From Candidatus Poribacteria bacterium (GTDB taxonomy: Bacteria; Poribacteria; WGA-4E; PCPOR2b): a stretch of DNA of 64,000 bases. Below are positions 1-64,000 of this stretch, in pieces. A model generated the notes under the pieces. That model made no database searches, was not told where the DNA came from, and saw only the letters and a program-made list of their open reading frames with translations. The number at the start of each line of letters is the position of its first letter. The stretch's first letter is position 1. Location: positions 4,576,001-4,640,000 of the forward strand of contig OZ242351.1 of the NCBI GenBank assembly GCA_965208675.1, in the 5' to 3' direction. Made by a program: the position numbers and the translations under genes.

Positions 1-1299
1 CGAAACGTGACCCTAAGCGAGCATGAGGGGAGGGAGAACGTCGTCCTAGTCTTTTACCGAGGGCAGTGGTGACCGTCCTGTATTGACCAGCTCGTCGAGC
101 TGCAGCCGCATTACACCCGCGTTCGCGAACTCGGCGCCGAGATGTATGCCATCAGCGTGGACAAACACGCCGACTCGATACGCGTGCTCGTGCAAGGGAA
201 TAACAGACACAATACTAAAGTGACGTTTCCTATCCTATCAGATTCAAATCCAGTTCTGGCGACCATAAAAAAATATGGCGTGAAGGATAGAATCTCGCCA
301 TTCGCCAGACCGGCTACTTTCGTTGTCGATAGGGATGGAATTATTCAATGGCACGACGTCGGAACACACAAGGATGACCGCGCATTTGCTCAGGAAATTC
401 TCCCCGTTCTCGAAGACCTCAGCGAACCGCCGAACACGCCGCCCGAGATATTCGGAACGATTCCGGATCTCTATGTACAATCCGATCAACAGCCAGAAGA
501 CTTCGATCTGTCCGAATTCGCGTACGATAAGGAGGACTCGCAGGGCAGCCTGCGCTGGGAAGTGGAGCCAACGAAAACCGAATATTTTACCGCTGAAATC
601 AACGGCCATCAGCTCACAATCACGCCGTTCCCGGACGAATACGGTGAGAGAAGCATTACATTGAGGCTTTTTGATTCCGGCGGTGACATGGATTCGCAAT
701 CGCTGTTCGTCACGGTCATCCCGGCGCCGAATTTTCAGAAAACGATTCGCTTGGTCGTCCGCGGCGGGTTAAACCTGATTCACCTTCCAATCGGCGTGAA
801 CATCGTTAATGGCGCACCGGGAACTATCACCCGAATCAGCGAACTCTACGACGTGCTCGGCGGATCGGAAAATGTCCACTGGCTGGTAACCAGTTCCCCG
901 GATGTGCCGGGCGGGGTGAATGAGTTGAAACCGTATTTCGGCGGTGCCAACGATTCAATTATTGAAGCCGAAACCGGCGTCCTCGCCGCACTGCGAGAGC
1001 CGAGAACGCTGCACCTTGTCGGAACGCTGCTCAATGCGCCGCTTCCCCTCAATCCGGGTTGGAATATCGTCGGTGTGCCGCATTACGACAGCGGTATTTT
1101 ACTTCTCAGCGACGTCGCGGGAATAGATGTTATTCAAGGCAACGCCTCCCAAATTGCCGTATTCGAAGATGGTAAATTTTTTGCGAATGCGCCAAGCGGC
1201 ATTATTAAAAGCACCCAGTCCGATAGGAGATTAGAAACGGGGCAGGCGATCCTGATTGAAATGACGGGCGCCGCAACCATACCGTTGCCGTTGAAATAA
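1..1299 (+). CDS. Probable selenoprotein (5' truncated): AhpC/TSA peroxiredoxin-like redoxin domain with UxxC motif, fused to an Ig/cadherin-like domain and a C-terminal beta domain
   Basis: Frame 1 from base 1 reads RNVTLSEHEGRENVVLVFYRGQW*PSCIDQLVELQPHYTRVRELGAEMYAISVD and continues in frame into ORF 142..1299. The TGA (70-72) occupies the first Cys position of the FYRGxWCPxC redoxin motif. Downstream redoxin motifs FPILSD and RPATFVVDRDG; NTPPEI...DLSEFAYDKED suggests an Ig/cadherin-like domain. Confidence 0.8.
70..105 (+). promoter_or_regulatory. Putative bacterial SECIS element following the UGA codon
   Basis: Perfect stem CAGCTC (88-93) / GAGCTG (97-102) with G-led apical loop GTC about 21 nt after the TGA, matching the known bacterial SECIS geometry. 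Confidence 0.6.
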
Positions 1300-1341
1300 G
1301 TTGGCGGCTGAAGCCTATCTCTGAATCGAGTCTTACCGCCG

Positions 1342-2373
1342 ATGAACCCAACCCACATCTCAAGCACTATTCGCCAGGGCGTATCGGGCGGCGTTTTCCC
1401 CGGCGCGGTGGCTTACATCGTCGAAGGCGGAAACCTATCCTATTATGAAGCCTTCGGGAACCGTATGATCGAACCGGATGTTAAACCGATGCACCGCGGC
1501 ACAATCTTCGATATCGCGTCGCTCACAAAACCCATCGTCATCTCGTCGCTCGCCCTGCGCCTCGTCGAGTCCGGCGATATCCATCTGCGCGCCCCCGTCC
1601 GAGACTGCCTCCCCGAATTTTCGCATCCGGAGGTGACGGTTCACCACCTGCTGACCCACTCCTCCGGGCTGCCGGCGTGGCGGTCGCTGTATCTGGAAAC
1701 CGAATCGAAAGAGGGCGTCGTTGAACATCTGGGGCAGATGCCGCTGGAGCAGCCGCCCGGCGAAAGAGTCGAATACAGTTGCCTCGGCTATATCCTGCTC
1801 GGCGTGCTCATTGAACGCGCCGTGGGAAAACCGCTCGACCGCCTGGCTGGCGAACAGATTTTTCAGCCGCTGCAAATGTCCAAAACGCGGTATAATCCGC
1901 CGGAATCGTGGAGGGACAGTATCGCCGCAACGGAGGATTCGAACAGCTTCGAAAAACGCATGGCCGACCATCGCCGCTACGATTGGCGGGAAGGGGTGAA
2001 CGTTGGCGCGGTGCACGACGAGAATGCCCATTATCTCGGCGGCGTGTCGGGAAACGCGGGCTTATTTTCTACCGCTGAGGACGTTTCGAAATATTGCCGC
2101 ATGATGATTGGCGGCGGAGACGGGGTGTTGACGGAGAATGACGTGGCGCAGATGGCGGCTAATCAAACGAAGGGGTTAAACGAATCGCGCAGCGTGGGTT
2201 GGATTATCTTGGAGGACGGCTCGCTCTACCACACCGGTTTCACCGGCACTTCCATCTTAATCAACTTGAAAAGCAGGTCATTTGCCGTTTTGTTGACGAA
2301 CCGCGTTCACCCGAGCGCATTCGGTCCTAGCATGGTCGAATTTCGCGCCAAATTTCATCAGGAAATTTTTTGA
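1342..2373 (+). CDS. Serine hydrolase, beta-lactamase family (AmiE-like muramoyl-peptide amidase candidate)
   Basis: FDIASLTK (SxxK), HLLTHSSG, YSCLGY, VHDENA, GLFST and HTGFTG motifs; close to namZ and anmK. Confidence 0.85.
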   Translation: MNPTHISSTIRQGVSGGVFPGAVAYIVEGGNLSYYEAFGNRMIEPDVKPMHRGTIFDIASLTKPIVISSLALRLVESGDIHLRAPVRDCLPEFSHPEVTVHHLLTHSSGLPAWRSLYLETESKEGVVEHLGQMPLEQPPGERVEYSCLGYILLGVLIERAVGKPLDRLAGEQIFQPLQMSKTRYNPPESWRDSIAATEDSNSFEKRMADHRRYDWREGVNVGAVHDENAHYLGGVSGNAGLFSTAEDVSKYCRMMIGGGDGVLTENDVAQMAANQTKGLNESRSVGWIILEDGSLYHTGFTGTSILINLKSRSFAVLLTNRVHPSAFGPSMVEFRAKFHQEIF

Positions 2374-2610
2374 TATTGCGGCTACAACTATCGTTTTAAG
2401 TAAAGAAGAGTTTCCTTAATCTGTCGCCCCTCTGGGGCTTTCGATTTAGGTGAATTAATGATTTTATAAACCTGAGAATCTCTATCGTACTCGCAAATCA
2501 CTCGCTCGATCCTGCGCTGGGGCTTTGGCTTATGACAACTGGCTACTGTAAAATTAGAATTTTCAAACAGGTTCAAAGCAAATCCTTGAATAATTGAAGG
2601 AGAATTTATA

Positions 2611-4890
2611 ATGTTCTCAAAGGCGGCAGAACTCGCCCGATCAAAACTCGGCGGTTCGGCTTCGGATTCAGGTTCGGGTCACGGCTTCGGCACGGCGCCG
2701 GTATTCCTCGCGTCAGTAAGCACCATACTCGGGGCGATTCTCTTTTTGCGGTTCGGTTACGCTGTGGCGCACGTCGGGCTTGGGCTCACGCTCGTAATTA
2801 TTGTACTCGGTCATTTCGTGACTATTCCCACGGTTCTCGCGGTGTCGGAAATTGCCACAAACCGGCGGGTAGCGGGCGGCGGTGCGTATTTTATTGTAAG
2901 CCGATCTTTCGGCATGAGTATTGGCGGCGCCATCGGCATTGCGCTTTATCTCTCTCAAGCGATTTCGGTCGCGTTCTACATGGTGGCGTTCGCGGAGTCG
3001 TTTGAGCCGCTCAAAGCATTGGCTGTTGAAAATATAGACTGGATTAAGCAACCGCCGGATGCACGCTGGATTAGCCTCCCGTTTACCGGTTTGCTCATTG
3101 CATTGATGTTGACAAAAGGCGCAAATTTGGGTGTACGCGCACTGTGGGCTGTGTGCTGCCTCCTCGCCGCCGCAATTGCGGCGTTTTTAATTGGGAAGCC
3201 GCCGGAAGGCACGGAGCTAAACGGCTTAAACGTTACGGCACGCATTGATAACAATGACGGCTTCGGTACAGTTTTTGCGACATGTTTCCCCGCGTTCACT
3301 GGGATGATTGCAGGTTTGGGGCTATCCGGCGACCTGAAAAACCCCCAGCGGAGCATACCGCTCGGTACCATCGGGGCTACGTTTGCTGGAATGGTAATTT
3401 ACACTTTGGTCGCTGTAAAACTTGCACTAAGCGCGACGCCCAAAGACCTCGCGGAGGATTATTTCATCATGGCTAAGATTGCAATCTGGCCGCCGATAAT
3501 TTATATTGGGTTAGCCGCCGCAGCGCTGTCGTCCGCCCTCGGTTCAATCATGGTGGCGCCGAGAACACTGCAAGCGTTGGCACGCGACAACGTGTTGCCG
3601 ATTCCCAAACTGAACCGACTGCTAGAAAAGGGGTGGGGCAAAGCACAGGAACCGTTTTATGCGACCTGCGTGTCAGGCGCGATTGCCATCGTGTTTGTGG
3701 TGCTAGGCGGTGTGGATTCCATCGCCCGGATTCTCACGATGTTCTTCATGGTGACGTACGGCGCACTTTGCGCGGTGTCGTTCCTCGAATACTTTTCGGG
3801 CAACCCGTCGTACCGGCCGACATTCCACACTCGATGGTATTTATCGCTGCTGGGCGCGGTGATGTGCGGCTTGATGATGATTCGGATTGACATTCTCTAC
3901 ACGCTTCTCGCACTGCTTCTGATGATAGCGGTATATATCGGACTCCGGCGCAGCCGACACGGGCAGCGCGACTTAACAGCGATTTTTCAAGGGACGATGT
4001 TCCAGCTCACCCGGCGGTTGCAGATTTTCCTGCAGAAGAGCCGCGCTATCTCCACAAAAGACGGATGGCGGCCGTCAATTGTCGCGGTGACCCGATTCGG
4101 CGAACGACGCCTTGGTCATTTCGACCTGCTCCGATGGATTTGCCACCGGCACGGATTCGGCCAATTCATACAGTTCTCGGAGGGCGAATATTCATTCTCA
4201 AGCGAGGTTGCCGCGCGCCTCGGCGTCGACGAGCTGATTCAGCGAACAGAAGTAAGCCGCGCTGGCATCTTTGTCGATTCGCTGATTTGCCCGTCGTTTC
4301 AGCTTGCGATAGCACAAACCCTGCAGATGCCGGGCGTCTCCGGTTTGCCCAACAACTGTGTTTTGCTGGAGTTCCATCAAGATAATCCTGAAGAGATTAA
4401 GGAGGTCGAACAGGGTGCGCGCCTGGCGGCGAATGCGATGTTCAACGTGTTGATTTTGCGATCGACTAAATACCGTTTCGGCTACCGGTCGTCGATTCAT
4501 GTCTGGGTAACTGAGGAGACCTTGGCAAACGCGCCGATGATGCTGATGTTTGCATATATCATTGTCGGCCATCCGGAATGGAAACGCGCCGAGATTAAGC
4601 TTTTTGGCTGCTTCGATTCGACTGAAGCCGGGCGCGAGGTAAACAAACTCTCAACGCTCATGACGGAAGGACGGCTGCCAATCTCGACGCATAACGTGAC
4701 GTCCGTATCTTGCAGCGTCGACGAGCTGGAGGAAGAGGTGTTCCACCGATCTTCCCAAGCTGACCTCGTCATAGCGGGCCTAAAAGCGGACAGCGCCGAA
4801 CCGCGCCCGGTGGCTGATGCATTACGGCATTATGAACGCGCGAACGAGGTACTGTTAGTGCATTCGAGCGAGAAGATATCAATCCGGTAG
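2611..4890 (+). CDS. Amino acid permease / cation-chloride cotransporter (SLC12/CCC-like) with cytoplasmic C-terminal domain
   Basis: About 12 TM segments; ILFLRFGYAV, GGGAYFIVSRSFG, FPAFTG and GDLKNPQRSIP motifs; WRPSI-type C-terminal domain; RBS GAAGGAG. Confidence 0.85.
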   Translation: MFSKAAELARSKLGGSASDSGSGHGFGTAPVFLASVSTILGAILFLRFGYAVAHVGLGLTLVIIVLGHFVTIPTVLAVSEIATNRRVAGGGAYFIVSRSFGMSIGGAIGIALYLSQAISVAFYMVAFAESFEPLKALAVENIDWIKQPPDARWISLPFTGLLIALMLTKGANLGVRALWAVCCLLAAAIAAFLIGKPPEGTELNGLNVTARIDNNDGFGTVFATCFPAFTGMIAGLGLSGDLKNPQRSIPLGTIGATFAGMVIYTLVAVKLALSATPKDLAEDYFIMAKIAIWPPIIYIGLAAAALSSALGSIMVAPRTLQALARDNVLPIPKLNRLLEKGWGKAQEPFYATCVSGAIAIVFVVLGGVDSIARILTMFFMVTYGALCAVSFLEYFSGNPSYRPTFHTRWYLSLLGAVMCGLMMIRIDILYTLLALLLMIAVYIGLRRSRHGQRDLTAIFQGTMFQLTRRLQIFLQKSRAISTKDGWRPSIVAVTRFGERRLGHFDLLRWICHRHGFGQFIQFSEGEYSFSSEVAARLGVDELIQRTEVSRAGIFVDSLICPSFQLAIAQTLQMPGVSGLPNNCVLLEFHQDNPEEIKEVEQGARLAANAMFNVLILRSTKYRFGYRSSIHVWVTEETLANAPMMLMFAYIIVGHPEWKRAEIKLFGCFDSTEAGREVNKLSTLMTEGRLPISTHNVTSVSCSVDELEEEVFHRSSQADLVIAGLKADSAEPRPVADALRHYERANEVLLVHSSEKISIR

Positions 4891-4904
4891 ATAGAGATTA
4901 GAAC

Positions 4905-5789
4905 ATGCAGATCTTGGAAGACATTCGTGAAATCCTAGGGAAAAATCTTGGCGCTATAGGAGAGGTGAACATTACCCCTGCCCGCCTGGTGACGGTTCTG
5001 TTAATCATTGCGGGGACGTTCTGGATTTCACGGTTGCTGCAGCGCGTGCTGCGGCGAAACTTGTTCGTGCGGATCGGTTTAAGAGAGGGTACACAGGCTA
5101 CCATCTTCCGCATCTTGCACTATTCGATAATGTGCTTGGGTGTCTTCATTGCGGTGACCGTAGCGGGCATTAATTTGACGGGACTAGCCGCCATTACCGC
5201 GGTGCTAATGGTGGGCATCAGTCTCGGGTTGCAAAGTGTCACCAGTAATTTCATCAGTGGGTTAATACTGCTGATTGAGCGGCCGGTGCAGGTGGGAGAT
5301 TTTGTGGAGGTCGCCGGTGTCCAAGGTAAGGTGCGTACGATTAGAGGACGCAGCACCACCGTGGACACGTTGGACAATGTGTCGATTATTGTGCCGAATA
5401 CTAACTTTATATCAGAGAACGTTACCAACTGGAGTTTTCGAGATATGAAAGTCCGCATCCACGTATCTGTCGGTGTGTCGTACGGTTCAGATGTCGACTT
5501 GGTGGCGGAAACCCTGTTGGAGGCGGGACGCGCACACCCGGAAGTATTGGAAAATCCAGAGCCGCAGATACAGTTTTTGGAATTTGGCGACAGCTCGTTG
5601 AATTTCGATTTGCTAGTGTGGCTTAGGGATGCGTCGCGCCAATATTTTGTGAGAAGCGATTTAAATTTCGCTATCGTGAAGGTGTTTCGCGAACGAGACA
5701 TTACGATTCCGTTCCCGCAGCGTGATTTGCACCTCCGAAGCGCCGTGCCGATGAATGTCGGCACGGACGAGGATTTCGATGAATCGTGA
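4905..5789 (+). CDS. Small-conductance mechanosensitive channel, MscS family
   Basis: GLQSVTSNFISGLILLIERPVQVGD, IIVPN, VGVSYGSD, FGDSSLNF and IPFPQRDLH motifs. Confidence 0.92.
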   Translation: MQILEDIREILGKNLGAIGEVNITPARLVTVLLIIAGTFWISRLLQRVLRRNLFVRIGLREGTQATIFRILHYSIMCLGVFIAVTVAGINLTGLAAITAVLMVGISLGLQSVTSNFISGLILLIERPVQVGDFVEVAGVQGKVRTIRGRSTTVDTLDNVSIIVPNTNFISENVTNWSFRDMKVRIHVSVGVSYGSDVDLVAETLLEAGRAHPEVLENPEPQIQFLEFGDSSLNFDLLVWLRDASRQYFVRSDLNFAIVKVFRERDITIPFPQRDLHLRSAVPMNVGTDEDFDES

Positions 5790-6975
5790 GCGGCAGCGCG
5801 CGAAAACGCAAGTCGGTTTGGACATTCTATTCAAGGATTGCATTTCTCTGATTACGAGCCGGCGGGTCGGGCTAATCACCAACCAAACCGGAATTGATGA
5901 ACAGTTTCAGAGCAGCGCGAGTTTGTTCGCCGGACACCCGGCGGTTCGGCTCTCGGCACTGTTTAGCCCGGAGCACGGGATTCAGGGAAGCGCGTCGCAC
6001 GGGGTCCGAATCCCCTCCACGATTAACGCACAGTTTCAGATTCCTGTCCACAGCTTGTACGGGGAGAAGCGCGCGCCGACATCGGAGATGCTTGCGGACA
6101 TTGACGCATTGGTATTCGATATACAGGATGTTGGTTCGCGGTTTTTCACGTATATTTCGACGCTGCGTAATGCGATGCAGGCGGCTATGTCGAACGACGT
6201 GGACTTCATGGTGCTTGACCGGCCGAATCCAATCCGCGGGGATTGCGTTGAGGGCAACCTGCTTCAACCGGCTTTCCAATCGTTCGTTGGGGCAGCCGGT
6301 TTGCCGATTCGTCACGGTATGACGACTGGTGAACTCGCGCGGCTTTTCCGGGCAGAACTCGAAATAACAGCGCAACCGCAGCAGTGCAGCGTGCAGTTGG
6401 AAGTGGTGCCGATGCAGGGTTGGCGCCGCGCCATGTGGTACGATGAGACCGGTTTGCCGTGGGTGCCGCCTTCGCCGAATATGCCTACAGTGGCAACAGC
6501 GACCTTGTATCCCGGCACATGCCTTATTGAAGGCACGAACCTATCCGAGGGGCGCGGCACAACCATGCCGTTTGAGTGGATTGGCGCGCCGTGGATCGAA
6601 TCGGAAGGTTGGGCGGAGACGCTCAATAGTTCCGGTTTGCAGGGCGTTTACTTTCGCCCGATTGAATTCGCCCCAACCTTTTCCAAATTCGCGGGGAAAC
6701 AGTGCCGCGGCGTACAGGTGCATGTAACGAATCGAGACAAATTGAGACCGGTTGAGGTTGGCATTCATCTTATTGCAACGGCGCGGCGCGGCTATCCGGA
6801 TAGGTTTGCGTTTTTGCAAAACGAGGGCCGATTCTTCATTGACCTTTTGGCTGGCACTGATGAACTACGGTTGCGGCTCATAGATGGCGAACCGCCCGGC
6901 GAGATAATTCTCGCTTGGGAGAAAGATGCGGCGGCGTTCAGAGAGCGGCGCCAGCCGTATCTGCTCTACAACTGA
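5779..6975 (+). CDS. namZ: Exo-beta-N-acetylmuramidase NamZ (DUF1343 family)
   Basis: VGLITNQTG, LFSPEHG, FDIQDVGSRFFTYIST, VLDRPNP, PSPNMPT and SEGRGT motifs; start placed at ATG 5779, overlapping the MscS stop. Confidence 0.9.
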   Translation: MNRERQRAKTQVGLDILFKDCISLITSRRVGLITNQTGIDEQFQSSASLFAGHPAVRLSALFSPEHGIQGSASHGVRIPSTINAQFQIPVHSLYGEKRAPTSEMLADIDALVFDIQDVGSRFFTYISTLRNAMQAAMSNDVDFMVLDRPNPIRGDCVEGNLLQPAFQSFVGAAGLPIRHGMTTGELARLFRAELEITAQPQQCSVQLEVVPMQGWRRAMWYDETGLPWVPPSPNMPTVATATLYPGTCLIEGTNLSEGRGTTMPFEWIGAPWIESEGWAETLNSSGLQGVYFRPIEFAPTFSKFAGKQCRGVQVHVTNRDKLRPVEVGIHLIATARRGYPDRFAFLQNEGRFFIDLLAGTDELRLRLIDGEPPGEIILAWEKDAAAFRERRQPYLLYN

Positions 6976-7031
6976 GACGCGTCAATAGTTCGATTCGATA
7001 TATTGACGCAGACATACGGAATTTTACGGCA

Positions 7032-8219
7032 GTGAAATCTCTTTACCACCTATCCTGGAAAAGGACGAAAAAGGTTATTGGCTTGATGTCGGGCACGTCT
7101 GCCGATGGGGTAGATGCGGCGCTCGTAGAAATCCGGGGCGACGGTTTAGCCACACAGGTCGAACTCCTCGCATTCCAGGCTTTGCCCTATGGGGAGAACG
7201 TCCGAAGCCGCGTCTTTAATCTTTTTCAGCCGGAAACTAGCGGCGTCGACGAAATCTGCCAGATGAATTTCCTTATCGGGGAGATATTTGCGGACGCGGT
7301 GCACTCGGTAGTTCGGCACGCGGCACTCGATATAGACGAAATTGACTTAATCGGTTCACACGGACAGACGGTCTATCACCTTCCGCCTCAGATTGACGCA
7401 GCATATATACCATCGACTTTACAGCTTGGCGAGCCTGCTGTGATTGCGCATCGTACAGGCGTCCCGACGATTGGGGATTTTAGAGTCGCGGACCTCGCAG
7501 CGGGCGGGCAGGGCGCTCCGCTTGTGCCTTACGTCGATTTTCTACTCTTTCGGCGAAGTGATAGGACAATCGCACTCCAAAACATCGGCGGCATCTCCAA
7601 TGTGACGCTCATTCCTGCCGGCACAGGTCTAGCTGATGTCTTGGCATCCGATACCGGACCCGGCAACATGATTATTGACGCGGTCGTAGAGATAACGACG
7701 AGCGGCAAAGAGAAGTATGATTTCGGCGGACAGCGTGCGGCGCTCGGACAACCGTGCGAGGCGTTGGTAGCGGAATGGTTGGATCACCCATTCATCCGCC
7801 AAGCGCCGCCAAAAACGACCGGGCGTGAGGTGTTTGGCGTGGAGTTCGCCCGCCGGGCAATCGAGGCGTCGCGCGCGAAGAAAATGTCCAATTCGGACAT
7901 AGTTGCGACGGTGACGGAGTTTACTGCGCGGACAATCTTTGACCACTACAACCGTTTTCTGACGCCGCATCATGCAATCGATGAAATCGCTGTGAGCGGC
8001 GGAGGGGTGCATAATGCGACGCTTATGCAACGATTGAATACGCTGTTCCATCCGATTGACGTTCAATCGGTAGATGCATACGGATTCTCAAGCGATGCAA
8101 AAGAGGCGGTTGCTTTTGCGGTGCTTGCAAATGAAGCGGTGCATGGGCATTGCGGGAATTTACCGCGAACCACGGGCGCTTCGCAGCCAAAGATTCTAGG
8201 TAAGTTTGTGCCTGCGTAA
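7032..8219 (+). CDS. anmK: Anhydro-N-acetylmuramic acid kinase
   Basis: IGLMSGTSADGVD, GSHGQT, DFRVADLAAGGQGAPL, NIGGISN, DTGPGN and KEAVAFA motifs; start placed at GTG 7032. Confidence 0.95.
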   Translation: MKSLYHLSWKRTKKVIGLMSGTSADGVDAALVEIRGDGLATQVELLAFQALPYGENVRSRVFNLFQPETSGVDEICQMNFLIGEIFADAVHSVVRHAALDIDEIDLIGSHGQTVYHLPPQIDAAYIPSTLQLGEPAVIAHRTGVPTIGDFRVADLAAGGQGAPLVPYVDFLLFRRSDRTIALQNIGGISNVTLIPAGTGLADVLASDTGPGNMIIDAVVEITTSGKEKYDFGGQRAALGQPCEALVAEWLDHPFIRQAPPKTTGREVFGVEFARRAIEASRAKKMSNSDIVATVTEFTARTIFDHYNRFLTPHHAIDEIAVSGGGVHNATLMQRLNTLFHPIDVQSVDAYGFSSDAKEAVAFAVLANEAVHGHCGNLPRTTGASQPKILGKFVPA

Positions 8220-8250
8220 AAACGAAATATTTGGTTGGAGGCGATTTTAA

Positions 8251-8354
8251 ATCGTTGAGTTCGCTGCGCCGTGGAGATTATGGAACATAATATAGTCTTA
8301 GGACGTATTAGAATGAATCAGTCATGTTGCCCGAACCCGCTTAACCCAACCCAC
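8251..8354. repeat. Dispersed intergenic repeat family A, copy 1 (REP/MITE-like)
   Basis: Shares TCGCTnCGCCGTGGAGATTnTGnAACAnAATA ... CATGTTnCnCGAACCCGCTnnACCCAACCnACA with 11119-11223. Confidence 0.7.
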
Positions 8355-8391
8355 AAAAACTTGAATCGTTATCGACTAGGGCGGTAAATCA

Positions 8392-8982
8392 ATGAGAACA
8401 CATGTCCTCCAATTTACGCTGTGCGCAGGTCTTTTTTTTCTTATCGCCGTTGCGGGATACGCGGATGAAGGCAATTTTTTTCAGCGGCTGGATCGGGATA
8501 TATTCGACGCAATCTACGATGAACCGCCCCGGAGCGAGCCGATCGGCACCACCATGGAGGTTGCCACCTATCTTGGTGATAGTAGACTTATGATGGGGGT
8601 TTCTCTCCTTCTAATGGCTTATGGAAATGATGAACATCGTGAGACTGGTAGGCTGATGACTTCCGCATTCATCGGCACGGGCGTAACCGTATGGGGGTTG
8701 AAGGAGATTATCGGACGAAAGCGGCCTCTAGACGATGTGGTCGGTAATCCGGCGTTTCCGTCGGGGCACACCGCATACGCGTTCGCGGGGGCGACGCTCA
8801 TCGGGGCGCGCCATCCCAAACTCCGTATTCCGCTTTACCTTGGCGCGGGTTTGGTCGGGCTCACTCGGGTATATCTGGGCAGGCACTATGTTTCCGATGT
8901 TTTTGCAGGTGCAGCGTTAGGCACCGCAATCGGAGCACTCATCTCGAGTCATCGTGCTAAGTTGTTGGAATGGCGGTTCTAA
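8392..8982 (+). CDS. PAP2 family phosphatase
   Basis: KEIIGRKRP (C1), FPSGH (C2) and TRVYLGRHYVSDV (C3) motifs; N-terminal signal peptide. Confidence 0.9.
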   Translation: MRTHVLQFTLCAGLFFLIAVAGYADEGNFFQRLDRDIFDAIYDEPPRSEPIGTTMEVATYLGDSRLMMGVSLLLMAYGNDEHRETGRLMTSAFIGTGVTVWGLKEIIGRKRPLDDVVGNPAFPSGHTAYAFAGATLIGARHPKLRIPLYLGAGLVGLTRVYLGRHYVSDVFAGAALGTAIGALISSHRAKLLEWRF

Positions 8983-9205
8983 TCGCAGAATTTTTAAGCT
9001 GTCCTCAGATTTCGAGACGTTTCGAAACGGCATTCGCCCGATGATGAACACGATTCATAAGGTTAAATTAGCACGGCAAGCGAGCTAGATACACTTGCCA
9101 ATATAGGACTGAGCGTATCCTCTTACGAATCGAGCAAATCAACTATGCGGAATGGCGAAATGCGGAAAGCCAACCATTTCGTTTCATGGATGTTGTGTTT
9201 CATCA

Positions 9206-9586
9206 TTAAGACGCTCTAAGCGGAATAACCGGCAGCCCGAATCGATTTGCGTCGTCCGTGCCCCGCATGAATCCTAGGAACACAACTAGGAAGAAAATGC
9301 CGTAGACTGGGATAAGCACCGTTAAACACCACCACCCCGATTTGTCATGGTCGTGGCATCGCTTGACCGACACAGCAATCATGGACCACAACATCAAGAC
9401 GCACGCAATAAACCCAATTATTCCAAAAAGCAGAACGGAATCAATAAATTGCACGATAAGCGAAACTAGAATTATCGCAATCCATCCCAACCAGAAATGA
9501 CCTCTGCCAATTCGCCCGTCGAGGCAAAAGTACAGGTGTGCGAATTTGTCCGGCGTGTCGTAACTCGAATCGTGTTGCATCGTCAA
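9206..9586 (-). CDS. DUF805 family inner membrane protein
   Basis: GRIGRGHFW, SVKRCHDHDKSGWW and GTDDANRFG motifs; start may be ATG 9580. Confidence 0.85.
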   Translation of the reverse strand: MTMQHDSSYDTPDKFAHLYFCLDGRIGRGHFWLGWIAIILVSLIVQFIDSVLLFGIIGFIACVLMLWSMIAVSVKRCHDHDKSGWWCLTVLIPVYGIFFLVVFLGFMRGTDDANRFGLPVIPLRAS

Positions 9587-9671
9587 ATTGTTAAGTACGT
9601 TTAGGTGTGAACATTGACCTGGGATATTCGTGTTCTATTCAAGGCATTCTCGATGTAGAGCAAAGCGGAAT

Positions 9672-10481
9672 TTACCTTTGCGGCGAATTTTTTATTTCAC
9701 CCCACGTCGTGGTCAAATGCTTTTCAAGATCAACACGTCGCGGGCCAATGTTTGGAATCTGCGGACCAGTAATGGCAATGTCGTCAAGATGAACGGTCAG
9801 GTGACTTTGCGACCAAAACCTTACTGTGCCCGGGCCGGCCTTTACATCGCTATATTGCGTTACGAATTGGTCGTCGAAATAAAATTCAAATGACTCCTCA
9901 TGAGCCACGATTTTGATTGGGATCCATCGATCCCATATGGGTCGTTCGAGATTTTTCCGGCGTATTTCTGCACGGTGAACAAGGCCCATCTGTTGGGGGA
10001 ATCCTGCAGGGGGTTCAACTGGTTGGATAGTCGAGACACTTAACCTCTGGAGGCGGTCGTTGTGTATCAACATGACTTGTAAGTTTTCCAGGCGGATTGA
10101 CCGGCGGGGGTCTACTTCAACCACATCGCCCTCGCTGTATCGGACTTGAATTGAGAAAATTGACGGCGGCTCTAGATTGACGTGTGATTTAAACCTAATT
10201 CGACAGGCCAGCGTATAAGAATCCCAACGTTCCGAATTGCCCGTGTTTAATTTCAGAATTACCGAATGCCGCTGTCCATTGCGAACAGTGTTGATAACCA
10301 AATATCCATTTTCGATTGTCAAAAAATCGTTAACGGGGTGCCATGGCGGCCCCGGAGCAGTTTCAATTTGCCATTGGTCCAGGTTTCCATTGTTGAAATC
10401 TTCCCGAAACACGCCGGCGTGTGCCGCTATGACCGGTAATACCAACAATAACAATGCTATTACTACCCGCGCCGTTTTCAT
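9672..10481 (-). CDS. Secreted ConA-like lectin/glucanase (DUF1080-like) protein with conserved TTWGEIK C-terminal tail
   Basis: Signal peptide; FREDFNNG, WDSYTL, FYFDDQ and HLDDIAIT beta-sandwich pattern; C-terminus VDLEKHLTTTWGEIK; RBS GGGAGG. Confidence 0.7.
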   Translation of the reverse strand: MKTARVVIALLLLVLPVIAAHAGVFREDFNNGNLDQWQIETAPGPPWHPVNDFLTIENGYLVINTVRNGQRHSVILKLNTGNSERWDSYTLACRIRFKSHVNLEPPSIFSIQVRYSEGDVVEVDPRRSIRLENLQVMLIHNDRLQRLSVSTIQPVEPPAGFPQQMGLVHRAEIRRKNLERPIWDRWIPIKIVAHEESFEFYFDDQFVTQYSDVKAGPGTVRFWSQSHLTVHLDDIAITGPQIPNIGPRRVDLEKHLTTTWGEIKNSPQR

Positions 10482-11015
10482 TGGAATTCCTCCCTATTAG
10501 GTGCGTTACCGCGTATTGGCTTGGTGAGTGATGTTGAACTCCGCACGTCACGTGCAGTTTTTTGACTTATTGTCAAATGGCTTCTCAATAGTCAACGGAG
10601 TTCCTAACTCGCTGCACACCTAAACTGGCATCAACGTTAGGTATTTCATGCCGCACCACCTACAATTGTAGGGGATTTTGACCCCATCGTCAATTGCGTT
10701 AACCCCGACAGCGAAAACAAGTCACTTCGGTTGGGAAAGTAGTGCAAACTATATGCCAGCGCAAAAAGACCTTGAATAGTGGGTTGAATGCAATTACCGA
10801 AATTCGTAAGTATCACGGGTAGCCGGCCGCGAGAAAATTCTGGCCAGGGAACATAACCATGGCATTTCTGTATCGTTTTTGCAACAATACGTACATTTTT
10901 GCCACACATCGACCTGTTTTTTTTACAGGACTATCGCTACGAGTAATTTGGGACGAGGGAAACCTACCCGGGTTTTTTTGTATGATTGCCCGCGTGCGCG
11001 GTGGGATTCGGGCGG

Positions 11016-11044
11016 TTGACAGTCGAATGGGGATGTGATAATCT
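11016..11044 (+). promoter_or_regulatory. Sigma70-type promoter upstream of the CotH-ankyrin gene
   Basis: TTGACA, 17 bp spacer, TG-extended TAATCT. Confidence 0.5.
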
Positions 11045-11118
11045 AATTGAATCGCATGTATAGATCGCAGTCGCTAGAAAACTAGTGAAGTCTATCGCAC
11101 TCACTATTCGCTCCTTTG

Positions 11119-11223
11119 ATCGTCGGGTTTCGCTACGCCGTGGAGATTTTGTAACAGAATACGGGTTTGACGGTCACGCGGCATATGTAACATGTTTCAC
11201 GAACCCGCTCTACCCAACCTACA
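11119..11223. repeat. Dispersed intergenic repeat family A, copy 2
   Basis: GTCGGGTTTCGCT ... CGCTCTACCCAACCTACA; colinear with 8251-8354. Confidence 0.7.
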
Positions 11224-11280
11224 GGAATTTAGCCCAACCGAGGAAGATTACAACTGCATTCAGAAAGGGATAGAGTATAG

Positions 11281-13974
11281 ATGAATTTGATGCAATTGCA
11301 ATGCATTATTGGAATTTCAACATCGCTTTCTTTTTGGCTTGCGATAAACAGTGCCGCATTCGGGGGGTTGACGTTGGACGATCTGTTCCCGACCGACCGG
11401 GTGTTGGACGTGCAGATTACCGTTGCGGATAAGGATTGGGATACTATTCGCCATCAGCGGCGTGATTTTCGATCGACATTGCACGAAAGCCGCAGAGAGG
11501 CGCCGATTGATTCGCCCTACACCTATGTCGACGCCAGCGTGACAATTGACGGAGTAACTTTCCCCGAGGTTGGCCTTCGCAAAAAAGGGTTCCTTGGATC
11601 GCTAAACTCGGAACGCCCTTCGCTCAAGATTAGACTCAATCACGTTGACAAAAACGGCGGCATTGAGGGCTTGACCAACCTGACGTTGAACAACAACCAA
11701 CAAGACGCGGGTTTGGTGAGCCAGTTTATCGGGTACGCGCTGTTTAACGCCGCCGGCTCGCCCGCGCCGCGGTGTGCTTTTGCGAGTGTGAACGTGAACG
11801 GCAAAAACTTGGGGGTTTATTCCCATGTTGAAACGATTCGGAGATCGCTGCTGGATCGGGCGTTCGGCAACAGCGACGGGACGCTTTATGAAGGCCCTTA
11901 CGTGGATTTTTACGAAGGATGGGAAGGCAGTTTCGAGCACAAGACGGGGGATGATTCGGTCGGACGAGCGCGTATCGGCAACCTCATCAGGGTACTAATG
12001 GGCGATGACGAAGGTATTGACCGGGCGATTGGCGAGTACGTCCATCTCGATTCGTTCTTCACGTATTGGGCATTGGAAGGGTTGCTCGGTTTTTGGGACG
12101 GATACTCCGGCAACAGCAACAACTATTTCATTTATCTGAACCCCGCGACCGACAGGTTTCACTTTATACCGTGGGGTGCAGATTCACTATTCGTCAAACA
12201 CAGCAAGCTAGAGCATGACCGACGCGCCCCAATTTCTGTCAAGACACAGGGGTTGATGACCCACAAGCTGTATCAACTCGAGTCTGCGCGAAAACGTTAC
12301 GCCGAAACGCTTACGGCAATTATGGACAAACATTGGAATGAAGCGGAGTTGCTTGCGGAACTGGATCGGATTGAAACCATGGTCACGCCGCATCTGATTG
12401 AGTCCCAGCGCTTCTTTTACGATGACGACAAACAAGAGGAGGGAGTCTACACATACGCTCAAGCATTGGACGAAACGCGAGATTTCATCCGCCGCCGCCG
12501 TACGGAGATAGGCGAGGAGACTGCGGACGGAATGCCGGAGTGGCGCGCAGCGCCAAAGGAACTATTTGTCATTGATGACGACGACATGTTCAAACCGAAA
12601 CCCGATTCGATTTGGCATGCGGTGCACACCGGAAACACGGCAGCCATTAAGCGGTACCTAGCTGACGGCGTAGATGTTAATACTAAAGATGGCAAATTTG
12701 GGGTGACACCGTTGGCGTGGGCGGTACTTGGGCGGCAGATTGACGCGGTCGAATTGCTCATCCTGAAAGGCGCCGATATCAATGCAAAAAATAACGACAG
12801 CTTCACACCATTGCATACGGCTGCATTTCTCGGTGAATACGAAATTGCTCAATTATTAGTAAATAACGGCGCTGACGTCAACGCCACGAATGAAGATGGC
12901 GATGCACCGATGGACAGCTTGGAACTGGATTGGGAAACAACCGAAGCTATTGCCGAATGGATACAAATTGAAGTTGACCGCGCGAGTGTTGGACGGGGCA
13001 GGACTAGAATCGCAGCACTGTTAAGGCAGCACGGTGCCCGAGCCGCTAACCCGAATCGTGATGCCATCTGCGATGCGGCTAGGACTGGAAACATGGAAAA
13101 GATTGAGGCGCATTTAGCTGAAGGGGGTGCGAATCCTGATGCCGGAGACAGAAAATTTGGGGTGACACCTTTGTGTTGGGCGGCACTGGGCGGCCACACG
13201 GGAATCGTTGAACTTCTCATTCAGCACGGGGCGTCCGTGGATGTCAGAAATCGAGACGGAGCAACGGCGTTGCACGGCGCGGCTTTTCTGGGGCGGATCA
13301 AGGCAGCGGAACTATTACTCAAAAGTGGAGCGGAACCGGATGCACGAAATCACCGAGGCGAGACACCGATGAACGGTTTGAATACCGATTGGGAGACTAC
13401 GCAATTTCTCGCTGGCCTGTTAAGTGTTGAGATAGACCGGGAAAGCGTTGAGCGCGGCAGGGCTCAGGTTGAGGCGTTACTCCGACAGCACGGGGCTGGC
13501 AGCGCAAACCGCACTATTGACGAACTATACGGCGCGGCTAGGAACGGGAACATTGATGCTGTTAAGAGATATTTGGCCGATAGCGTAGATATCAACGCGG
13601 GAGATACCAAATACGGGGTGACACCGTTGTGCTGGGCGGCATTTAGCGGCCACACAGAAATAATTGAACTCCTTATTGAGAACGGCGCCGATGTGAACGC
13701 CAAGAATCGAGATGCCGGAACTGCGCTACACGGCGCCGCATTTCTCGGAAAAGCTGAGGTCGCAGCACTATTGATTCAGAATGGTGCTGACACACATGCC
13801 AAGCATGAGAGCGGCGACACACCGATGGATAGCGCGAACGTCGACTGGGGAACTACCCAGTTTATTGCCAGCCTGTTGGAGATTGAGGTTGATCGCGAAG
13901 CGGTTGAGCGCGGCAGGGAGAGGGTGGTTGATATTCTTCGCGATCACAACGCCAAACGCGGTAGAAAAGAGTAG
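11281..13974 (+). CDS. CotH kinase family protein fused to three ankyrin-repeat modules
   Basis: CotH motifs GLRKKG, PSLKI, PAPRC, GVYSHVE, WDGY..NSNNYFIY and FIPWGAD; ankyrin motifs GVTPLxWAA, GADVNA and TALHGAAFLG repeated in three blocks. Confidence 0.85.
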   Translation: MNLMQLQCIIGISTSLSFWLAINSAAFGGLTLDDLFPTDRVLDVQITVADKDWDTIRHQRRDFRSTLHESRREAPIDSPYTYVDASVTIDGVTFPEVGLRKKGFLGSLNSERPSLKIRLNHVDKNGGIEGLTNLTLNNNQQDAGLVSQFIGYALFNAAGSPAPRCAFASVNVNGKNLGVYSHVETIRRSLLDRAFGNSDGTLYEGPYVDFYEGWEGSFEHKTGDDSVGRARIGNLIRVLMGDDEGIDRAIGEYVHLDSFFTYWALEGLLGFWDGYSGNSNNYFIYLNPATDRFHFIPWGADSLFVKHSKLEHDRRAPISVKTQGLMTHKLYQLESARKRYAETLTAIMDKHWNEAELLAELDRIETMVTPHLIESQRFFYDDDKQEEGVYTYAQALDETRDFIRRRRTEIGEETADGMPEWRAAPKELFVIDDDDMFKPKPDSIWHAVHTGNTAAIKRYLADGVDVNTKDGKFGVTPLAWAVLGRQIDAVELLILKGADINAKNNDSFTPLHTAAFLGEYEIAQLLVNNGADVNATNEDGDAPMDSLELDWETTEAIAEWIQIEVDRASVGRGRTRIAALLRQHGARAANPNRDAICDAARTGNMEKIEAHLAEGGANPDAGDRKFGVTPLCWAALGGHTGIVELLIQHGASVDVRNRDGATALHGAAFLGRIKAAELLLKSGAEPDARNHRGETPMNGLNTDWETTQFLAGLLSVEIDRESVERGRAQVEALLRQHGAGSANRTIDELYGAARNGNIDAVKRYLADSVDINAGDTKYGVTPLCWAAFSGHTEIIELLIENGADVNAKNRDAGTALHGAAFLGKAEVAALLIQNGADTHAKHESGDTPMDSANVDWGTTQFIASLLEIEVDREAVERGRERVVDILRDHNAKRGRKE

Positions 13975-14024
13975 GCGCAGGGCGCGTTAGTCCCGCAGCG
14001 GATGCGCTCTATGTCCGTCTGTTA

Positions 14025-14792
14025 CTATGACCGATACGCATTTGTTGTGCTAAGGAAGTCACGCACGCTCGGCGGGACGAGGCTATCGATTGAATCACCC
14101 CGTGCAATTTGTGTACGGATTTGGGTCGAAGATAGTTCGGCATAGAAACAGGGCAACTCAATCATGTCTATATTCTCAGCGAAGGCACGAATTTCCGGCT
14201 GCTCTAGGAATTTGTTCACTGCGTCCGCATTCTCACTCTCACGGTTGGCGACAATTAGGCGGCATCGATCGAAGAGGAACTCCAGCGCTGTACTCATATC
14301 GGTGTAATATTTGGGGTCGAAGATTCGTACGAACGTGTCGTAACCGACGATGAACGAGAAATAAGTGTTGGGCGGATAGACAGCCTCCAACACACGAAGT
14401 TTCTCAATGAACCGACCGTGGCTACAGGCAGCCACCGAAACATCTTCTCGGCTGACGGCATACAGCTTGAGCATCAACAGGCGATCCGCCAGAGACAGCC
14501 CAAACACATTTTTATCGACGTTCGCCTTCGCTAAGAGCAAGACCGTTTCCTGCAGATTGAAATTGGCGGCGGCGGTTGCGATCATTTTGGCGTGGGCTAC
14601 AGTGAGCGGATTAAATGAGCCTGAAAAGATGCCGAGTTTGCTCCCGCCCGCCACGATGCGTTTTGAGGCGCGGTGCACCCAGCGCACTTGCGGTTCGCCG
14701 TGATGTTGGAGTTGGCCGAGGAGTTTTTTAAGACGGTTGTATTCATAGGCGTAATCTGCGTATTGCGCGAGACTCACAGTTAACTCCGTCAA
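14025..14792 (-). CDS. nadD: Nicotinate/nicotinamide mononucleotide adenylyltransferase (NadD-like)
   Basis: GSFNPLTVAH (T/HxGH-like), DRLLML, FIVGYD and LSSTQIR...SLVP motifs. Confidence 0.75.
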   Translation of the reverse strand: MTELTVSLAQYADYAYEYNRLKKLLGQLQHHGEPQVRWVHRASKRIVAGGSKLGIFSGSFNPLTVAHAKMIATAAANFNLQETVLLLAKANVDKNVFGLSLADRLLMLKLYAVSREDVSVAACSHGRFIEKLRVLEAVYPPNTYFSFIVGYDTFVRIFDPKYYTDMSTALEFLFDRCRLIVANRESENADAVNKFLEQPEIRAFAENIDMIELPCFYAELSSTQIRTQIARGDSIDSLVPPSVRDFLSTTNAYRS

Positions 14793-14860
14793 ATCGGAAT
14801 CGATATTAGATGATTATTCCGGGGCGGTGTTGCTCTTTTCCAGCCGAATTTTCGTACGGC

Positions 14861-17575
14861 TCACGCTTTGCGTTTAGCGGGTTTATGAAGGATTAACTGC
14901 GTGCTATCTTCGCGCGCCAGAATTTCGAAGAACCGTTTGGCGGCAGGATAATCTTCGGGGGAAATGACTCGATTCACGAGCGTGAACTGGAGGATATAGC
15001 GAATCTCACGCCCTTCCAACTCGTAACGTCGATCCATACTAGCAAAGCTATGCTCCACCCGGAGGTTTTCCGGGAGGATAGCTGACCATCCCTGCGGCAA
15101 GGCAATACGCACGGTCTTCTGCATTTCAAACGGATAGCTAAACTCGAGCGGATGGCTTCGTTTACTCGCCGCAAAGAGTTCAGCATAATCCGTGAACTCG
15201 CCGCTCGGCAACGGAAAGAGCAGCGTTCCGTTGATCTGCTTAACATATTCTTCGACGGCAAAATCGATTTCGACCTCAACCGGCAGGTTGAGATTGTTGA
15301 GATCGGACATTGCCACACGATTAACCACGACACCGGGAAACTGCGTGCTGAGTTCCCCCGCAAAGGTATCCTTCAAGGCGTTAGGGTGGACGGGGCTATA
15401 GTGCAAGCGGTTTTCGATGTTGTATTGACCGCTAGTTTCGACGTGCATCTTGCCGTGAAGTTCGCCATTTTCACTTAAACTGAGTTCCGTATTTACAATG
15501 AGTTTGTTGGATTCGGGGGGAAAAGTGGGAATATCAACGAATTCGCCTCTGGTTTCTCCGATTATGAAGCCTTTGCGCCCTTGATCGCTCGCAGGTAAAT
15601 CTCCGAAACTACAGACTTCCGATGTTGCGTCCAGCCAGATATAGCTGCCGCCATCTTCCGGAACTGCGGCGATGACGTGACTGAACTGGCCGAGCGACGG
15701 GATTTCATCATCAATCCGCTCATAGGGCGTCGGATTAAGCAGCACCGGAAACGCCTTCATGCCGATGATATTGAGCATGGAAATTAACAGTGTGGTTTTA
15801 TCCTTGCAATCTCCGTACCGCATTTGAAACACTTGACTCGCGGGTGACGGCTGATAGGCGCCTTGCCCCAACTCGATACCGACGTACCGAATCTGCGACG
15901 CGACCAGATGATATAGCGCCTGGATTTTTTCTGATGGTGCTGTAAGACCGGCTGTAACAGCGTGCACGGCTTTTACGATGTTGCCATCGGCATCGTACCG
16001 ATCCTTTGCGAGGTCTTTGTACCAATTGTAGACGACGTCCCACGACTTCACCGAAGAGTAGGTGAGACGCGGCACGATATCTTTTGTTGGCGGCATACCC
16101 ACTTCTTCCACAAGCCCCGGCGTTTCGCCATAGTTCCAGATGTAGGTGCTTGCTTCATCTTCATGAGCCACTTGCGGATCGAGTTGGCAATTTACGGCTT
16201 TCCACCGAAAGTGGGTATCGTTAGGGATACGCAGCGCATAGGTGGACCGTAGCGTTACGTGCGACGCTTGAAAATTGAAATCCCCCCAAAACCATGTTTC
16301 GTTTTCCGCTGTTTGTGTGCCGGTGTCTTCAAGCGTGACCTGAAATTCGATGCACACGCCGGGTTTGAGTGCGGGCATCGAGATTACTTTCCACATGGCA
16401 TCCGAATAGAGATTGTAGGAGAGCAACCCCGGCGGGGTCACATCGTTGTAAGCTTCATCGAGCGGTTCAACCACCGATCCATCCGGTAAAATTGTGCGTG
16501 CAATATTGATGGAGATGTACTGCGCCAACGGGTTGTAAGGGATAGCGATGTCATCATATTCCTGCCTGCCTCTTTCCGTCAGGATTTTGACCACTTGATG
16601 CGAAGTGTATCGGGATTTACCCGTAGGTAACACGTCATGGCTGAACTGGTTGAGCAAGAGGATTACGTCAGCGGCGGGGTAAACTGCTGCGTCCGGAGCA
16701 CCCGCGATGATTGCGTCAATGTCGGTGTGGATGAGTTCCACCGGGGGTACGTCAGTCGTCGTATAAGCAGGTGAATTAAGCTGGGATAGGGCTTGGAGCC
16801 GCGCTGGCGCGAGTAGATTGTCCGGTTCGACGCGCAGAATTTCGTAATATTGGAGTTCTGCCTCGTAGTAACGCGCTTCGTCCTCATAGATTGAAGCGAG
16901 TTGTTGGCGCGCCCACACGTCGCCGGGAAAAAGGCGAATTGACTCTCGAAACTCGGCGATGGCTTCACCGATCTCGCCCTGTTCGAGGTAAATCAACGCA
17001 AGGTAGTTATGTGTATTTTTGCTCTCTGACCGCTCAGATTTCGGGTCGATTTCCAACGCACGGCGTAGAACGGTTTCTGCCTCATCTAGGCGATGAAGTT
17101 GTTTATAAGCCAATCCTAGGTGGTTAAGCGTGTACAAATTGCGGGGGTCAAGTTTCAATGCAGCTTCATACGCTTTTGCGGCAGCTTTGTAGTTGTTAAG
17201 ATTCTCGTGGACATATCCGAGATAATTTCGCGCGATGACGTTTTTCGGGTCGAGTTTTAACAGCGTCACAAAGGCGTCGCGCGCTTTTTCGTATTCCTGA
17301 CGTTGAAAGTGGATTTCTGCAATTTTAAGCTGCGGCGCGCTCGACCTCGGTTTGATTGCCATCGCCGCGCGATAGGCTTCGATTGCGCGATCGAAGTCTC
17401 GATTTTGGAACGCCCAGTTTCCACTGTCAATCTGTTTCTGCCATTGTCGATTCCGATCGACGATTGGATCGACAATTTCCACTTCAGACGACCGGTTCCG
17501 CGAGAAAAAGGCGCATCCACCAAGCACTAGGGCAAACATGACAACAGCTACGTACTTCAACCATGGAATAATCAT
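14861..17575 (-). CDS. Lipoprotein with TPR repeats, DUF3857 and transglutaminase-like domains
   Basis: Lipobox LGGC; N-terminal TPRs; IRYVGIELG, GDCKDK (catalytic Cys), FSHVI and WLDAT motifs. Confidence 0.85.
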   Translation of the reverse strand: MIIPWLKYVAVVMFALVLGGCAFFSRNRSSEVEIVDPIVDRNRQWQKQIDSGNWAFQNRDFDRAIEAYRAAMAIKPRSSAPQLKIAEIHFQRQEYEKARDAFVTLLKLDPKNVIARNYLGYVHENLNNYKAAAKAYEAALKLDPRNLYTLNHLGLAYKQLHRLDEAETVLRRALEIDPKSERSESKNTHNYLALIYLEQGEIGEAIAEFRESIRLFPGDVWARQQLASIYEDEARYYEAELQYYEILRVEPDNLLAPARLQALSQLNSPAYTTTDVPPVELIHTDIDAIIAGAPDAAVYPAADVILLLNQFSHDVLPTGKSRYTSHQVVKILTERGRQEYDDIAIPYNPLAQYISINIARTILPDGSVVEPLDEAYNDVTPPGLLSYNLYSDAMWKVISMPALKPGVCIEFQVTLEDTGTQTAENETWFWGDFNFQASHVTLRSTYALRIPNDTHFRWKAVNCQLDPQVAHEDEASTYIWNYGETPGLVEEVGMPPTKDIVPRLTYSSVKSWDVVYNWYKDLAKDRYDADGNIVKAVHAVTAGLTAPSEKIQALYHLVASQIRYVGIELGQGAYQPSPASQVFQMRYGDCKDKTTLLISMLNIIGMKAFPVLLNPTPYERIDDEIPSLGQFSHVIAAVPEDGGSYIWLDATSEVCSFGDLPASDQGRKGFIIGETRGEFVDIPTFPPESNKLIVNTELSLSENGELHGKMHVETSGQYNIENRLHYSPVHPNALKDTFAGELSTQFPGVVVNRVAMSDLNNLNLPVEVEIDFAVEEYVKQINGTLLFPLPSGEFTDYAELFAASKRSHPLEFSYPFEMQKTVRIALPQGWSAILPENLRVEHSFASMDRRYELEGREIRYILQFTLVNRVISPEDYPAAKRFFEILAREDSTQLILHKPAKRKA

Positions 17576-19509
17576 TGCATTTTCCCTTCCGCTTGGACTT
17601 GTTTCTGCCTAGCTGCTTGAATCGATTCAAGCCCCTTTAGGAGCTTGGGGTTATCAGGCATTAATTCTAGCGCCTTTTGGATGGCTTCCTCCGCATTCGC
17701 ATAGTCATTGTTTCGGAAATACAACCAAGATAACGTGTTGAGGTAGCTCGCCGAGTTGGGTTGGATTTCGACCGCCTTTTGAACCAACTCGAGTGCCTCG
17801 TCGAGGCGGGAATTCTGCGCCGCATAGAGTTGCGCTAACCGTTCGTACGCCTTGTCATAGGCTGGATTCAGAGATATACACTTCTGAAACGCACCCTCCG
17901 CCGCGTCGAATTGGTTGCGTTTAATATGGATTGTGCCGAGGAAGTAGTACGTCTCAGCCATGTCGGGTTGAAGTTTTACGGCGGTGCTCAGATAGTCGGC
18001 GGCTTCATCCAGACGCTCCTGCCACAGGGCGATTAACCCTAACATGTGATGAGGTTCGGCGAGCTCCGGGTTTCGATTGATTGCCTCCCGATAGTGGTTT
18101 GCCGCCTGTTCAGGTTTATTCTGACCTAAGTAGACTCGTGCCATACCGTGGTGGACACGCGCATCATCAGGCATGAGACCAAGCAATTTTTCGTACACAG
18201 CAAGCGCATCGTGCAGGAGGGAGAGTTTAAACGAAATGGTACCGATGTTCAGCCACACTTCGCCGTTATCCGGTTCAAACTCAACGGCTCTGCGAAAGGC
18301 TGAGAGGGCGTTTTGGTAATCCACGTTGTTTTCAGATTTTTGCGCCTTGGCAAACCAAACAGACCCGAGGTCGATATATGAGGCGGCGGAATTCGGTCTT
18401 AGTTCGACGGCGCGGTTTTGGGCTTCCAGTGCATCGTCGAACCGCTCCAGCATGGTATAGATGTGGCTAAGTCCGCTGTAGGCTTCTGCGTTATTCGAAT
18501 CGTGCCAGAGCGATTTATTGAATTGCTGTATCGCTGCTTCATACTTCTTATCCTTGATGAATTTCCAACCGAGGTTTGACAATGTGACGGCTTTTCCAGT
18601 TCCTTGAGGCGCCCGCAACATGTCGACTTCGTCGGCTAGTTCTGCTTTGAGGCGCCGAAATTTTTCCATCGCCTTTTTTGCCTCGGTGTTTTTCCCTTGC
18701 CTGAAATACAGCAGTGCCAATCGGTAGTGGGTGCTAGCGAGTTGCGGATTCACGCGGATTGCATTTCGAAACGACCTTTCCGCATTTTCTTCACCCCCGA
18801 TTCGAAGACGCGCCACTCCAAGCCAGAAATGCGCCTCTGCGAGCGGAGGCCCCAGACGAATCGCCTGCTCAAAGTATTCGATAGCCGAGTCAACTAAGTT
18901 TCGCTCGAAGGCGGCGCGCCCAAGGAAGTAACTTACACCTGCTAACGATAGCGGGGTAAGTTTGTAGGTTTGGCTACCCCCCTGTAATATGGGCGTTTTT
19001 GCTAGCCGAGCATCTTGTGCGTTCAACGCTTTCATCAGCGCAAAACCCTTTTTTAATGCTTCGTCGGCTGCATCATAGTTTTGCTGCCGAAAATGAACGA
19101 CGCCTAACTGTGCATACGCTTGACCCCAATCGGGGAAGCGGCGCACGGTATTCTCGAACACTTCTCGGGATTTATCGTAGAGTTTCTGTATGAGAAATCC
19201 GCCGCCTAGACAGTAGTAGGCAACAGGATGGGTGTCATCGAGGGTTAATGCCTTCTCGAACGATTCGACGGCAAGATCGGCTGCGCCAAGCGAAAGATAC
19301 GCTAGTCCGAGATTTAAGTGCGCCTCTGCAGATGTCGGATCTTCTTCGAGAATCTTCCGATACGCTTCGACAGTTGCGACCATATCCGTGGACGAAACCA
19401 TTTGCGCACAAATTTTTCCGCACAGCGTTACCGTCAGTAATATGACTGATGTAGAAAGTATAGTTCTACAACTTGAACCATATCGGGAAGGGAATTTAAT
19501 TCGTATCAA
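17572..19509 (-). CDS. Tetratricopeptide repeat protein
   Basis: Many TPR units (AHLNLGLAY, AYAQLG, AHFWLG, YLNTLSWLY); overlaps the next gene by 4 bp. Confidence 0.9.
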   Translation of the reverse strand: MIRIKFPSRYGSSCRTILSTSVILLTVTLCGKICAQMVSSTDMVATVEAYRKILEEDPTSAEAHLNLGLAYLSLGAADLAVESFEKALTLDDTHPVAYYCLGGGFLIQKLYDKSREVFENTVRRFPDWGQAYAQLGVVHFRQQNYDAADEALKKGFALMKALNAQDARLAKTPILQGGSQTYKLTPLSLAGVSYFLGRAAFERNLVDSAIEYFEQAIRLGPPLAEAHFWLGVARLRIGGEENAERSFRNAIRVNPQLASTHYRLALLYFRQGKNTEAKKAMEKFRRLKAELADEVDMLRAPQGTGKAVTLSNLGWKFIKDKKYEAAIQQFNKSLWHDSNNAEAYSGLSHIYTMLERFDDALEAQNRAVELRPNSAASYIDLGSVWFAKAQKSENNVDYQNALSAFRRAVEFEPDNGEVWLNIGTISFKLSLLHDALAVYEKLLGLMPDDARVHHGMARVYLGQNKPEQAANHYREAINRNPELAEPHHMLGLIALWQERLDEAADYLSTAVKLQPDMAETYYFLGTIHIKRNQFDAAEGAFQKCISLNPAYDKAYERLAQLYAAQNSRLDEALELVQKAVEIQPNSASYLNTLSWLYFRNNDYANAEEAIQKALELMPDNPKLLKGLESIQAARQKQVQAEGKMQ

Positions 19510-19650
19510 TATTTACGCCCTCACATGGGGTCATCAGAAAATTAAACAGTATCGGTATTGTACATGAATACGCCGAGCGTGTCAAGATCAGAGTATTTGA
19601 TACCCATTTTGTATAGGCGCCGCATCGCGTGCACGATTGACAGATTTGTA

Positions 19651-19679
19651 TTGCAAAGGGCGGCGTTAGTCCGTATAAT
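19651..19679 (+). promoter_or_regulatory. Sigma70-type promoter
   Basis: TTGCAA, 17 bp spacer, TATAAT, upstream of the CRTAC1-family gene. Confidence 0.6.
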
Positions 19680-19781
19680 ACCGGTGTTGGCGGCGTCTTA
19701 TTCAATAATCCGCGACGGTGCCAGTGTGTCCGGTGTGATTCGCCGCACTACTGCCTTTCAATACAGATTGGGGACGGTCAT

Positions 19782-21461
19782 TTGCATTCCGATTCGCGTT
19801 GCTTAAGAACTTACTGTTTGGCATTTCTTTTGCCTGTCCAAATTGCGTTCGCGGATTCAGCGATTCAATTCGTTGATGTCACCGAAGCGGCAGGCATCCG
19901 ATTCAATCACGTCGACGGGCGCAGCGGCCAGCGGTATTTTGTGGAATCACTTGGGTCCGGTGCTGCATTTTTCGACTATGACGGCGACGGCGACCCAGAC
20001 CTATACTTCGTAAACGGGGCGGCGCTTCCGGGCTATCAGGCGGCCGTATCGCCGACCAACAGACTATACCAAAACAACGGCGACGGCACTTTCAGCGACG
20101 TGACGGTGCAAGCGGGCGTTGGGGACACCGGCTATGGGCACGGATGCGCGGTTGGCGACTACAATAACGACGGCTACCTTGATTTGTACGTGACCAACTA
20201 CGGACCTAATGTACTCTATTTGAACAACGGAGATTTGACTTTTACCGACGTCACAGCCGATGCGGGTGTCGGCGACCCCCAATGGAGCAGTAGCTGCGCG
20301 TTCGCAGACTACGACCGTGACGGCGATCTCGACCTCTATGTCGTCAATTATATTGAGTACAGTCTAGAGGACAACCCGTGGTGCGGCCCTAAGGAGAAAG
20401 GGATTCGAGCGTACTGCGAGCCGAACAATTTTCCGGGTCTGCCGGATACCTTGTATCGGAACAACGGAGACGGGACATTTACGGATGTCACCCGTGAGTC
20501 CGGAATTTACATTCCAACCGGAAAGGGGCTCGGCGTGGTGTGGGGGGACTACAACAACGACGGGCATCCGGACATCTACGTTGCCAACGACTCGACCGAA
20601 AATTTTTTCTTTTTGAATAAAGGGGACGGCACTTTTGAGGAAGTGGGATTCATGCTTGGCGTTGCAATGAGCGAAACTGGAGCGGAAGAAAACGGGATGG
20701 GCACGGCATTTGGGGACATGGATAATGACGGGTGGTTGGATTTAATTGTGACGAACTATCAGGATCAGGCTAACACGCTTTACCACAACGACCAGGACGG
20801 ATTTTTTACTGATGTGTCAACCGCCTCAAAAACCGGAGCAATCAGTTTCCCCTTTCTTGGTTGGGCGACAGAATTCATTGATTACGATAACGATGGCTGG
20901 CAGGACCTTTTTGTCGCCAACGGCCATGTCCACGATAATCTTGAGGAGATTGGACAGGCGGGGACTTACGGCCAGCGGAACTTAATTTTCCGTAATGCCT
21001 GCGACAACACATTCACGGAAATTTCCAATCAACTGGGCGCGGGTATGCTCCACGAAGATGTCAGCCGCGGTGGTGCGTTTGCCGATTACGATTTGGATGG
21101 CGACATTGATATTGTGGTGACCAACTCCAATAGTCCGCCGCGGCTGCTTCGGAATGACGGCGGCAACAAACGCCATTGGCTGTCAATCAAGTTGAATGGT
21201 ACCACGGGGTCAACCGATGCCATCGGTGCGCGTGTAACAGTTCACGCCGGGGATATATCCCAAACCAGGGAGGTGCGAAGTGGTACTGGTTATTTATCCC
21301 AAAACGAACTCAAACTGCTCTACGGGCTTGGGGACAGCTCAACCACAGTTTCAGTCGAAGTGCAATGGCCGGGGGGCGCAAAACAGCAGATTGAAAATAT
21401 TGCGGTTAACCAGTCCATTATGATTATTGAAGGCGGCGACTGGAAACGCGCTGAATTTTAG
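19782..21461 (+). CDS. CRTAC1 family protein (FG-GAP-like repeats plus ASPIC/UnbV domain)
   Basis: Repeated DYDxDGxxDLYV and NNGDGTFTDVT motifs; C-terminal AIGARV...GYLSQ...GLG...V.WPGG. Confidence 0.92.
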   Translation: MHSDSRCLRTYCLAFLLPVQIAFADSAIQFVDVTEAAGIRFNHVDGRSGQRYFVESLGSGAAFFDYDGDGDPDLYFVNGAALPGYQAAVSPTNRLYQNNGDGTFSDVTVQAGVGDTGYGHGCAVGDYNNDGYLDLYVTNYGPNVLYLNNGDLTFTDVTADAGVGDPQWSSSCAFADYDRDGDLDLYVVNYIEYSLEDNPWCGPKEKGIRAYCEPNNFPGLPDTLYRNNGDGTFTDVTRESGIYIPTGKGLGVVWGDYNNDGHPDIYVANDSTENFFFLNKGDGTFEEVGFMLGVAMSETGAEENGMGTAFGDMDNDGWLDLIVTNYQDQANTLYHNDQDGFFTDVSTASKTGAISFPFLGWATEFIDYDNDGWQDLFVANGHVHDNLEEIGQAGTYGQRNLIFRNACDNTFTEISNQLGAGMLHEDVSRGGAFADYDLDGDIDIVVTNSNSPPRLLRNDGGNKRHWLSIKLNGTTGSTDAIGARVTVHAGDISQTREVRSGTGYLSQNELKLLYGLGDSSTTVSVEVQWPGGAKQQIENIAVNQSIMIIEGGDWKRAEF

Positions 21462-21467
21462 TTAGTT

Positions 21468-21605
21468 TTAGAGCATGTTTGAATAATTGGCGGCAAAGCC
21501 ATTCTTGGATTTCTGAGCCGCTATGACCGTTGGAACTTCTATCGCCCTCGGTATTCGCTCAGTCGATCCTATTCAGTCGCTTGATTCCCGCCTACGGGGC
21601 GTGGT
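21468..21605. repeat. Dispersed intergenic repeat family B, copy 1 (MITE-like)
   Basis: TTAGAGCnTGTTTGAATA..GGCGGCAAA ... GTTGGAAC ... CTATCGCC ... CTCAGTCGATC ... TTCAGTCGCTT ... CCCGCCTA shared with 23299-23454. Confidence 0.75.
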
Positions 21606-21615
21606 GGTGTGCTTT

Positions 21616-22422
21616 ATGAAAATTTCATTTATGACTCAAGCCTACGCTGATACGCCGTTCGAGAAAATTGTTCCGCGGCTTGCGAAGGTCGGATATGACG
21701 GTGTTGAGCCGTTAGCCGGTCCCGAAGGACAGTTGAAACCATCGGAACTCAAGGACAGCGACAGACGCGAACTGGGGTCACTCCTCACGGAACACGGTAT
21801 GACAATTCCTGTTCTGAATCCGTATAGAGAGTCGATGGTCAACATGGCAAAAGAAGGGATAGCGAGAGACTTTTACGGCGCCATAATGGAGCTTGCTGTG
21901 GATTTGGGGACGCCCACCGTGAATTGTCTGAGCGGCTTTTTCGCCGATGGAGATAGGGAGGGGTGGAAGATTCTAATTGATTTTTTCAAAGAGCTAACCC
22001 GGCACGCAGAATCGATCGGCATCTGCCTGTCAATTCACAACCACGAGGCAAATATCTTGGACACGGTTGAGAAATGTACGCTAATGATCGAGCACGTTGG
22101 CTCGCCGAATCTGAAAGTCACGTTCGACGCGACAAACTGCTATCTGCTCAACGTAGATGTCCCACAAGCCGCGGTGTACCTTGGGCCGCATCTCAACCAC
22201 TGCCATCTCAAGGGTATAAAGGGTAAATACCCATTTACGCACTTTTTAGTTCCCGGCGAGGAAGGCGATGAGATGGACTTTGAAGCGTTGGCGAGCGCAC
22301 TTGCAACGGTGGGATACGACGGTTACATCTCGGTCGAGACTTTCCCGCATATGCGAGACGATAAGGACAGGATTGCATACGAGATGATGAGTAGTACACT
22401 GGCGGGGCTAGGGCTCAGTTGA
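21616..22422 (+). CDS. Sugar phosphate isomerase/epimerase (xylose isomerase-like TIM barrel)
   Basis: GYDGVE, HNHE, VTFDATN, HCHLK and GYDGYISVE motifs; start placed at ATG 21616 (MKISF). Confidence 0.85.
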   Translation: MKISFMTQAYADTPFEKIVPRLAKVGYDGVEPLAGPEGQLKPSELKDSDRRELGSLLTEHGMTIPVLNPYRESMVNMAKEGIARDFYGAIMELAVDLGTPTVNCLSGFFADGDREGWKILIDFFKELTRHAESIGICLSIHNHEANILDTVEKCTLMIEHVGSPNLKVTFDATNCYLLNVDVPQAAVYLGPHLNHCHLKGIKGKYPFTHFLVPGEEGDEMDFEALASALATVGYDGYISVETFPHMRDDKDRIAYEMMSSTLAGLGLS

Positions 22423-22509
22423 GGGTTTACATACCATGATGGCGCGGGAGAAACAAGTGCCGTGTGAAGGGGTTCGCGTTGCCAGGGGAGGTGCAGCGCC
22501 GCCTGAAAT

Positions 22510-23289
22510 CTACAAACGACTCTTGATTGCCGCCCAAAGGGTCACCAGTGAACCTTTGGAAGCGACGGCCTGCGCGCGGGGTTCGGACTCAGACAACGCG
22601 AAGACTTCATCCCCGTCCAACACGCGTTTGTAGATGCGCACTTCGTCCAGACGCCCGACGAACCCGTTCAGTTGGAACTTGGGAATGCCTCCCAGATACA
22701 GGGCGTCGCCCTGCTCCCCAATTTTGCCAATCGCCCCCGGATTCGCTTTAACCAGCAGTCCGTCCCGGTAAAGCTTAGAACCGTTCTTCGGCGACCACGT
22801 GCCCGCGACGAAATGCCACTCACCCTGTTTTAGCGCCGGCCCTTCGCCGCTCTGCAGCCAACTGCCAGCGACTTGGACTTCCAATCTACCGTTACCTTTA
22901 AGTAGATCGAGATTGAACTGCTTACGGCGAAACACGGCGCGGTTCTCGCCGGCGAAGTCCAGTTTCTCCGGATACACCCAAAAGGAACACGTAAAACCTT
23001 CATCCTGCTTGGTAATCAGGTAACTCGCCGAATCCGTTGTTTCCGCGCCATCAGTGACCGCGTCAAAGCGGATGGCTTTGCCGAACTTTCCTTCCGCCTC
23101 GCGTTTTGCAGTGTGTAGGTCTCCGTGGTTCTCTTCTCCGCTCTTGTCGGTGATTAAGTTGCCGTTCCCTTCAAATGGATAGTATACAACTAAAGCGTCC
23201 TGGAATTTCGCCATCACGCTGGCGGACAAGAACAGAGAGACGGCGATTGCCGCAGCGAGCGCAACCCGCTTCGCAGTGTGAGCGTTCAT
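22510..23289 (-). CDS. Secreted LamG (concanavalin A-like) domain protein 1
   Basis: Signal peptide; LVVYYPFE, GKFGKA, WHFVAGT and GRLDEVRIY motifs; tail AVASKGSLVTLWAAIK. Confidence 0.85.
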   Translation of the reverse strand: MNAHTAKRVALAAAIAVSLFLSASVMAKFQDALVVYYPFEGNGNLITDKSGEENHGDLHTAKREAEGKFGKAIRFDAVTDGAETTDSASYLITKQDEGFTCSFWVYPEKLDFAGENRAVFRRKQFNLDLLKGNGRLEVQVAGSWLQSGEGPALKQGEWHFVAGTWSPKNGSKLYRDGLLVKANPGAIGKIGEQGDALYLGGIPKFQLNGFVGRLDEVRIYKRVLDGDEVFALSESEPRAQAVASKGSLVTLWAAIKSRL

Positions 23290-23298
23290 GCTAATTCC

Positions 23299-23454
23299 TT
23301 AGAGCCTGTTTGAATATTAGGCGGCAAACCGATTCTTTGGCGTTTGAGTTGCGATAACAGTTGGAACCCCTATCGCACGGGTTTTTCTATCGCCTTCGCT
23401 AATCCCTCAGTCGATCTTTTTCAGTCGCTTAATCCCCGCCTAAGGTGCGTGGCG
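23299..23454. repeat. Dispersed intergenic repeat family B, copy 2
   Basis: Colinear with 21468-21605; internal inverted pair TAGGCGG (23318-23324) / CCGCCTA (23436-23442). Confidence 0.75.
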
Positions 23455-23456
23455 AT

Positions 23457-24299
23457 TTACTTGAAAGCTTTGATTTCCCCCCACGACACTGCGAGTCTCC
23501 CAGCGGGATTGACACTAAATCCTCCGGACAGGAAATTTTGCTTGACTTCCCCCGCGTTGAGCGGCCGATCATATATAGCCACTTCATCCACGGCGCCATC
23601 CATCCAGGCTCTATCTGCGAATGTGAAAATCTTTTTTCCAAAGGTGGCTCTGGTGTCCTCTCCGGTTTGGAGCGGATTTATAGTCTGGTTATCGTAGACG
23701 AGTTCGCCGTCTACATAGATTTTTAACTCCGTCTTCTTGTCGTATGTTGCTGTCACGTGGGTCCATGTGTCGGGCTCAAAACGTCTCGGGGCTACATGGT
23801 CATTGCAAATTCCCCACAAGGCAATTCCCGCGCCGTCCCACGCGGTGATACCGTACAGCTCCCCTTGACAAATTTGCGCAGATTCTCCTTCCCATCCCCA
23901 AGCAACCGGCACCTGTTTAAGAGCAAACTTGTTAAACCGCACCCACGCGCTCAAGGTGCGGGGATCGGAGCCGGTGATTTCGATTTCCTGTTTTGACTGT
24001 GCGTAATCGCCGTCTCCGTCAAACTCCACTGCACCTCCAATTCTACCTTCTACAATCTTGGGCTGGCTTTGTCCTCCTCCAAGCAGCGGCGGCGATTTGC
24101 CGCGGACGAGTTCGACATCATTGTTTCCAGCGAGGTCCGGCACGGTGTCATTATCGGCATTATCAAACGACCAGTAGTGGACGAGTCCGTTCGCGACGAT
24201 TTTTGCTTCCACGGCTTTCGCGGTCACCATCACAATGAAGACAACCGCCAGAAACGAGGTCAAATTCATTGCAGTGCGAGGCATAATCGTCCTCCTCAT
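23457..24299 (-). CDS. Secreted LamG domain protein 2
   Basis: GLVHYWSFD, FDGDGDY, WTHVTATY and VDEVAIYDRPL motifs; tail SVNPAGRLAVSWGEIK; true start may be ATG 24284. Confidence 0.88.
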   Translation of the reverse strand: MRRTIMPRTAMNLTSFLAVVFIVMVTAKAVEAKIVANGLVHYWSFDNADNDTVPDLAGNNDVELVRGKSPPLLGGGQSQPKIVEGRIGGAVEFDGDGDYAQSKQEIEITGSDPRTLSAWVRFNKFALKQVPVAWGWEGESAQICQGELYGITAWDGAGIALWGICNDHVAPRRFEPDTWTHVTATYDKKTELKIYVDGELVYDNQTINPLQTGEDTRATFGKKIFTFADRAWMDGAVDEVAIYDRPLNAGEVKQNFLSGGFSVNPAGRLAVSWGEIKAFK

Positions 24300-24405
24300 G
24301 GATTCTTAATGAAATGCTGTTTGGCACAAATCGATAAATCGTCCCCTTTGGGCACCGAAATGTTGCCGTACGGCAAACTGCACATTGCGTAGGCCTTTAT
24401 GATGA

Positions 24406-25242
24406 TTACCGTGATGCGTGTTTTATCACACCCCAGACCGCGGCGATCGTACCAGCAGTATCCACTGCTACTGCCCCAAATTCGTCTGCCATGTAGTTCT
24501 GCATGACTTCATCCGGGTTGAGCGCCCTATCATAAATGGCGACTTCATCGACAACGCCGTTTGTCCACGCTCTATCGCCGAAAGTGAAAATTTGCTTTCC
24601 CAAGGTCATCTTTGAATCGCCCGTCTGAAGCGGCGTTACATCCATTTTGTTGTAGACTTCTTCCGCGTTGACGTAGATTTTAAGGTCGGTGTCGTTCTCG
24701 TAGGTTGCTGTAACGTGCGCCCATAGGTCCTGTTCAAATCTCTCTGTGGATACATGGTCATTACAGACTCCCCACAGGGCAATCCGGGGACCGTCCCAAG
24801 CGGTGATGGCGTACAACTCGCCCTGACATATTTGTTCGGTTTCGCCTTCCCAGCCCCATCCGACCGGCACCTGTTTCTGCGAGACAAACCCGTTGAATTT
24901 AATCCAGGCGCTCAATGTCCGCGGTGCAGACCCTGTAATGGGGATGTTAGCTATGGATTCTGCATAGTCACCATCTCCATCAAACTCTACGCCCATACCG
25001 ATTTTACCCGACGTAATTTGCGGATCGCTAGGTCCGTCGCCGAACAGTTCCGGGGAATCCCCGTGCATGAGTGCAACATCGTTATTCCCAACCAGATCTG
25101 GTGCAACGCTGGCTTGAACGTCATCGAAAGACCAGTATCCGATTAACCCTTCCTTAACGACACCAGCGTTCGCAGTGCCGATAATTAGCCCGGTTGTCAA
25201 GATGGCTAGCGCAGAAACAGCCGCCAAAACTTTGTTAAACAT
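24406..25242 (-). CDS. Secreted LamG domain protein 3 (paralog of protein 2)
   Basis: GLIGYWSFD and VDEVAIYDRAL motifs; shares WGWEGExxQICQGELY with 23457..24299; RBS AAAGGAGG before ATG 25242. Confidence 0.88.
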   Translation of the reverse strand: MFNKVLAAVSALAILTTGLIIGTANAGVVKEGLIGYWSFDDVQASVAPDLVGNNDVALMHGDSPELFGDGPSDPQITSGKIGMGVEFDGDGDYAESIANIPITGSAPRTLSAWIKFNGFVSQKQVPVGWGWEGETEQICQGELYAITAWDGPRIALWGVCNDHVSTERFEQDLWAHVTATYENDTDLKIYVNAEEVYNKMDVTPLQTGDSKMTLGKQIFTFGDRAWTNGVVDEVAIYDRALNPDEVMQNYMADEFGAVAVDTAGTIAAVWGVIKHASR

Positions 25243-25398
25243 ATTTCTTGTGCCTCCTTTATCTTCATTTGGGGTATTGTTTAATGCAGGTCTCACGCTC
25301 AACAGTTGACTAACGCTTCATTTTTTCCGGCGACGAGGTCAAGAACAGACGAGGCACTTGGTGAATCCGCGTTGAGCGTTCTATTTTAACCGATAGAT

Positions 25399-25428
25399 AA
25401 AAAAAACCCCGATCCGAAGATCGGGGTT
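25399..25428 (-). terminator. Rho-independent terminator
   Basis: Minus strand AACCCCGATC-TTCG-GATCGGGGTT followed by a T-run, just after the stop of 25440..26243. Confidence 0.85.
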
Positions 25429-25439
25429 AATTAAACCGT

Positions 25440-26243
25440 CTACTTTGTAGACTTTATGTGTGCCCATGTACTTGCGAGTTTTCCAACGGGCTCAACCGCG
25501 ACGGTCGCCGCGAAGTTTTGTACAACTTCGTCGGCGCTAAGTGCGCGGTTGTAAAGTCCGACATCGTCAATTAAGCCCTCAAAGAACTCACCCGGGTCAC
25601 CGGGTTCATGACCATGAAGGTCTACATGGGGACCGGGATTGATGCCGGGATTGCTTCCAATGGCTCCAGCATTGGTACCGACCACCTTCATCGCTTCAGG
25701 AAGAACATGCTCAGCGACCATTTCTCCGTTCAGGTAGATGGTATTGTTCTGACTGCCGTTGTAAACAGCAACAACGTGGTGCCAGTCACCAAGAGACACG
25801 ACAGGTCCATAAGTATCAGACCCGGCGCCCCATTGGGTCATGAAGACCTGATCGCCATTACGAGTCCCGATACCGAAGAATATACCGCAGCACTGCGGCA
25901 CACCGAATGTAGCGATATACTGAACCCCGCCTGCGTCAGATACCTCTCGTTTAAACCAAGCCGACCATGTCATTGGCGAATTGCCTGTTGGCACGCCGTT
26001 TGTCGGAAATGTAACATTATCACCATCTTTATCGAACTTTAGGGCATCACCGATTTTGCCGGCGACGACTTCCGGATCTCCGTTAATGGTTCCGTCGTTA
26101 TCTCCAACTTGGTCTGAGACATCCCCGCCATCGAAGGACCAGTAGCTAACGAGACCATCTTGGACGACTTGTGCTTCTGAAATACAAGCGAATGCAACAA
26201 ATCCAGCGATGACAAAGAACAGCATGATGCTCTTGTTTAACAT
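25440..26243 (-). CDS. Secreted LamG domain protein 4
   Basis: GLVSYWSFD, WHHVVAVY and GLIDDVGLYNRAL motifs; tail AVEPVGKLASTWAHIK; RBS AGGAGG before ATG 26243. Confidence 0.88.
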   Translation of the reverse strand: MLNKSIMLFFVIAGFVAFACISEAQVVQDGLVSYWSFDGGDVSDQVGDNDGTINGDPEVVAGKIGDALKFDKDGDNVTFPTNGVPTGNSPMTWSAWFKREVSDAGGVQYIATFGVPQCCGIFFGIGTRNGDQVFMTQWGAGSDTYGPVVSLGDWHHVVAVYNGSQNNTIYLNGEMVAEHVLPEAMKVVGTNAGAIGSNPGINPGPHVDLHGHEPGDPGEFFEGLIDDVGLYNRALSADEVVQNFAATVAVEPVGKLASTWAHIKSTK

Positions 26244-26317
26244 TGAAAAAAGCCTCCTGTTTAGTGAGTTATGCATTGGCTTCGGACGGTAGTGAGTCAT
26301 CCGAAGGTTGGTTACAG

Positions 26318-27082
26318 CTATTTTTTATCCTTGATGTTCCCCCATGTAGTCGTTATTTTATCAGCCGGGTTTACAGCAAAAATTAGTTTCGCCTCATAAT
26401 TCTGCAGGACTTCATCCGCATTCAACGCACGGTCATAAAGCCCGACTTCATCAATGAAACCCTCAAAATTTTCGCCTCCCTCCGAATTGCTGCCGATGGC
26501 TCCCTTTCTATCATTTACGGCGTTTGGCTCTTCAGCTAGCGCCATTTCTTTCACCAATTCCCCGTTTAGATAGAGGATATCATTCTGATCGCCATCATAG
26601 ATTGCAGCAATATAGTGCCATTTGTCGAATGAAATAACAGGGCCAAAAACGTCAAAGTGGGCACCCCATTGGGTCATGAAAAGTTGCTCGTTATTCCGAG
26701 TCCCGATTCCAAAGAATTGACCGCAACAACCCGCAATGCCAAACGCCGCAATATATTGAACGGAGTTGTTGTCGCCGGTCTCTCGCATAAACCAAGCCGA
26801 CCAGGTCATGGCAGAATTACCTGTTGGGAAACCTTCATTGTCGAAAGAGACACTGTCTATTTGCCCGCTGAACTCCAGTGCCATACCGTGTTTACCCTCG
26901 ACCAGCTTTGGCTTGCCGATAACTTTTCCGTCATTCGGGCCAACCGCATCTTCGACATCAAGGTTGTCCAGATGCCAGTAGCTAACAAGCCCGTCTTCGA
27001 CGATTTGAGCTGCCGCTGTATGGCAAACAACCACAGCGACACTCATCACAATGAAAATTATAGCGATGTTTTTGTTAAACAT
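26318..27082 (-). CDS. Secreted LamG domain protein 5 (paralog of protein 4)
   Basis: GLVSYWHLD and GFIDEVGLYDRAL motifs; shares MTWSAWF, CCGxFFGIGTRN and FMTQWGA with protein 4; tail AVNPADKITTTWGNIK; RBS AGGAGG. Confidence 0.88.
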   Translation of the reverse strand: MFNKNIAIIFIVMSVAVVVCHTAAAQIVEDGLVSYWHLDNLDVEDAVGPNDGKVIGKPKLVEGKHGMALEFSGQIDSVSFDNEGFPTGNSAMTWSAWFMRETGDNNSVQYIAAFGIAGCCGQFFGIGTRNNEQLFMTQWGAHFDVFGPVISFDKWHYIAAIYDGDQNDILYLNGELVKEMALAEEPNAVNDRKGAIGSNSEGGENFEGFIDEVGLYDRALNADEVLQNYEAKLIFAVNPADKITTTWGNIKDKK

Positions 27083-27306
27083 TGTCCTTACCTCCTGATT
27101 ATACGGTTTCTGCATTTCGAGTTGGAAACATTGTTATAAGTTGCGCAGCCAACTACGGCAGGAATTTCAGCCTACTACGAGCGTCCATCAGAATAGAAAA
27201 TCCCGTCAAAACACAGCGGGATACCCGTCCTCGCATTGACTCGCCCTTATCGGCGTAATTGTTAGACAGGCGTCCGTTGTCCCGAAAATCACTCTCAGCT
27301 AGGCAC

Positions 27307-27335
27307 ATTATAACAGAAGTGGGGAAAAATGGCAA
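27307..27335 (-). promoter_or_regulatory. Sigma70-type promoter for the LamG array
   Basis: Minus strand TTGCCA, 17 bp spacer, TATAAT. Confidence 0.65.
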
Positions 27336-27463
27336 TAAAAATAATTGTACGCTACAAGCACTATTGGTTTGTCAGAATCGCAATTTTGCGGTGAGTTTGC
27401 ACGATTGGCGCATCATGCTGGATTGCGACAGCTAAGACCGCATTTAGCGGTGGGAGGCCATTG

Positions 27464-28453
27464 CTATTGAGGGCGCACAGCGCAGCGAAAACCGAGGTAG
27501 ATGCTGGCGTTCGCCGGATGCAGGCTGTTGCGATTCGAGACGCGAAGATTCCCCGGCGGATGCAACCAACTGCCGCCCCGATGTACACGATGCGTCGTAA
27601 CATTCGTATAGTCGTTGTTGTCAAAGGCGATCAAGCCGCCGGCGACAGGGTTATCTTTCGGACTGCTCGCGTATGCGCGCGGGTCGTATGCATCCATGCA
27701 CCACTCCCACACGTTGCCCGCCATATCATGCAACCCGTACCCGTTCCCTGGATATGCGCCGACAGGCGCGGTAAATTGATTACCGTCGTCAAGACTTCTG
27801 TCCGCCCAATTAGCCCAGTCTGGCGCCTGTTTGTCTGCAAAGTTACACTGGAATGCTTCAGGACTTTCATCGCACCACGAGTGCCGTTTTCCGACGAGAC
27901 CGCCGCGCGCCGCTTTTTCCCACTCTGCTTCGGTGGGAAGCCGCTTTCCGGCCCATTGGCAATATGCCACGGCATCGTACCAACTCACGCCGACCACTGG
28001 GTGATTCGGCGCATTGAGATCGGGGTCTTCCCAGAATGCGGGAGCCGCGTGTCCTGTTTCGTGCATGAACTGCTTGTATTGTGCGTTTGTCACCTCGTGC
28101 ACGTCCATATAGAAACTGCCGACGTAAACGGTGTGGACCGGGCGTTCATCATCCCCGCCGCCGCCGAGGGAATTGCCCATCTCAAACTCACCGGCGGGAA
28201 TGAGGCGCATCTTTGCACCGTCCTTTTCGGATGTGATCTCTTTTGGTTGCTTTCGTTCGTGATTTAGGGCAAACACGTCTTGGGCGGTTGTGTTCTTTGC
28301 GTCTGGTTCGTCCGCGTTTTTGGGAGCGGCGACAGGGACCTGCACGTTGGATACTGGGAGATTGTCTGTTGTAGCGTTATTCTGGACCGATGCGCAACCG
28401 CACATCGAAATGGACAGAAGCAGGTTTATAAGGGAAAAAATATGTGTTTTCAT
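27464..28453 (-). CDS. FGE-sulfatase (SUMF1-like) domain lipoprotein
   Basis: IPAGEFEMG, HEVTNAQY, HPVVGVSW, KRLPTEAEWEKAARG, DMAGNVWEW, RGGSW and LGFRC motifs; lipobox MCGC; lacks the catalytic Cys motif of true FGE. Confidence 0.9.
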   Translation of the reverse strand: MKTHIFSLINLLLSISMCGCASVQNNATTDNLPVSNVQVPVAAPKNADEPDAKNTTAQDVFALNHERKQPKEITSEKDGAKMRLIPAGEFEMGNSLGGGGDDERPVHTVYVGSFYMDVHEVTNAQYKQFMHETGHAAPAFWEDPDLNAPNHPVVGVSWYDAVAYCQWAGKRLPTEAEWEKAARGGLVGKRHSWCDESPEAFQCNFADKQAPDWANWADRSLDDGNQFTAPVGAYPGNGYGLHDMAGNVWEWCMDAYDPRAYASSPKDNPVAGGLIAFDNNDYTNVTTHRVHRGGSWLHPPGNLRVSNRNSLHPANASIYLGFRCAVRPQ

Positions 28454-28587
28454 TATCACCGTTACCAATTTGCGCGCAACCGGTTGAGGAATCCGCAGAT
28501 GCAGGTTATTTTAAGATTGTTATGCGCAAAAGGAGACCACGTCCTGAGTGCAGAATCGTTAACATAGCGTAAATCCAACCCAGCAAG

Positions 28588-29370
28588 CTACAGCAGCACC
28601 ATCCCGCCATCTACCATAATTGACTGACCTGTGATGTAGTTGGAATCGTCTGATGCCAAGAATGCTGCGAGTCCAGCAATGTCATTGGGCGTTGATGGAC
28701 GTCCCAGCAGGATGCGTCTGCCAAACTCAGCCATGGCGTCTCCGGGCTGCTCAAACAGTCCGTGATCCAAGAACTCTTTGTCGAGCTGATCCCAGAGCGT
28801 GGTTTGCACGACACCCGGACAGAAGGCGTTGACGCAGATTCCGTTTTCGGCGAAGGCGCGCGCACCAGCTTGTGTAAGCGCTACGACCGAGAATTTGCTC
28901 GCACAGTAGTGCGGCTGAATTTCATACCCCTCCTTGCCAGCAATAGAGGCGGTGTTGATTATCTTCCCGCCTTCGCCTTGGGCGATCATTCGCCGTGCTG
29001 CCTCCTGCATGCAGATCATCACCCCTAGCGCGTTAACTCGCATCAACCGTTCCCAATCGCTCTCAGTCACATCCATAAAAGGTTTGATTTCCGCGACGGC
29101 AGCGTTGTTAAAGATGACATCCAAGCGTCCAAACGCGTCGACGGTACTCTGAACCATGGCTTTAACGCTGGTGCGATCCGCGACGTCACACCGGCACCCG
29201 ATTGCGTTACCACCAATTTCAGACGCAGTGTTTTTAGCGTTGTCCTCGTTGATGTCTGCGATGCACACCTTCGCGCCTTCGGCAGCCATTCGCATAGCAA
29301 TTCCGCGTCCGATACCTTGTCCACCGCCAGTAACAACGCATACCTTTCCTTCAAGCCGCTGTTCTGCCAT
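28588..29370 (-). CDS. SDR family oxidoreductase (acetoin/polyol dehydrogenase-like)
   Basis: VTGGGQGIG, NNAAV, YCASK, CPGVVQT and ITGQSIMVDGG motifs; RBS AGGAGG before ATG 29370. Confidence 0.9.
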   Translation of the reverse strand: MAEQRLEGKVCVVTGGGQGIGRGIAMRMAAEGAKVCIADINEDNAKNTASEIGGNAIGCRCDVADRTSVKAMVQSTVDAFGRLDVIFNNAAVAEIKPFMDVTESDWERLMRVNALGVMICMQEAARRMIAQGEGGKIINTASIAGKEGYEIQPHYCASKFSVVALTQAGARAFAENGICVNAFCPGVVQTTLWDQLDKEFLDHGLFEQPGDAMAEFGRRILLGRPSTPNDIAGLAAFLASDDSNYITGQSIMVDGGMVLL

Positions 29371-29470
29371 ATTCGTATTGCCTCCTGATTGGTATTTATG
29401 GGATTCAACTTGCCATACCAGCCGTCGAGCGGTTAACCCGGCGCGTTTTTGCACAAGTCTCCTATGTATT

Positions 29471-30259
29471 CTAATGGAACAAGCAGCCCCCGTTAATGTT
29501 AAGCGCTTGACCGGTAAGGTATGCGCCCTCGGATGAAGCCAAGTATACGACCGCGGCGCCGATGTCTTCGGGTGTACCCTGTTTGCCCAACGGGATACTG
29601 TCTTTTACGAGCTGATTCATCTCGTCAAAGGTGATTCCGCGTATCTCCGACTCATCGCGCAGTGCTTGCCAGTGCATTTCAGTCGCCATGTTTCCGGGGC
29701 AGATGCTGTTGGCACGTACGCCGTACGGCGCGAGTTCTAGCGCAAGGGTTTCTGTCATGCGGATTACCGCCGACTTGGATGCACAATAGACTCCAAAATT
29801 AGCGAAGCCTTGTTTGCCATACCAAGAACCGAGGTTAATGATGCAGCCGTTACCTTGCTCGCGCATTACGCGTGCTGCAGATCGACACCCGTTGAACACG
29901 CCGCGCACGTTGACGCCAATCACGCGGTCAAAGATTTCGTCCGACGTATCTGCTACCGGTACCATCGGCTGCACGACGCCAGCGTTGTTGACAATGAGAT
30001 CCAGCCCGCCCAGCCGCTCGACGACCTGATCAATCATTGCATCCACGGATGATGCCGTTGTAACGTCAACGTTAATCGGGAAACCGCCATTTTCGGGGAA
30101 ACGTTCCCGGACTGCCGTCCATGTGTCTTCGACTTGGGGTTGTATATCAGCGGGTACGACTTCGGCACCCTCAGCCGCCAGCCGGAGCGCTGTACCCCTT
30201 CCCAGCCCTTGGGCGGCTCCCGTAACGATAGCTACCTGATCCTCCAAAAGTCCGCTCAC
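29471..30259 (-). CDS. SDR family oxidoreductase
   Basis: VTGAAQGLG, NNAG, YCASK and LTGQALNINGG motifs. Confidence 0.9.
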   Translation of the reverse strand: MSGLLEDQVAIVTGAAQGLGRGTALRLAAEGAEVVPADIQPQVEDTWTAVRERFPENGGFPINVDVTTASSVDAMIDQVVERLGGLDLIVNNAGVVQPMVPVADTSDEIFDRVIGVNVRGVFNGCRSAARVMREQGNGCIINLGSWYGKQGFANFGVYCASKSAVIRMTETLALELAPYGVRANSICPGNMATEMHWQALRDESEIRGITFDEMNQLVKDSIPLGKQGTPEDIGAAVVYLASSEGAYLTGQALNINGGCLFH

Positions 30260-30317
30260 TGTCCACCTCCTTGAAGCAATTGCACAATAGCTGCGTCCAG
30301 CGGTTGGGATACCGCCA

Positions 30318-31547
30318 TCAATAGTTCACACCGCACCCTATCAGTTCTTCACACGGGAATTTGGTGATGACATCAATTCCTGTCGAAGTGACAACGACTT
30401 CCTCTTCTATCCTAGCCCCGTCCATTCCTTCAGCATCATATGTTTCGACGGCGATTACCATACCCTCTTGGAATTCGACGGGATGGTCGAGGCTATACAA
30501 CCTCGAAACGATGGGACGTTCCCACAAACCGACACCGAGTCCGTGTGCGTATGCCAGACCGAATGCCTGGGATTCGTTTTCGAAACCCCAGTAGTCAGCG
30601 GAGGGCCATGCGCGTGCAAGATCGGCTGTGGTTGCGCCAGGACGGATGACCTCCATTCCCTCTCGCAACATGTCGTAGGTGCGTTTGTAGACCGCCTTTT
30701 GCCGCTGGGTCGGCTTACCGCAGCAGAGTGTCCGGTAGTAGCAAGTCTGGTAGCCGTTATACATCATCTGTATGTCGAGGAAAACAAGATCGCCCGGTTG
30801 TACAAGCCGATCGGAACTCAGATGCGGGTGTGGATGTGTACGCGAACCGCTAGTGACTTGCACGTTTAACACCCATTGGCTGCCGAGTCTGTGGAGTTCG
30901 TGTGAGGCTTCCGCTTGAATGTCGTTTTCACGTATACCCGGCCTGAGTGTTCGCGCGACACGGTCAAACGCGGCATCGACGGTAGCAGCGGCATTGCGCA
31001 TAATCTGGATCTCGTCGTCAGTCTTGATTAACCTGGCTTTCATCATGACATCTTGACCGTCGACAAATCGAACGCCTTCCTTCTGCAGCGCCAAGATTAA
31101 TTGAGAGTCAAGCACGTCGATGCCGATAGGTTCTTTGGGGCTGATGCCGTTCTGATCAAGTACCATCCGCAAATCCCTGATAAACTTTTTGTGTGCATCC
31201 CAGTTGCTAGGCAAGGCGCCGAACAGGGTAGTATGCGCAGGATATGCGCGATCGGCAATCCATGGGCAATGCAATTTTTCAGCGGCAACCTCCGACCCAA
31301 ACCCGAAGATGTATGGTTCACCGTTGCGAGGTACAATGGCGTAACGGCCCATGTTATCAATTTCAGGAGAACACACGGCGGTTGATGTAGCGTAGCGCTT
31401 ATTGTGGTTGTCAAAGAGCAGCAAGCAGCCGAAATCGGTTTTCTCTAGTTCGGCTTTGACTCGGTCGAGACGGTCTTTGCGCAGACGGTCGAAGTTGATT
31501 CGCTCTTCGTAGTCAACGCCCATTGTTCCCTGTGTTCCAAATCTCAT
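30318..31547 (-). CDS. M24 (Xaa-Pro peptidase/creatinase fold) family protein with atypical metal site
   Basis: RLIKTDDEI, VFLD, GYQTCYYRT (Cys where Asp is usual), HGLG, AVE and RIEEEVVVT motifs. Confidence 0.85.
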   Translation of the reverse strand: MRFGTQGTMGVDYEERINFDRLRKDRLDRVKAELEKTDFGCLLLFDNHNKRYATSTAVCSPEIDNMGRYAIVPRNGEPYIFGFGSEVAAEKLHCPWIADRAYPAHTTLFGALPSNWDAHKKFIRDLRMVLDQNGISPKEPIGIDVLDSQLILALQKEGVRFVDGQDVMMKARLIKTDDEIQIMRNAAATVDAAFDRVARTLRPGIRENDIQAEASHELHRLGSQWVLNVQVTSGSRTHPHPHLSSDRLVQPGDLVFLDIQMMYNGYQTCYYRTLCCGKPTQRQKAVYKRTYDMLREGMEVIRPGATTADLARAWPSADYWGFENESQAFGLAYAHGLGVGLWERPIVSRLYSLDHPVEFQEGMVIAVETYDAEGMDGARIEEEVVVTSTGIDVITKFPCEELIGCGVNY

Positions 31548-31565
31548 ATCAAAATCTCCTCTGAT

Positions 31566-31952
31566 TTATTTTATCGTCGATTCAAAAATCTGCATTATCT
31601 CGAAGACGAGACCATTGGGCGACCGGAAAAATGCGAGGCGGCGCGATCCGAAGGTACCGCTGATGGTTTTAGGATCAACGAGTACTTCAGTACCCAGGTC
31701 CATGAACTCCTCGAATGCCGCTTCGAAATCGTCTACCTCAAACACGGCATGAGTCAATCCCGGCCTAGGCTGATGGTCGAGTTTGTCTTCGAAAGCCAGA
31801 TGTGGCGTCAAAAAGAGGCGCGTCCCACCAAACCCAAGAAATGCGGTTCCACGTTCGTGCATCAACACTTCTGCCCCAAGCGCTTCAAAAAATTCCATCT
31901 CTTTTTCAAGGTCCTCGACTTTGACGCCAATGTTCCATAAGCTTGCATCCAT
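31566..31952 (-). CDS. VOC/glyoxalase family protein
   Basis: NIGVKVEDLE, HAVFEVDD and AFFRSPNGLVFEI motifs. Confidence 0.85.
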   Translation of the reverse strand: MDASLWNIGVKVEDLEKEMEFFEALGAEVLMHERGTAFLGFGGTRLFLTPHLAFEDKLDHQPRPGLTHAVFEVDDFEAAFEEFMDLGTEVLVDPKTISGTFGSRRLAFFRSPNGLVFEIMQIFESTIK

Positions 31953-31983
31953 ATTTTACCATCCTTAACTTTGCGCAGTGAAT

Positions 31984-34437
31984 TCAGACAAACAACCCGC
32001 AACGATTTAGCGCTATCAGCGTGGCTTCAACGATACCGTCGGGGTCAATCCCAAAGTGTTTATAGAGATCGGTGCGCGCGCCAGATTGTCCAAACTCGTC
32101 CACGCCGAGCGGTACGACCAGTGATCCGTACACACTGCCTAACCATGCTAGGGCATGAGATGCGCCGTCATGAACGGTGATAATGGGTGCATGCCTTTCG
32201 CTTTGTGGAATAAGCCAATCAAAGGGGCCGTGTGTATCCTCCCAATGCATGGTTTGCCAAGCTTCGAACAGGCGGCGGGCGCTCGTCAAGTTCAGCACGT
32301 TTACGGCGATTCCCTTCCGATGCAGCGCGTTCACGGCGGCTGCCACCTCCGGAATCATGGTGCCTGTTGTTGCAATGTGAATTAAGCGCTCTTTGGGGCG
32401 TACCGGTTCTGCCGTACGCCAATCGACAAGCCTGTAGCCGCCGGCGAGTACCTGCCGCCGCAATTCTTCCTCTCCCAACCGCGCCATGGCTGATGCAAAA
32501 AGTTGATTGTCAATGGGTTTAGTAGATAGGCGCAAATAGGTTGAGCGTCCATGTGACCGGTCGCAGCATTGACGAAGTGCGTCAAGCAATATCCACTCTA
32601 ACTCCTTGGCGAAGCACGGTTCGTACGCATTCAGCCCGGGCAACTCTGCGCCCAATGATGGGGTAACGGTGGACTGGTGCGCTCCGCCTTCCGGGGACAA
32701 CGTTATCCCTGACGGTGTGCCGGCAAAAATGAACTTTGCGCCTGAATACTGCGCATAAATCAGCGCGTCAAGACCGCGACAAATAAACGGGTCGTAAACC
32801 GTGCCGATGGGAATCAGATGCTGTCCACAAAGCTCTGCCGACAGCCCGAACATGCCTAGCATCATGAAGAAGTTCATCTCGGAGATGCCCAATTCAATAT
32901 GCTGCCCCTGCGGGCTGTACTTCCATTTTCGGAGTTCATTGGCTTCGGTCTCGTAGTCCGGCAATTCCTCCAGTGCAAATACGCCCATTTTGTTAACCCA
33001 ACTCGACATACCCGTAGAAGAGGTCACATCGGGCGACGCGGTGATGATGCGATTAGACAAGTTTGGCACCCGCGTGAGTTGGAGGAGCAGCCGTCCAAAC
33101 GCTTGTTGGGTACTCAATACGCCTTTGGCTGGAATAGAGAGCTTTTCCGGAATTTCATTGGGAGAGAGCGCTACAGGCGGTGCGGTATACGCGGGATAAA
33201 GCTCAGAAGCGATTTCATCGCAGAGTTGACCGGACGAAGAATTAGAATCAAACCGCGCCCAATCATCGTCAGGGGGAACGTCCAATACTTGCCGCAGTTC
33301 GTCAATTTGCTTTTCATTCAGCAGCATGGAATGATTGAGCGGGTGACCGGCAATGGGCAAGCCCCAACCTTTGATGGTGTAAGCGAAAATAATTGACGGT
33401 TGATCGGGCTCTTCGTCTACTTGTGAGAACACGCTCAGCAACTCTTCCATGTCGTGACCGCCGAGGTTGCTCAGTACAGTCGGTAAGGTGGTATCAGGAA
33501 CACTTTGAATCACCGAGGCCAGTTCAGGGTATTTCTCGGCATTACCGTGAAGGAGATGGCGACGGATTTGATCGCCCGGCAAACGAATGACCGCCTGGTA
33601 TTCTTCATTGCTCATTTCATCAATGCGTTGGCGTAATGCGTCCCCGCCGGGCTGCTCGAACAGGTTCTGCAGCGTACGACCGTATTTGGTTTCAAGTACC
33701 TGCCAGCCGCTCTCTTCAAAGAGACGTTGAAGCTGACCGGCTCTAATACCGGGTACGACGCGGTCAAGACTTTGACGGTTGAGATCGACAATCCACAACA
33801 GGTTTCCCAACCCTGTCAGCGATTGCTCTAGGATTGCCTCCCACACGTTGCCTTCGTCCAGTTCGGCATCGCCTATGAGTCCAACAAAACGCCGCGAATT
33901 CGCCTGCCCGAAGTGGGACATTGCATAGTGATGGGCTAAGGCACCAAACGCAGGTGCAACTGCCCCGAGTCCAACCGAACCCGTCGAAAAATCAACAATG
34001 TCCGGATCTTTCGTTCGGCTCGGGTAAGCTTGCAAACCGCCGTACGATCTGAATTGAGACAGGTACTCCCTCGGCAATTGACCCAAAAGGTATTGAATAG
34101 CGTGAAAGACAGGCGATGCATGCGGTTTGACAGAGACCCGGTCGCCCGATTTCAAGAAGTGAAAATAGAGCGCGGTCATGATTGAAACAACTGATGCCGA
34201 TGATGCCTGATGGCCGCCGACCTTCATCCCGTCAGGATTCGTGCGCACCTCGTTCGCATGATGAACGATAAGCGTTGCAAGCCACAACACACGTTGTTGA
34301 ATGGTGTTTAGGGTTTCTATTCTTTTTGGCGAAACCGACCGACGGCGGCTGTCCAAATCCGTCCTCCTACTGCCTGCAGCGAAGTTGCACCTTAGATTGC
34401 CTGTGTGAACACGTTCATAACCCGGCGTATGCTCCAA
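31984..34437 (-). CDS. ThDP-dependent 2-oxoacid dehydrogenase E1 / transketolase-like protein (AceE-like homodimeric type)
   Basis: KVGGHQASSAS, KPHASP, FSTGSVGLG, GDAELDEG...N (ThDP motif), ELGISEMN and EGGAHQS; true start may lie about 100 bp downstream. Confidence 0.85.
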   Translation of the reverse strand: MEHTPGYERVHTGNLRCNFAAGSRRTDLDSRRRSVSPKRIETLNTIQQRVLWLATLIVHHANEVRTNPDGMKVGGHQASSASVVSIMTALYFHFLKSGDRVSVKPHASPVFHAIQYLLGQLPREYLSQFRSYGGLQAYPSRTKDPDIVDFSTGSVGLGAVAPAFGALAHHYAMSHFGQANSRRFVGLIGDAELDEGNVWEAILEQSLTGLGNLLWIVDLNRQSLDRVVPGIRAGQLQRLFEESGWQVLETKYGRTLQNLFEQPGGDALRQRIDEMSNEEYQAVIRLPGDQIRRHLLHGNAEKYPELASVIQSVPDTTLPTVLSNLGGHDMEELLSVFSQVDEEPDQPSIIFAYTIKGWGLPIAGHPLNHSMLLNEKQIDELRQVLDVPPDDDWARFDSNSSSGQLCDEIASELYPAYTAPPVALSPNEIPEKLSIPAKGVLSTQQAFGRLLLQLTRVPNLSNRIITASPDVTSSTGMSSWVNKMGVFALEELPDYETEANELRKWKYSPQGQHIELGISEMNFFMMLGMFGLSAELCGQHLIPIGTVYDPFICRGLDALIYAQYSGAKFIFAGTPSGITLSPEGGAHQSTVTPSLGAELPGLNAYEPCFAKELEWILLDALRQCCDRSHGRSTYLRLSTKPIDNQLFASAMARLGEEELRRQVLAGGYRLVDWRTAEPVRPKERLIHIATTGTMIPEVAAAVNALHRKGIAVNVLNLTSARRLFEAWQTMHWEDTHGPFDWLIPQSERHAPIITVHDGASHALAWLGSVYGSLVVPLGVDEFGQSGARTDLYKHFGIDPDGIVEATLIALNRCGLFV

Positions 34438-34452
34438 TTCCGAGGTGCCGTA

Positions 34453-35619
34453 TTAGGATTGAAATACGCCTTCCCAACACTTTGTATCCCAAGATTGTTC
34501 AATTGCCGCCTGCACATTTGCGACCGCTAAGGCTTCGGCGAATCCGGGCGCGCCTTGCACACCATCTGCGACGGACTTCAGAAATTGGTGAAGTTCAATG
34601 ACTTTGAGATCTTCATATCCGAGTCCGATACCGGGTCCTGGATTAAACCGCGCGTGGAATGGGTGCTCGGGACCGCCCACGATGCGGGTATAGCCGTCGT
34701 GGGTGCCATCTTCATCGGGGAGATATAAGTCGAGTTCATTCATCCGTTCGAAATCCCAGCTTAGCGCGCCGAGCGTTCCATTTACCTCAAATGCCATCTG
34801 ACACTTTGGACCGCTGATGATACGACACGCTTCAAGTGAACCGTGTGCTCCATTGGCAAACTGCGCCAACGCTCCAACATAGTCTTCGTTGCTGACATCA
34901 CCCATTGGCCCATCTTTGCGGACGGAAAAATGCGTGCCTTCTCCAGGCGTCGCAAGCGGCCGTTGTGGAATGAACGTCTCGCGGCTGCCGACGACGCGTT
35001 TGATAGGTCCTGCGATGAGATGCGCCATGTCCACGACGTGTGACATGAGATCGCCCAAGGTTCCCAAACCGGCAAACTCGCGTTGAAATCGCCACGACAA
35101 CACGCCGTAGGGATTTTTAGCGTAACCCGGAAAGAAGCGGCCTCGATAGTGAGTCAACTCACCAAGCCGGCCTTGTTGAATTAGTTGGTGGGCATACTGT
35201 ACAAGCGGCGCCCACCTGTAATTGTAACCCACAAAACTTAGAACACCCGCCTGGCGCGCCGCGTCTTCAATGTCCGAGGTTTCCTGTGGATTGCGGCCGA
35301 CGGGCTTCTCACAGAAAATATGCTTGCCCGCGTCGGCTGCCGCACGCACGATTTCCAAATGCATGAAGTTGGGGGCGGCGATATTTACAACCTCAACGTC
35401 TGCGTCGGAGATGACCTTACCCCAGTCTGTAGTGTAACGCTCGAACCCGTAAAGAGATTCGGCACGACGTGCACGAACTTCCACCTCATCTGCGCAGACA
35501 ACCAAACGCGGTTGGATTCCGCTGTCTTCGAAGCGATGCGGGATTTGCCGGTAGCATCGGCTATGTGCCGTACCCATCCAGCCTAATCCGATCACGCCAA
35601 TACCAATTGTTCTCCCCAT
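34453..35619 (-). CDS. Gfo/Idh/MocA oxidoreductase (inositol 2-dehydrogenase-like)
   Basis: [18 protein letters not shown] and GTLGDLMSH motifs; co-oriented with iolD. Confidence 0.9.
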
Positions 35620-35772
35620 CGTATTTCTCCGATTTCCGTATATTGGCCTTCAGGATTGTGTGTGGAAATGAAAGTTGCTACAGATAGCGGCGTTTGTTTC
35701 AGGTCTTGTATAAGAGTGAGCGAAAACGCCACGATTCGTGGATTGCTCCTACAGAGGCGCTGCTAGTGAATT

Positions 35773-36609
35773 TTATCGCTGCGGCGCCCAACCGCGCGGG
35801 TCGGATGCAGAAAATGGCCAGCCGGCTCCACCAACAACGTGAAATTCTTCCGATTTTCCACAGAGCCAGTAAAACATCTCAGATACCCGAAGAACAGACT
35901 GCCATTTACGGGCAGGACCACAAAAGTAATCGTTCGTATATGAATAGTCGACGCGCGTGAATTCGAAGTCGTCGTCTATAATCCAGTCCCGCTTTGGAGG
36001 CACGGTGCGCCATGAGACCCATTTCAACACATTGCGCGTGGATGAATCGGTCTTTTCCGATTGCCGGTGCCAAATCGAATAGGCTGTAAAAAACACCGAG
36101 CCTGCGGGGCCAACAGTTGCCACTTGACCGGCGAGATGTCCAAAGTGCTCCAACTCCTCCCTAGGAATCGGCACGAGGTGGGAGCCCGGTAGAAATAGAG
36201 TGGGTCCCATCTCTTTGGTGTTTGCCTGCGGAATATAGAAGACTTGAAGCAGGTTACAAGTTCGCTCAAACTTTGAACCGGCGTCCATGTGCCAATTTTT
36301 CGTTTTTTGCGGCCCGGCTAAGCGGTGGTTTGCCATCCAATCCGGCAGTTGAAAACGCTCTCCGAGCAGCGATCTTGCGGCGCCGGCGACCTCGGGATGG
36401 AGCAGTACGTCTTCGATGAAACGCTCCTCTTCAAGCAGCGTCTGGGCGTCGTTGCCTTCCTGATCGAGATACTCGGATACCCAATGATTCGTCCGGTCTG
36501 GAATTACGCCCTCAAGTACGAAAAGCCCTTTCTTGCAAAAGTCGAGCACATCGTGATCGGTCATCGTTGGCTTTATATCGCCGGGTGCCCGCCGCAATTC
36601 ATGTGACAT
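35773..36609 (-). CDS. Phytanoyl-CoA dioxygenase (PhyH) family Fe(II)/2OG dioxygenase
   Basis: WHMD (HxD), GPTLFLPGSH, AGSVFF and IWHR motifs; start ATG 36609. Confidence 0.85.
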   Translation of the reverse strand: MSHELRRAPGDIKPTMTDHDVLDFCKKGLFVLEGVIPDRTNHWVSEYLDQEGNDAQTLLEEERFIEDVLLHPEVAGAARSLLGERFQLPDWMANHRLAGPQKTKNWHMDAGSKFERTCNLLQVFYIPQANTKEMGPTLFLPGSHLVPIPREELEHFGHLAGQVATVGPAGSVFFTAYSIWHRQSEKTDSSTRNVLKWVSWRTVPPKRDWIIDDDFEFTRVDYSYTNDYFCGPARKWQSVLRVSEMFYWLCGKSEEFHVVGGAGWPFSASDPRGWAPQR

Positions 36610-36613
36610 CTGC

Positions 36614-36976
36614 CTACTCCCATTTTTCGAGGATAAATTCACAGACGATGTGCGTATCTTGGGTATGTCCAACCGGCAACTGAACCGGAAAGCGAATCAC
36701 CCGCCAGCCGTCACTGATTGCCTCCAACGCGGTCTTATAGGGCCAGTCTGCCGGATCGAACGGGCCGTTGGAGACTACTCCGGATTCGACTAGCAGCATA
36801 CCTATCACGTCTGCAGTGACAGCGGTGGTTGCCGTCTGCAAGTAGAGCAGACTCTGGCTTTTGGTATGCTTTGCCGCTATGGCGTAGCCCAAATTACGGA
36901 GCTGGGTTTCCGTCAGAACCCCACAATTGAGTTGCTGTATACATTCTTCTAACAACTGCATGAGGTCGGCATCCAT
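36614..36976 (-). CDS. Small hypothetical protein coupled to the PhyH gene
   Basis: 120 aa; stop 4 bp before the PhyH start; motif PYKTALEAISDGWRVIRFP...EFILEK. Confidence 0.65.
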   Translation of the reverse strand: MDADLMQLLEECIQQLNCGVLTETQLRNLGYAIAAKHTKSQSLLYLQTATTAVTADVIGMLLVESGVVSNGPFDPADWPYKTALEAISDGWRVIRFPVQLPVGHTQDTHIVCEFILEKWE

Positions 36977-37113
36977 AGCGCTCCAACGACAATGTCGAAC
37001 CCGGGTATCAAATGCTCCCTGGAAATTACCGTCTTGAGAATGGGAAAACCGAGGTTAGACCATCGTACCGTGTCCGATTTTGAAAATTGTTTGCCACCGC
37101 AACGGCGTCCGGT

Positions 37114-39000
37114 CTAATAATGGAAACGCTGCAACGGGAGCCCTTCCTCATACTGTTGGCGCCGGGCTTGGGTCTCCGGATCGCCGCTAGATTCGGCTGC
37201 AGGGATATCCCACCACACGCCAGCATCCGGCAGATAGCGGTGCGGCTCGACATCGACAACAATCACGCAGGTTCCACTTTCATTGCGGGCTTCACGCAAC
37301 GCATGCCGAACACCCTCCGGCGTGGTCACATGCCAAGATTTAGCGCCGAAACTTTCCGCATTCTGGGCGAAGTCTATCTTCATATATGCGCCTTCAAGGC
37401 GGTTTTTCTCCATATCGCGAGAACGGAACTCGTTGCCGAAACTCCTACCAGCGCGTAGCATCTGAAGTGAACGAATGGATTGAAAGCCGTGATTCTCCGA
37501 GATGACGAGCGTGAGTTTCAGGTTTTCCTGCATTGCGGTCACCAACTCGGTTGGATTCATTAGGTAGGTTCCGTCACCTATAAAGACGTAGACCTCACCG
37601 TCCGGCTGCGTCATGCGAACCCCCAAACCCGCGGGAATTTCATAGCTCATGCACGAAAAGCCGAACTCGAGATGACACGAACGGCCGCCGGTTGCATCCC
37701 ACATTTTAAGAAGGTCTCCGGGCGGCGTCCCTGCCGCACCGATGATAGTATCACCGGGTTGTGCCGCGTCGTTGAGCACACTAATAAGTTGTCCTTGGCT
37801 CATCGCCTCGCCGGGCGTCTCTTGGGCGACTTCGTTGTCCAACTGCTCGCGCCATTCGCGATTCAACGCTGCGATTTCTTGCACATAAGCAGCGTTCGGT
37901 TGAATTCCCGCTGTGTCGGCTGCTTTGGTCAAAGCGGCAAGGGCTTCTCGGGCGTCCGCGGTGATTGGCACGCCTCCTTGCTTGTAGGCATCGTGGTTGG
38001 CGACGTTGATGTTTATGAATTTCACGTCCGGGTTGTTGAAGGCGGATTGCGAACCGGTGGTGAAGTCCATCATGCGTCCGCCAATGCTAATGACCAAATC
38101 CGCTTGGCTTGATATTTTGGCGGCGGCGGGAGTGCCGTTGACGCCCTGTCCACCCAAAAGCAGCGGCGACGCGTTTCGCATCGCGCCTTTGCCGGCGGAC
38201 GTTTCGCTCACCGGAACGCCAAATTTATCTGAGAAGGACTGCAGTTCGTTCCAGGCTTCGGAATAATGCACACCGCCGCCGGCGATAATCATGGGGCGAT
38301 TAGACGCCTTCAGCAGTTCCACCGCTTCCGAAATACGCTGTGAATCCGGAGGCCGCCGTTCAACTCGCCACTCGCGCCTTTCAAAAAAGTGGGCGGGATA
38401 CTCGTAGGCGTGCGCCTGTACATCCTGTGGGAGCGACAGGGTCACGGGACCTGTGTCGGCGGGATCGGTGAGCACACGCATGGCTTCGGGCAGCGCCGTA
38501 AGCAATTGCTCCGGCCGGGTGATGCGATCGAAAAAGCGGCTGACGGGGCGGAAGCAGTCGTTGACGCTGACATCCGCCGATACGGGGTGTTCAAGTTGCT
38601 GCAGCACTGGTCCCTGGTATCGTGTGGCGTAGTAGTCCGACGGCAGTAACAAGACGGGCAACCTGTTGGTAACGGCAGTTGCGGCACCAGTCACCATATT
38701 GGTAGCCCCTGGTCCGATTGACGAGGTGCATGCGAGCGCCGCCAGCCGATTATTTGCTTTGGCATAGCCAAGCGCGGCGTGTACCATCGACTGCTCATTT
38801 CGAGGTTGCCGATATGGCAATTCTTGACCATATTCGAAGAGCGCTTGTCCGAGACCGGCGACATTCCCGTGCCCAAAAATGCCGAAGATGGATGGGATAA
38901 GGCGGCGCGTCTTTCCGTCTCGCTCACTGTATTGAACTTGCAGGTATTTGACGAGCGCCTGCGCCATGGTTAATCGGATGGTTCCGGGTGATTGTGACAT
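37114..39000 (-). CDS. iolD: 3D-(3,5/4)-trihydroxycyclohexane-1,2-dione acylhydrolase (decyclizing)
   Basis: TIRLTMAQALVKYL, GIFGHGNVAGLGQAL, RNEQSMVHAA, SIGPGATNM, LQQLE, NDCFRPVSR and GDGTYLM motifs. Confidence 0.95.
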   Translation of the reverse strand: MSQSPGTIRLTMAQALVKYLQVQYSERDGKTRRLIPSIFGIFGHGNVAGLGQALFEYGQELPYRQPRNEQSMVHAALGYAKANNRLAALACTSSIGPGATNMVTGAATAVTNRLPVLLLPSDYYATRYQGPVLQQLEHPVSADVSVNDCFRPVSRFFDRITRPEQLLTALPEAMRVLTDPADTGPVTLSLPQDVQAHAYEYPAHFFERREWRVERRPPDSQRISEAVELLKASNRPMIIAGGGVHYSEAWNELQSFSDKFGVPVSETSAGKGAMRNASPLLLGGQGVNGTPAAAKISSQADLVISIGGRMMDFTTGSQSAFNNPDVKFININVANHDAYKQGGVPITADAREALAALTKAADTAGIQPNAAYVQEIAALNREWREQLDNEVAQETPGEAMSQGQLISVLNDAAQPGDTIIGAAGTPPGDLLKMWDATGGRSCHLEFGFSCMSYEIPAGLGVRMTQPDGEVYVFIGDGTYLMNPTELVTAMQENLKLTLVISENHGFQSIRSLQMLRAGRSFGNEFRSRDMEKNRLEGAYMKIDFAQNAESFGAKSWHVTTPEGVRHALREARNESGTCVIVVDVEPHRYLPDAGVWWDIPAAESSGDPETQARRQQYEEGLPLQRFHY

Positions 39001-39383
39001 TTTCTAGTTGCCTCCTTTTGCTTTGCGTAGTTGGTAGATGGCTAGCTAACATCTATTTGGATTCATAAGGAATAGCGCAAATGTTTGTGAGGAGTAACGC
39101 AATAGGATTTTCCGCCTATTACGGAGATGCGGCGGATTTTCAACCCGTGTGAAATATGAAATTGGCTAAATTTAGTTGCTGCCCAATCCTTTAAAATCGG
39201 TATTCCGAAAAATGATGGTTCGCATGTATTTATAACACAGAACCGAAAAATAAGCAATCCAAAACGGGAACGTTAAATTTTAGGAATCTTAGAAAATTTA
39301 CAAGAAACCTGGCGGTACAGTGCCAGTCTTTACATTTGGAATCGCCGCGTTAAGATCTCATTCGGATGATAAATCGGTTTCTC

Positions 39384-39413
39384 ATTTTAGCACACGATGA
39401 TTGGGGCGGTCAA
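39384..39413 (-). promoter_or_regulatory. Putative sigma70 promoter for the iolD cluster
   Basis: Minus strand TTGACC, 18 bp spacer, TG-extended TAAAAT. Confidence 0.45.
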
Positions 39414-39450
39414 GCGGCAACCGCGGCGAGAGTCTAATGGAAAAATGGGA

Positions 39451-39479
39451 TTGAAATTGGTGTTCTTTATTGCTAGAAT
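39451..39479 (+). promoter_or_regulatory. Putative sigma70 promoter for the Ldh-family gene (divergent from the iolD promoter)
   Basis: TTGAAA, 17 bp spacer, TG-extended TAGAAT. Confidence 0.5.
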
Positions 39480-39602
39480 AATTTCAATTGAACGTTTTAA
39501 ACGACATTAGGATGTAGTGTTTTCATGGAGAACCCCGTTTCCTTAACGGTGGATTTAATGAAGCGGGACTTTCGCAGTAACCAACGCGGGGCAAGCGGAA
39601 AA

Positions 39603-39675
39603 CTATCGCCTTCCCTATTCGGTCAGTTGATCCCCGCCTACGATGGGTGGAGGATTTACCGCCTACAATGGGGGC
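39603..39675. repeat. Partial third copy of repeat family B
   Basis: CTATCGCCTTC ... TCAGTTGATCCCCGCCTACG, plus a tandem CCGCCTACnATGGG. Confidence 0.45.
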
Positions 39676-39764
39676 ATCGGCTGAACATACGGGTCGACAC
39701 CCAACGAATCCGGAAAATTCAATCTGAAGTGCGTAAGCCCCAAAAATTATGAAGGATTAGAAGC

Positions 39765-40814
39765 GTGCCCATAAAGTCACATGAAGAATTGAGTGAAATC
39801 GGATCGCGGGTTCTGAGGTCTGCAGGTGCGACCGACGACGTTGCCGACAGAGTTGCGCGCCACCTTGTCGGATCCAACTTAGTGGGTCTGGATTCCCACG
39901 GAATCATCCGTCTAGCTGACTATGCCACCTGGCTACAGGAGGGGAAGATTGCCGGCGACAACCGTATTGAAGTCGTCAGGGACAAAGCCGCAACTTGTTT
40001 AATTGACGCCCACATGTCGTTCGGGCAGGTCGCGGCATCGCAATCTGCGGACATCGCCGTACAAAAAGCGCAGGTGTACGGAATCGGCTTGGTTTCGGTG
40101 AAGAATGCTTCCCACATCGGCCGACTGGGAGAATATGTTGAGGATATAGCGTCGCAGGGATTTATCGGTTTTCTCTGTTGCAACGCGGAAGGAGCAGGTC
40201 AACTCGTCGCTCCATGGGGCGGCAAGGCAGCGCGAATCGGTACGAATCCAATGGCGTGGGGGATTCCCAGCGGCAGGGCGTCAGGAGGCATGGTATTGGA
40301 CATGGCTACGAGCATCGTTCCCGAAGGCAAGATTCGCGTCATGATGCGGAGAGAGGAAGAGATTCCGCATGGCTGGGTGCTTGACTCTCAAGGGCAATCG
40401 ACGTCGAACCCGGCAGACCTTTATGGGCCGCCTGTCGGGGCGATTCTTCCGTTCGGGGAACACAAGGGTTACGGATTGATGTTGGCGATAGAGGCACTTT
40501 CAGGTGTACTCAGCGGCGGCGGGCATGCTCGACCGGCAGTAGCGGAGGCTTGGTTTACGCATGGCAGCACGTTTACAATGATGGCGATCGAAGTTGAATC
40601 ATTTCGTTCGCTAACCGAGTTTACGGACGATGTCGATGAAATGTTAAAACACATGAAAAGTTCACCGCCGACCACTCCCGATGCTGAAGTGCTCGTTCCT
40701 TACGAGATAGAGTCCAGAGAGAAATCGGTAAGGTTAGCAAACGGGATAACGATAGAGGACTCCACTTGGGATAGGGTGGTTCAGATTGCTAGCGAGCTTG
40801 AGATTTCCATTTAA
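39765..40814 (+). CDS. Ldh_2 family oxidoreductase (malate/L-lactate/L-sulfolactate dehydrogenase-like)
   Basis: GLDSHGI, HIGRLGEY, GTNPMA, LDMATS and HKGYGL motifs. Confidence 0.9.
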   Translation: MPIKSHEELSEIGSRVLRSAGATDDVADRVARHLVGSNLVGLDSHGIIRLADYATWLQEGKIAGDNRIEVVRDKAATCLIDAHMSFGQVAASQSADIAVQKAQVYGIGLVSVKNASHIGRLGEYVEDIASQGFIGFLCCNAEGAGQLVAPWGGKAARIGTNPMAWGIPSGRASGGMVLDMATSIVPEGKIRVMMRREEEIPHGWVLDSQGQSTSNPADLYGPPVGAILPFGEHKGYGLMLAIEALSGVLSGGGHARPAVAEAWFTHGSTFTMMAIEVESFRSLTEFTDDVDEMLKHMKSSPPTTPDAEVLVPYEIESREKSVRLANGITIEDSTWDRVVQIASELEISI

Positions 40815-40971
40815 TATCGACTCTACTTACCACTTCCCGGCAGTGACTGTGCCATCGAAAAATAGACGTGAGAATGCAGGCGAAGAACAACGTATCCTTC
40901 CAGTGGACGGTTCTCGCCAATAGCCTATCCGCTAATCTCGTACAGTCGCCGATGCCGTAATCAGCAATTGG

Positions 40972-41787
40972 CTAACGCAGCAAAAATCCAGATTTTCGAA
41001 TTTCCATCGGTTTTTTTCCGGCATGGTATTCGGATTTCTGTCCGCACAGCCAATAGAACATCTCAGCGGCGTCGTTTATGGTTCGATGGTGTTCACGGTG
41101 AAATTTTAGACCGGGCGGAGAGGATTTTGCATGACTCACCTCGAACTTCGGTTGCTGAATCCAGTCTCGCGTTGGTGGCACCGTCCTCGAATACTCATAC
41201 TTCAGTAGGTTGCGAGTCCCGCTCGCAGTGGAGGCGGTGCGGCGGTGCCAAATTCCCCAAATTGTGATGAATATTGAGCCTGCAGGCGCGGCTGTCGACA
41301 CTGCGCCACGGATTTTCTTGTAATGCTGCATATGGGATTGAGAGCAAAAGAGGCAGTGGGATCCTGGCAGCACCTCAGTTGGTCCCATCTCCAAGGGGGC
41401 GTCTTGGGGATAGTAGAACACCTGAAGCATGTCGAACTCGGGGCCGTATACGGCGGCACCATCGCCGCCGCTGTCGATATGCCAGCCGCCCACAGATGCA
41501 GGACATTCTACACGATGGTTGTTCATCCCGCCCGGCAGTCGGAACTCCCTACCTAGAAGTGATCGAATCGCCCCAACTGCTTTTGGGCAGCATATAACAT
41601 TCTCAAAAAACCATCTCTCTTGAAGAATTGCGCTCGGCGTATCCGAAGGATGTTCGTCGAGAAACGCGAACGCCCGCCGATTCACACTGTCCGGGACAAC
41701 ACCTTTCAGCAACAGGAAACCCTTTTTGCAGAAGTCTAGAACCTGCGTGTCGTTCAGCGTCGGTTGACAGTCATAAGTGTTCTTCAT
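40972..41787 (-). CDS. PhyH family dioxygenase (paralog of 35773..36609)
   Basis: PTLNDTQVLDFCKKG, WHID, MGPTEVLPGSH, IWHRR, RNLLKY and EMFYWLCG motifs. Confidence 0.85.
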   Translation of the reverse strand: MKNTYDCQPTLNDTQVLDFCKKGFLLLKGVVPDSVNRRAFAFLDEHPSDTPSAILQERWFFENVICCPKAVGAIRSLLGREFRLPGGMNNHRVECPASVGGWHIDSGGDGAAVYGPEFDMLQVFYYPQDAPLEMGPTEVLPGSHCLFCSQSHMQHYKKIRGAVSTAAPAGSIFITIWGIWHRRTASTASGTRNLLKYEYSRTVPPTRDWIQQPKFEVSHAKSSPPGLKFHREHHRTINDAAEMFYWLCGQKSEYHAGKKPMEIRKSGFLLR

Positions 41788-42057
41788 AACGTGATGCCTC
41801 GTTATTTTTCCGACCCAATCTCTGAATCAGAGATGCTTAGTCCGACTATACGGATTGAACCCCGTCCATTCGAAGGTCCATACCAGATTAAAATTGATAC
41901 TTGAATTTATAGTGGGAAAGAGGCGTATCGTTTCGCACTCGGTCTGAATTTCAAAGACACCATGAATCGGCGAATGATTGAAAAATTAAATTAATGCTAT
42001 GCTATCCCCTCCGATAACATGAAGCTGTCGGTAATTGAATGTCCGTGAACGCTAGTT

Positions 42058-42864
42058 TTAATTTTCGTGTACGTCGCTCTTTTTGAAAAATAAATCCTTC
42101 ACGTGTCGAACCCCTTGAGGATTCATGGCATAGAATCCAAACGGTGATAGTTGAACGCATGCTGCCCAAAACTGCTTCCGCAATGCAAAATCTCCCTTCG
42201 TTTCCGTATGTAGTTCCCTTTGATGCAAACCGATGTTCCATGGTAACATTTCACCAAAACCCCACGGATATGCATTGTGCAACTTTAGCAGACGTGCTGC
42301 ACCACGAGGGGTTATGATCCGCGCGCGATCGCCTGCGCCAAGAAAATCTGCATATATTCTGTCCACACTCGTTTGACACATTTTTGATTTTTGACGTTCA
42401 CTATATTCATGACACGGAATCTCCCTGTGTTCAGGAAATTTCGTTGGACAGGGAAACCACCAATCCAAAAAGAGGAGATCTAATGGGATTTCGATAAAGT
42501 CCTGAAGTTGTCTCAACTTATTTTCTAGTTCTCTGAAATTCACGGACAGCAATACATCATCTTCTAGTATGAGCGCCGTCTCACCGTTTTCAACTACTTT
42601 CCGTAAAACCCTGAGGTGAGACCAATGACATGCCAACTGAGTAGGTTCACCCCAATTTTTCCATAACGGCGGAAATGTGTAACAAGAAAAACCATCTGAT
42701 TGCATGGCTTCAGATATTGATTTCAAATCACAAGAGCGTCCATCAGCTGCAGGAAATCGCTCCACTCGATTCGACGGTACTTCCATCAGACGAAACGCAC
42801 ATTGCTGAGCTAGCCATTTATCTGTGCGATGCTTTAAGTTAATCACATACACTTTATCAATCAT
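42058..42864 (-). CDS. Glycosyltransferase family 25 protein
   Basis: VYVINLKHRTDK, RFPAADG, ACHWSH and ALILEDD motifs. Confidence 0.8.
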   Translation of the reverse strand: MIDKVYVINLKHRTDKWLAQQCAFRLMEVPSNRVERFPAADGRSCDLKSISEAMQSDGFSCYTFPPLWKNWGEPTQLACHWSHLRVLRKVVENGETALILEDDVLLSVNFRELENKLRQLQDFIEIPLDLLFLDWWFPCPTKFPEHREIPCHEYSERQKSKMCQTSVDRIYADFLGAGDRARIITPRGAARLLKLHNAYPWGFGEMLPWNIGLHQRELHTETKGDFALRKQFWAACVQLSPFGFYAMNPQGVRHVKDLFFKKSDVHEN

Positions 42865-42987
42865 TGAAATTCTCCTTTGCTCTTTAGTTTAAAGCCTCCG
42901 CGCTAAAGCTTACCAACCGTAACTGAAGTCCATAAGGTGCCTTCGTTTTTTCGATTATCTTAAAAAGGTGATAGGCATATTGTCCCA

Positions 42988-45771
42988 CTATTTCCCCCGT
43001 CGCCTCCGCTTACGTCTGACGTTTGCTGCCAGCGGAACCACCATTTTTTCATATAAGCCAAGCAGGTGTTCAACCCGCTCGCGGTCTGAAGAAAATGGAG
43101 AACGCCGGTAGAGCTTATCGACAGCGCTGTCCAAGTCGAGGTGTGCCCTGCGAAGATCGACCGGCATCAAATCAGGATCGTAGAGATCCGACAAGGTGGC
43201 GTTGAGATGCGCGGCACGTGCGGTAAGTACGGCGTTCGCAAAAGGTTCAAGGCGTTGCAGCCGGTTGACGGGAACCGGAGGCACCGGAAAGGTGTTGAAC
43301 ACGAGACCGATGGAGTAGCGATAGCGGCTCTCTAGGCGTCCTCCAATGTGCCTCAGCCAAACCATGTGCATAGCAGAAGTGAGCAGTGCAAAATGGGGTT
43401 TATTGGCGTTTTCGATAATTCGGACAAGATTGCTCGGGATTACCGGCGGCTCCAGCCACCCAATCGGCACATATTCTCGCCGCTCGGAACTTACTTCAGG
43501 TATAACTAAAAATGGTGCGTCGGGAACAACGTTGACGTGATAGAGGGTCGGTGTCTCGGCGAGTGCTTGCGTGGGCTTGCTCTTACTCGCCAACCGATAG
43601 GCTCGGACAGCGGCAATACGCTCACGGACCTTTGGCAGCCTCCTCAACACTTGGGGTGCTATATCAGCCAAATACAGTATCCACCTTTCTCCCCCCTGTA
43701 AAAACTCTCGACTTCCAACAAACGGGCGCAGATACGGCTCGGCATTAGGTTCTTCTTTCAAAAAAGCGGTGCGTTCGTCAGTGTTGAAAATGTAGTGTCT
43801 GCCATCAATGGGTTTGGAGCCAATAATCAACTTTGGTAGACCGTTGAACTGCTGAGATTCCTCCTTTACCACAATCCGCGAATCAGTCAATCCGCTTGCG
43901 TCGAACAGGTAAGGCGAAAGAGCAATATGCTGGCTCTCGTGCGGCTCACCGTTGGGAGTATCGTAGGAAAATAAACGCTTCTCCCGTGATGCGGCGTCCC
44001 GTTTTGTCAGTCCAAGGATGACCACGTGAACATGCGCCATGCCGCGTGCGTCTGAACCCCATGCAAAAGTGCGGTGGGCAAATACAATCTCAAGGGCGCA
44101 ACGATTAAACAAGAGGGGCCAAAGCTGTGCCACCTGTTCGCCTTGGGTGATGGAATTCGTCGCGACAAACCCAATTTGCGCCGCGCTAGGTTGGATGTAT
44201 TCGCCGGCTTTGATAAACCAGGCGGCCACATAGTCGAGGGTGCCGCCGCTCTTGCCTAGTGCGGCGATGCTACGTACCTGTTCGCGTTGATGTGGCGACT
44301 GGAATTTCGCACACGCAAACGGCGGATTGCCGAGTACATAGGAGCATTCTTCTGATGGCAACAGCATCGTCCAATCCGTTTCCAGCGCGTCGCCGTGTCT
44401 GATATGCGGAGACTTTTCCAACGGGATGCGCGCATACGTCTGACCAAACTCCAAGCTTAGACGGTTGTTCATGATGTGGTCCATCATCCACATGGCAACC
44501 TCCGCGATTCGCACTGGAAACTCCCCCAACTCAATCCCGTAGAACCCGTCTACATCAACCACCGAAAGCGTTTGCGCAATTATGTCAAGTTGACCGAGAG
44601 GACGAATCTCTTTTAACACCTCCATTTCCAACACCCGAAGTTCGCGGTAAGCGATGATGAGGAAGTTGCCGCACCCACACGCTGGATCAAAAATTCGCAA
44701 CCGACCGAGTCTGTGCTGAAAGGCAATCAGTTCAGGAAGGCGGCGGTTGTCCCTGCGGGCTTTTAGGCGTTGGAATTCAGCACGCAACTCGTCGAGGAAC
44801 AGCGGCTCAATCACCTTGAGGATGTTCTTTTCGGTTGTGTAGTGCGCGCCTTGGGCGCGGCGTTCGTCTTTGTCCATTACCGATTGGAAGAGCGATCCGA
44901 AGATTGCTGGGGAAATTTCCGACCAGTTGAAATGGCAAGCGTCAATGAGCCGTTGACGCATACCGGAATTGAATGACGGGATGGGCAATTGTTCACGGAA
45001 CAGGTCGCCGTTGACGTAGGGGAAGCGGGCAAGATCTTCGTCTAGAATTGTGGAGCGAAGTTCTACGGGCATGTTGAGCACTTGAAATAGTTGCGCTAAC
45101 CAGCCACCGAGGTCTGAGCCATCTTCTCGCGTCCGGTTTTCCAACAGATCGAGAAAAATGTCACGCGGCTCAAATATGCCGGTATCGTCGGCGAAGAAGC
45201 AGAAGACGATGCGAACCAGAAATCGTTCTAGATTATGACCTGTGTAGCCGGAGTCGGCTAGGGCATCGTGGAGTTGACCAACACGCTCGGAAGCTTCGAT
45301 GTTGACCGGATCCTGATCTCTGAAGGAGCGCTTCTGCACACCCAAGATAAAGCCGAACTTTTCGACATGTTGCGGCAAGTCAGCGAGGGTAAAGGCAACA
45401 CGATCATCTTCGTCAAGATCGCACAAATCAAACGTCTGAAAATCGCTCAATAGGATATATCGCGGCAGGTCAGCGTCTGTGAGACCGGGAAAATACGAAA
45501 ACGCTTGGTCTCTGGCTTGTGTTAAGTCGCGTCCTACACTTTTCTGTTCGACGAGTAGCACGCCCTTCCAAAACAGGTCAATAAAGCCGCGCTTATCACC
45601 GAGCAGTTGAACAGGTTCTTCAAACGCGGCAACTCTACGCACCGGCATTCCAAAAATGTCGAAAAAGTCACGGTAGAATAGTTGGGTTTGCCCTTTTTCG
45701 TAGCCTTCATCTGCCCAATCTTGAGCGAATGCAGCGGCACGGACACGGATTTCATTCCACGACAAGCGCAT
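42988..45771 (-). CDS. MmeI-like Type IIL restriction-modification enzyme (fused endonuclease, N6-adenine methyltransferase and TRD)
   Basis: LSWNEIR; nuclease motif FIDLFWKGVLLVEQKS; FPYVNG, IFGSLFQ and GAHYT; DPACGCGNF (motif I); GNPPF (motif IV); SSERREYVP; C-terminal LYDP...AH..LD.AVD. Confidence 0.92.
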   Translation of the reverse strand: MRLSWNEIRVRAAAFAQDWADEGYEKGQTQLFYRDFFDIFGMPVRRVAAFEEPVQLLGDKRGFIDLFWKGVLLVEQKSVGRDLTQARDQAFSYFPGLTDADLPRYILLSDFQTFDLCDLDEDDRVAFTLADLPQHVEKFGFILGVQKRSFRDQDPVNIEASERVGQLHDALADSGYTGHNLERFLVRIVFCFFADDTGIFEPRDIFLDLLENRTREDGSDLGGWLAQLFQVLNMPVELRSTILDEDLARFPYVNGDLFREQLPIPSFNSGMRQRLIDACHFNWSEISPAIFGSLFQSVMDKDERRAQGAHYTTEKNILKVIEPLFLDELRAEFQRLKARRDNRRLPELIAFQHRLGRLRIFDPACGCGNFLIIAYRELRVLEMEVLKEIRPLGQLDIIAQTLSVVDVDGFYGIELGEFPVRIAEVAMWMMDHIMNNRLSLEFGQTYARIPLEKSPHIRHGDALETDWTMLLPSEECSYVLGNPPFACAKFQSPHQREQVRSIAALGKSGGTLDYVAAWFIKAGEYIQPSAAQIGFVATNSITQGEQVAQLWPLLFNRCALEIVFAHRTFAWGSDARGMAHVHVVILGLTKRDAASREKRLFSYDTPNGEPHESQHIALSPYLFDASGLTDSRIVVKEESQQFNGLPKLIIGSKPIDGRHYIFNTDERTAFLKEEPNAEPYLRPFVGSREFLQGGERWILYLADIAPQVLRRLPKVRERIAAVRAYRLASKSKPTQALAETPTLYHVNVVPDAPFLVIPEVSSERREYVPIGWLEPPVIPSNLVRIIENANKPHFALLTSAMHMVWLRHIGGRLESRYRYSIGLVFNTFPVPPVPVNRLQRLEPFANAVLTARAAHLNATLSDLYDPDLMPVDLRRAHLDLDSAVDKLYRRSPFSSDRERVEHLLGLYEKMVVPLAANVRRKRRRRGK

Positions 45772-46313
45772 GTCGTTTCGTCCTTTTCACAGTGGCATAA
45801 CGTATGCCGAAGCACACAAAAATCAGATTCAATTTTCCAATTGATAAGCACCGAACAATCAAACGGAATGAGTTGAGTTTATTTTACGACAACATAACAT
45901 AGATATCAAGTGGTGAATATAACGATGCGGACTGCCTCATAAACGATTCGCAAGCTTGGTGCAAGACGCCGTAAAATTGCCATACAGACGCAAAGATACT
46001 GTAACATTGAGGTAATGCAATGCCCCGTAACGGAGGGTACTAAGTGCTGTAGTCATTTTTGGTCAAAAATGGCTGGGGATGCAATGGCCGACAGGAACCG
46101 AATCCACATTCGGCATGATAGGCTGAAAGGAATGGTGAGCGCCATAAAGGGCGTGTGGCGGACGATTTTTATAGCAGTGCCTAGTTGTATGTGTCGGCGC
46201 TACCTGTGCAATTTTTAATCTTTGAATGTTATCCGGAATCCTAGTTTGACATAACCGCTGTGCTTCGGTGTGACCATTTTTCTCGTGCATGCTGAATTTT
46301 TCCCATTTTCTTC

Positions 46314-46345
46314 TTGACATAGACTTACTGATATGCTAATATAAT
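46314..46345 (+). promoter_or_regulatory. Sigma70 promoter of the blaI-blaR1-like operon
   Basis: TTGACA, 17 bp spacer, TG-extended TAATAT; RBS AAAGGAGGTG downstream. Confidence 0.6.
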
Positions 46346-46375
46346 CGCATATTGTACGACAAAGGAGGTGATATC

Positions 46376-46756
46376 ATGCAAGATTATCGAATCGTCAAAC
46401 TCAGCCGGCGTGAACGGCAGATTATGAATATCATCTATCAACGCGGGCAAGCTTCTGTGGCTGATGTCCTCTCAGATCTTCCAGACCCGCCAACGTATTC
46501 CACGGTCCGCGCGCTGTTGCGAATCTTGGAAGAGAAAGGTCATGCCAGGCACGAAAAAGATGGACCGCGCTACATCTATTATCCGACACAACCGCGGCAT
46601 CAAGCCGGACACTTTGCGCTCAAGCAGATTGTACAGACCTTCTTCGATAAATCCATTGAGAAGACGGTTGCGGCTTTGGTTGCCGATACTGATGTGTCGG
46701 ATGAAGAACTTGACCGTTTAAGCCGTCTCATTGAGGAATCGAAAAGCGGCAATTAG
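46376..46756 (+). CDS. BlaI/MecI/CopY family transcriptional repressor
   Basis: LSRRERQIM, YSTVRALLRILEEKG, RYIY and TFFD.S motifs. Confidence 0.92.
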   Translation: MQDYRIVKLSRRERQIMNIIYQRGQASVADVLSDLPDPPTYSTVRALLRILEEKGHARHEKDGPRYIYYPTQPRHQAGHFALKQIVQTFFDKSIEKTVAALVADTDVSDEELDRLSRLIEESKSGN

Positions 46757-46766
46757 GAGGGCATTG

Positions 46767-49166
46767 ATGCCAATCTTTGAAACTATCGAATCCAACTTTT
46801 GGTTGAGTTTTTTGGTAGACGCCACGCTGAAGAGCGTATTGATTTTGGCTTTTGCGGGCGTATTCGCATTCGTTCTTCGCCATCAATCGGCGGCGTTGCG
46901 AGGTTTGGTTTGGAGCGCGGCTATGGTCGGGTGCCTTATTGTCCTGTTGTGCTCACTCGCGCTTCCGAAGTGGGATGTGGGTGTGCTTCCGGGGGCATCG
47001 GGCGGATATGAAACGGACGTGTTGCTCAAGACCAACCCGCCGACCGCGGCGCCGGTTTCAATCTCAACTCATTCGCCTGCATCAAACGCGGTGCCGCCTA
47101 CGCAAGCTACACCGACGCTGTTTCCACCCCAATTTGCGGCTAGTGAAAGCGACGTTACGCAAGCAAAAATCGTCCGGGATCTTCACTGGACTGATTGGGT
47201 AGCGGCGGGTTGGGCGTTGGCGGCACTATTCCTGATGGTTCGTTTAATTGCCGGTATCTGCGCTGTGCGGCACATCTCGGCTCGCAGCGATGACTTCAAC
47301 GACGCGATTAAGCATTTAAACCTCGATATAAAGCAAAGCTGCCGCGTCCGTCGAAGCGATGCGGTTACAGTGCCGATGATGTGGGGTTTCTTTCGTCCCG
47401 TGATTTTGTTGCCCGCTGATGCTGACGGTTGGGGGCGGCAACGGCTGCGAGCTGTTTTGCTGCACGAAACGGCACACATCCAACGTCGGGATTGGCTAAT
47501 GCAAACAGTTGTACAGTTAACCTGCGCAGTGTATTGGTTTAATCCACTGGTATGGATTGTTGCGCGTCAAATGCGAGCGGAGGCGGAGATAGCATGCGAT
47601 GACCATGTGCTGAATACGGGGTATCGTTCGACCGAATACGCGCAACATCTGATTGAAGTGGTGCGAGACCTCAAAGCATTTGGCGCGGCTTCGCGCACCG
47701 CTGTAGCGATGGCGCGACGGTCGAAGATGGAATGGCGGCTGCGAACGGTTCTCGCCGAGGATCGAAATCGGCAACCGTTGACAATGGCGGCAGTGGTGAT
47801 AGGACTGCTTGCCGTGATTGGTTTCGGTGTGCCGATGGGTGCGATGCGGTTGGCAGAGGCGGTTGACCAAGAAGGCGCATTGTATGTGGAGATTCAGAAC
47901 GAAGCCATCCGAAAACGCAAAGTATATCCGGAGGATTTGTTCGCATTGTTCAAATCGTTTACGGCGGTGGATGCGGGCGGTGAGATTTTCACTAGGATTA
48001 TTTTGAGCGAAGTTGGTCATATTCTCGTGCCGGCAAGGGCGACAGAAGCTGATTTCATTCGCCTGAATATTGTCGATTATCACCCGTTGACAGTAATCGC
48101 CGCCGATGCGGAGAGCGGTTTAGGAGTGGTGCAGGTTAAAGGGCAAAGGTACCTTCAACCTATTGTACTCGGATCTGCCGGAGACCTGCGGGAATACGCG
48201 CCGGTTCCGCTTACCAATCCGACGGTCGGTTACCTGTACCGGAGTATAAGAGCTATCTGCGCGCGCGGCCTCAATCTACCATTTCGACCTCGTCGACAGG
48301 CGGTTGGACACCCCACCGTACAAATTGCTAGCATAATGCAACTCGAAATTGACGACAGCGGTAAAGTGACCACGCTGAAAACGGCATGCCCTGGCCCTTC
48401 GGGAGAAAGGATTAGAGACGATCTAATGATTCGTTACGACAGGCACGACGTGCTTATACATTATGAGGGGCATGGTGAAATCATTAAAGGGGACGCACTT
48501 GTGCATTACGACGGCCGGTTGCTTGCAGTCTCGGTTGAAGATAGTGTGCGGTACGACAAATGGGGACCCAGTGCGGACTTGATACCAATCGACGAGATTC
48601 GAGCAGCACTTGCGCGAATGAATGTCCTCCACCTGATTGAACGCAGGATCGAAAAACCGATGAAGGATTTTGAGTTGATATTTGAGGCGGAGGAGTTTAC
48701 GCGGCAAGATGGGGCTCGACCGAATGAGAGATTGTTCTTGACAGTCGAGGACGCAACGACATCTGATAACGCGTACATTGTTGCGAATAAGGCGTTGGAC
48801 CACCAATACGAAATACCGGATACGTGGCTGACGTATGAGATTGAGATTCCAGCGGATGGCGACTACGCAATCTGGCTATATGGACGGGGGTACACCGGCA
48901 GGAGCGACTCCTTTTTTGTCGGAACAGACCTTGAAACGCCTCGTGCGTGTGATGTGGACAGTTACTTCAAGTGGGGCGCGGCACCGGCAATTCAACGAAT
49001 ATCGGTGCAGACGATACCGGCTTTCTACTTCTCGCAAGGCAAACACGAAATCCGTCTCTATGTCCGGGAGACGGGCACTGAATTGGATGCTATTCTGATT
49101 ACGAATGACTTGAGTTTAGGCGCCGCAGAGATTAACCGAAAGTTTGAGGCGCACAATCGTAGGTGA
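46767..49166 (+). CDS. BlaR1/M56 family metallopeptidase sensor with atypical extracellular domains
   Basis: TM segments; PMMWGFFRPVILLP, LLHETAH (HExxH), YWFNPLVW and EIACDD motifs; C-terminal trypsin-like remnant and CBM-like beta-sandwich. Confidence 0.88.
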   Translation: MPIFETIESNFWLSFLVDATLKSVLILAFAGVFAFVLRHQSAALRGLVWSAAMVGCLIVLLCSLALPKWDVGVLPGASGGYETDVLLKTNPPTAAPVSISTHSPASNAVPPTQATPTLFPPQFAASESDVTQAKIVRDLHWTDWVAAGWALAALFLMVRLIAGICAVRHISARSDDFNDAIKHLNLDIKQSCRVRRSDAVTVPMMWGFFRPVILLPADADGWGRQRLRAVLLHETAHIQRRDWLMQTVVQLTCAVYWFNPLVWIVARQMRAEAEIACDDHVLNTGYRSTEYAQHLIEVVRDLKAFGAASRTAVAMARRSKMEWRLRTVLAEDRNRQPLTMAAVVIGLLAVIGFGVPMGAMRLAEAVDQEGALYVEIQNEAIRKRKVYPEDLFALFKSFTAVDAGGEIFTRIILSEVGHILVPARATEADFIRLNIVDYHPLTVIAADAESGLGVVQVKGQRYLQPIVLGSAGDLREYAPVPLTNPTVGYLYRSIRAICARGLNLPFRPRRQAVGHPTVQIASIMQLEIDDSGKVTTLKTACPGPSGERIRDDLMIRYDRHDVLIHYEGHGEIIKGDALVHYDGRLLAVSVEDSVRYDKWGPSADLIPIDEIRAALARMNVLHLIERRIEKPMKDFELIFEAEEFTRQDGARPNERLFLTVEDATTSDNAYIVANKALDHQYEIPDTWLTYEIEIPADGDYAIWLYGRGYTGRSDSFFVGTDLETPRACDVDSYFKWGAAPAIQRISVQTIPAFYFSQGKHEIRLYVRETGTELDAILITNDLSLGAAEINRKFEAHNRR

Positions 49167-49427
49167 AAAAACATCTCTGAAGCTCGTGATTGCCGGGGCG
49201 ATTGATGGTTTCTCAAAGGACACGGTCACTGCTGCCTTGGGCACAATGAAAACCTCTAGGTGAAAAGACGGGAGATTAAACACACCGCAAAATTCTCATA
49301 CCGATGTGTAGAAACACTTCTATAACTTTTGGCGGAATTTTTTCTATATTTACAGATGGACGTGAAAAAGTGCTAGAAAAAATCGGAAATCAACGTCTTG
49401 ATTAGTACGAAGGAGGGTCGGCGAACA

Positions 49428-50678
49428 GTGGCAGATGACAAAACACTCATTTTCCGGGCCCGCGCAGGCGATGAACAGGCATTTTCAGACCTAGTGGGGA
49501 GATATCATGCCTTCGTTTATGGAGTTGTCATCGGAATCATTAAGAATGTCAACGACGCCGAGGAGATTGTGCAAGATGTTTTCCTCAACACCTATCGCGG
49601 TTTGCCGCAGCTTGAGGACACGACCAAATTCAAGGGCTGGCTGGCGGAGATTGCTCGCAATTGCGCGCGAGATCAGATGCGAAAACAACGCGTCGACACC
49701 GTGTCAATTGATGAAGTGAGCGAACACGTGCTACAAACCTCGGACTCCTTAGATGCGCGGTTGATACGGGACGAACAGAGAGCACTGATTCGCAGCGCAA
49801 TGGAGTCGCTGTCAGAAAAGGATAAGGAGATTGCTCAAGCCTACTATCTTGATGGCGAGAGTTACGACGAACTAATCCGTACCCACGGATTGTCATACAA
49901 GGCAATCTCGTTTCGACTTTCTCGCGCGAAGCGGAAACTCTCCATACGGTTGCAGTACATACTCACTGGGGTGTTCATCTCTCCCGCAACAACTTTCAAA
50001 CAGTTTTGCACAGGAGGGCTTACGATAATGAAAATCGGAACAATTCCCAAAATCACTGTCAGTGCAGCAGCTATTATTGGGCTCGGTGTCGTCGGGACTC
50101 ACCAGTTCATATTGTCGAAGGAAGATGAGTCTCCATCGGTAGAGATTGTAACATCCACGCCAAATCACTCTATAGACTCAATCCCAAGAACAGATTCCAC
50201 ACCAAAAGTGTTGGTTTCCACTCGAAATGCAAACTCGCAACAAATTTCCGCTGAAGAGATGGAACAGATTGAGAGGTTTTTTTCTCAACTCGGCGCAGCC
50301 GATGCACAAGATATAGAACTACCAGGTGACGATGCAACTCCTTCTGAAGAAGCTATTTCTAAAATCGACATTGAATCAGAACAAGAAATCTCAGAAACCG
50401 ATGCGACCGGGTCTTCAGAACATCAAGAGCGGATCGCCGAAATAAAGCGACGCATTGAGTGGCTTTCTGAACAGATAAAGCTGGTTGAAGAAGAAGAAGA
50501 AACTCTACCGCCGCCTTATCCACCTGGTCAGGAACCAACGGAACAGACACCCGAAGAGATGGAGAGAGACAGAGAAAATGACACTCGCCGTCGGGAACTA
50601 CGATTAGAACGGGCGGAACTTGGCAAAGAAAAATACGAATTGAAGCGGGAGTTGAAGGAATTGCAACAGGAGCATTAG
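49428..50678 (+). CDS. ECF RNA polymerase sigma factor with C-terminal TM segment and acidic/coiled-coil extension
   Basis: GDEQAF, DAEEIVQDVF, FKGWL..IARN, region 4 SYDEL...RLSRAKRKL; hydrophobic ITVSAAAIIGLGVVG; RBS AAGGAGG before GTG 49428. Confidence 0.88.
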   Translation: MADDKTLIFRARAGDEQAFSDLVGRYHAFVYGVVIGIIKNVNDAEEIVQDVFLNTYRGLPQLEDTTKFKGWLAEIARNCARDQMRKQRVDTVSIDEVSEHVLQTSDSLDARLIRDEQRALIRSAMESLSEKDKEIAQAYYLDGESYDELIRTHGLSYKAISFRLSRAKRKLSIRLQYILTGVFISPATTFKQFCTGGLTIMKIGTIPKITVSAAAIIGLGVVGTHQFILSKEDESPSVEIVTSTPNHSIDSIPRTDSTPKVLVSTRNANSQQISAEEMEQIERFFSQLGAADAQDIELPGDDATPSEEAISKIDIESEQEISETDATGSSEHQERIAEIKRRIEWLSEQIKLVEEEEETLPPPYPPGQEPTEQTPEEMERDRENDTRRRELRLERAELGKEKYELKRELKELQQEH

Positions 50679-50715
50679 TTTGTACATTCTAAGTCAAACA
50701 TGGAGGATTATTCCA

Positions 50716-52986
50716 ATGAAGAAAGCAATTGTTTTCAAGCTTAGCTTACTGTTGGTTAGCGCTCTATGTCAAACGAATAGTTTCGCCCAAGATTCTCCGC
50801 AATGGGGGCTGCCCGAGCGTGTTAAAGCGCGCCTCGGAAAAGGTGGGGTATATGAAATACAGTATTCGCCCGACGGCACTCGACTTGCGGTTGCCAGCAC
50901 TATCGGTATTTGGCTCTACGATACGGCGACCCATCAAGAGGTCGCCCTGCTCACCGGGCATACGGGTCCGGTGGAAAGCGTTGCGTACAGTCCCGATGGG
51001 CGCACCATCGCTAGTGTGAGTGGAGACTATACCATTCGTCTGTGGGATGCCGAAACCGGAAAACACCTGCGAACGCTCAAGGGGAATGTGTCTGCGGTCG
51101 CTGGCATAGCGTACAGTCCCGATGGGCGCACCATCGCTAGTGGGGGTGGAGACCGTACCATCCGTCTGTGGGACGCTGAAACAGGAGAACACCTGCGAAC
51201 ACTCAAGGGGAATATTGAGGATGGTTTGTCTGTTTGGGCCACTAGCATAGCGTACAGTCCCGATGGACGCACAATCGCCAGCGGGACATTTGATCCCGAC
51301 TTTGATAATGATATTCTCAACAATGCAAATTTCATCCGTCTGTGGGACGCCGAAACGGGAGAATACCTGCGAACACTTAAGGGACATAAGGACCGGGTCG
51401 AGAGTGTTGTGTTCAGTCCTGATGGTCACACCCTCGCCAGTGGGAGTTGGGACAATACCATCCGTCTGTGGAACGCCCATACAGGAAGACGCCAACGAAC
51501 GCTAAGGGGGCATACGTCTAAGATCAGAAGTGTTACGTACAGTCCCGATGGACGTACCATCGCCAGCGGGAGTTTTAACGGTACCATCCGTCTGTGGAAC
51601 GCCCATACAGAAAGACACCAACGAACGCTCGTCGGGCATACATTTGGGGTCATTAGCGTAGCGTTTAGTCCCGATGGACGCAGTATCGCTAGTGGAAGTT
51701 CGGACAATACCATCCGTCTGTGGAACGCCCATACGGGAAAACACCTACGGACGCTCAAGGGGTATACATCTAGGGTCGAAAGCGTAGCGTTCAGTCCCGA
51801 TGGCGACACCCTCGCCAGTGGGGGTTGGGATGCTACCGTCCGACTTTGGGACACCGATACCGGAAACCACTTGCGAACACTCGTCGGGCATACATTTGCG
51901 GTCAATAGCGTAGCGTTTAGTCCCGATGGCAGCACTGTCGCTAGTGCGAGTAATGACAATACCATCCGTCTGTGGAACGCCCATACAGGAAGACGCCAAC
52001 GAACGCTAAGGGGGCATACATCTGGGGTCGAGAGCGTAGCGTTCAGTCCCGATGGCGACACCCTCGCCAGTGGGAGCCGGGACACTACCGTCCGTCTGTG
52101 GGACATCCATAGGGGAAGACATCTGCGAACGCTCAAGGGGCATACACTTGCGGTCAATAGCGTAGCGTACAGTCCCGATGGCGGTACCATTGCTAGCGGG
52201 AGTGAGGATAAGACCATCTGTCTATGGGACGCTGATGCCGGAAAACGCCTGCGAACGTTCAAGGGACATACTTCGGTCAATAGCGTAGTGTTCAGTCTCG
52301 ATGGACGCACCATCGCTAGTGGAGGTCTGAGTCTGGACGCCAACATCCCGTCTAACATGCGTCTGTGGGACGTCGATACGGGAGAACAACTGCAAACGCG
52401 CCAGGCACACGCTAATGTGGTCAATAGCGTAGCGTTCAGTCCCAATGGACGCATCGCAAGTGGGGGTTGGAGGAGAATCATCCGATTGTGGGACGCCGAT
52501 ACGGTATTACGCCTGCAAACGCTCAACGGGCATACGGGTAGCGTCCAGAGCGTAGCGTTCAGTCCCGATGATGGCCGTATCCTCGCTAGTGGGAGTGCGG
52601 ACGGTACCGTGTTGCTGTGGGAACTTTGGTCGTCGACAGCATTTGGGGTGAAACCGTTGGCAAGACACTTGACGACGACACTGGGCAACATCAAACGGAC
52701 AGCGTTGCTACAAAATTATCCGAATCCGTTCAACCCTGAAACTTGGATACCGTATCAGTTGGCAGACGATGCGCACGTGACCTTGCGCATCTATGACCAG
52801 AGCGGCCGTATCGTTCGCACACTCGACGTTGGACCTCAAAAATCGGGCGTCTATCAAGACGTAGCTAACGCCGTGTATTGGGACGGTCGGAATCAAGACG
52901 GAGAACGTGTCACAAGCGGCACCTATTTCTACCAATTCCGTGCGGGCGATTACACCGCGTTACGGCAGATGGTAATACTCAAATAG
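50716..52986 (+). CDS. Secreted WD40 repeat protein (14 repeats) with FlgD-Ig/T9SS-type-A-like C-terminal domain
   Basis: Signal peptide; WGLPE..KARLGKG; 14 SPDG-type GH...WD repeats; LLQNYPNPFNPETWIPYQL...YWDGRN..GE.V.SG.YFY. Confidence 0.92.
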   Translation: MKKAIVFKLSLLLVSALCQTNSFAQDSPQWGLPERVKARLGKGGVYEIQYSPDGTRLAVASTIGIWLYDTATHQEVALLTGHTGPVESVAYSPDGRTIASVSGDYTIRLWDAETGKHLRTLKGNVSAVAGIAYSPDGRTIASGGGDRTIRLWDAETGEHLRTLKGNIEDGLSVWATSIAYSPDGRTIASGTFDPDFDNDILNNANFIRLWDAETGEYLRTLKGHKDRVESVVFSPDGHTLASGSWDNTIRLWNAHTGRRQRTLRGHTSKIRSVTYSPDGRTIASGSFNGTIRLWNAHTERHQRTLVGHTFGVISVAFSPDGRSIASGSSDNTIRLWNAHTGKHLRTLKGYTSRVESVAFSPDGDTLASGGWDATVRLWDTDTGNHLRTLVGHTFAVNSVAFSPDGSTVASASNDNTIRLWNAHTGRRQRTLRGHTSGVESVAFSPDGDTLASGSRDTTVRLWDIHRGRHLRTLKGHTLAVNSVAYSPDGGTIASGSEDKTICLWDADAGKRLRTFKGHTSVNSVVFSLDGRTIASGGLSLDANIPSNMRLWDVDTGEQLQTRQAHANVVNSVAFSPNGRIASGGWRRIIRLWDADTVLRLQTLNGHTGSVQSVAFSPDDGRILASGSADGTVLLWELWSSTAFGVKPLARHLTTTLGNIKRTALLQNYPNPFNPETWIPYQLADDAHVTLRIYDQSGRIVRTLDVGPQKSGVYQDVANAVYWDGRNQDGERVTSGTYFYQFRAGDYTALRQMVILK

Positions 52987-53017
52987 TATCAATTTACCAG
53001 ATGGTGTTCAGGGCTAG

Positions 53018-53794
53018 TCAATAAACACGAGTGTTCCTAAACACTTGAAAGTTATCAAATTTCGCGCCTCTGTACGATGCTCCACTTTTTATTGTCCAGA
53101 CACCCGCTTGACCGCTTTGATAGCGCTCCGGGGCGTGGTCTGAGGCTTCCAACAACCATGTTCCCGGTTCTGTTTCACCCTTGGGCCACACCTTTCCTCT
53201 CAGATAGGTGTAGGTGTCATGGGACGTTACCTCGAGCTGAAAAACGTACCATCGGCTATCTTTGAGATGAAGGGTTTTTTCGTTCAAGTAGATATTACCA
53301 TGCTTTCCTTGACCAATGGGCACGCGTTTGGCAATCTGAAGCTTTCTGTGGAAATCGGACGTTCGGAGCCTGTAATTCTCCAGAGCGGAGTTCCAATAGG
53401 CAAACACTCCCGCATCGCCGCTATGCTCAATCCGGAGTTCCACCTGAACGACGTAGCTCGACCAATCCTTTTGCCCAACTAGTGCAGCGCTGTTTGGGGC
53501 GTTTCTATCCGCCTGTTCCAACACACGGCTGCCCAAGGTAGATATAACCCATCTCCCGCCGGAAGGGAAAATCCATTCCTTCTGCTCCTCCATTTGTGTT
53601 CGGTTCTCAAAGTTATCCTCAAACAGCGTTTCGCGCCGGACGTCGCGTAGTTGAGACAACCTCTGCTCGAGTGTGTCGAATCTCGCGCTCATCATCAGAT
53701 AAGCGAGAACGCCCACAATTCCGAGAATCGTTAAAACGACGATAAATTTTACATATTTGGCTAAAAGTTTTACGAACATAATCGTTTTTCTCAT
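53018..53794 (-). CDS. Membrane-anchored DUF1080-like (ConA-like) domain protein
   Basis: N-terminal TM helix; LFEDNFE, WSSY, KVWPKGETEP.TW and FDNFQV motifs. Confidence 0.65.
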   Translation of the reverse strand: MRKTIMFVKLLAKYVKFIVVLTILGIVGVLAYLMMSARFDTLEQRLSQLRDVRRETLFEDNFENRTQMEEQKEWIFPSGGRWVISTLGSRVLEQADRNAPNSAALVGQKDWSSYVVQVELRIEHSGDAGVFAYWNSALENYRLRTSDFHRKLQIAKRVPIGQGKHGNIYLNEKTLHLKDSRWYVFQLEVTSHDTYTYLRGKVWPKGETEPGTWLLEASDHAPERYQSGQAGVWTIKSGASYRGAKFDNFQVFRNTRVY

Positions 53795-54512
53795 TTGGGT
53801 TTGCGCATCATGCCAGCCGCCGGCATGCCTGAAGGCATGAGAGAACAAACGGGCACTGTACCGCTCATCGACGCAGCAAGGGCGTCGTCATCGCCGCCTT
53901 TAATGTCCAAGGTTACTATGCACCATATTTTAAGTCAAGGAAAAATTAATGAATCGTAGCTAGTGTTTAAACTAGCTTAGCACATTTTATCGTTGCGGAG
54001 TTGGTATCGTTTACCGTTAAAAATAAGGCCGCGTCACGTCATGTTTCTACTAGTTTTAGCTATGGTGACCGCTCGCCGCTTATTTCGTTTAAAAACCACA
54101 CTTGACATTGGGAGTTTTATATTTTGTGCTTTTCAATGGCAGAAGTTACTTCTGAAATAGACCGACGTATTCGACACAAATCTTGAACGATTTTTGAGTA
54201 GTAATCAGTGTAGGCGCGATTTGCCTTTGACGGTATAAACCCTAGGATACTCCGAAACTCGCTAGAATCCCCGCCGATTTTCGTTGAAGGACGCCGTAAT
54301 TTGGGGTAAGATTGCTACAATATGTTGAACAGATGCATTCCTGTTTTTTGCGGTGCGTTTTTAACTTACGGATGCAAGTTGACGGGATAATCGGCTAAAT
54401 TCGGCTACCCTAGCTCGCATAGTCAAAAACACGCCGAATTTCGTTCCAGGTGCGCGGCAGGCATTAAATAATCGCAAAGCAGAATATTCTAGGCTTCGCC
54501 TCGGAGAATCAA

Positions 54513-57257
54513 TTGACATATAATTTTGACAAAATTGCAATGCTAGCGTCCCCTGTGGATAACGTGGCAATTGCGACAAGGACAGTCAATGCGGGATCGG
54601 AAATCAACGGTGAAGGCGAACGCTACACGCTATCCCACACTGTTTTAGAGGGTCACCGGTTCGCAGTCAAGACGATTCGTCTAGGGGAAAGTCTGCTTTC
54701 GTGGGGCTTGACGTTTGGCATTTCAACGACTCAGATTAGCCCTGGAGACTACATCTGCAACGCGGGTATTCTTGATGCGCTTTCTCTTAGAAGTTTGGAT
54801 TTCGAACTTCCGACGTGGCCAAATTTTAGGGATGATATTGTCCCATATGTTCTCGAAACAAATGCTTTCCAGCCGGGAGCAAAATTATACCCATATGACC
54901 ATCAGCGTTTTTTTGCCGGATACCGAAGGGCGGGAAACCGGGGCGTAGGAACGCGAAATTATATCGTCGTGATGGGCACAACCTCCCGGACTTCCAGCTT
55001 TGCCAACAAGTTAGCGGCTCGGTTCAATGACGCCGCAGCAAGCTACGAAAACTTAGATGGAATCGCCGCGGTAGGGCACACCGAAGGCGGAGAAGAGAAT
55101 GAACCGAACAATCTAGATATATTGCTCCGCACGCTCGCAGGGTTTATGGTGCATCCAAATGTTGGGGCAATACTCGTAGTTGACTACGGTACAGAATCGG
55201 TCACCAACAAGATGCTTGAGCGGTATGCCGCGCAGCATAGCTACCCGATACATGACGTACGCCATCGATTTTTGACCTTACGAGGCAGCTTCAACGCCAG
55301 TCTGGATAAGGGTGAAGCGATTGTCAACGGCTGGTTGGAAGAGATAAACGCGGCGGACAAGCGCACCGAGCAACCTGTCTCAGATTTGAAGATTGCGCTC
55401 CAGTGCGGCGGTTCAGATGCATTTTCAGGAATCTCCGGCAATCCGCTGGCAGCTTATGTTGCGAAGGAGATAATTCGCCATGGCGGATGTGCTAACCTAG
55501 CAGAAACGGATGAGTTAATCGGCGCAGAAGCATACGTCCTGCAGAACGTTAAGGATTTAAAGACCGCCCAGAAGTTCCTCGACACGATTGCGCGATTCAA
55601 GGAACGGGCGGCATGGCATGGGCATACTGTAGAAGCCAATCCCTCAGGCGGCAATAAGTTTCGCGGATTGTACAACATTGTAATCAAATCGATTGGCGCG
55701 GCTATGAAGCGGCACCCGGACGTTCGTCTAGATGACGTTATCGCCTATGGCGAGCGCATGTTAACATCGGGTTACTATTTCATGGACAGCCCGGGCAACG
55801 ACCTTGAGAGCATTGCCGGACAGGTCGCTTCAGGGTCAAATCTGATATTCTTTGTGACCGGCAACGGTTCGATTACAAACTTCCCTTTTGTTCCGACGAT
55901 AAAGATTGTTACTACGACCGGGCGGTACGATTTGTTGCAAAATGAGATGGATGTGAATGCAGGGGCGTATCTGGATGGGATGCCGATGGGGGTATTGGGT
56001 CAAGACATGTTCGAACTAACCCTCAGCATTGCGGGCGGTGAGCAGTCAGTTGGTGAAAAGGCGGGCCATTCTCAGGTCTCAATCTGGCGAAATTGGCGCC
56101 AAGCTCGTACAGCCGATTTAAAATCAGTGTTGCCGAGAGAAGTTCCCGATGGTAAACCGCTTCCCATCCGTACAGCGCAGCGTCCAGCCGCCCCGCCTTG
56201 CGCCGCGGAGGACGAGGCAACAACTAATTTAAAGTTTAACGCCATTCAAACCAAGGATGGATACCGGAGCGATCAGATTGGCTTGGTGCTGCCGACGAGT
56301 CTGTGTTCCGGCCAGATTGCCCAGATGATTGCTGACCGCTTAAATCGGCGCAGAGCCGGTGAATCTCAAGGAATCTCTCGATACGCGGCGCTGCCCCATA
56401 CGGAGGGTTGCGGCGTGTCAGGGGGCAATTCCGAGGACATTTACGCAAGAACTCTGATCGGGCATCTAATCCATCCAATTGTAGCGTTGGGTGTACTTTT
56501 AGAACATGGGTGTGAAAAAACACACAACGACTACATCGCGGACGCGATCGGTAATGACGGCATACCGATCGATCGATACGGCTGGGCGAGCGTGCAACTC
56601 GATGGGGGTATTGATGCGGCAATTCACAAGGTCGAAAATTGGTTTGACACCCGTTTAGCAGGGATGGGCGCGCCATACTATTCCGATGTAGGGCTGGAGC
56701 ATTTATGCCTTGGGTTGACCTCAATCGGTAAAGTCTCCAATAATGCAGCGCAGAGCGTGGTTAACGTTATCCAAACCGTCGTCGGCGAAGGCGGCACAGT
56801 TGTTGTCCCCGCCAATGCAACAGGTTTGGTTTCGCATGCGTACCTGAATCGTGTGTTAGGCGATCAAATCCTCAAGCCTACGCTGGCTTACGGTCAAAGG
56901 GTTGCTAAACCAGGCTTTCATATTATGGACACGCCCACAAGCCACGTTGTCGAAACTTTGACGGGTTTGGGCGGAACAGGTGTGGACGTGATGTTTGCGC
57001 ATGTTGCGGGGCACCCGCTGCAATCTCACCGTATGATTCCGCTGATCCAAGCTACGACTGACGAGACAACCGAATTGATTTATCACGACGATCTGGATCT
57101 ATCGCCTGCAGATGAGGATTGGACTCCCGACGAATTTTCGTTTCAAATGCTTCAGATCATCTTGGAAGTTGCCTCGCGGCGCTATACCCCAAAACTCTAT
57201 GGCAGAGGAAACACGGACTTTCAATTTACGCGCGGGCTGCTTGGCATTTCGATGTGA
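54513..57257 (+). CDS. UxaA family (altronate/galactarate dehydratase-like) protein with SAF domain and duplicated C-terminal half
   Basis: DNVAIA, GHRFA, GTRNYI, HTEG, HPNVGA, LQCGGSD..SG, NPSGGN..GL, FMDSPGND and FVTGNG motifs; second partial copy with HTEGCG...GCEK. Confidence 0.88.
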   Translation: MTYNFDKIAMLASPVDNVAIATRTVNAGSEINGEGERYTLSHTVLEGHRFAVKTIRLGESLLSWGLTFGISTTQISPGDYICNAGILDALSLRSLDFELPTWPNFRDDIVPYVLETNAFQPGAKLYPYDHQRFFAGYRRAGNRGVGTRNYIVVMGTTSRTSSFANKLAARFNDAAASYENLDGIAAVGHTEGGEENEPNNLDILLRTLAGFMVHPNVGAILVVDYGTESVTNKMLERYAAQHSYPIHDVRHRFLTLRGSFNASLDKGEAIVNGWLEEINAADKRTEQPVSDLKIALQCGGSDAFSGISGNPLAAYVAKEIIRHGGCANLAETDELIGAEAYVLQNVKDLKTAQKFLDTIARFKERAAWHGHTVEANPSGGNKFRGLYNIVIKSIGAAMKRHPDVRLDDVIAYGERMLTSGYYFMDSPGNDLESIAGQVASGSNLIFFVTGNGSITNFPFVPTIKIVTTTGRYDLLQNEMDVNAGAYLDGMPMGVLGQDMFELTLSIAGGEQSVGEKAGHSQVSIWRNWRQARTADLKSVLPREVPDGKPLPIRTAQRPAAPPCAAEDEATTNLKFNAIQTKDGYRSDQIGLVLPTSLCSGQIAQMIADRLNRRRAGESQGISRYAALPHTEGCGVSGGNSEDIYARTLIGHLIHPIVALGVLLEHGCEKTHNDYIADAIGNDGIPIDRYGWASVQLDGGIDAAIHKVENWFDTRLAGMGAPYYSDVGLEHLCLGLTSIGKVSNNAAQSVVNVIQTVVGEGGTVVVPANATGLVSHAYLNRVLGDQILKPTLAYGQRVAKPGFHIMDTPTSHVVETLTGLGGTGVDVMFAHVAGHPLQSHRMIPLIQATTDETTELIYHDDLDLSPADEDWTPDEFSFQMLQIILEVASRRYTPKLYGRGNTDFQFTRGLLGISM

Positions 57258-57333
57258 TATTCTTTCTTAACTTCCGCACCACCCATCTTCAGATGGGAAG
57301 GACAAGAATACCCAGTCATGGAGCATTAGAACA

Positions 57334-58296
57334 GTGGAGTCTATTGCTGACGCAATTCACCGACGTGCAACCGTGGTTGTGGCTCATGACCACCGTCCGA
57401 TTGGTGAAGATTTGCCGCTGATGGCTGAAGGCGGCGTTACCGCAAAAGTTTTTCAGATTACGCTAGACGTGGATGTAGATGCGGGTTATCAGGCGTCCAG
57501 ATATCAGACAGAGGGATGGCTGCGGTTGGCGGCGTGCGGACTGGAAAACGCGTTGAGCGAAATTGAACGCCATTACCCCGACTGCGTCCTCGTAAAAAAG
57601 CCCTGCGACATCCGACAAGCCAAGGCGGAGAGGCGCGCCGCGATTATGCTTGGCGCGGAAGGGGCGCGGTGGCTCGAAGGTACTCTCGAACCGCTTCGAT
57701 TATTCCATCGCCTGGGGCTTCGTGAACTTCAACTCACTTGGGCTTTTCCCAACCCGCTCGTGCCTGACGGCCGCCTCAGCCGTTTTGGAGAAGAGGTTGT
57801 CTCCGAATGCGAAAAACTGGGGATACTTGTAGACGTGACGCACATACCGAAAGATGCGTTTTACGACGTGATTCGCCGCGCACAACGTCCTGTCATCGTG
57901 TCTCACGGAACGGCGAAGACACTCACAAAGGATTTGGATGACCATCAACTCCGCGCACTCGCCTCAACGGGCGGGCTGCTCGGCGTCCATTTTTACATTA
58001 CGTATCTCAACCCTACACCGACGCCAGAGGACATTTTTGGGCAAATAGATTATGTCGCCGAGTTGATAGGAATTGATCACGTTGCGCTCGGCGTAGATTT
58101 TTTTCCCACCGAGGGCGCATGGCGAGATTTGCAAGTTGCACAGGGAGCGTTAGACCTTCGCTGGGCGGTAAAGGATATGAGTGAAATGCCCAAGATTACA
58201 GAATGCCTCGTCGAACACGGTTACTCGGAGGTAGATATACACAAGGTGCTTGGAGGCAATTTTCTCAGGGTATGCCAGGAGGTGTTCGGAGAATGA
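57334..58296 (+). CDS. Membrane dipeptidase (M19) family amidohydrolase
   Basis: LGAEG, LQLTW, GILVDVTH, VIVSH, GIDHVALGVDF and LGGNFLRV motifs. Confidence 0.85.
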   Translation: MESIADAIHRRATVVVAHDHRPIGEDLPLMAEGGVTAKVFQITLDVDVDAGYQASRYQTEGWLRLAACGLENALSEIERHYPDCVLVKKPCDIRQAKAERRAAIMLGAEGARWLEGTLEPLRLFHRLGLRELQLTWAFPNPLVPDGRLSRFGEEVVSECEKLGILVDVTHIPKDAFYDVIRRAQRPVIVSHGTAKTLTKDLDDHQLRALASTGGLLGVHFYITYLNPTPTPEDIFGQIDYVAELIGIDHVALGVDFFPTEGAWRDLQVAQGALDLRWAVKDMSEMPKITECLVEHGYSEVDIHKVLGGNFLRVCQEVFGE

Positions 58297-59252
58297 TTAT
58301 TGACTCTCACACGCATGTATTTGACCGCAGTGTCGGAGGCGCGGAAGAAAATTTCCCTCTTTGGCCCGGGGTAACCCACGGCGCCAGCGGGCCTGATCTG
58401 CTCCGCCAGATGGACGGTTCGGGCGTCGACAAGGCTTTTCTCATCAGTTACACCGCCGTGGATGTTATGGCGCATTATCACCCTGACAAACGAGACCATC
58501 TGGTTTCCGTCTTTCAGCACTATCTGACCAAGGACTATTTCATCCGGGTGTGGGAAGAGAACCCCCACCGCTTTGTCTGGTTTGCGGATTCGATTGATCC
58601 GCGTGTCCCCGGTTACGTAGAACGCGCGGAGCAAGATTTGAACCGCGGCGCCGCCGGACTAAAGCTGCTGCCGCTGTTTGTGGACACCGAATTGGGCGAT
58701 CCGCGCTGGCGGCCTATCTTTGAACTGCTTCACAAACACGGCAAGCCGTGCATTGTCGATCTGTCGTGGTGGTATGCCGACCAGCCTTGGTTTTCTCCGA
58801 GCGTCTACGGGAAGTATGAAACCTACACCGACTATGTTCAGGGACTGAGGGAATTGGCGGCGGAATTTCCGGATGTCAAAATCCAATTAGCGCATTACGG
58901 TACACCGCGTCTTCAAGATCGAGGCGATCCGGCACACACCATTCATTATGACCGCTTGCAAGAACCGATTGAACTCATGCGAGCGCATTCCAATCTCCGC
59001 TGCGATCTATCTGCGTGCCAACACCTCATTCCAAAGAATGAACCGTTTCCATATTGGAGCGTGTTGCGGGTGTTAAAGATTCTGGTGGACGAGTTGGGAG
59101 CAGAACGCATCCATTGGGGCACCGATTGGCCGTACCTGAGAGCGCAGCCTTATTCAGAATTGGTTCGGGCAATTCGGGAAGCGCCATTCTTGACGGCGAG
59201 CGACGCTGAAAAGATATTGGGTCTCAATGCTCAAAAATTCTTGGGTGAATAG
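58293..59252 (+). CDS. Amidohydrolase family protein (Amidohydro_2)
   Basis: IIDSHTH, GLKL, LAHYG, WGTDWP and ILGLNA motifs; ATGA overlap with the upstream gene. Confidence 0.85.
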   Translation: MIIDSHTHVFDRSVGGAEENFPLWPGVTHGASGPDLLRQMDGSGVDKAFLISYTAVDVMAHYHPDKRDHLVSVFQHYLTKDYFIRVWEENPHRFVWFADSIDPRVPGYVERAEQDLNRGAAGLKLLPLFVDTELGDPRWRPIFELLHKHGKPCIVDLSWWYADQPWFSPSVYGKYETYTDYVQGLRELAAEFPDVKIQLAHYGTPRLQDRGDPAHTIHYDRLQEPIELMRAHSNLRCDLSACQHLIPKNEPFPYWSVLRVLKILVDELGAERIHWGTDWPYLRAQPYSELVRAIREAPFLTASDAEKILGLNAQKFLGE

Positions 59253-59276
59253 GGCCGTTTACCGTTTAGCTCCGAA

Positions 59277-60479
59277 CTATGAAGATGACGATTGGCAACT
59301 ATCGGTTAATTGCACGGCGTTAAAAGCGTCAATGGCTGCATTTAAATCTTCGGTCGTATGCGCCGCCATGACAGCGATCCGCAATCGCCCTGTGCCTTCA
59401 GGCACGGTAGGAGGGCGAATAGCCGGCGCGTAAACGCCGTAATTAAGCAACATATCGGCAAACTTTGCGGTGACTTTTGCGGAGCCGAGAATTAGCGGGA
59501 GAATTTGGGTTTGGGTCGACAGTAATTGGAATCCCGCTTCGGATAGCGCGGTTGCCAATTGCCGCGTGTTGGAGAACAGACGGCGGCGCAATTCAGGCGT
59601 TGAACGCATCACATCAATTGCAGCCGAAGCTGATGCCAATGTTGCCGGCGGCAGGCCTGTCGAGAAGATAAAACTGCGTGCGCGGTTTATCAGAAGGTCG
59701 ATCAACGTGCGTCCCCCCGCGACATATCCCCCCAATCCACCAATGGCTTTGCTCAGCGTTCCGATCTGGATAATGTCCCGGTTTTCCAGTCCGAAGTGCT
59801 CAACAGCGCCTCCTCCTGTTTTGCCTAAAACGCCAAAGCTATGTGCTTCATCTACAATTACGACTGCGTTGTACGTCTCAGCCAAGCGGCAAATTTCAGG
59901 CAGCGGGGCAATGTTGCCATCCATACTAAAGACGCCATCGGTCACGATCAGCTTTCGCCTGAAAGTTGCCGATTGCGACAGCAGCGATTCTAGATGGACG
60001 ATATCATGATGACGGTAGATTTGCGTATTGGCTTTGCTCAGGCGGCAACCATCGATAATGCTGGCGTGATTAAGCGCGTCGCTAAGGATGAGATCTCCAT
60101 CGCCCGCCAACGCAGGGATTGTGCCGATATTTGCCAGATAACCGGAACTAAAGACTAAGGCGGCTTCAGTTCCCTTCACTTCGGCGATCTTCGACTCAAG
60201 ATTGGTGTAAAGCTGGCAATTTCCCGTCAGTAATCGCGAGCCGCTTGCCCCCGTGCCGTATTCCCGCACTGCATTAGCGGCAGCTTCAATGACTTTCGGG
60301 TGGGTACTCAAACCGAGGTAGTTATTCGAACCAAGGGTGATGACTTCCCGTCCATCAAGGACAACGCGACCTGTTGGGGCTGACATGACGGTTCGCAGGA
60401 ATCTCCGGCGCCCCGCCTGATGAAGGCGATTCAGTTCTGCACGAATCCAGCATTCTACATCCACAAGATTGTCCTCCAC
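59277..60479 (-). CDS. bioF: 8-amino-7-oxononanoate synthase
   Basis: SNNYLGL, GASGSRLLTG, SGYLAN, NHASIIDG, DGVFSMDG, DEAH, GTLSKA and AIRPPTVP motifs. Confidence 0.88.
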   Translation of the reverse strand: MEDNLVDVECWIRAELNRLHQAGRRRFLRTVMSAPTGRVVLDGREVITLGSNNYLGLSTHPKVIEAAANAVREYGTGASGSRLLTGNCQLYTNLESKIAEVKGTEAALVFSSGYLANIGTIPALAGDGDLILSDALNHASIIDGCRLSKANTQIYRHHDIVHLESLLSQSATFRRKLIVTDGVFSMDGNIAPLPEICRLAETYNAVVIVDEAHSFGVLGKTGGGAVEHFGLENRDIIQIGTLSKAIGGLGGYVAGGRTLIDLLINRARSFIFSTGLPPATLASASAAIDVMRSTPELRRRLFSNTRQLATALSEAGFQLLSTQTQILPLILGSAKVTAKFADMLLNYGVYAPAIRPPTVPEGTGRLRIAVMAAHTTEDLNAAIDAFNAVQLTDSCQSSSS

Positions 60480-60580
60480 GCAAATTGAAATCGAGAGCCC
60501 ACCTTAAGCCAGCCGGTTATTTTGGAAAATGTCATTCAGTTCAAATCACGACAAAAACTAGACCGACAAATTTTAATGCA

Positions 60581-61981
60581 TCAATCAGAGTCACGGCCAT
60601 GCGAATCCCCACCGCTTTTGTTCAGCCAACCGTAGGATTCCAACTTTCTGTATAGCGTTCGCAATCCGATGCCCAACATCTCAGCCGCACGTTTTTTATT
60701 TCCGCCGGTTTCTGTTAAGGTTTTGCTAATCGCCTCCTTTTCAATTTCATCCATTGTCATTCCAACTTGCGCAAAACCGTCATCTGATGTTGGCACGAGA
60801 ATCGGGATTTCATCTTGGGTACCCGGCGCAAGATCCTTGAGGTCGATAGTATGAGATGCCGCCAAGATGACCGCAGTTTCGAGTGCGTTTCGCAGTTCAC
60901 GAATGTTACCGGGCCAGTCCGTGTTTTTTAAGTAATCCATGGCTTCATGCGTAATATTGGTGAGCGATTTGTTGTGTTCCTTGCTAAATTCTCTAATAAA
61001 CGCCGTAACGAGAAGCGGTATGTCTTCACGGCGCTCTCTCAACGGGGGCACCGGCAGCGGAAATCGATTGATTCGATAATAGAGATCGGCTCGAAAAGCG
61101 CCGTTTAGCACAGCAGTTTCGAGGTCCTTGTTTGTTGCTGCAATGACTCGGACGTCAACGTGGAAAGTCTTATCCCCCCCAAGCCTGGTGAATTCGTGCT
61201 CCTCCAACACCCTCAAGAATTTAACCTGTGTTTCAAGACTCATTTCCCCGATTTCGTCGAGGAACAGTGTCCCGCCGTCTGCTTGTTCGAACACTCCTCG
61301 TTTGGTCGCTGCCGCGCCAGTAAATGCCCCCCGCTCGTGGCCAAAGAGTTCACTTTCGAGAAGTTCGCGGTGGAGCGCACCGCAGTTGATTGGTTTGTAC
61401 GAACTGTCTCTCCGAGGGCTGTGATTGTGAATTGCCTTGGCAATAAGCTCCTTACCGACTCCGCTTTCACCCGTGATGAGCACCGTCGCCTTTGTCGGAG
61501 CGACCTGCCGAATCTTGCGAAAGAGGTCGAGCATGTTTTTAGATTTGCCGATGATATTGTCAAACCCGAACTTATCATCAAGCTGCTCTCTGAGGTTGGC
61601 GGTTTGGAGGAAGAGCAACTGCTTTTCCAGTGCATTTTTCACCGTCTGGCGCAAGGTATTAATCTCTATTGGCTTTTTGAGGTAATAAAACGCACCTTCT
61701 CTCATGGCTTCAACCGCGCTGTCAATCGTGCCATAACCGGTTAAGACAATTACCTGGGTGTAAGGGTTACTCTCTTGAAGATATTTGAGCAGATCGATGC
61801 CACTCAGATCGGGCATTTTGAGATCGGTGATTACGACATTGATGTCTTCTTTGCCGAGGATGTTGAGCGCCTGACGCCCCCCTGACGCTGAATGGAGTTC
61901 GTACCCTTCACGTTCTAAGACTTCAATGGTTGTTTCTACGCTTGCCAGATCGTCATCTACGACAAGGATTTTCGGGTTCAT
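60581..61981 (-). CDS. Sigma54-dependent response regulator (NtrC/AtoC family)
   Basis: Receiver domain ILVVDD...TDLKMP; GESGVGKE; GAFTGA; WPGNIREL; Fis-type HTH. Confidence 0.95.
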   Translation of the reverse strand: MNPKILVVDDDLASVETTIEVLEREGYELHSASGGRQALNILGKEDINVVITDLKMPDLSGIDLLKYLQESNPYTQVIVLTGYGTIDSAVEAMREGAFYYLKKPIEINTLRQTVKNALEKQLLFLQTANLREQLDDKFGFDNIIGKSKNMLDLFRKIRQVAPTKATVLITGESGVGKELIAKAIHNHSPRRDSSYKPINCGALHRELLESELFGHERGAFTGAAATKRGVFEQADGGTLFLDEIGEMSLETQVKFLRVLEEHEFTRLGGDKTFHVDVRVIAATNKDLETAVLNGAFRADLYYRINRFPLPVPPLRERREDIPLLVTAFIREFSKEHNKSLTNITHEAMDYLKNTDWPGNIRELRNALETAVILAASHTIDLKDLAPGTQDEIPILVPTSDDGFAQVGMTMDEIEKEAISKTLTETGGNKKRAAEMLGIGLRTLYRKLESYGWLNKSGGDSHGRDSD

Positions 61982-62040
61982 TGCATCACCGATGGGGGTG
62001 AAGAGGGAAGAGTAATGCGTGAAGAGCAAAGAGTAAGGCC

Positions 62041-62823
62041 TTATATTATCGGTATTAGGATTGAAAAGGTTGTGTTCTTATTGGCTTCGCACCTTACTGT
62101 TACGCTACCGCCGTGGTTTTCGACAATTTGTTTGACAATGGCTAGACCGACCCCTGTCCCATCTTCTTTGGTTGAAACGAACAGGTCGAACACCTTGCCG
62201 CGAATAGCCGTGTCAATACCCTCGCCCGTATCCTCCACTTCGATTTGGATTTGCCCGTTCAAAGTATTTGCGCGCACGATCAGCTTTCCGCCGTCTTCCA
62301 TGGCCTGATGGGCGTTAATCACCAAATTCAGCAGTGCCTGTTTGAACTGTGCGCGATCGAGTTGGACGAGAGGAAGTTCCTGAATTTCACGAAAGACCTG
62401 AATGTTTTGTCTTTGTGCTTCTGGTTCGTTAAAATCCAGCACTTCCTCAATTAGCGTAGCGAGGTTCACAGCTTCAAGCGTTAAGGGAGGCAGTCGAGAG
62501 TAACGGCCAAAATCGGTCAATATCCGGTCTAAATGTTTAACCTCATCTCGAACTCGGCGAATACGCTTCTGCAAATGGCTCGGATCGCTTTTCGAATCGG
62601 AAAAATCTTCCTCTAGGAGTTGAAGGTTCAAGTTCATACTGTTCAGTGGATTGCGCAACTCATGAACCAATTCTCTCGCAAGCGCGTGCATCTGTTCACT
62701 GTTTTTGCCGTTCGCTGTTTTGCCGCTATGAATGGACTTCCTACCCCGAACAGCCGCGATGACGAAACAAACGATGAAGACGAAGATGATTCCACTCAGA
62801 ATTACCCACCAGAAACTATTCAT
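62041..62823 (-). CDS. Sensor histidine kinase (single TM, no obvious sensor domain)
   Basis: HELRNPL (H box), NLVINA (N box), DTGEGI and GTGVGL motifs. Confidence 0.92.
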   Translation of the reverse strand: MNSFWWVILSGIIFVFIVCFVIAAVRGRKSIHSGKTANGKNSEQMHALARELVHELRNPLNSMNLNLQLLEEDFSDSKSDPSHLQKRIRRVRDEVKHLDRILTDFGRYSRLPPLTLEAVNLATLIEEVLDFNEPEAQRQNIQVFREIQELPLVQLDRAQFKQALLNLVINAHQAMEDGGKLIVRANTLNGQIQIEVEDTGEGIDTAIRGKVFDLFVSTKEDGTGVGLAIVKQIVENHGGSVTVRCEANKNTTFSILIPII

Positions 62824-63040
62824 AAAATTTTATAGGATTCCACCTATAAGGAAAGGCGGCATTCGTGGAATCTGCCAACTATTCCAATGAAATCTGATGT
62901 TATTTCACTCGCCGGAGGCCTTGCGACAAAAATACCCGTTTTAACTATGGGGATGAATCGTGGAATCGGGGCAAGTCGGTTGTCAAGCCGATAAGGGCAA
63001 ACGTGGAAGGGCTTAGGAGAAGAAGGTCAAGCAACAAAGA

Positions 63041-64000
63041 TTATGCTGCCTGTCTTTGATTTCTTACATGCCAGGCATGTAAAATCGGACTCGCGACAAA
63101 GATTGATGAATAAGTACCAACAAGGACCCCAACAATCAGGGCGAACGCAAACGTATTGATTTCCTCACCAGGACTTGATAGGGTAAAAATTGTAAGGACG
63201 ACAAAGAACGTCGTCAATGAAGTAATAATGGTACGGCTCAAGGATTGGTTTATGCTTTGGTTGATAATATCAACGTAGTCCACGCCTTTAAACAAGTTCG
63301 TGTTCTCACGGATGCGGTCAAAGACGACGATTGTATCATTAAGAGAGTAACCGATGATTGTCAGAAATGCCGCCACCGTCGGCAAATTTATTTCTTTCAC
63401 CAACAACGAAAAGATTCCTAATGTAATCAATACATCGTGGATGAGAGCCGCAATCGCACCGACAGCAAACCGAAATTCAAACCGCCATGAGATGTACAAT
63501 AGCAGAATTACAATTGACGATAAGATTGACCACAAAGCCGCCCATTTGAGATCTTTCCCGACGCTCGGCCCCACCTCAGAGACGTTGACACCTTGCGGCA
63601 GTGCGTGCCAATCGGAATCTCCCCGCAACAAAGCATCCGAGAGTGTGCGTCCGGCGCTTGATTGCATCTGCACAATAGCAGCCGAGGTAAAGTCCACACT
63701 TGCCGGCTTTACGAGTTCAAACGTAATCGTACCATCTTGCTCTACAATTTCACGAATTTCATTTTTCGTACGTTCATCACCCTCAACGATTTGTATAACA
63801 TCGCCGGGTTGAAAAAGATGAACATATTGCGCCGCAGGGCGGATTGGAAGGCTTGCCGCTGTAGCATCGCCAGGATCTGAAGCCAAACCTGCACTAATTT
63901 TTTGGTCTTCAAATTCTGGCTGGTATCTAATGTCTATTGAAGCTTCCTGTTTGGCTGGATCCTCCTGAATCTTGGGGCGGTCATAGCCAAGTTGCGCCAA
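63041..64000 (-). CDS. secF: Protein translocase subunit SecF (5' truncated by window edge)
   Basis: VGPSVG, YISWRFE, HDVLIT, GYSLNDTIVVFDRIREN, SRTIITSLTT and GTYSSIFVA motifs. Confidence 0.95.
   Translation of the reverse strand: MAQLGYDRPKIQEDPAKQEASIDIRYQPEFEDQKISAGLASDPGDATAASLPIRPAAQYVHLFQPGDVIQIVEGDERTKNEIREIVEQDGTITFELVKPASVDFTSAAIVQMQSSAGRTLSDALLRGDSDWHALPQGVNVSEVGPSVGKDLKWAALWSILSSIVILLLYISWRFEFRFAVGAIAALIHDVLITLGIFSLLVKEINLPTVAAFLTIIGYSLNDTIVVFDRIRENTNLFKGVDYVDIINQSINQSLSRTIITSLTTFFVVLTIFTLSSPGEEINTFAFALIVGVLVGTYSSIFVASPILHAWHVRNQRQAA

Follow-up and report, generated by a model that had tools for sequence, protein, structure and literature searches.

An apparent internal stop in the gene that enters the 64,000-nucleotide window (the whole stretch of DNA analysed here) at its first base almost certainly encodes, judging from the sequence and its relatives, an active-site selenocysteine of an exported redox enzyme with a thioredoxin fold in this sponge symbiont (Poribacteria). 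The gene very probably specifies an exported selenoprotein of 482 aa that acts as a cell-envelope thiol-disulfide oxidoreductase and carries an Ig-like spacer and a shared module. The domains of the product follow one another as a signal peptide, an AhpC/TSA redoxin with the motif U74-P-S-C77, an Ig-like domain of probable Big_9 type, and a beta-rich module of 192 aa. The evidence consists of the reading frame, the alternation of Sec and Cys, a conserved hairpin, the Sec machinery of the genome, and the domain architecture with its distribution, all of which were observed directly. The preliminary description had already proposed a selenocysteine redoxin, a proposal that the alternation, the hairpin, and the machinery support.

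Reading Frame and Gene Limits

Translation of positions 1-1299 showed that frame +1 is open from the first base of the window, contains one TGA at 70-72, and ends at a TAA stop (1297-1299). The codons around the TGA (ttt tac cga ggg cag tgg TGA ccg tcc tgt) read FYRGQW-TGA-PSC. According to the translation and to the alignment of orthologues, the in-window part of the gene (1..1299, plus strand) comprises codons 51-482 and the TAA. The whole gene has 482 codons, and its first base precedes the window by 150 nt. Extension in the 5' direction placed the first 50 codons, with the signal peptide, the ATG start, and an RBS (GGAGG) located 6 nt ahead of it, at contig positions 4575851-4576000, upstream of the window on the plus strand. 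The RBS, the start codon, and the signal peptide are kept in orthologues, which can be aligned over residues 1-482 and each contain one TGA. A frame running back to base 1 through a single TGA, as had been claimed from the window alone, was thus confirmed, and the 5' extension suggested at that time yielded the beginning of the gene.

The open reading frame listed with translation table 11 covers only 142..1299 (385 aa), as noted in the preliminary description. Table-11 gene callers take the internal ATG of M98 (142..144, plus strand) as the start, which is apparent from this listing and from database homologues; no Shine-Dalgarno-like sequence was found before this ATG. In the public databases, all 20 of the 20 close homologues are truncated at the N-terminus, with lengths of 285-397 aa and a start at or after M98, in line with the prediction that standard gene callers would shorten the protein.

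Redoxin Domain

The AhpC/TSA redoxin (PF00578; E 3.1e-28, 98.7 bits, cut-off 26) has a thioredoxin fold and spans residues 38-167, starting some 40 codons ahead of the window and covering 1..351 (plus strand) within it, as indicated by Pfam, an AF2 model, and a PDB search. Its relatives might point to a true periplasmic Sec peroxidase, acting on H2O2 or organic hydroperoxides with a reactivity raised by Sec, instead of a thiol-disulfide oxidoreductase. The best phmmer match in the PDB is AhpE of M. tuberculosis (E 2.5e-14), the AF2 model of the redoxin matches AhpE, Bcp, and AhpC (Foldseek, E about 1e-11; TM to target 0.85-0.91), the peroxiredoxin Bcp4 is also among the best matches in sequence and structure, and the NCBIfam models AhpC, PrxU, and PrxQ are weakly matched. 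Selenols also react fast with peroxides, as in GPx. Moreover, C77 (TGT codon, 79..81, plus strand), the second residue of UxxC, falls in the column of the active-site Cys of M. tuberculosis AhpE, the Cys of FTGIC, which is the peroxidatic one.

However, only the Cys column of the peroxiredoxin pattern (PxxxTxxC and an Arg) is occupied as expected, by C77. The Pro of AhpE is replaced by R70, the Thr by U74, and Arg116, the column of which was fixed by comparing the wild type with the R116A entry 4xih, by P154. With three of the four catalytic positions replaced, the protein is not a canonical peroxiredoxin, and none of the NCBIfam peroxiredoxin models comes near its cut-off (e.g., 47 vs. 272). 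P154 hardly varies in the family and adjoins R, K, or I; together with UxxC it is thioredoxin-like, and ResA and DsbE also match (NCBIfam ResA subfamily, E 1e-15; PDB, 6e-9 to 1.5e-8), with scores below the cut-offs for ResA (NF002854, 57.8 vs. 170) and for a SelL-related family (NF040769, 37.7 vs. 120). The passages of the Sargasso Sea study that deal with these proteins likewise set UxxC AhpC/TSA proteins apart from TxxU Sec-peroxiredoxins (PMC1088965). A role as a peroxidase is therefore unlikely, and we favor a thiol-disulfide oxidoreductase.

Conservation of the UGA Codon

The UGA codon at 70..72 (plus strand), which is probably read as selenocysteine (U74) in the first position of U-P-S-C, lies in a column that alternates between Sec and Cys among homologues. 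Across 30 related loci, 33 instances have an in-frame UGA at this column, with the motif [W/F]-U-[P/G]-x-C, and C77 is invariant among them. The search of the genome contigs for related loci returned one true relative and a weak Synergistaceae fragment. In 61 related genomes, all of the matches spanning residue 74 among those listed carry the in-frame TGA. At the level of the phylum, matches were obtained in 167 of 176 Poribacteria genomes, and the TGA is present in all of the matches listed except 3; 373 further rows lie beyond this listing. The number of matches ranges from 1 to 6 per genome, and they come in several modular architectures. The Cys counterparts, the presence of which had been proposed as a check, are the homologues P0023-P0028, which read WCP[YF]C with Cys at the U74 column, and three paralogues in one genome (G075).

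Alternatively, the TGA could be a genuine stop codon, or an error of sequencing or assembly, leaving either a pseudogene or a 73-aa peptide followed by a 385-aa protein translated from the ATG at 142. The table-11 reading frame (142-1299) and the public databases, which list truncated forms only, are compatible with this view, as is the use of TGA as a normal stop in the genome, where it ends 404 of 1217 long frames. A reassigned genetic code for TGA was rejected on the same count, this codon being otherwise an ordinary stop. Nevertheless, the TGA column is kept in the 33 instances and in nearly all of the phylum matches listed, and the segment before the TGA is conserved in homologues, which had also been named as a check. 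A split at this position would cut the redoxin fold between the active-site helix and the remainder, and contigs from two other studies cover 70-72 and show no difference there, which argues against a sequencing error. The runs listed for this stretch include none of RNA. The missing Shine-Dalgarno-like sequence at ATG 142 and the complete Sec machinery of the genome also speak against a stop or an error, which is very improbable.

SECIS-like Hairpin and Selenocysteine Machinery

The inverted repeat CAGCTC (88-93)/GAGCTG (97-102), with 6 bp and the loop GTC (94-96), forms a putative SECIS-like hairpin (88..102, plus strand; stem 88-93/97-102, loop GUC 94-96) that was defined by folding and by comparative alignment. 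The hairpin begins 15 nt after the TGA and its loop G stands at 21 nt, which agrees with the perfect hairpin with a G-led loop that had been noticed about 21 nt past the TGA. It is part of the MFE fold of the region, but the folding energy of 67-130 was no better than that of shuffles (z = -0.42), so that thermodynamics alone gives it no support. The pattern TGA-N15-CARCTC-NNN-GAGYTG occurs only once in the 4.89-Mb genome, at this site (the hairpin motif alone occurs 4 times), and the TGA and the hairpin recur together in 31 distinct homologous sequences, which places the hairpin beyond chance.

The hairpin was found at +15 nt in all 31 of these sequences, in which 94.5% of the stem cells are paired at the observed position, compared with 20-48% when the position is slid, and its covariation score was reached by none of 500 shuffles. 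The third stem pair is AU in 27 sequences, GC in 2, and GU in 2, and the outer pair is GC in 16, UA in 3, and unpaired in 12. The covariation of the stem (G-C/G-U/A-U) falls at synonymous sites, and RNAalifold applied to the 31 sequences predicts this helix only. A G is present within the first two loop positions in 31/31 sequences, and the Leu codon CTC is invariant despite its six-fold degenerate site. The stem is small (6-7 pairs and a 3-nt loop), its covariation comes from two pairs only, and part of the sequence conservation is due to the protein motif QLxELQ, which is common to Cys homologues. None of the 3 poribacterial Cys forms has the hairpin, though one of them encodes QLEELQ. In one homologue (L026, genome G055), a TAA replaces the Gln codon inside the stem. 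No Rfam family was matched in a scan of 1-1500 (E <= 10), which returned two chance snoRNA matches only. The comparison thus provided the SECIS candidate that had been sought, in the form of a conserved and covarying hairpin.

The genes selA, selB, selC, and selD, for which a search had been recommended, are all present in the genome. Both selA (595.6 bits) and selB (367.5 bits) exceed the curated cut-offs and cluster with the tRNA-SeC gene at 2.131-2.135 Mb; selD (375.8 bits) is also over its curated cut-off and has one in-frame TGA of its own. Readthrough of UGA74 without selenium, by a near-cognate Trp or Cys tRNA or a suppressor and with a hairpin merely slowing the ribosome, would fit the small size of the hairpin and its lack of an Rfam match, but is scarcely credible because tRNA-SeC is the sole tRNA found with the anticodon UCA, the UGA replaces a redox-active Cys in the classic Sec/Cys pattern, and the selD gene of the same genome is recoded likewise.

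Spacer, C-Terminal Module, and Export

An Ig-like beta-sandwich spacer of the Big_9 type (PF17963; residues about 196-290; 436..720, plus strand), devoid of Cys, is indicated by Pfam matches in the family and by the AF2 model, in which it has seven strands. In this protein the Big_9 score is below the gathering score (15.1 vs. 23.6 bits, E 0.043); a match at E <= 0.01 was obtained for 18 of the 23 family members aligned, the best at 1e-6. The Ig-like spacer of the preliminary description is probably of the Big_9 type.

The rest of the protein (residues 291-482; 721..1296, plus strand) forms a beta-rich, two-lobed module of 192 aa that has neither Cys nor a Pfam family; its AF2 model has a pLDDT of 91.1. 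Foldseek found no PDB match at E <= 0.001, the best VIA-align Z (4.2) is at the level of a common arrangement, and the ESM Atlas returned unnamed clusters only, at 0.94. Among 1.84 billion, 269 cluster representatives match the module at E <= 1e-3, and it was detected in 61 of the 176 Poribacteria genomes. It had been taken for a lineage-specific domain, and it is indeed lineage-enriched. The module is common to giant LRR/cadherin/Big_1 proteins of Poribacteria. When ten large module-bearing proteins were scanned, eight had a FlgD_ig or Por_Secre_tail match; in these eight, roughly 360-410 aa separate the start of the module from the C-terminus, and LRR, cadherin, Big_1, and LDL-receptor-B domains lie next to it.

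The hydrophobic N-terminus, which ends in ASA|DH, is predicted to be a signal peptide (residues 1-28, with cleavage after ASA) and is conserved in 5 full-length orthologues. A lipoprotein was ruled out, since there is no lipobox here and the orthologues lack the Cys. No T9SS-like C-terminal tail (Por_Secre_tail/FlgD_ig) was matched in this protein at E <= 1, so that nothing places it beyond the periplasm. Surface display, which had been suggested as possible, is thus conjectural, the tail of the module-sharing relatives being absent.

A gene for a serine hydrolase of the beta-lactamase family (343 aa; 1342..2373, plus strand; PF00144, E 1.7e-57), with no obvious signal peptide, lies 42 nt past the selenoprotein stop. 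It was found downstream in 7 of the 10 loci tested, with synteny across two families. A promoter/terminator scan found nothing, including no terminator-like site between the two genes. The neighbors (CstA, this hydrolase, and an amino-acid permease) offer no redox context. A DsbD_TM protein is encoded in the genome.

Proposed Mechanism and Wider Meaning

From these data we infer the actual insertion of selenocysteine, the cleavage of the signal peptide, and the likely substrate, reductant, and location of the enzyme. SelB loaded with Sec-tRNA(Sec) would bind the hairpin at 88-102 and deliver selenocysteine at UGA74, and a Sec-type signal peptide (residues 1-28, cut after ASA) would carry the protein across the inner membrane. 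U74 and C77 of U-P-S-C would be the only redox-active residues of the redoxin, the selenolate of U74 taking the place of the nucleophilic Cys of CxxC. The target of U74 may be a disulfide of the substrate or a different oxidised species of sulfur or selenium; C77 would then resolve the adduct as a selenenylsulfide. The center could then be re-reduced from the cytoplasm, e.g., via the DsbD-type membrane protein of the genome. The activity would thus be that of a cell-envelope thiol-disulfide oxidoreductase and not of a canonical peroxiredoxin, and the Ig-like spacer and the C-terminal module may position or tether the enzyme at structures or ligands that the large, module-bearing surface proteins use.

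Public databases list this gene and related ones only in N-terminally truncated versions without the active site, which affects dozens of Poribacteria genomes. In this uncultivated phylum, which is dominant in sponges, the matches form a nearly universal, multi-copy family of predicted exported Sec-redoxins (167/176 genomes), some modular forms of which have a module in common with giant LRR/cadherin proteins to which a role in host interaction is ascribed. The family links two unexplained observations, the enrichment of Sec machinery in sponge symbionts and the abundance of eukaryote-like surface proteins, and it provides candidate genes for metaproteomic and biochemical tests. It is conceivable, as a tentative reading, that Poribacteria, and perhaps sponge symbionts more widely, keep a family of envelope- or surface-tethered selenoenzymes for extracytoplasmic redox chemistry in the sponge mesohyl, with Sec-redoxins mounted on lipoprotein anchors, on Ig-like stalks, or on the docking module of giant adhesin-like "eukaryote-like" proteins. 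If so, these enzymes might act on host-derived oxidants or on disulfides, either in the host matrix or in surface proteins of the symbiont itself, and would give a concrete reason for the reported enrichment of selA and selB in sponge-symbiont genomes (PMC5649159). No new principle is involved: this type of recoding and this family of redoxins had been described before.

Comparison with Known Systems

The protein resembles ResA, TlpA, and DsbE (CcmG) in its exported thioredoxin fold, a W-C-x-x-C-type motif, and a Pro before the strand beside the active site. These proteins use Cys, are single-domain, act in cytochrome c maturation contexts, and are reduced via CcdA/DsbD-type membrane proteins; all the scores obtained here are far below the family cut-offs, and the locus has no cytochrome c maturation context. 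AhpE (1xxu, 4x0x) and archaeal and bacterial Bcp/PrxQ are the best matches in sequence and fold and place C77 in the active-site Cys column, but the Pro, Thr, and Arg positions of AhpE are R70, U74, and P154 here. AhpE is cytoplasmic and single-domain and is not known to contain Sec.

With the poribacterial "eukaryote-like" surface proteins that have a Por-type sorting domain, as presented in the corresponding section of Kamke et al. 2014 (PMC3909097), the protein has the 192-aa module in common; unlike them, it is a selenoprotein with no repeats and no sorting tail, in which the module comes last.

On its sequence features, the protein belongs to the known "Prx-like" UxxC selenoprotein family, with which it shares PF00578, a UGA in the first position of UxxC, Cys homologues, a hairpin with a loop G just 3' of the UGA, and selA-selD in the genome. 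The UxxC redoxin figures as a "Prx-like protein" in the Sargasso Sea selenoproteome (PMC1088965) and as "Prx-like 1" in the GOS study (pfam00578, UxxC, 225 sequences), where Trx-fold selenoproteins fused to unknown domains are also noted (PMC2398784), and the table of a 2026 review lists a "Prx-like thiol:disulfide oxidoreductase" (PF00578; UxxC, UxxU) (PMC13188914). The protein, which the preliminary description considered unusual, is thus less so than first supposed as regards its redoxin, the family of which had already been described (PMC1088965, PMC2398784); the architecture remains distinct as a variant with two extra domains. In a search of the literature on Poribacteria and selenocysteine, outside which the GOS supplementary lists and the BSepDB data fall, no description of this protein was found, and the text of the BSepDB paper does not mention Poribacteria, AhpC, peroxiredoxin, or fusions. 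Compared with the Prx-like UxxC selenoproteins as these texts describe them, the fusions in the GOS supplement lying outside the comparison, the protein differs by its signal peptide, its Big_9-type domain, and its unnamed 192-aa module. The combination of a Sec-redoxin, a Big_9-type domain, and this module appears to be a new architecture, built on a known recoding mechanism and a known redoxin family.

Reading frame and predicted export signal of the probable selenoprotein gene

Translation of frame +1 (+ strand) reproduced the preliminary description, in which the ORF track starts at 142 and the same frame runs back to base 1 through a single TGA: no stop interrupts the frame between window base 1 and the TAA (1297-1299), except for the TGA at 70-72 within FYRGQW-TGA-PSC, and calling with table 11 returned ORF 142-1299 alone. 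The source genome is a single contig of 4.89 Mb, in which the window occupies G000:C1:4576001-4640000, and the proposed 5' extension located an ATG 150 nt upstream of the window, with GGAGG 6 nt before it. With the TGA read through, the product has 482 aa, and its N-terminus (MKTHCRISFAIIVAFICSALIGIEFASA|DHD) is shaped like a cleaved Sec-type signal peptide. This shape is kept in orthologues from four further genomes, and the N-terminus is the sole low-confidence stretch of the AlphaFold model, which has a pLDDT of 83. No lipobox was found in this N-terminus, and the mature protein contains no Cys besides C77. The 20 close homologues retrieved from the protein collection (285-397 aa, 58-83% query coverage) all start at the internal Met or later, showing that gene callers truncate this family, as had been anticipated.

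UGA as a probable selenocysteine codon

The selenoprotein gene is very probably real. The four sel genes sought in the source genome are all present: tRNA-SeC, selA, and selB lie together at 2.131-2.135 Mb, and selD scored 375.8 bits. Contigs from two other studies span 70-72 unchanged, their differences being confined to 48, 96, and farther positions, which speaks against the TGA being a sequencing error. A TGA-reassigned genetic code was rejected, since TGA terminates 404 of 1217 long frames in the source genome.

Matches to the selenoprotein (E <= 1e-20) were found in 51 of 61 related genomes; among the matches listed, all those spanning residue 74 hold an in-frame TGA, and the stop-free ones cover just residues 229-478. 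The expected Cys/Sec alternation was observed in the homologue alignment, where [W/F]-U-[P/G]-x-C occupies one column in 33 instances from 30 fetched loci and more distant Cys homologues carry WCP[YF]C. At the level of the phylum, the redoxin domain was matched in 167/176 Poribacteria genomes (1-6 matches per matching genome), with a TGA in all but 3 of the matches listed (373 further matches lie beyond those); the 3 Cys matches come from one genome, 61% complete. In one locus (L026:1693-1752, from G055, an 88%-complete MAG), a TAA replaces a Gln codon in the 5' arm of the SECIS stem, 3' of the Sec TGA; the locus is either a pseudogene or wrongly assembled there.

A conserved SECIS-like hairpin

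The perfect CAGCTC/GAGCTG hairpin described 3' of the TGA was found at 88-93/97-102 (+ strand, loop GTC), and CARCTC-NNN-GAGYTG starts 15 nt after the TGA in all 31 distinct 60-nt fragments. The minimum-energy fold includes the hairpin (88-102), the folding energy of the region was no better than that of shuffles (z = -0.42), and an Rfam scan of window 1-1500 gave no relevant match. In the alignment, 94.5% of cells are paired versus 20-48% after shifting the partner by 1-3 columns, and RNAalifold returned helix 88-93/97-102 alone. The third pair is AU in 27, GC in 2, and GU in 2 sequences, and an outer seventh pair is GC in 16, UA in 3, and unpaired in 12. The covariation score was reached by 0/500 shuffles, and double changes affect 2 pairs only, a count reached by 66/500 shuffles; because the sequences are related, these figures are supportive rather than proof.

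The QLxELQ peptide is also present in Cys homologues, and the conservation is thus partly due to protein constraint. The substitutions are synonymous (CAG/CAA, CTG/TTG), and the Leu codon in the stem, which is six-fold degenerate, is CTC in 31/31 sequences. A G stands within the first two loop positions in 31/31, though the residue specified by the loop codon varies among V, G, and R. The hairpin was found in none of the three poribacterial Cys forms, one of which encodes QLEELQ, and the TGA-N15-hairpin pattern occurs once in the whole source genome.

The source genome appears rich in selenoproteins. Judged from its sequence, selD (G000:C1:4649539-4650462, - strand, L011), about 9.5 kb past the window end, is itself a predicted selenoprotein gene, with one in-frame TGA in ...TVKCAG-TGA-ASKLDPGD... 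and a weak predicted downstream hairpin (-10.3 kcal/mol). Three further thioredoxin-fold genes also contain an in-frame TGA, in each case at the redox motif: G000:C1:150196-150663 (+; FFRGTW-U-PNS, UxxS, weak hairpin), the TlpA-like G000:C1:4351412-4351765 (+; FWTTS-U-GPC, 7-bp hairpin), and G000:C1:1465040-1464684 (-; peroxiredoxin TxxU type, FYPKDFTSG-U, long hairpin).

Ig-like spacer and C-terminal module

The proposed cadherin/Ig-like spacer is probably of Big_9 type: this family is under threshold in the selenoprotein itself, yet 18/23 aligned family members match it, and the model shows a beta-sandwich of seven strands at residues about 196-290. The beta-rich C-terminal module (residues 291-482, 192 aa) is confidently folded (pLDDT 91.1), with no Pfam family and no clear relative in PDB or ESM Atlas. 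HMMER against 1.84 billion representatives gave 269 matches at E <= 1e-3, of which 144 reach E <= 1e-10; most of the matched proteins are 500-4437 aa long. A domain scan of 12 of these proteins, 10 of them large, detected LRR, cadherin, Big_1, LDL-receptor-B, and similar domains in the large ones; 8/10 end in a FlgD_ig or Por_Secre_tail match, the module starting ~360-410 aa before the C-terminus. Four module paralogues in the source genome carry a T9SS-like tail in 3/4 cases and a redoxin in 0/4.

Within the phylum, the module, first suggested to be lineage-specific, was found in 61/176 genomes, using a model with some flanking columns that inflates E-values. Its distribution among families is uneven (f1, 27/28 genomes; f3, 11/11; f4, 7/7; f8, 8/8; f2, 3/112). 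Family f5 likewise has it in nearly all genomes, with <=15 scored copies per genome across f1, f3, f4, f5, and f8; f2 nevertheless keeps the Sec-redoxin in 112/112 genomes.

A Por-type sorting domain on eukaryote-like proteins of Poribacteria was described by Kamke et al. 2014, who reported finding no Por secretion genes (PMC3909097). The selenoprotein shares its module with such tail-bearing giants, but no T9SS-like tail was found in it, and the export claim therefore reaches the periplasm only. The module may serve to tether the selenoprotein.

Genomic context and family forms

The gene is surrounded by genes encoding CstA, a beta-lactamase-family hydrolase, and an amino-acid permease. The serine hydrolase (1342-2373, + strand, S-L-T-K motif, no obvious signal peptide) begins 42 nt downstream, and such a gene lies 3' of the Sec-redoxin gene in 7/10 loci tested, from two poribacterial families; one of the remaining three loci is not long enough to judge, and two differ in architecture. 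The two genes look like a conserved pair without evident functional link. A DsbD-type membrane protein is encoded elsewhere in the source genome.

The selenoprotein is part of a phylum-wide expansion. In L029, L030, L075, and L077, a lipoprotein signal and beta-sandwich repeats precede a Sec-redoxin at the C-terminus. L076:493-3438 (G097) encodes a lipoprotein-type protein of 982 aa, in which four near-identical ~190-aa repeats are followed by a C-terminal Sec-redoxin whose U is residue 874. Loci L020 and L021 encode a signal peptide, one or two tandem Sec-redoxins, and the module, and L078 contains plain tandem Sec-redoxin genes. In L021:1450-3081 (G036) and L022 (G053), two tandem Sec-redoxin domains, each having a separate TGA and hairpin, precede the module in one frame; the product would be an exported protein with two selenocysteines.

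The nearest named relative is a Candidatus Poribacteria MAG, and near-identical DNA occurs in sponge-metagenome contigs. Enrichment of selA/selB has been reported for sponge-symbiont bins (Slaby et al. 2017, PMC5649159), and the Sec-redoxin family is a candidate explanation for it.

Comparison with known redoxins

The redoxin domain matches Pfam AhpC-TSA (E 3.1e-28), and the structural matches of the model are Bcp4, AhpE, and AhpC; ResA and DsbE also match, under their cut-offs. In a phmmer alignment to M. tuberculosis AhpE, with the Arg116 column located by comparing the R116A entry with wild type, C77 shares the active-site Cys column, whereas R70, U74, and the nearly invariant P154 replace Pro, Thr, and Arg116, indicating that the set of catalytic residues typical of peroxiredoxins is not conserved. 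From its sequence, the motif is thioredoxin-like with a predicted Sec at the nucleophile position, and thiol-disulfide oxidoreductase chemistry is suggested. The redoxin belongs to the 'Prx-like' UxxC selenoprotein family, listed in 2006 genome survey tables (PMC1794560), in Table 2 of the GOS study ('Prx-like 1, pfam00578, UxxC', 225 sequences; PMC2398784), and as 'Prx-like thiol:disulfide oxidoreductase' in a 2026 review table (PMC13188914). The selenoprotein is a member of a known family, and its modular, exported architecture is new.
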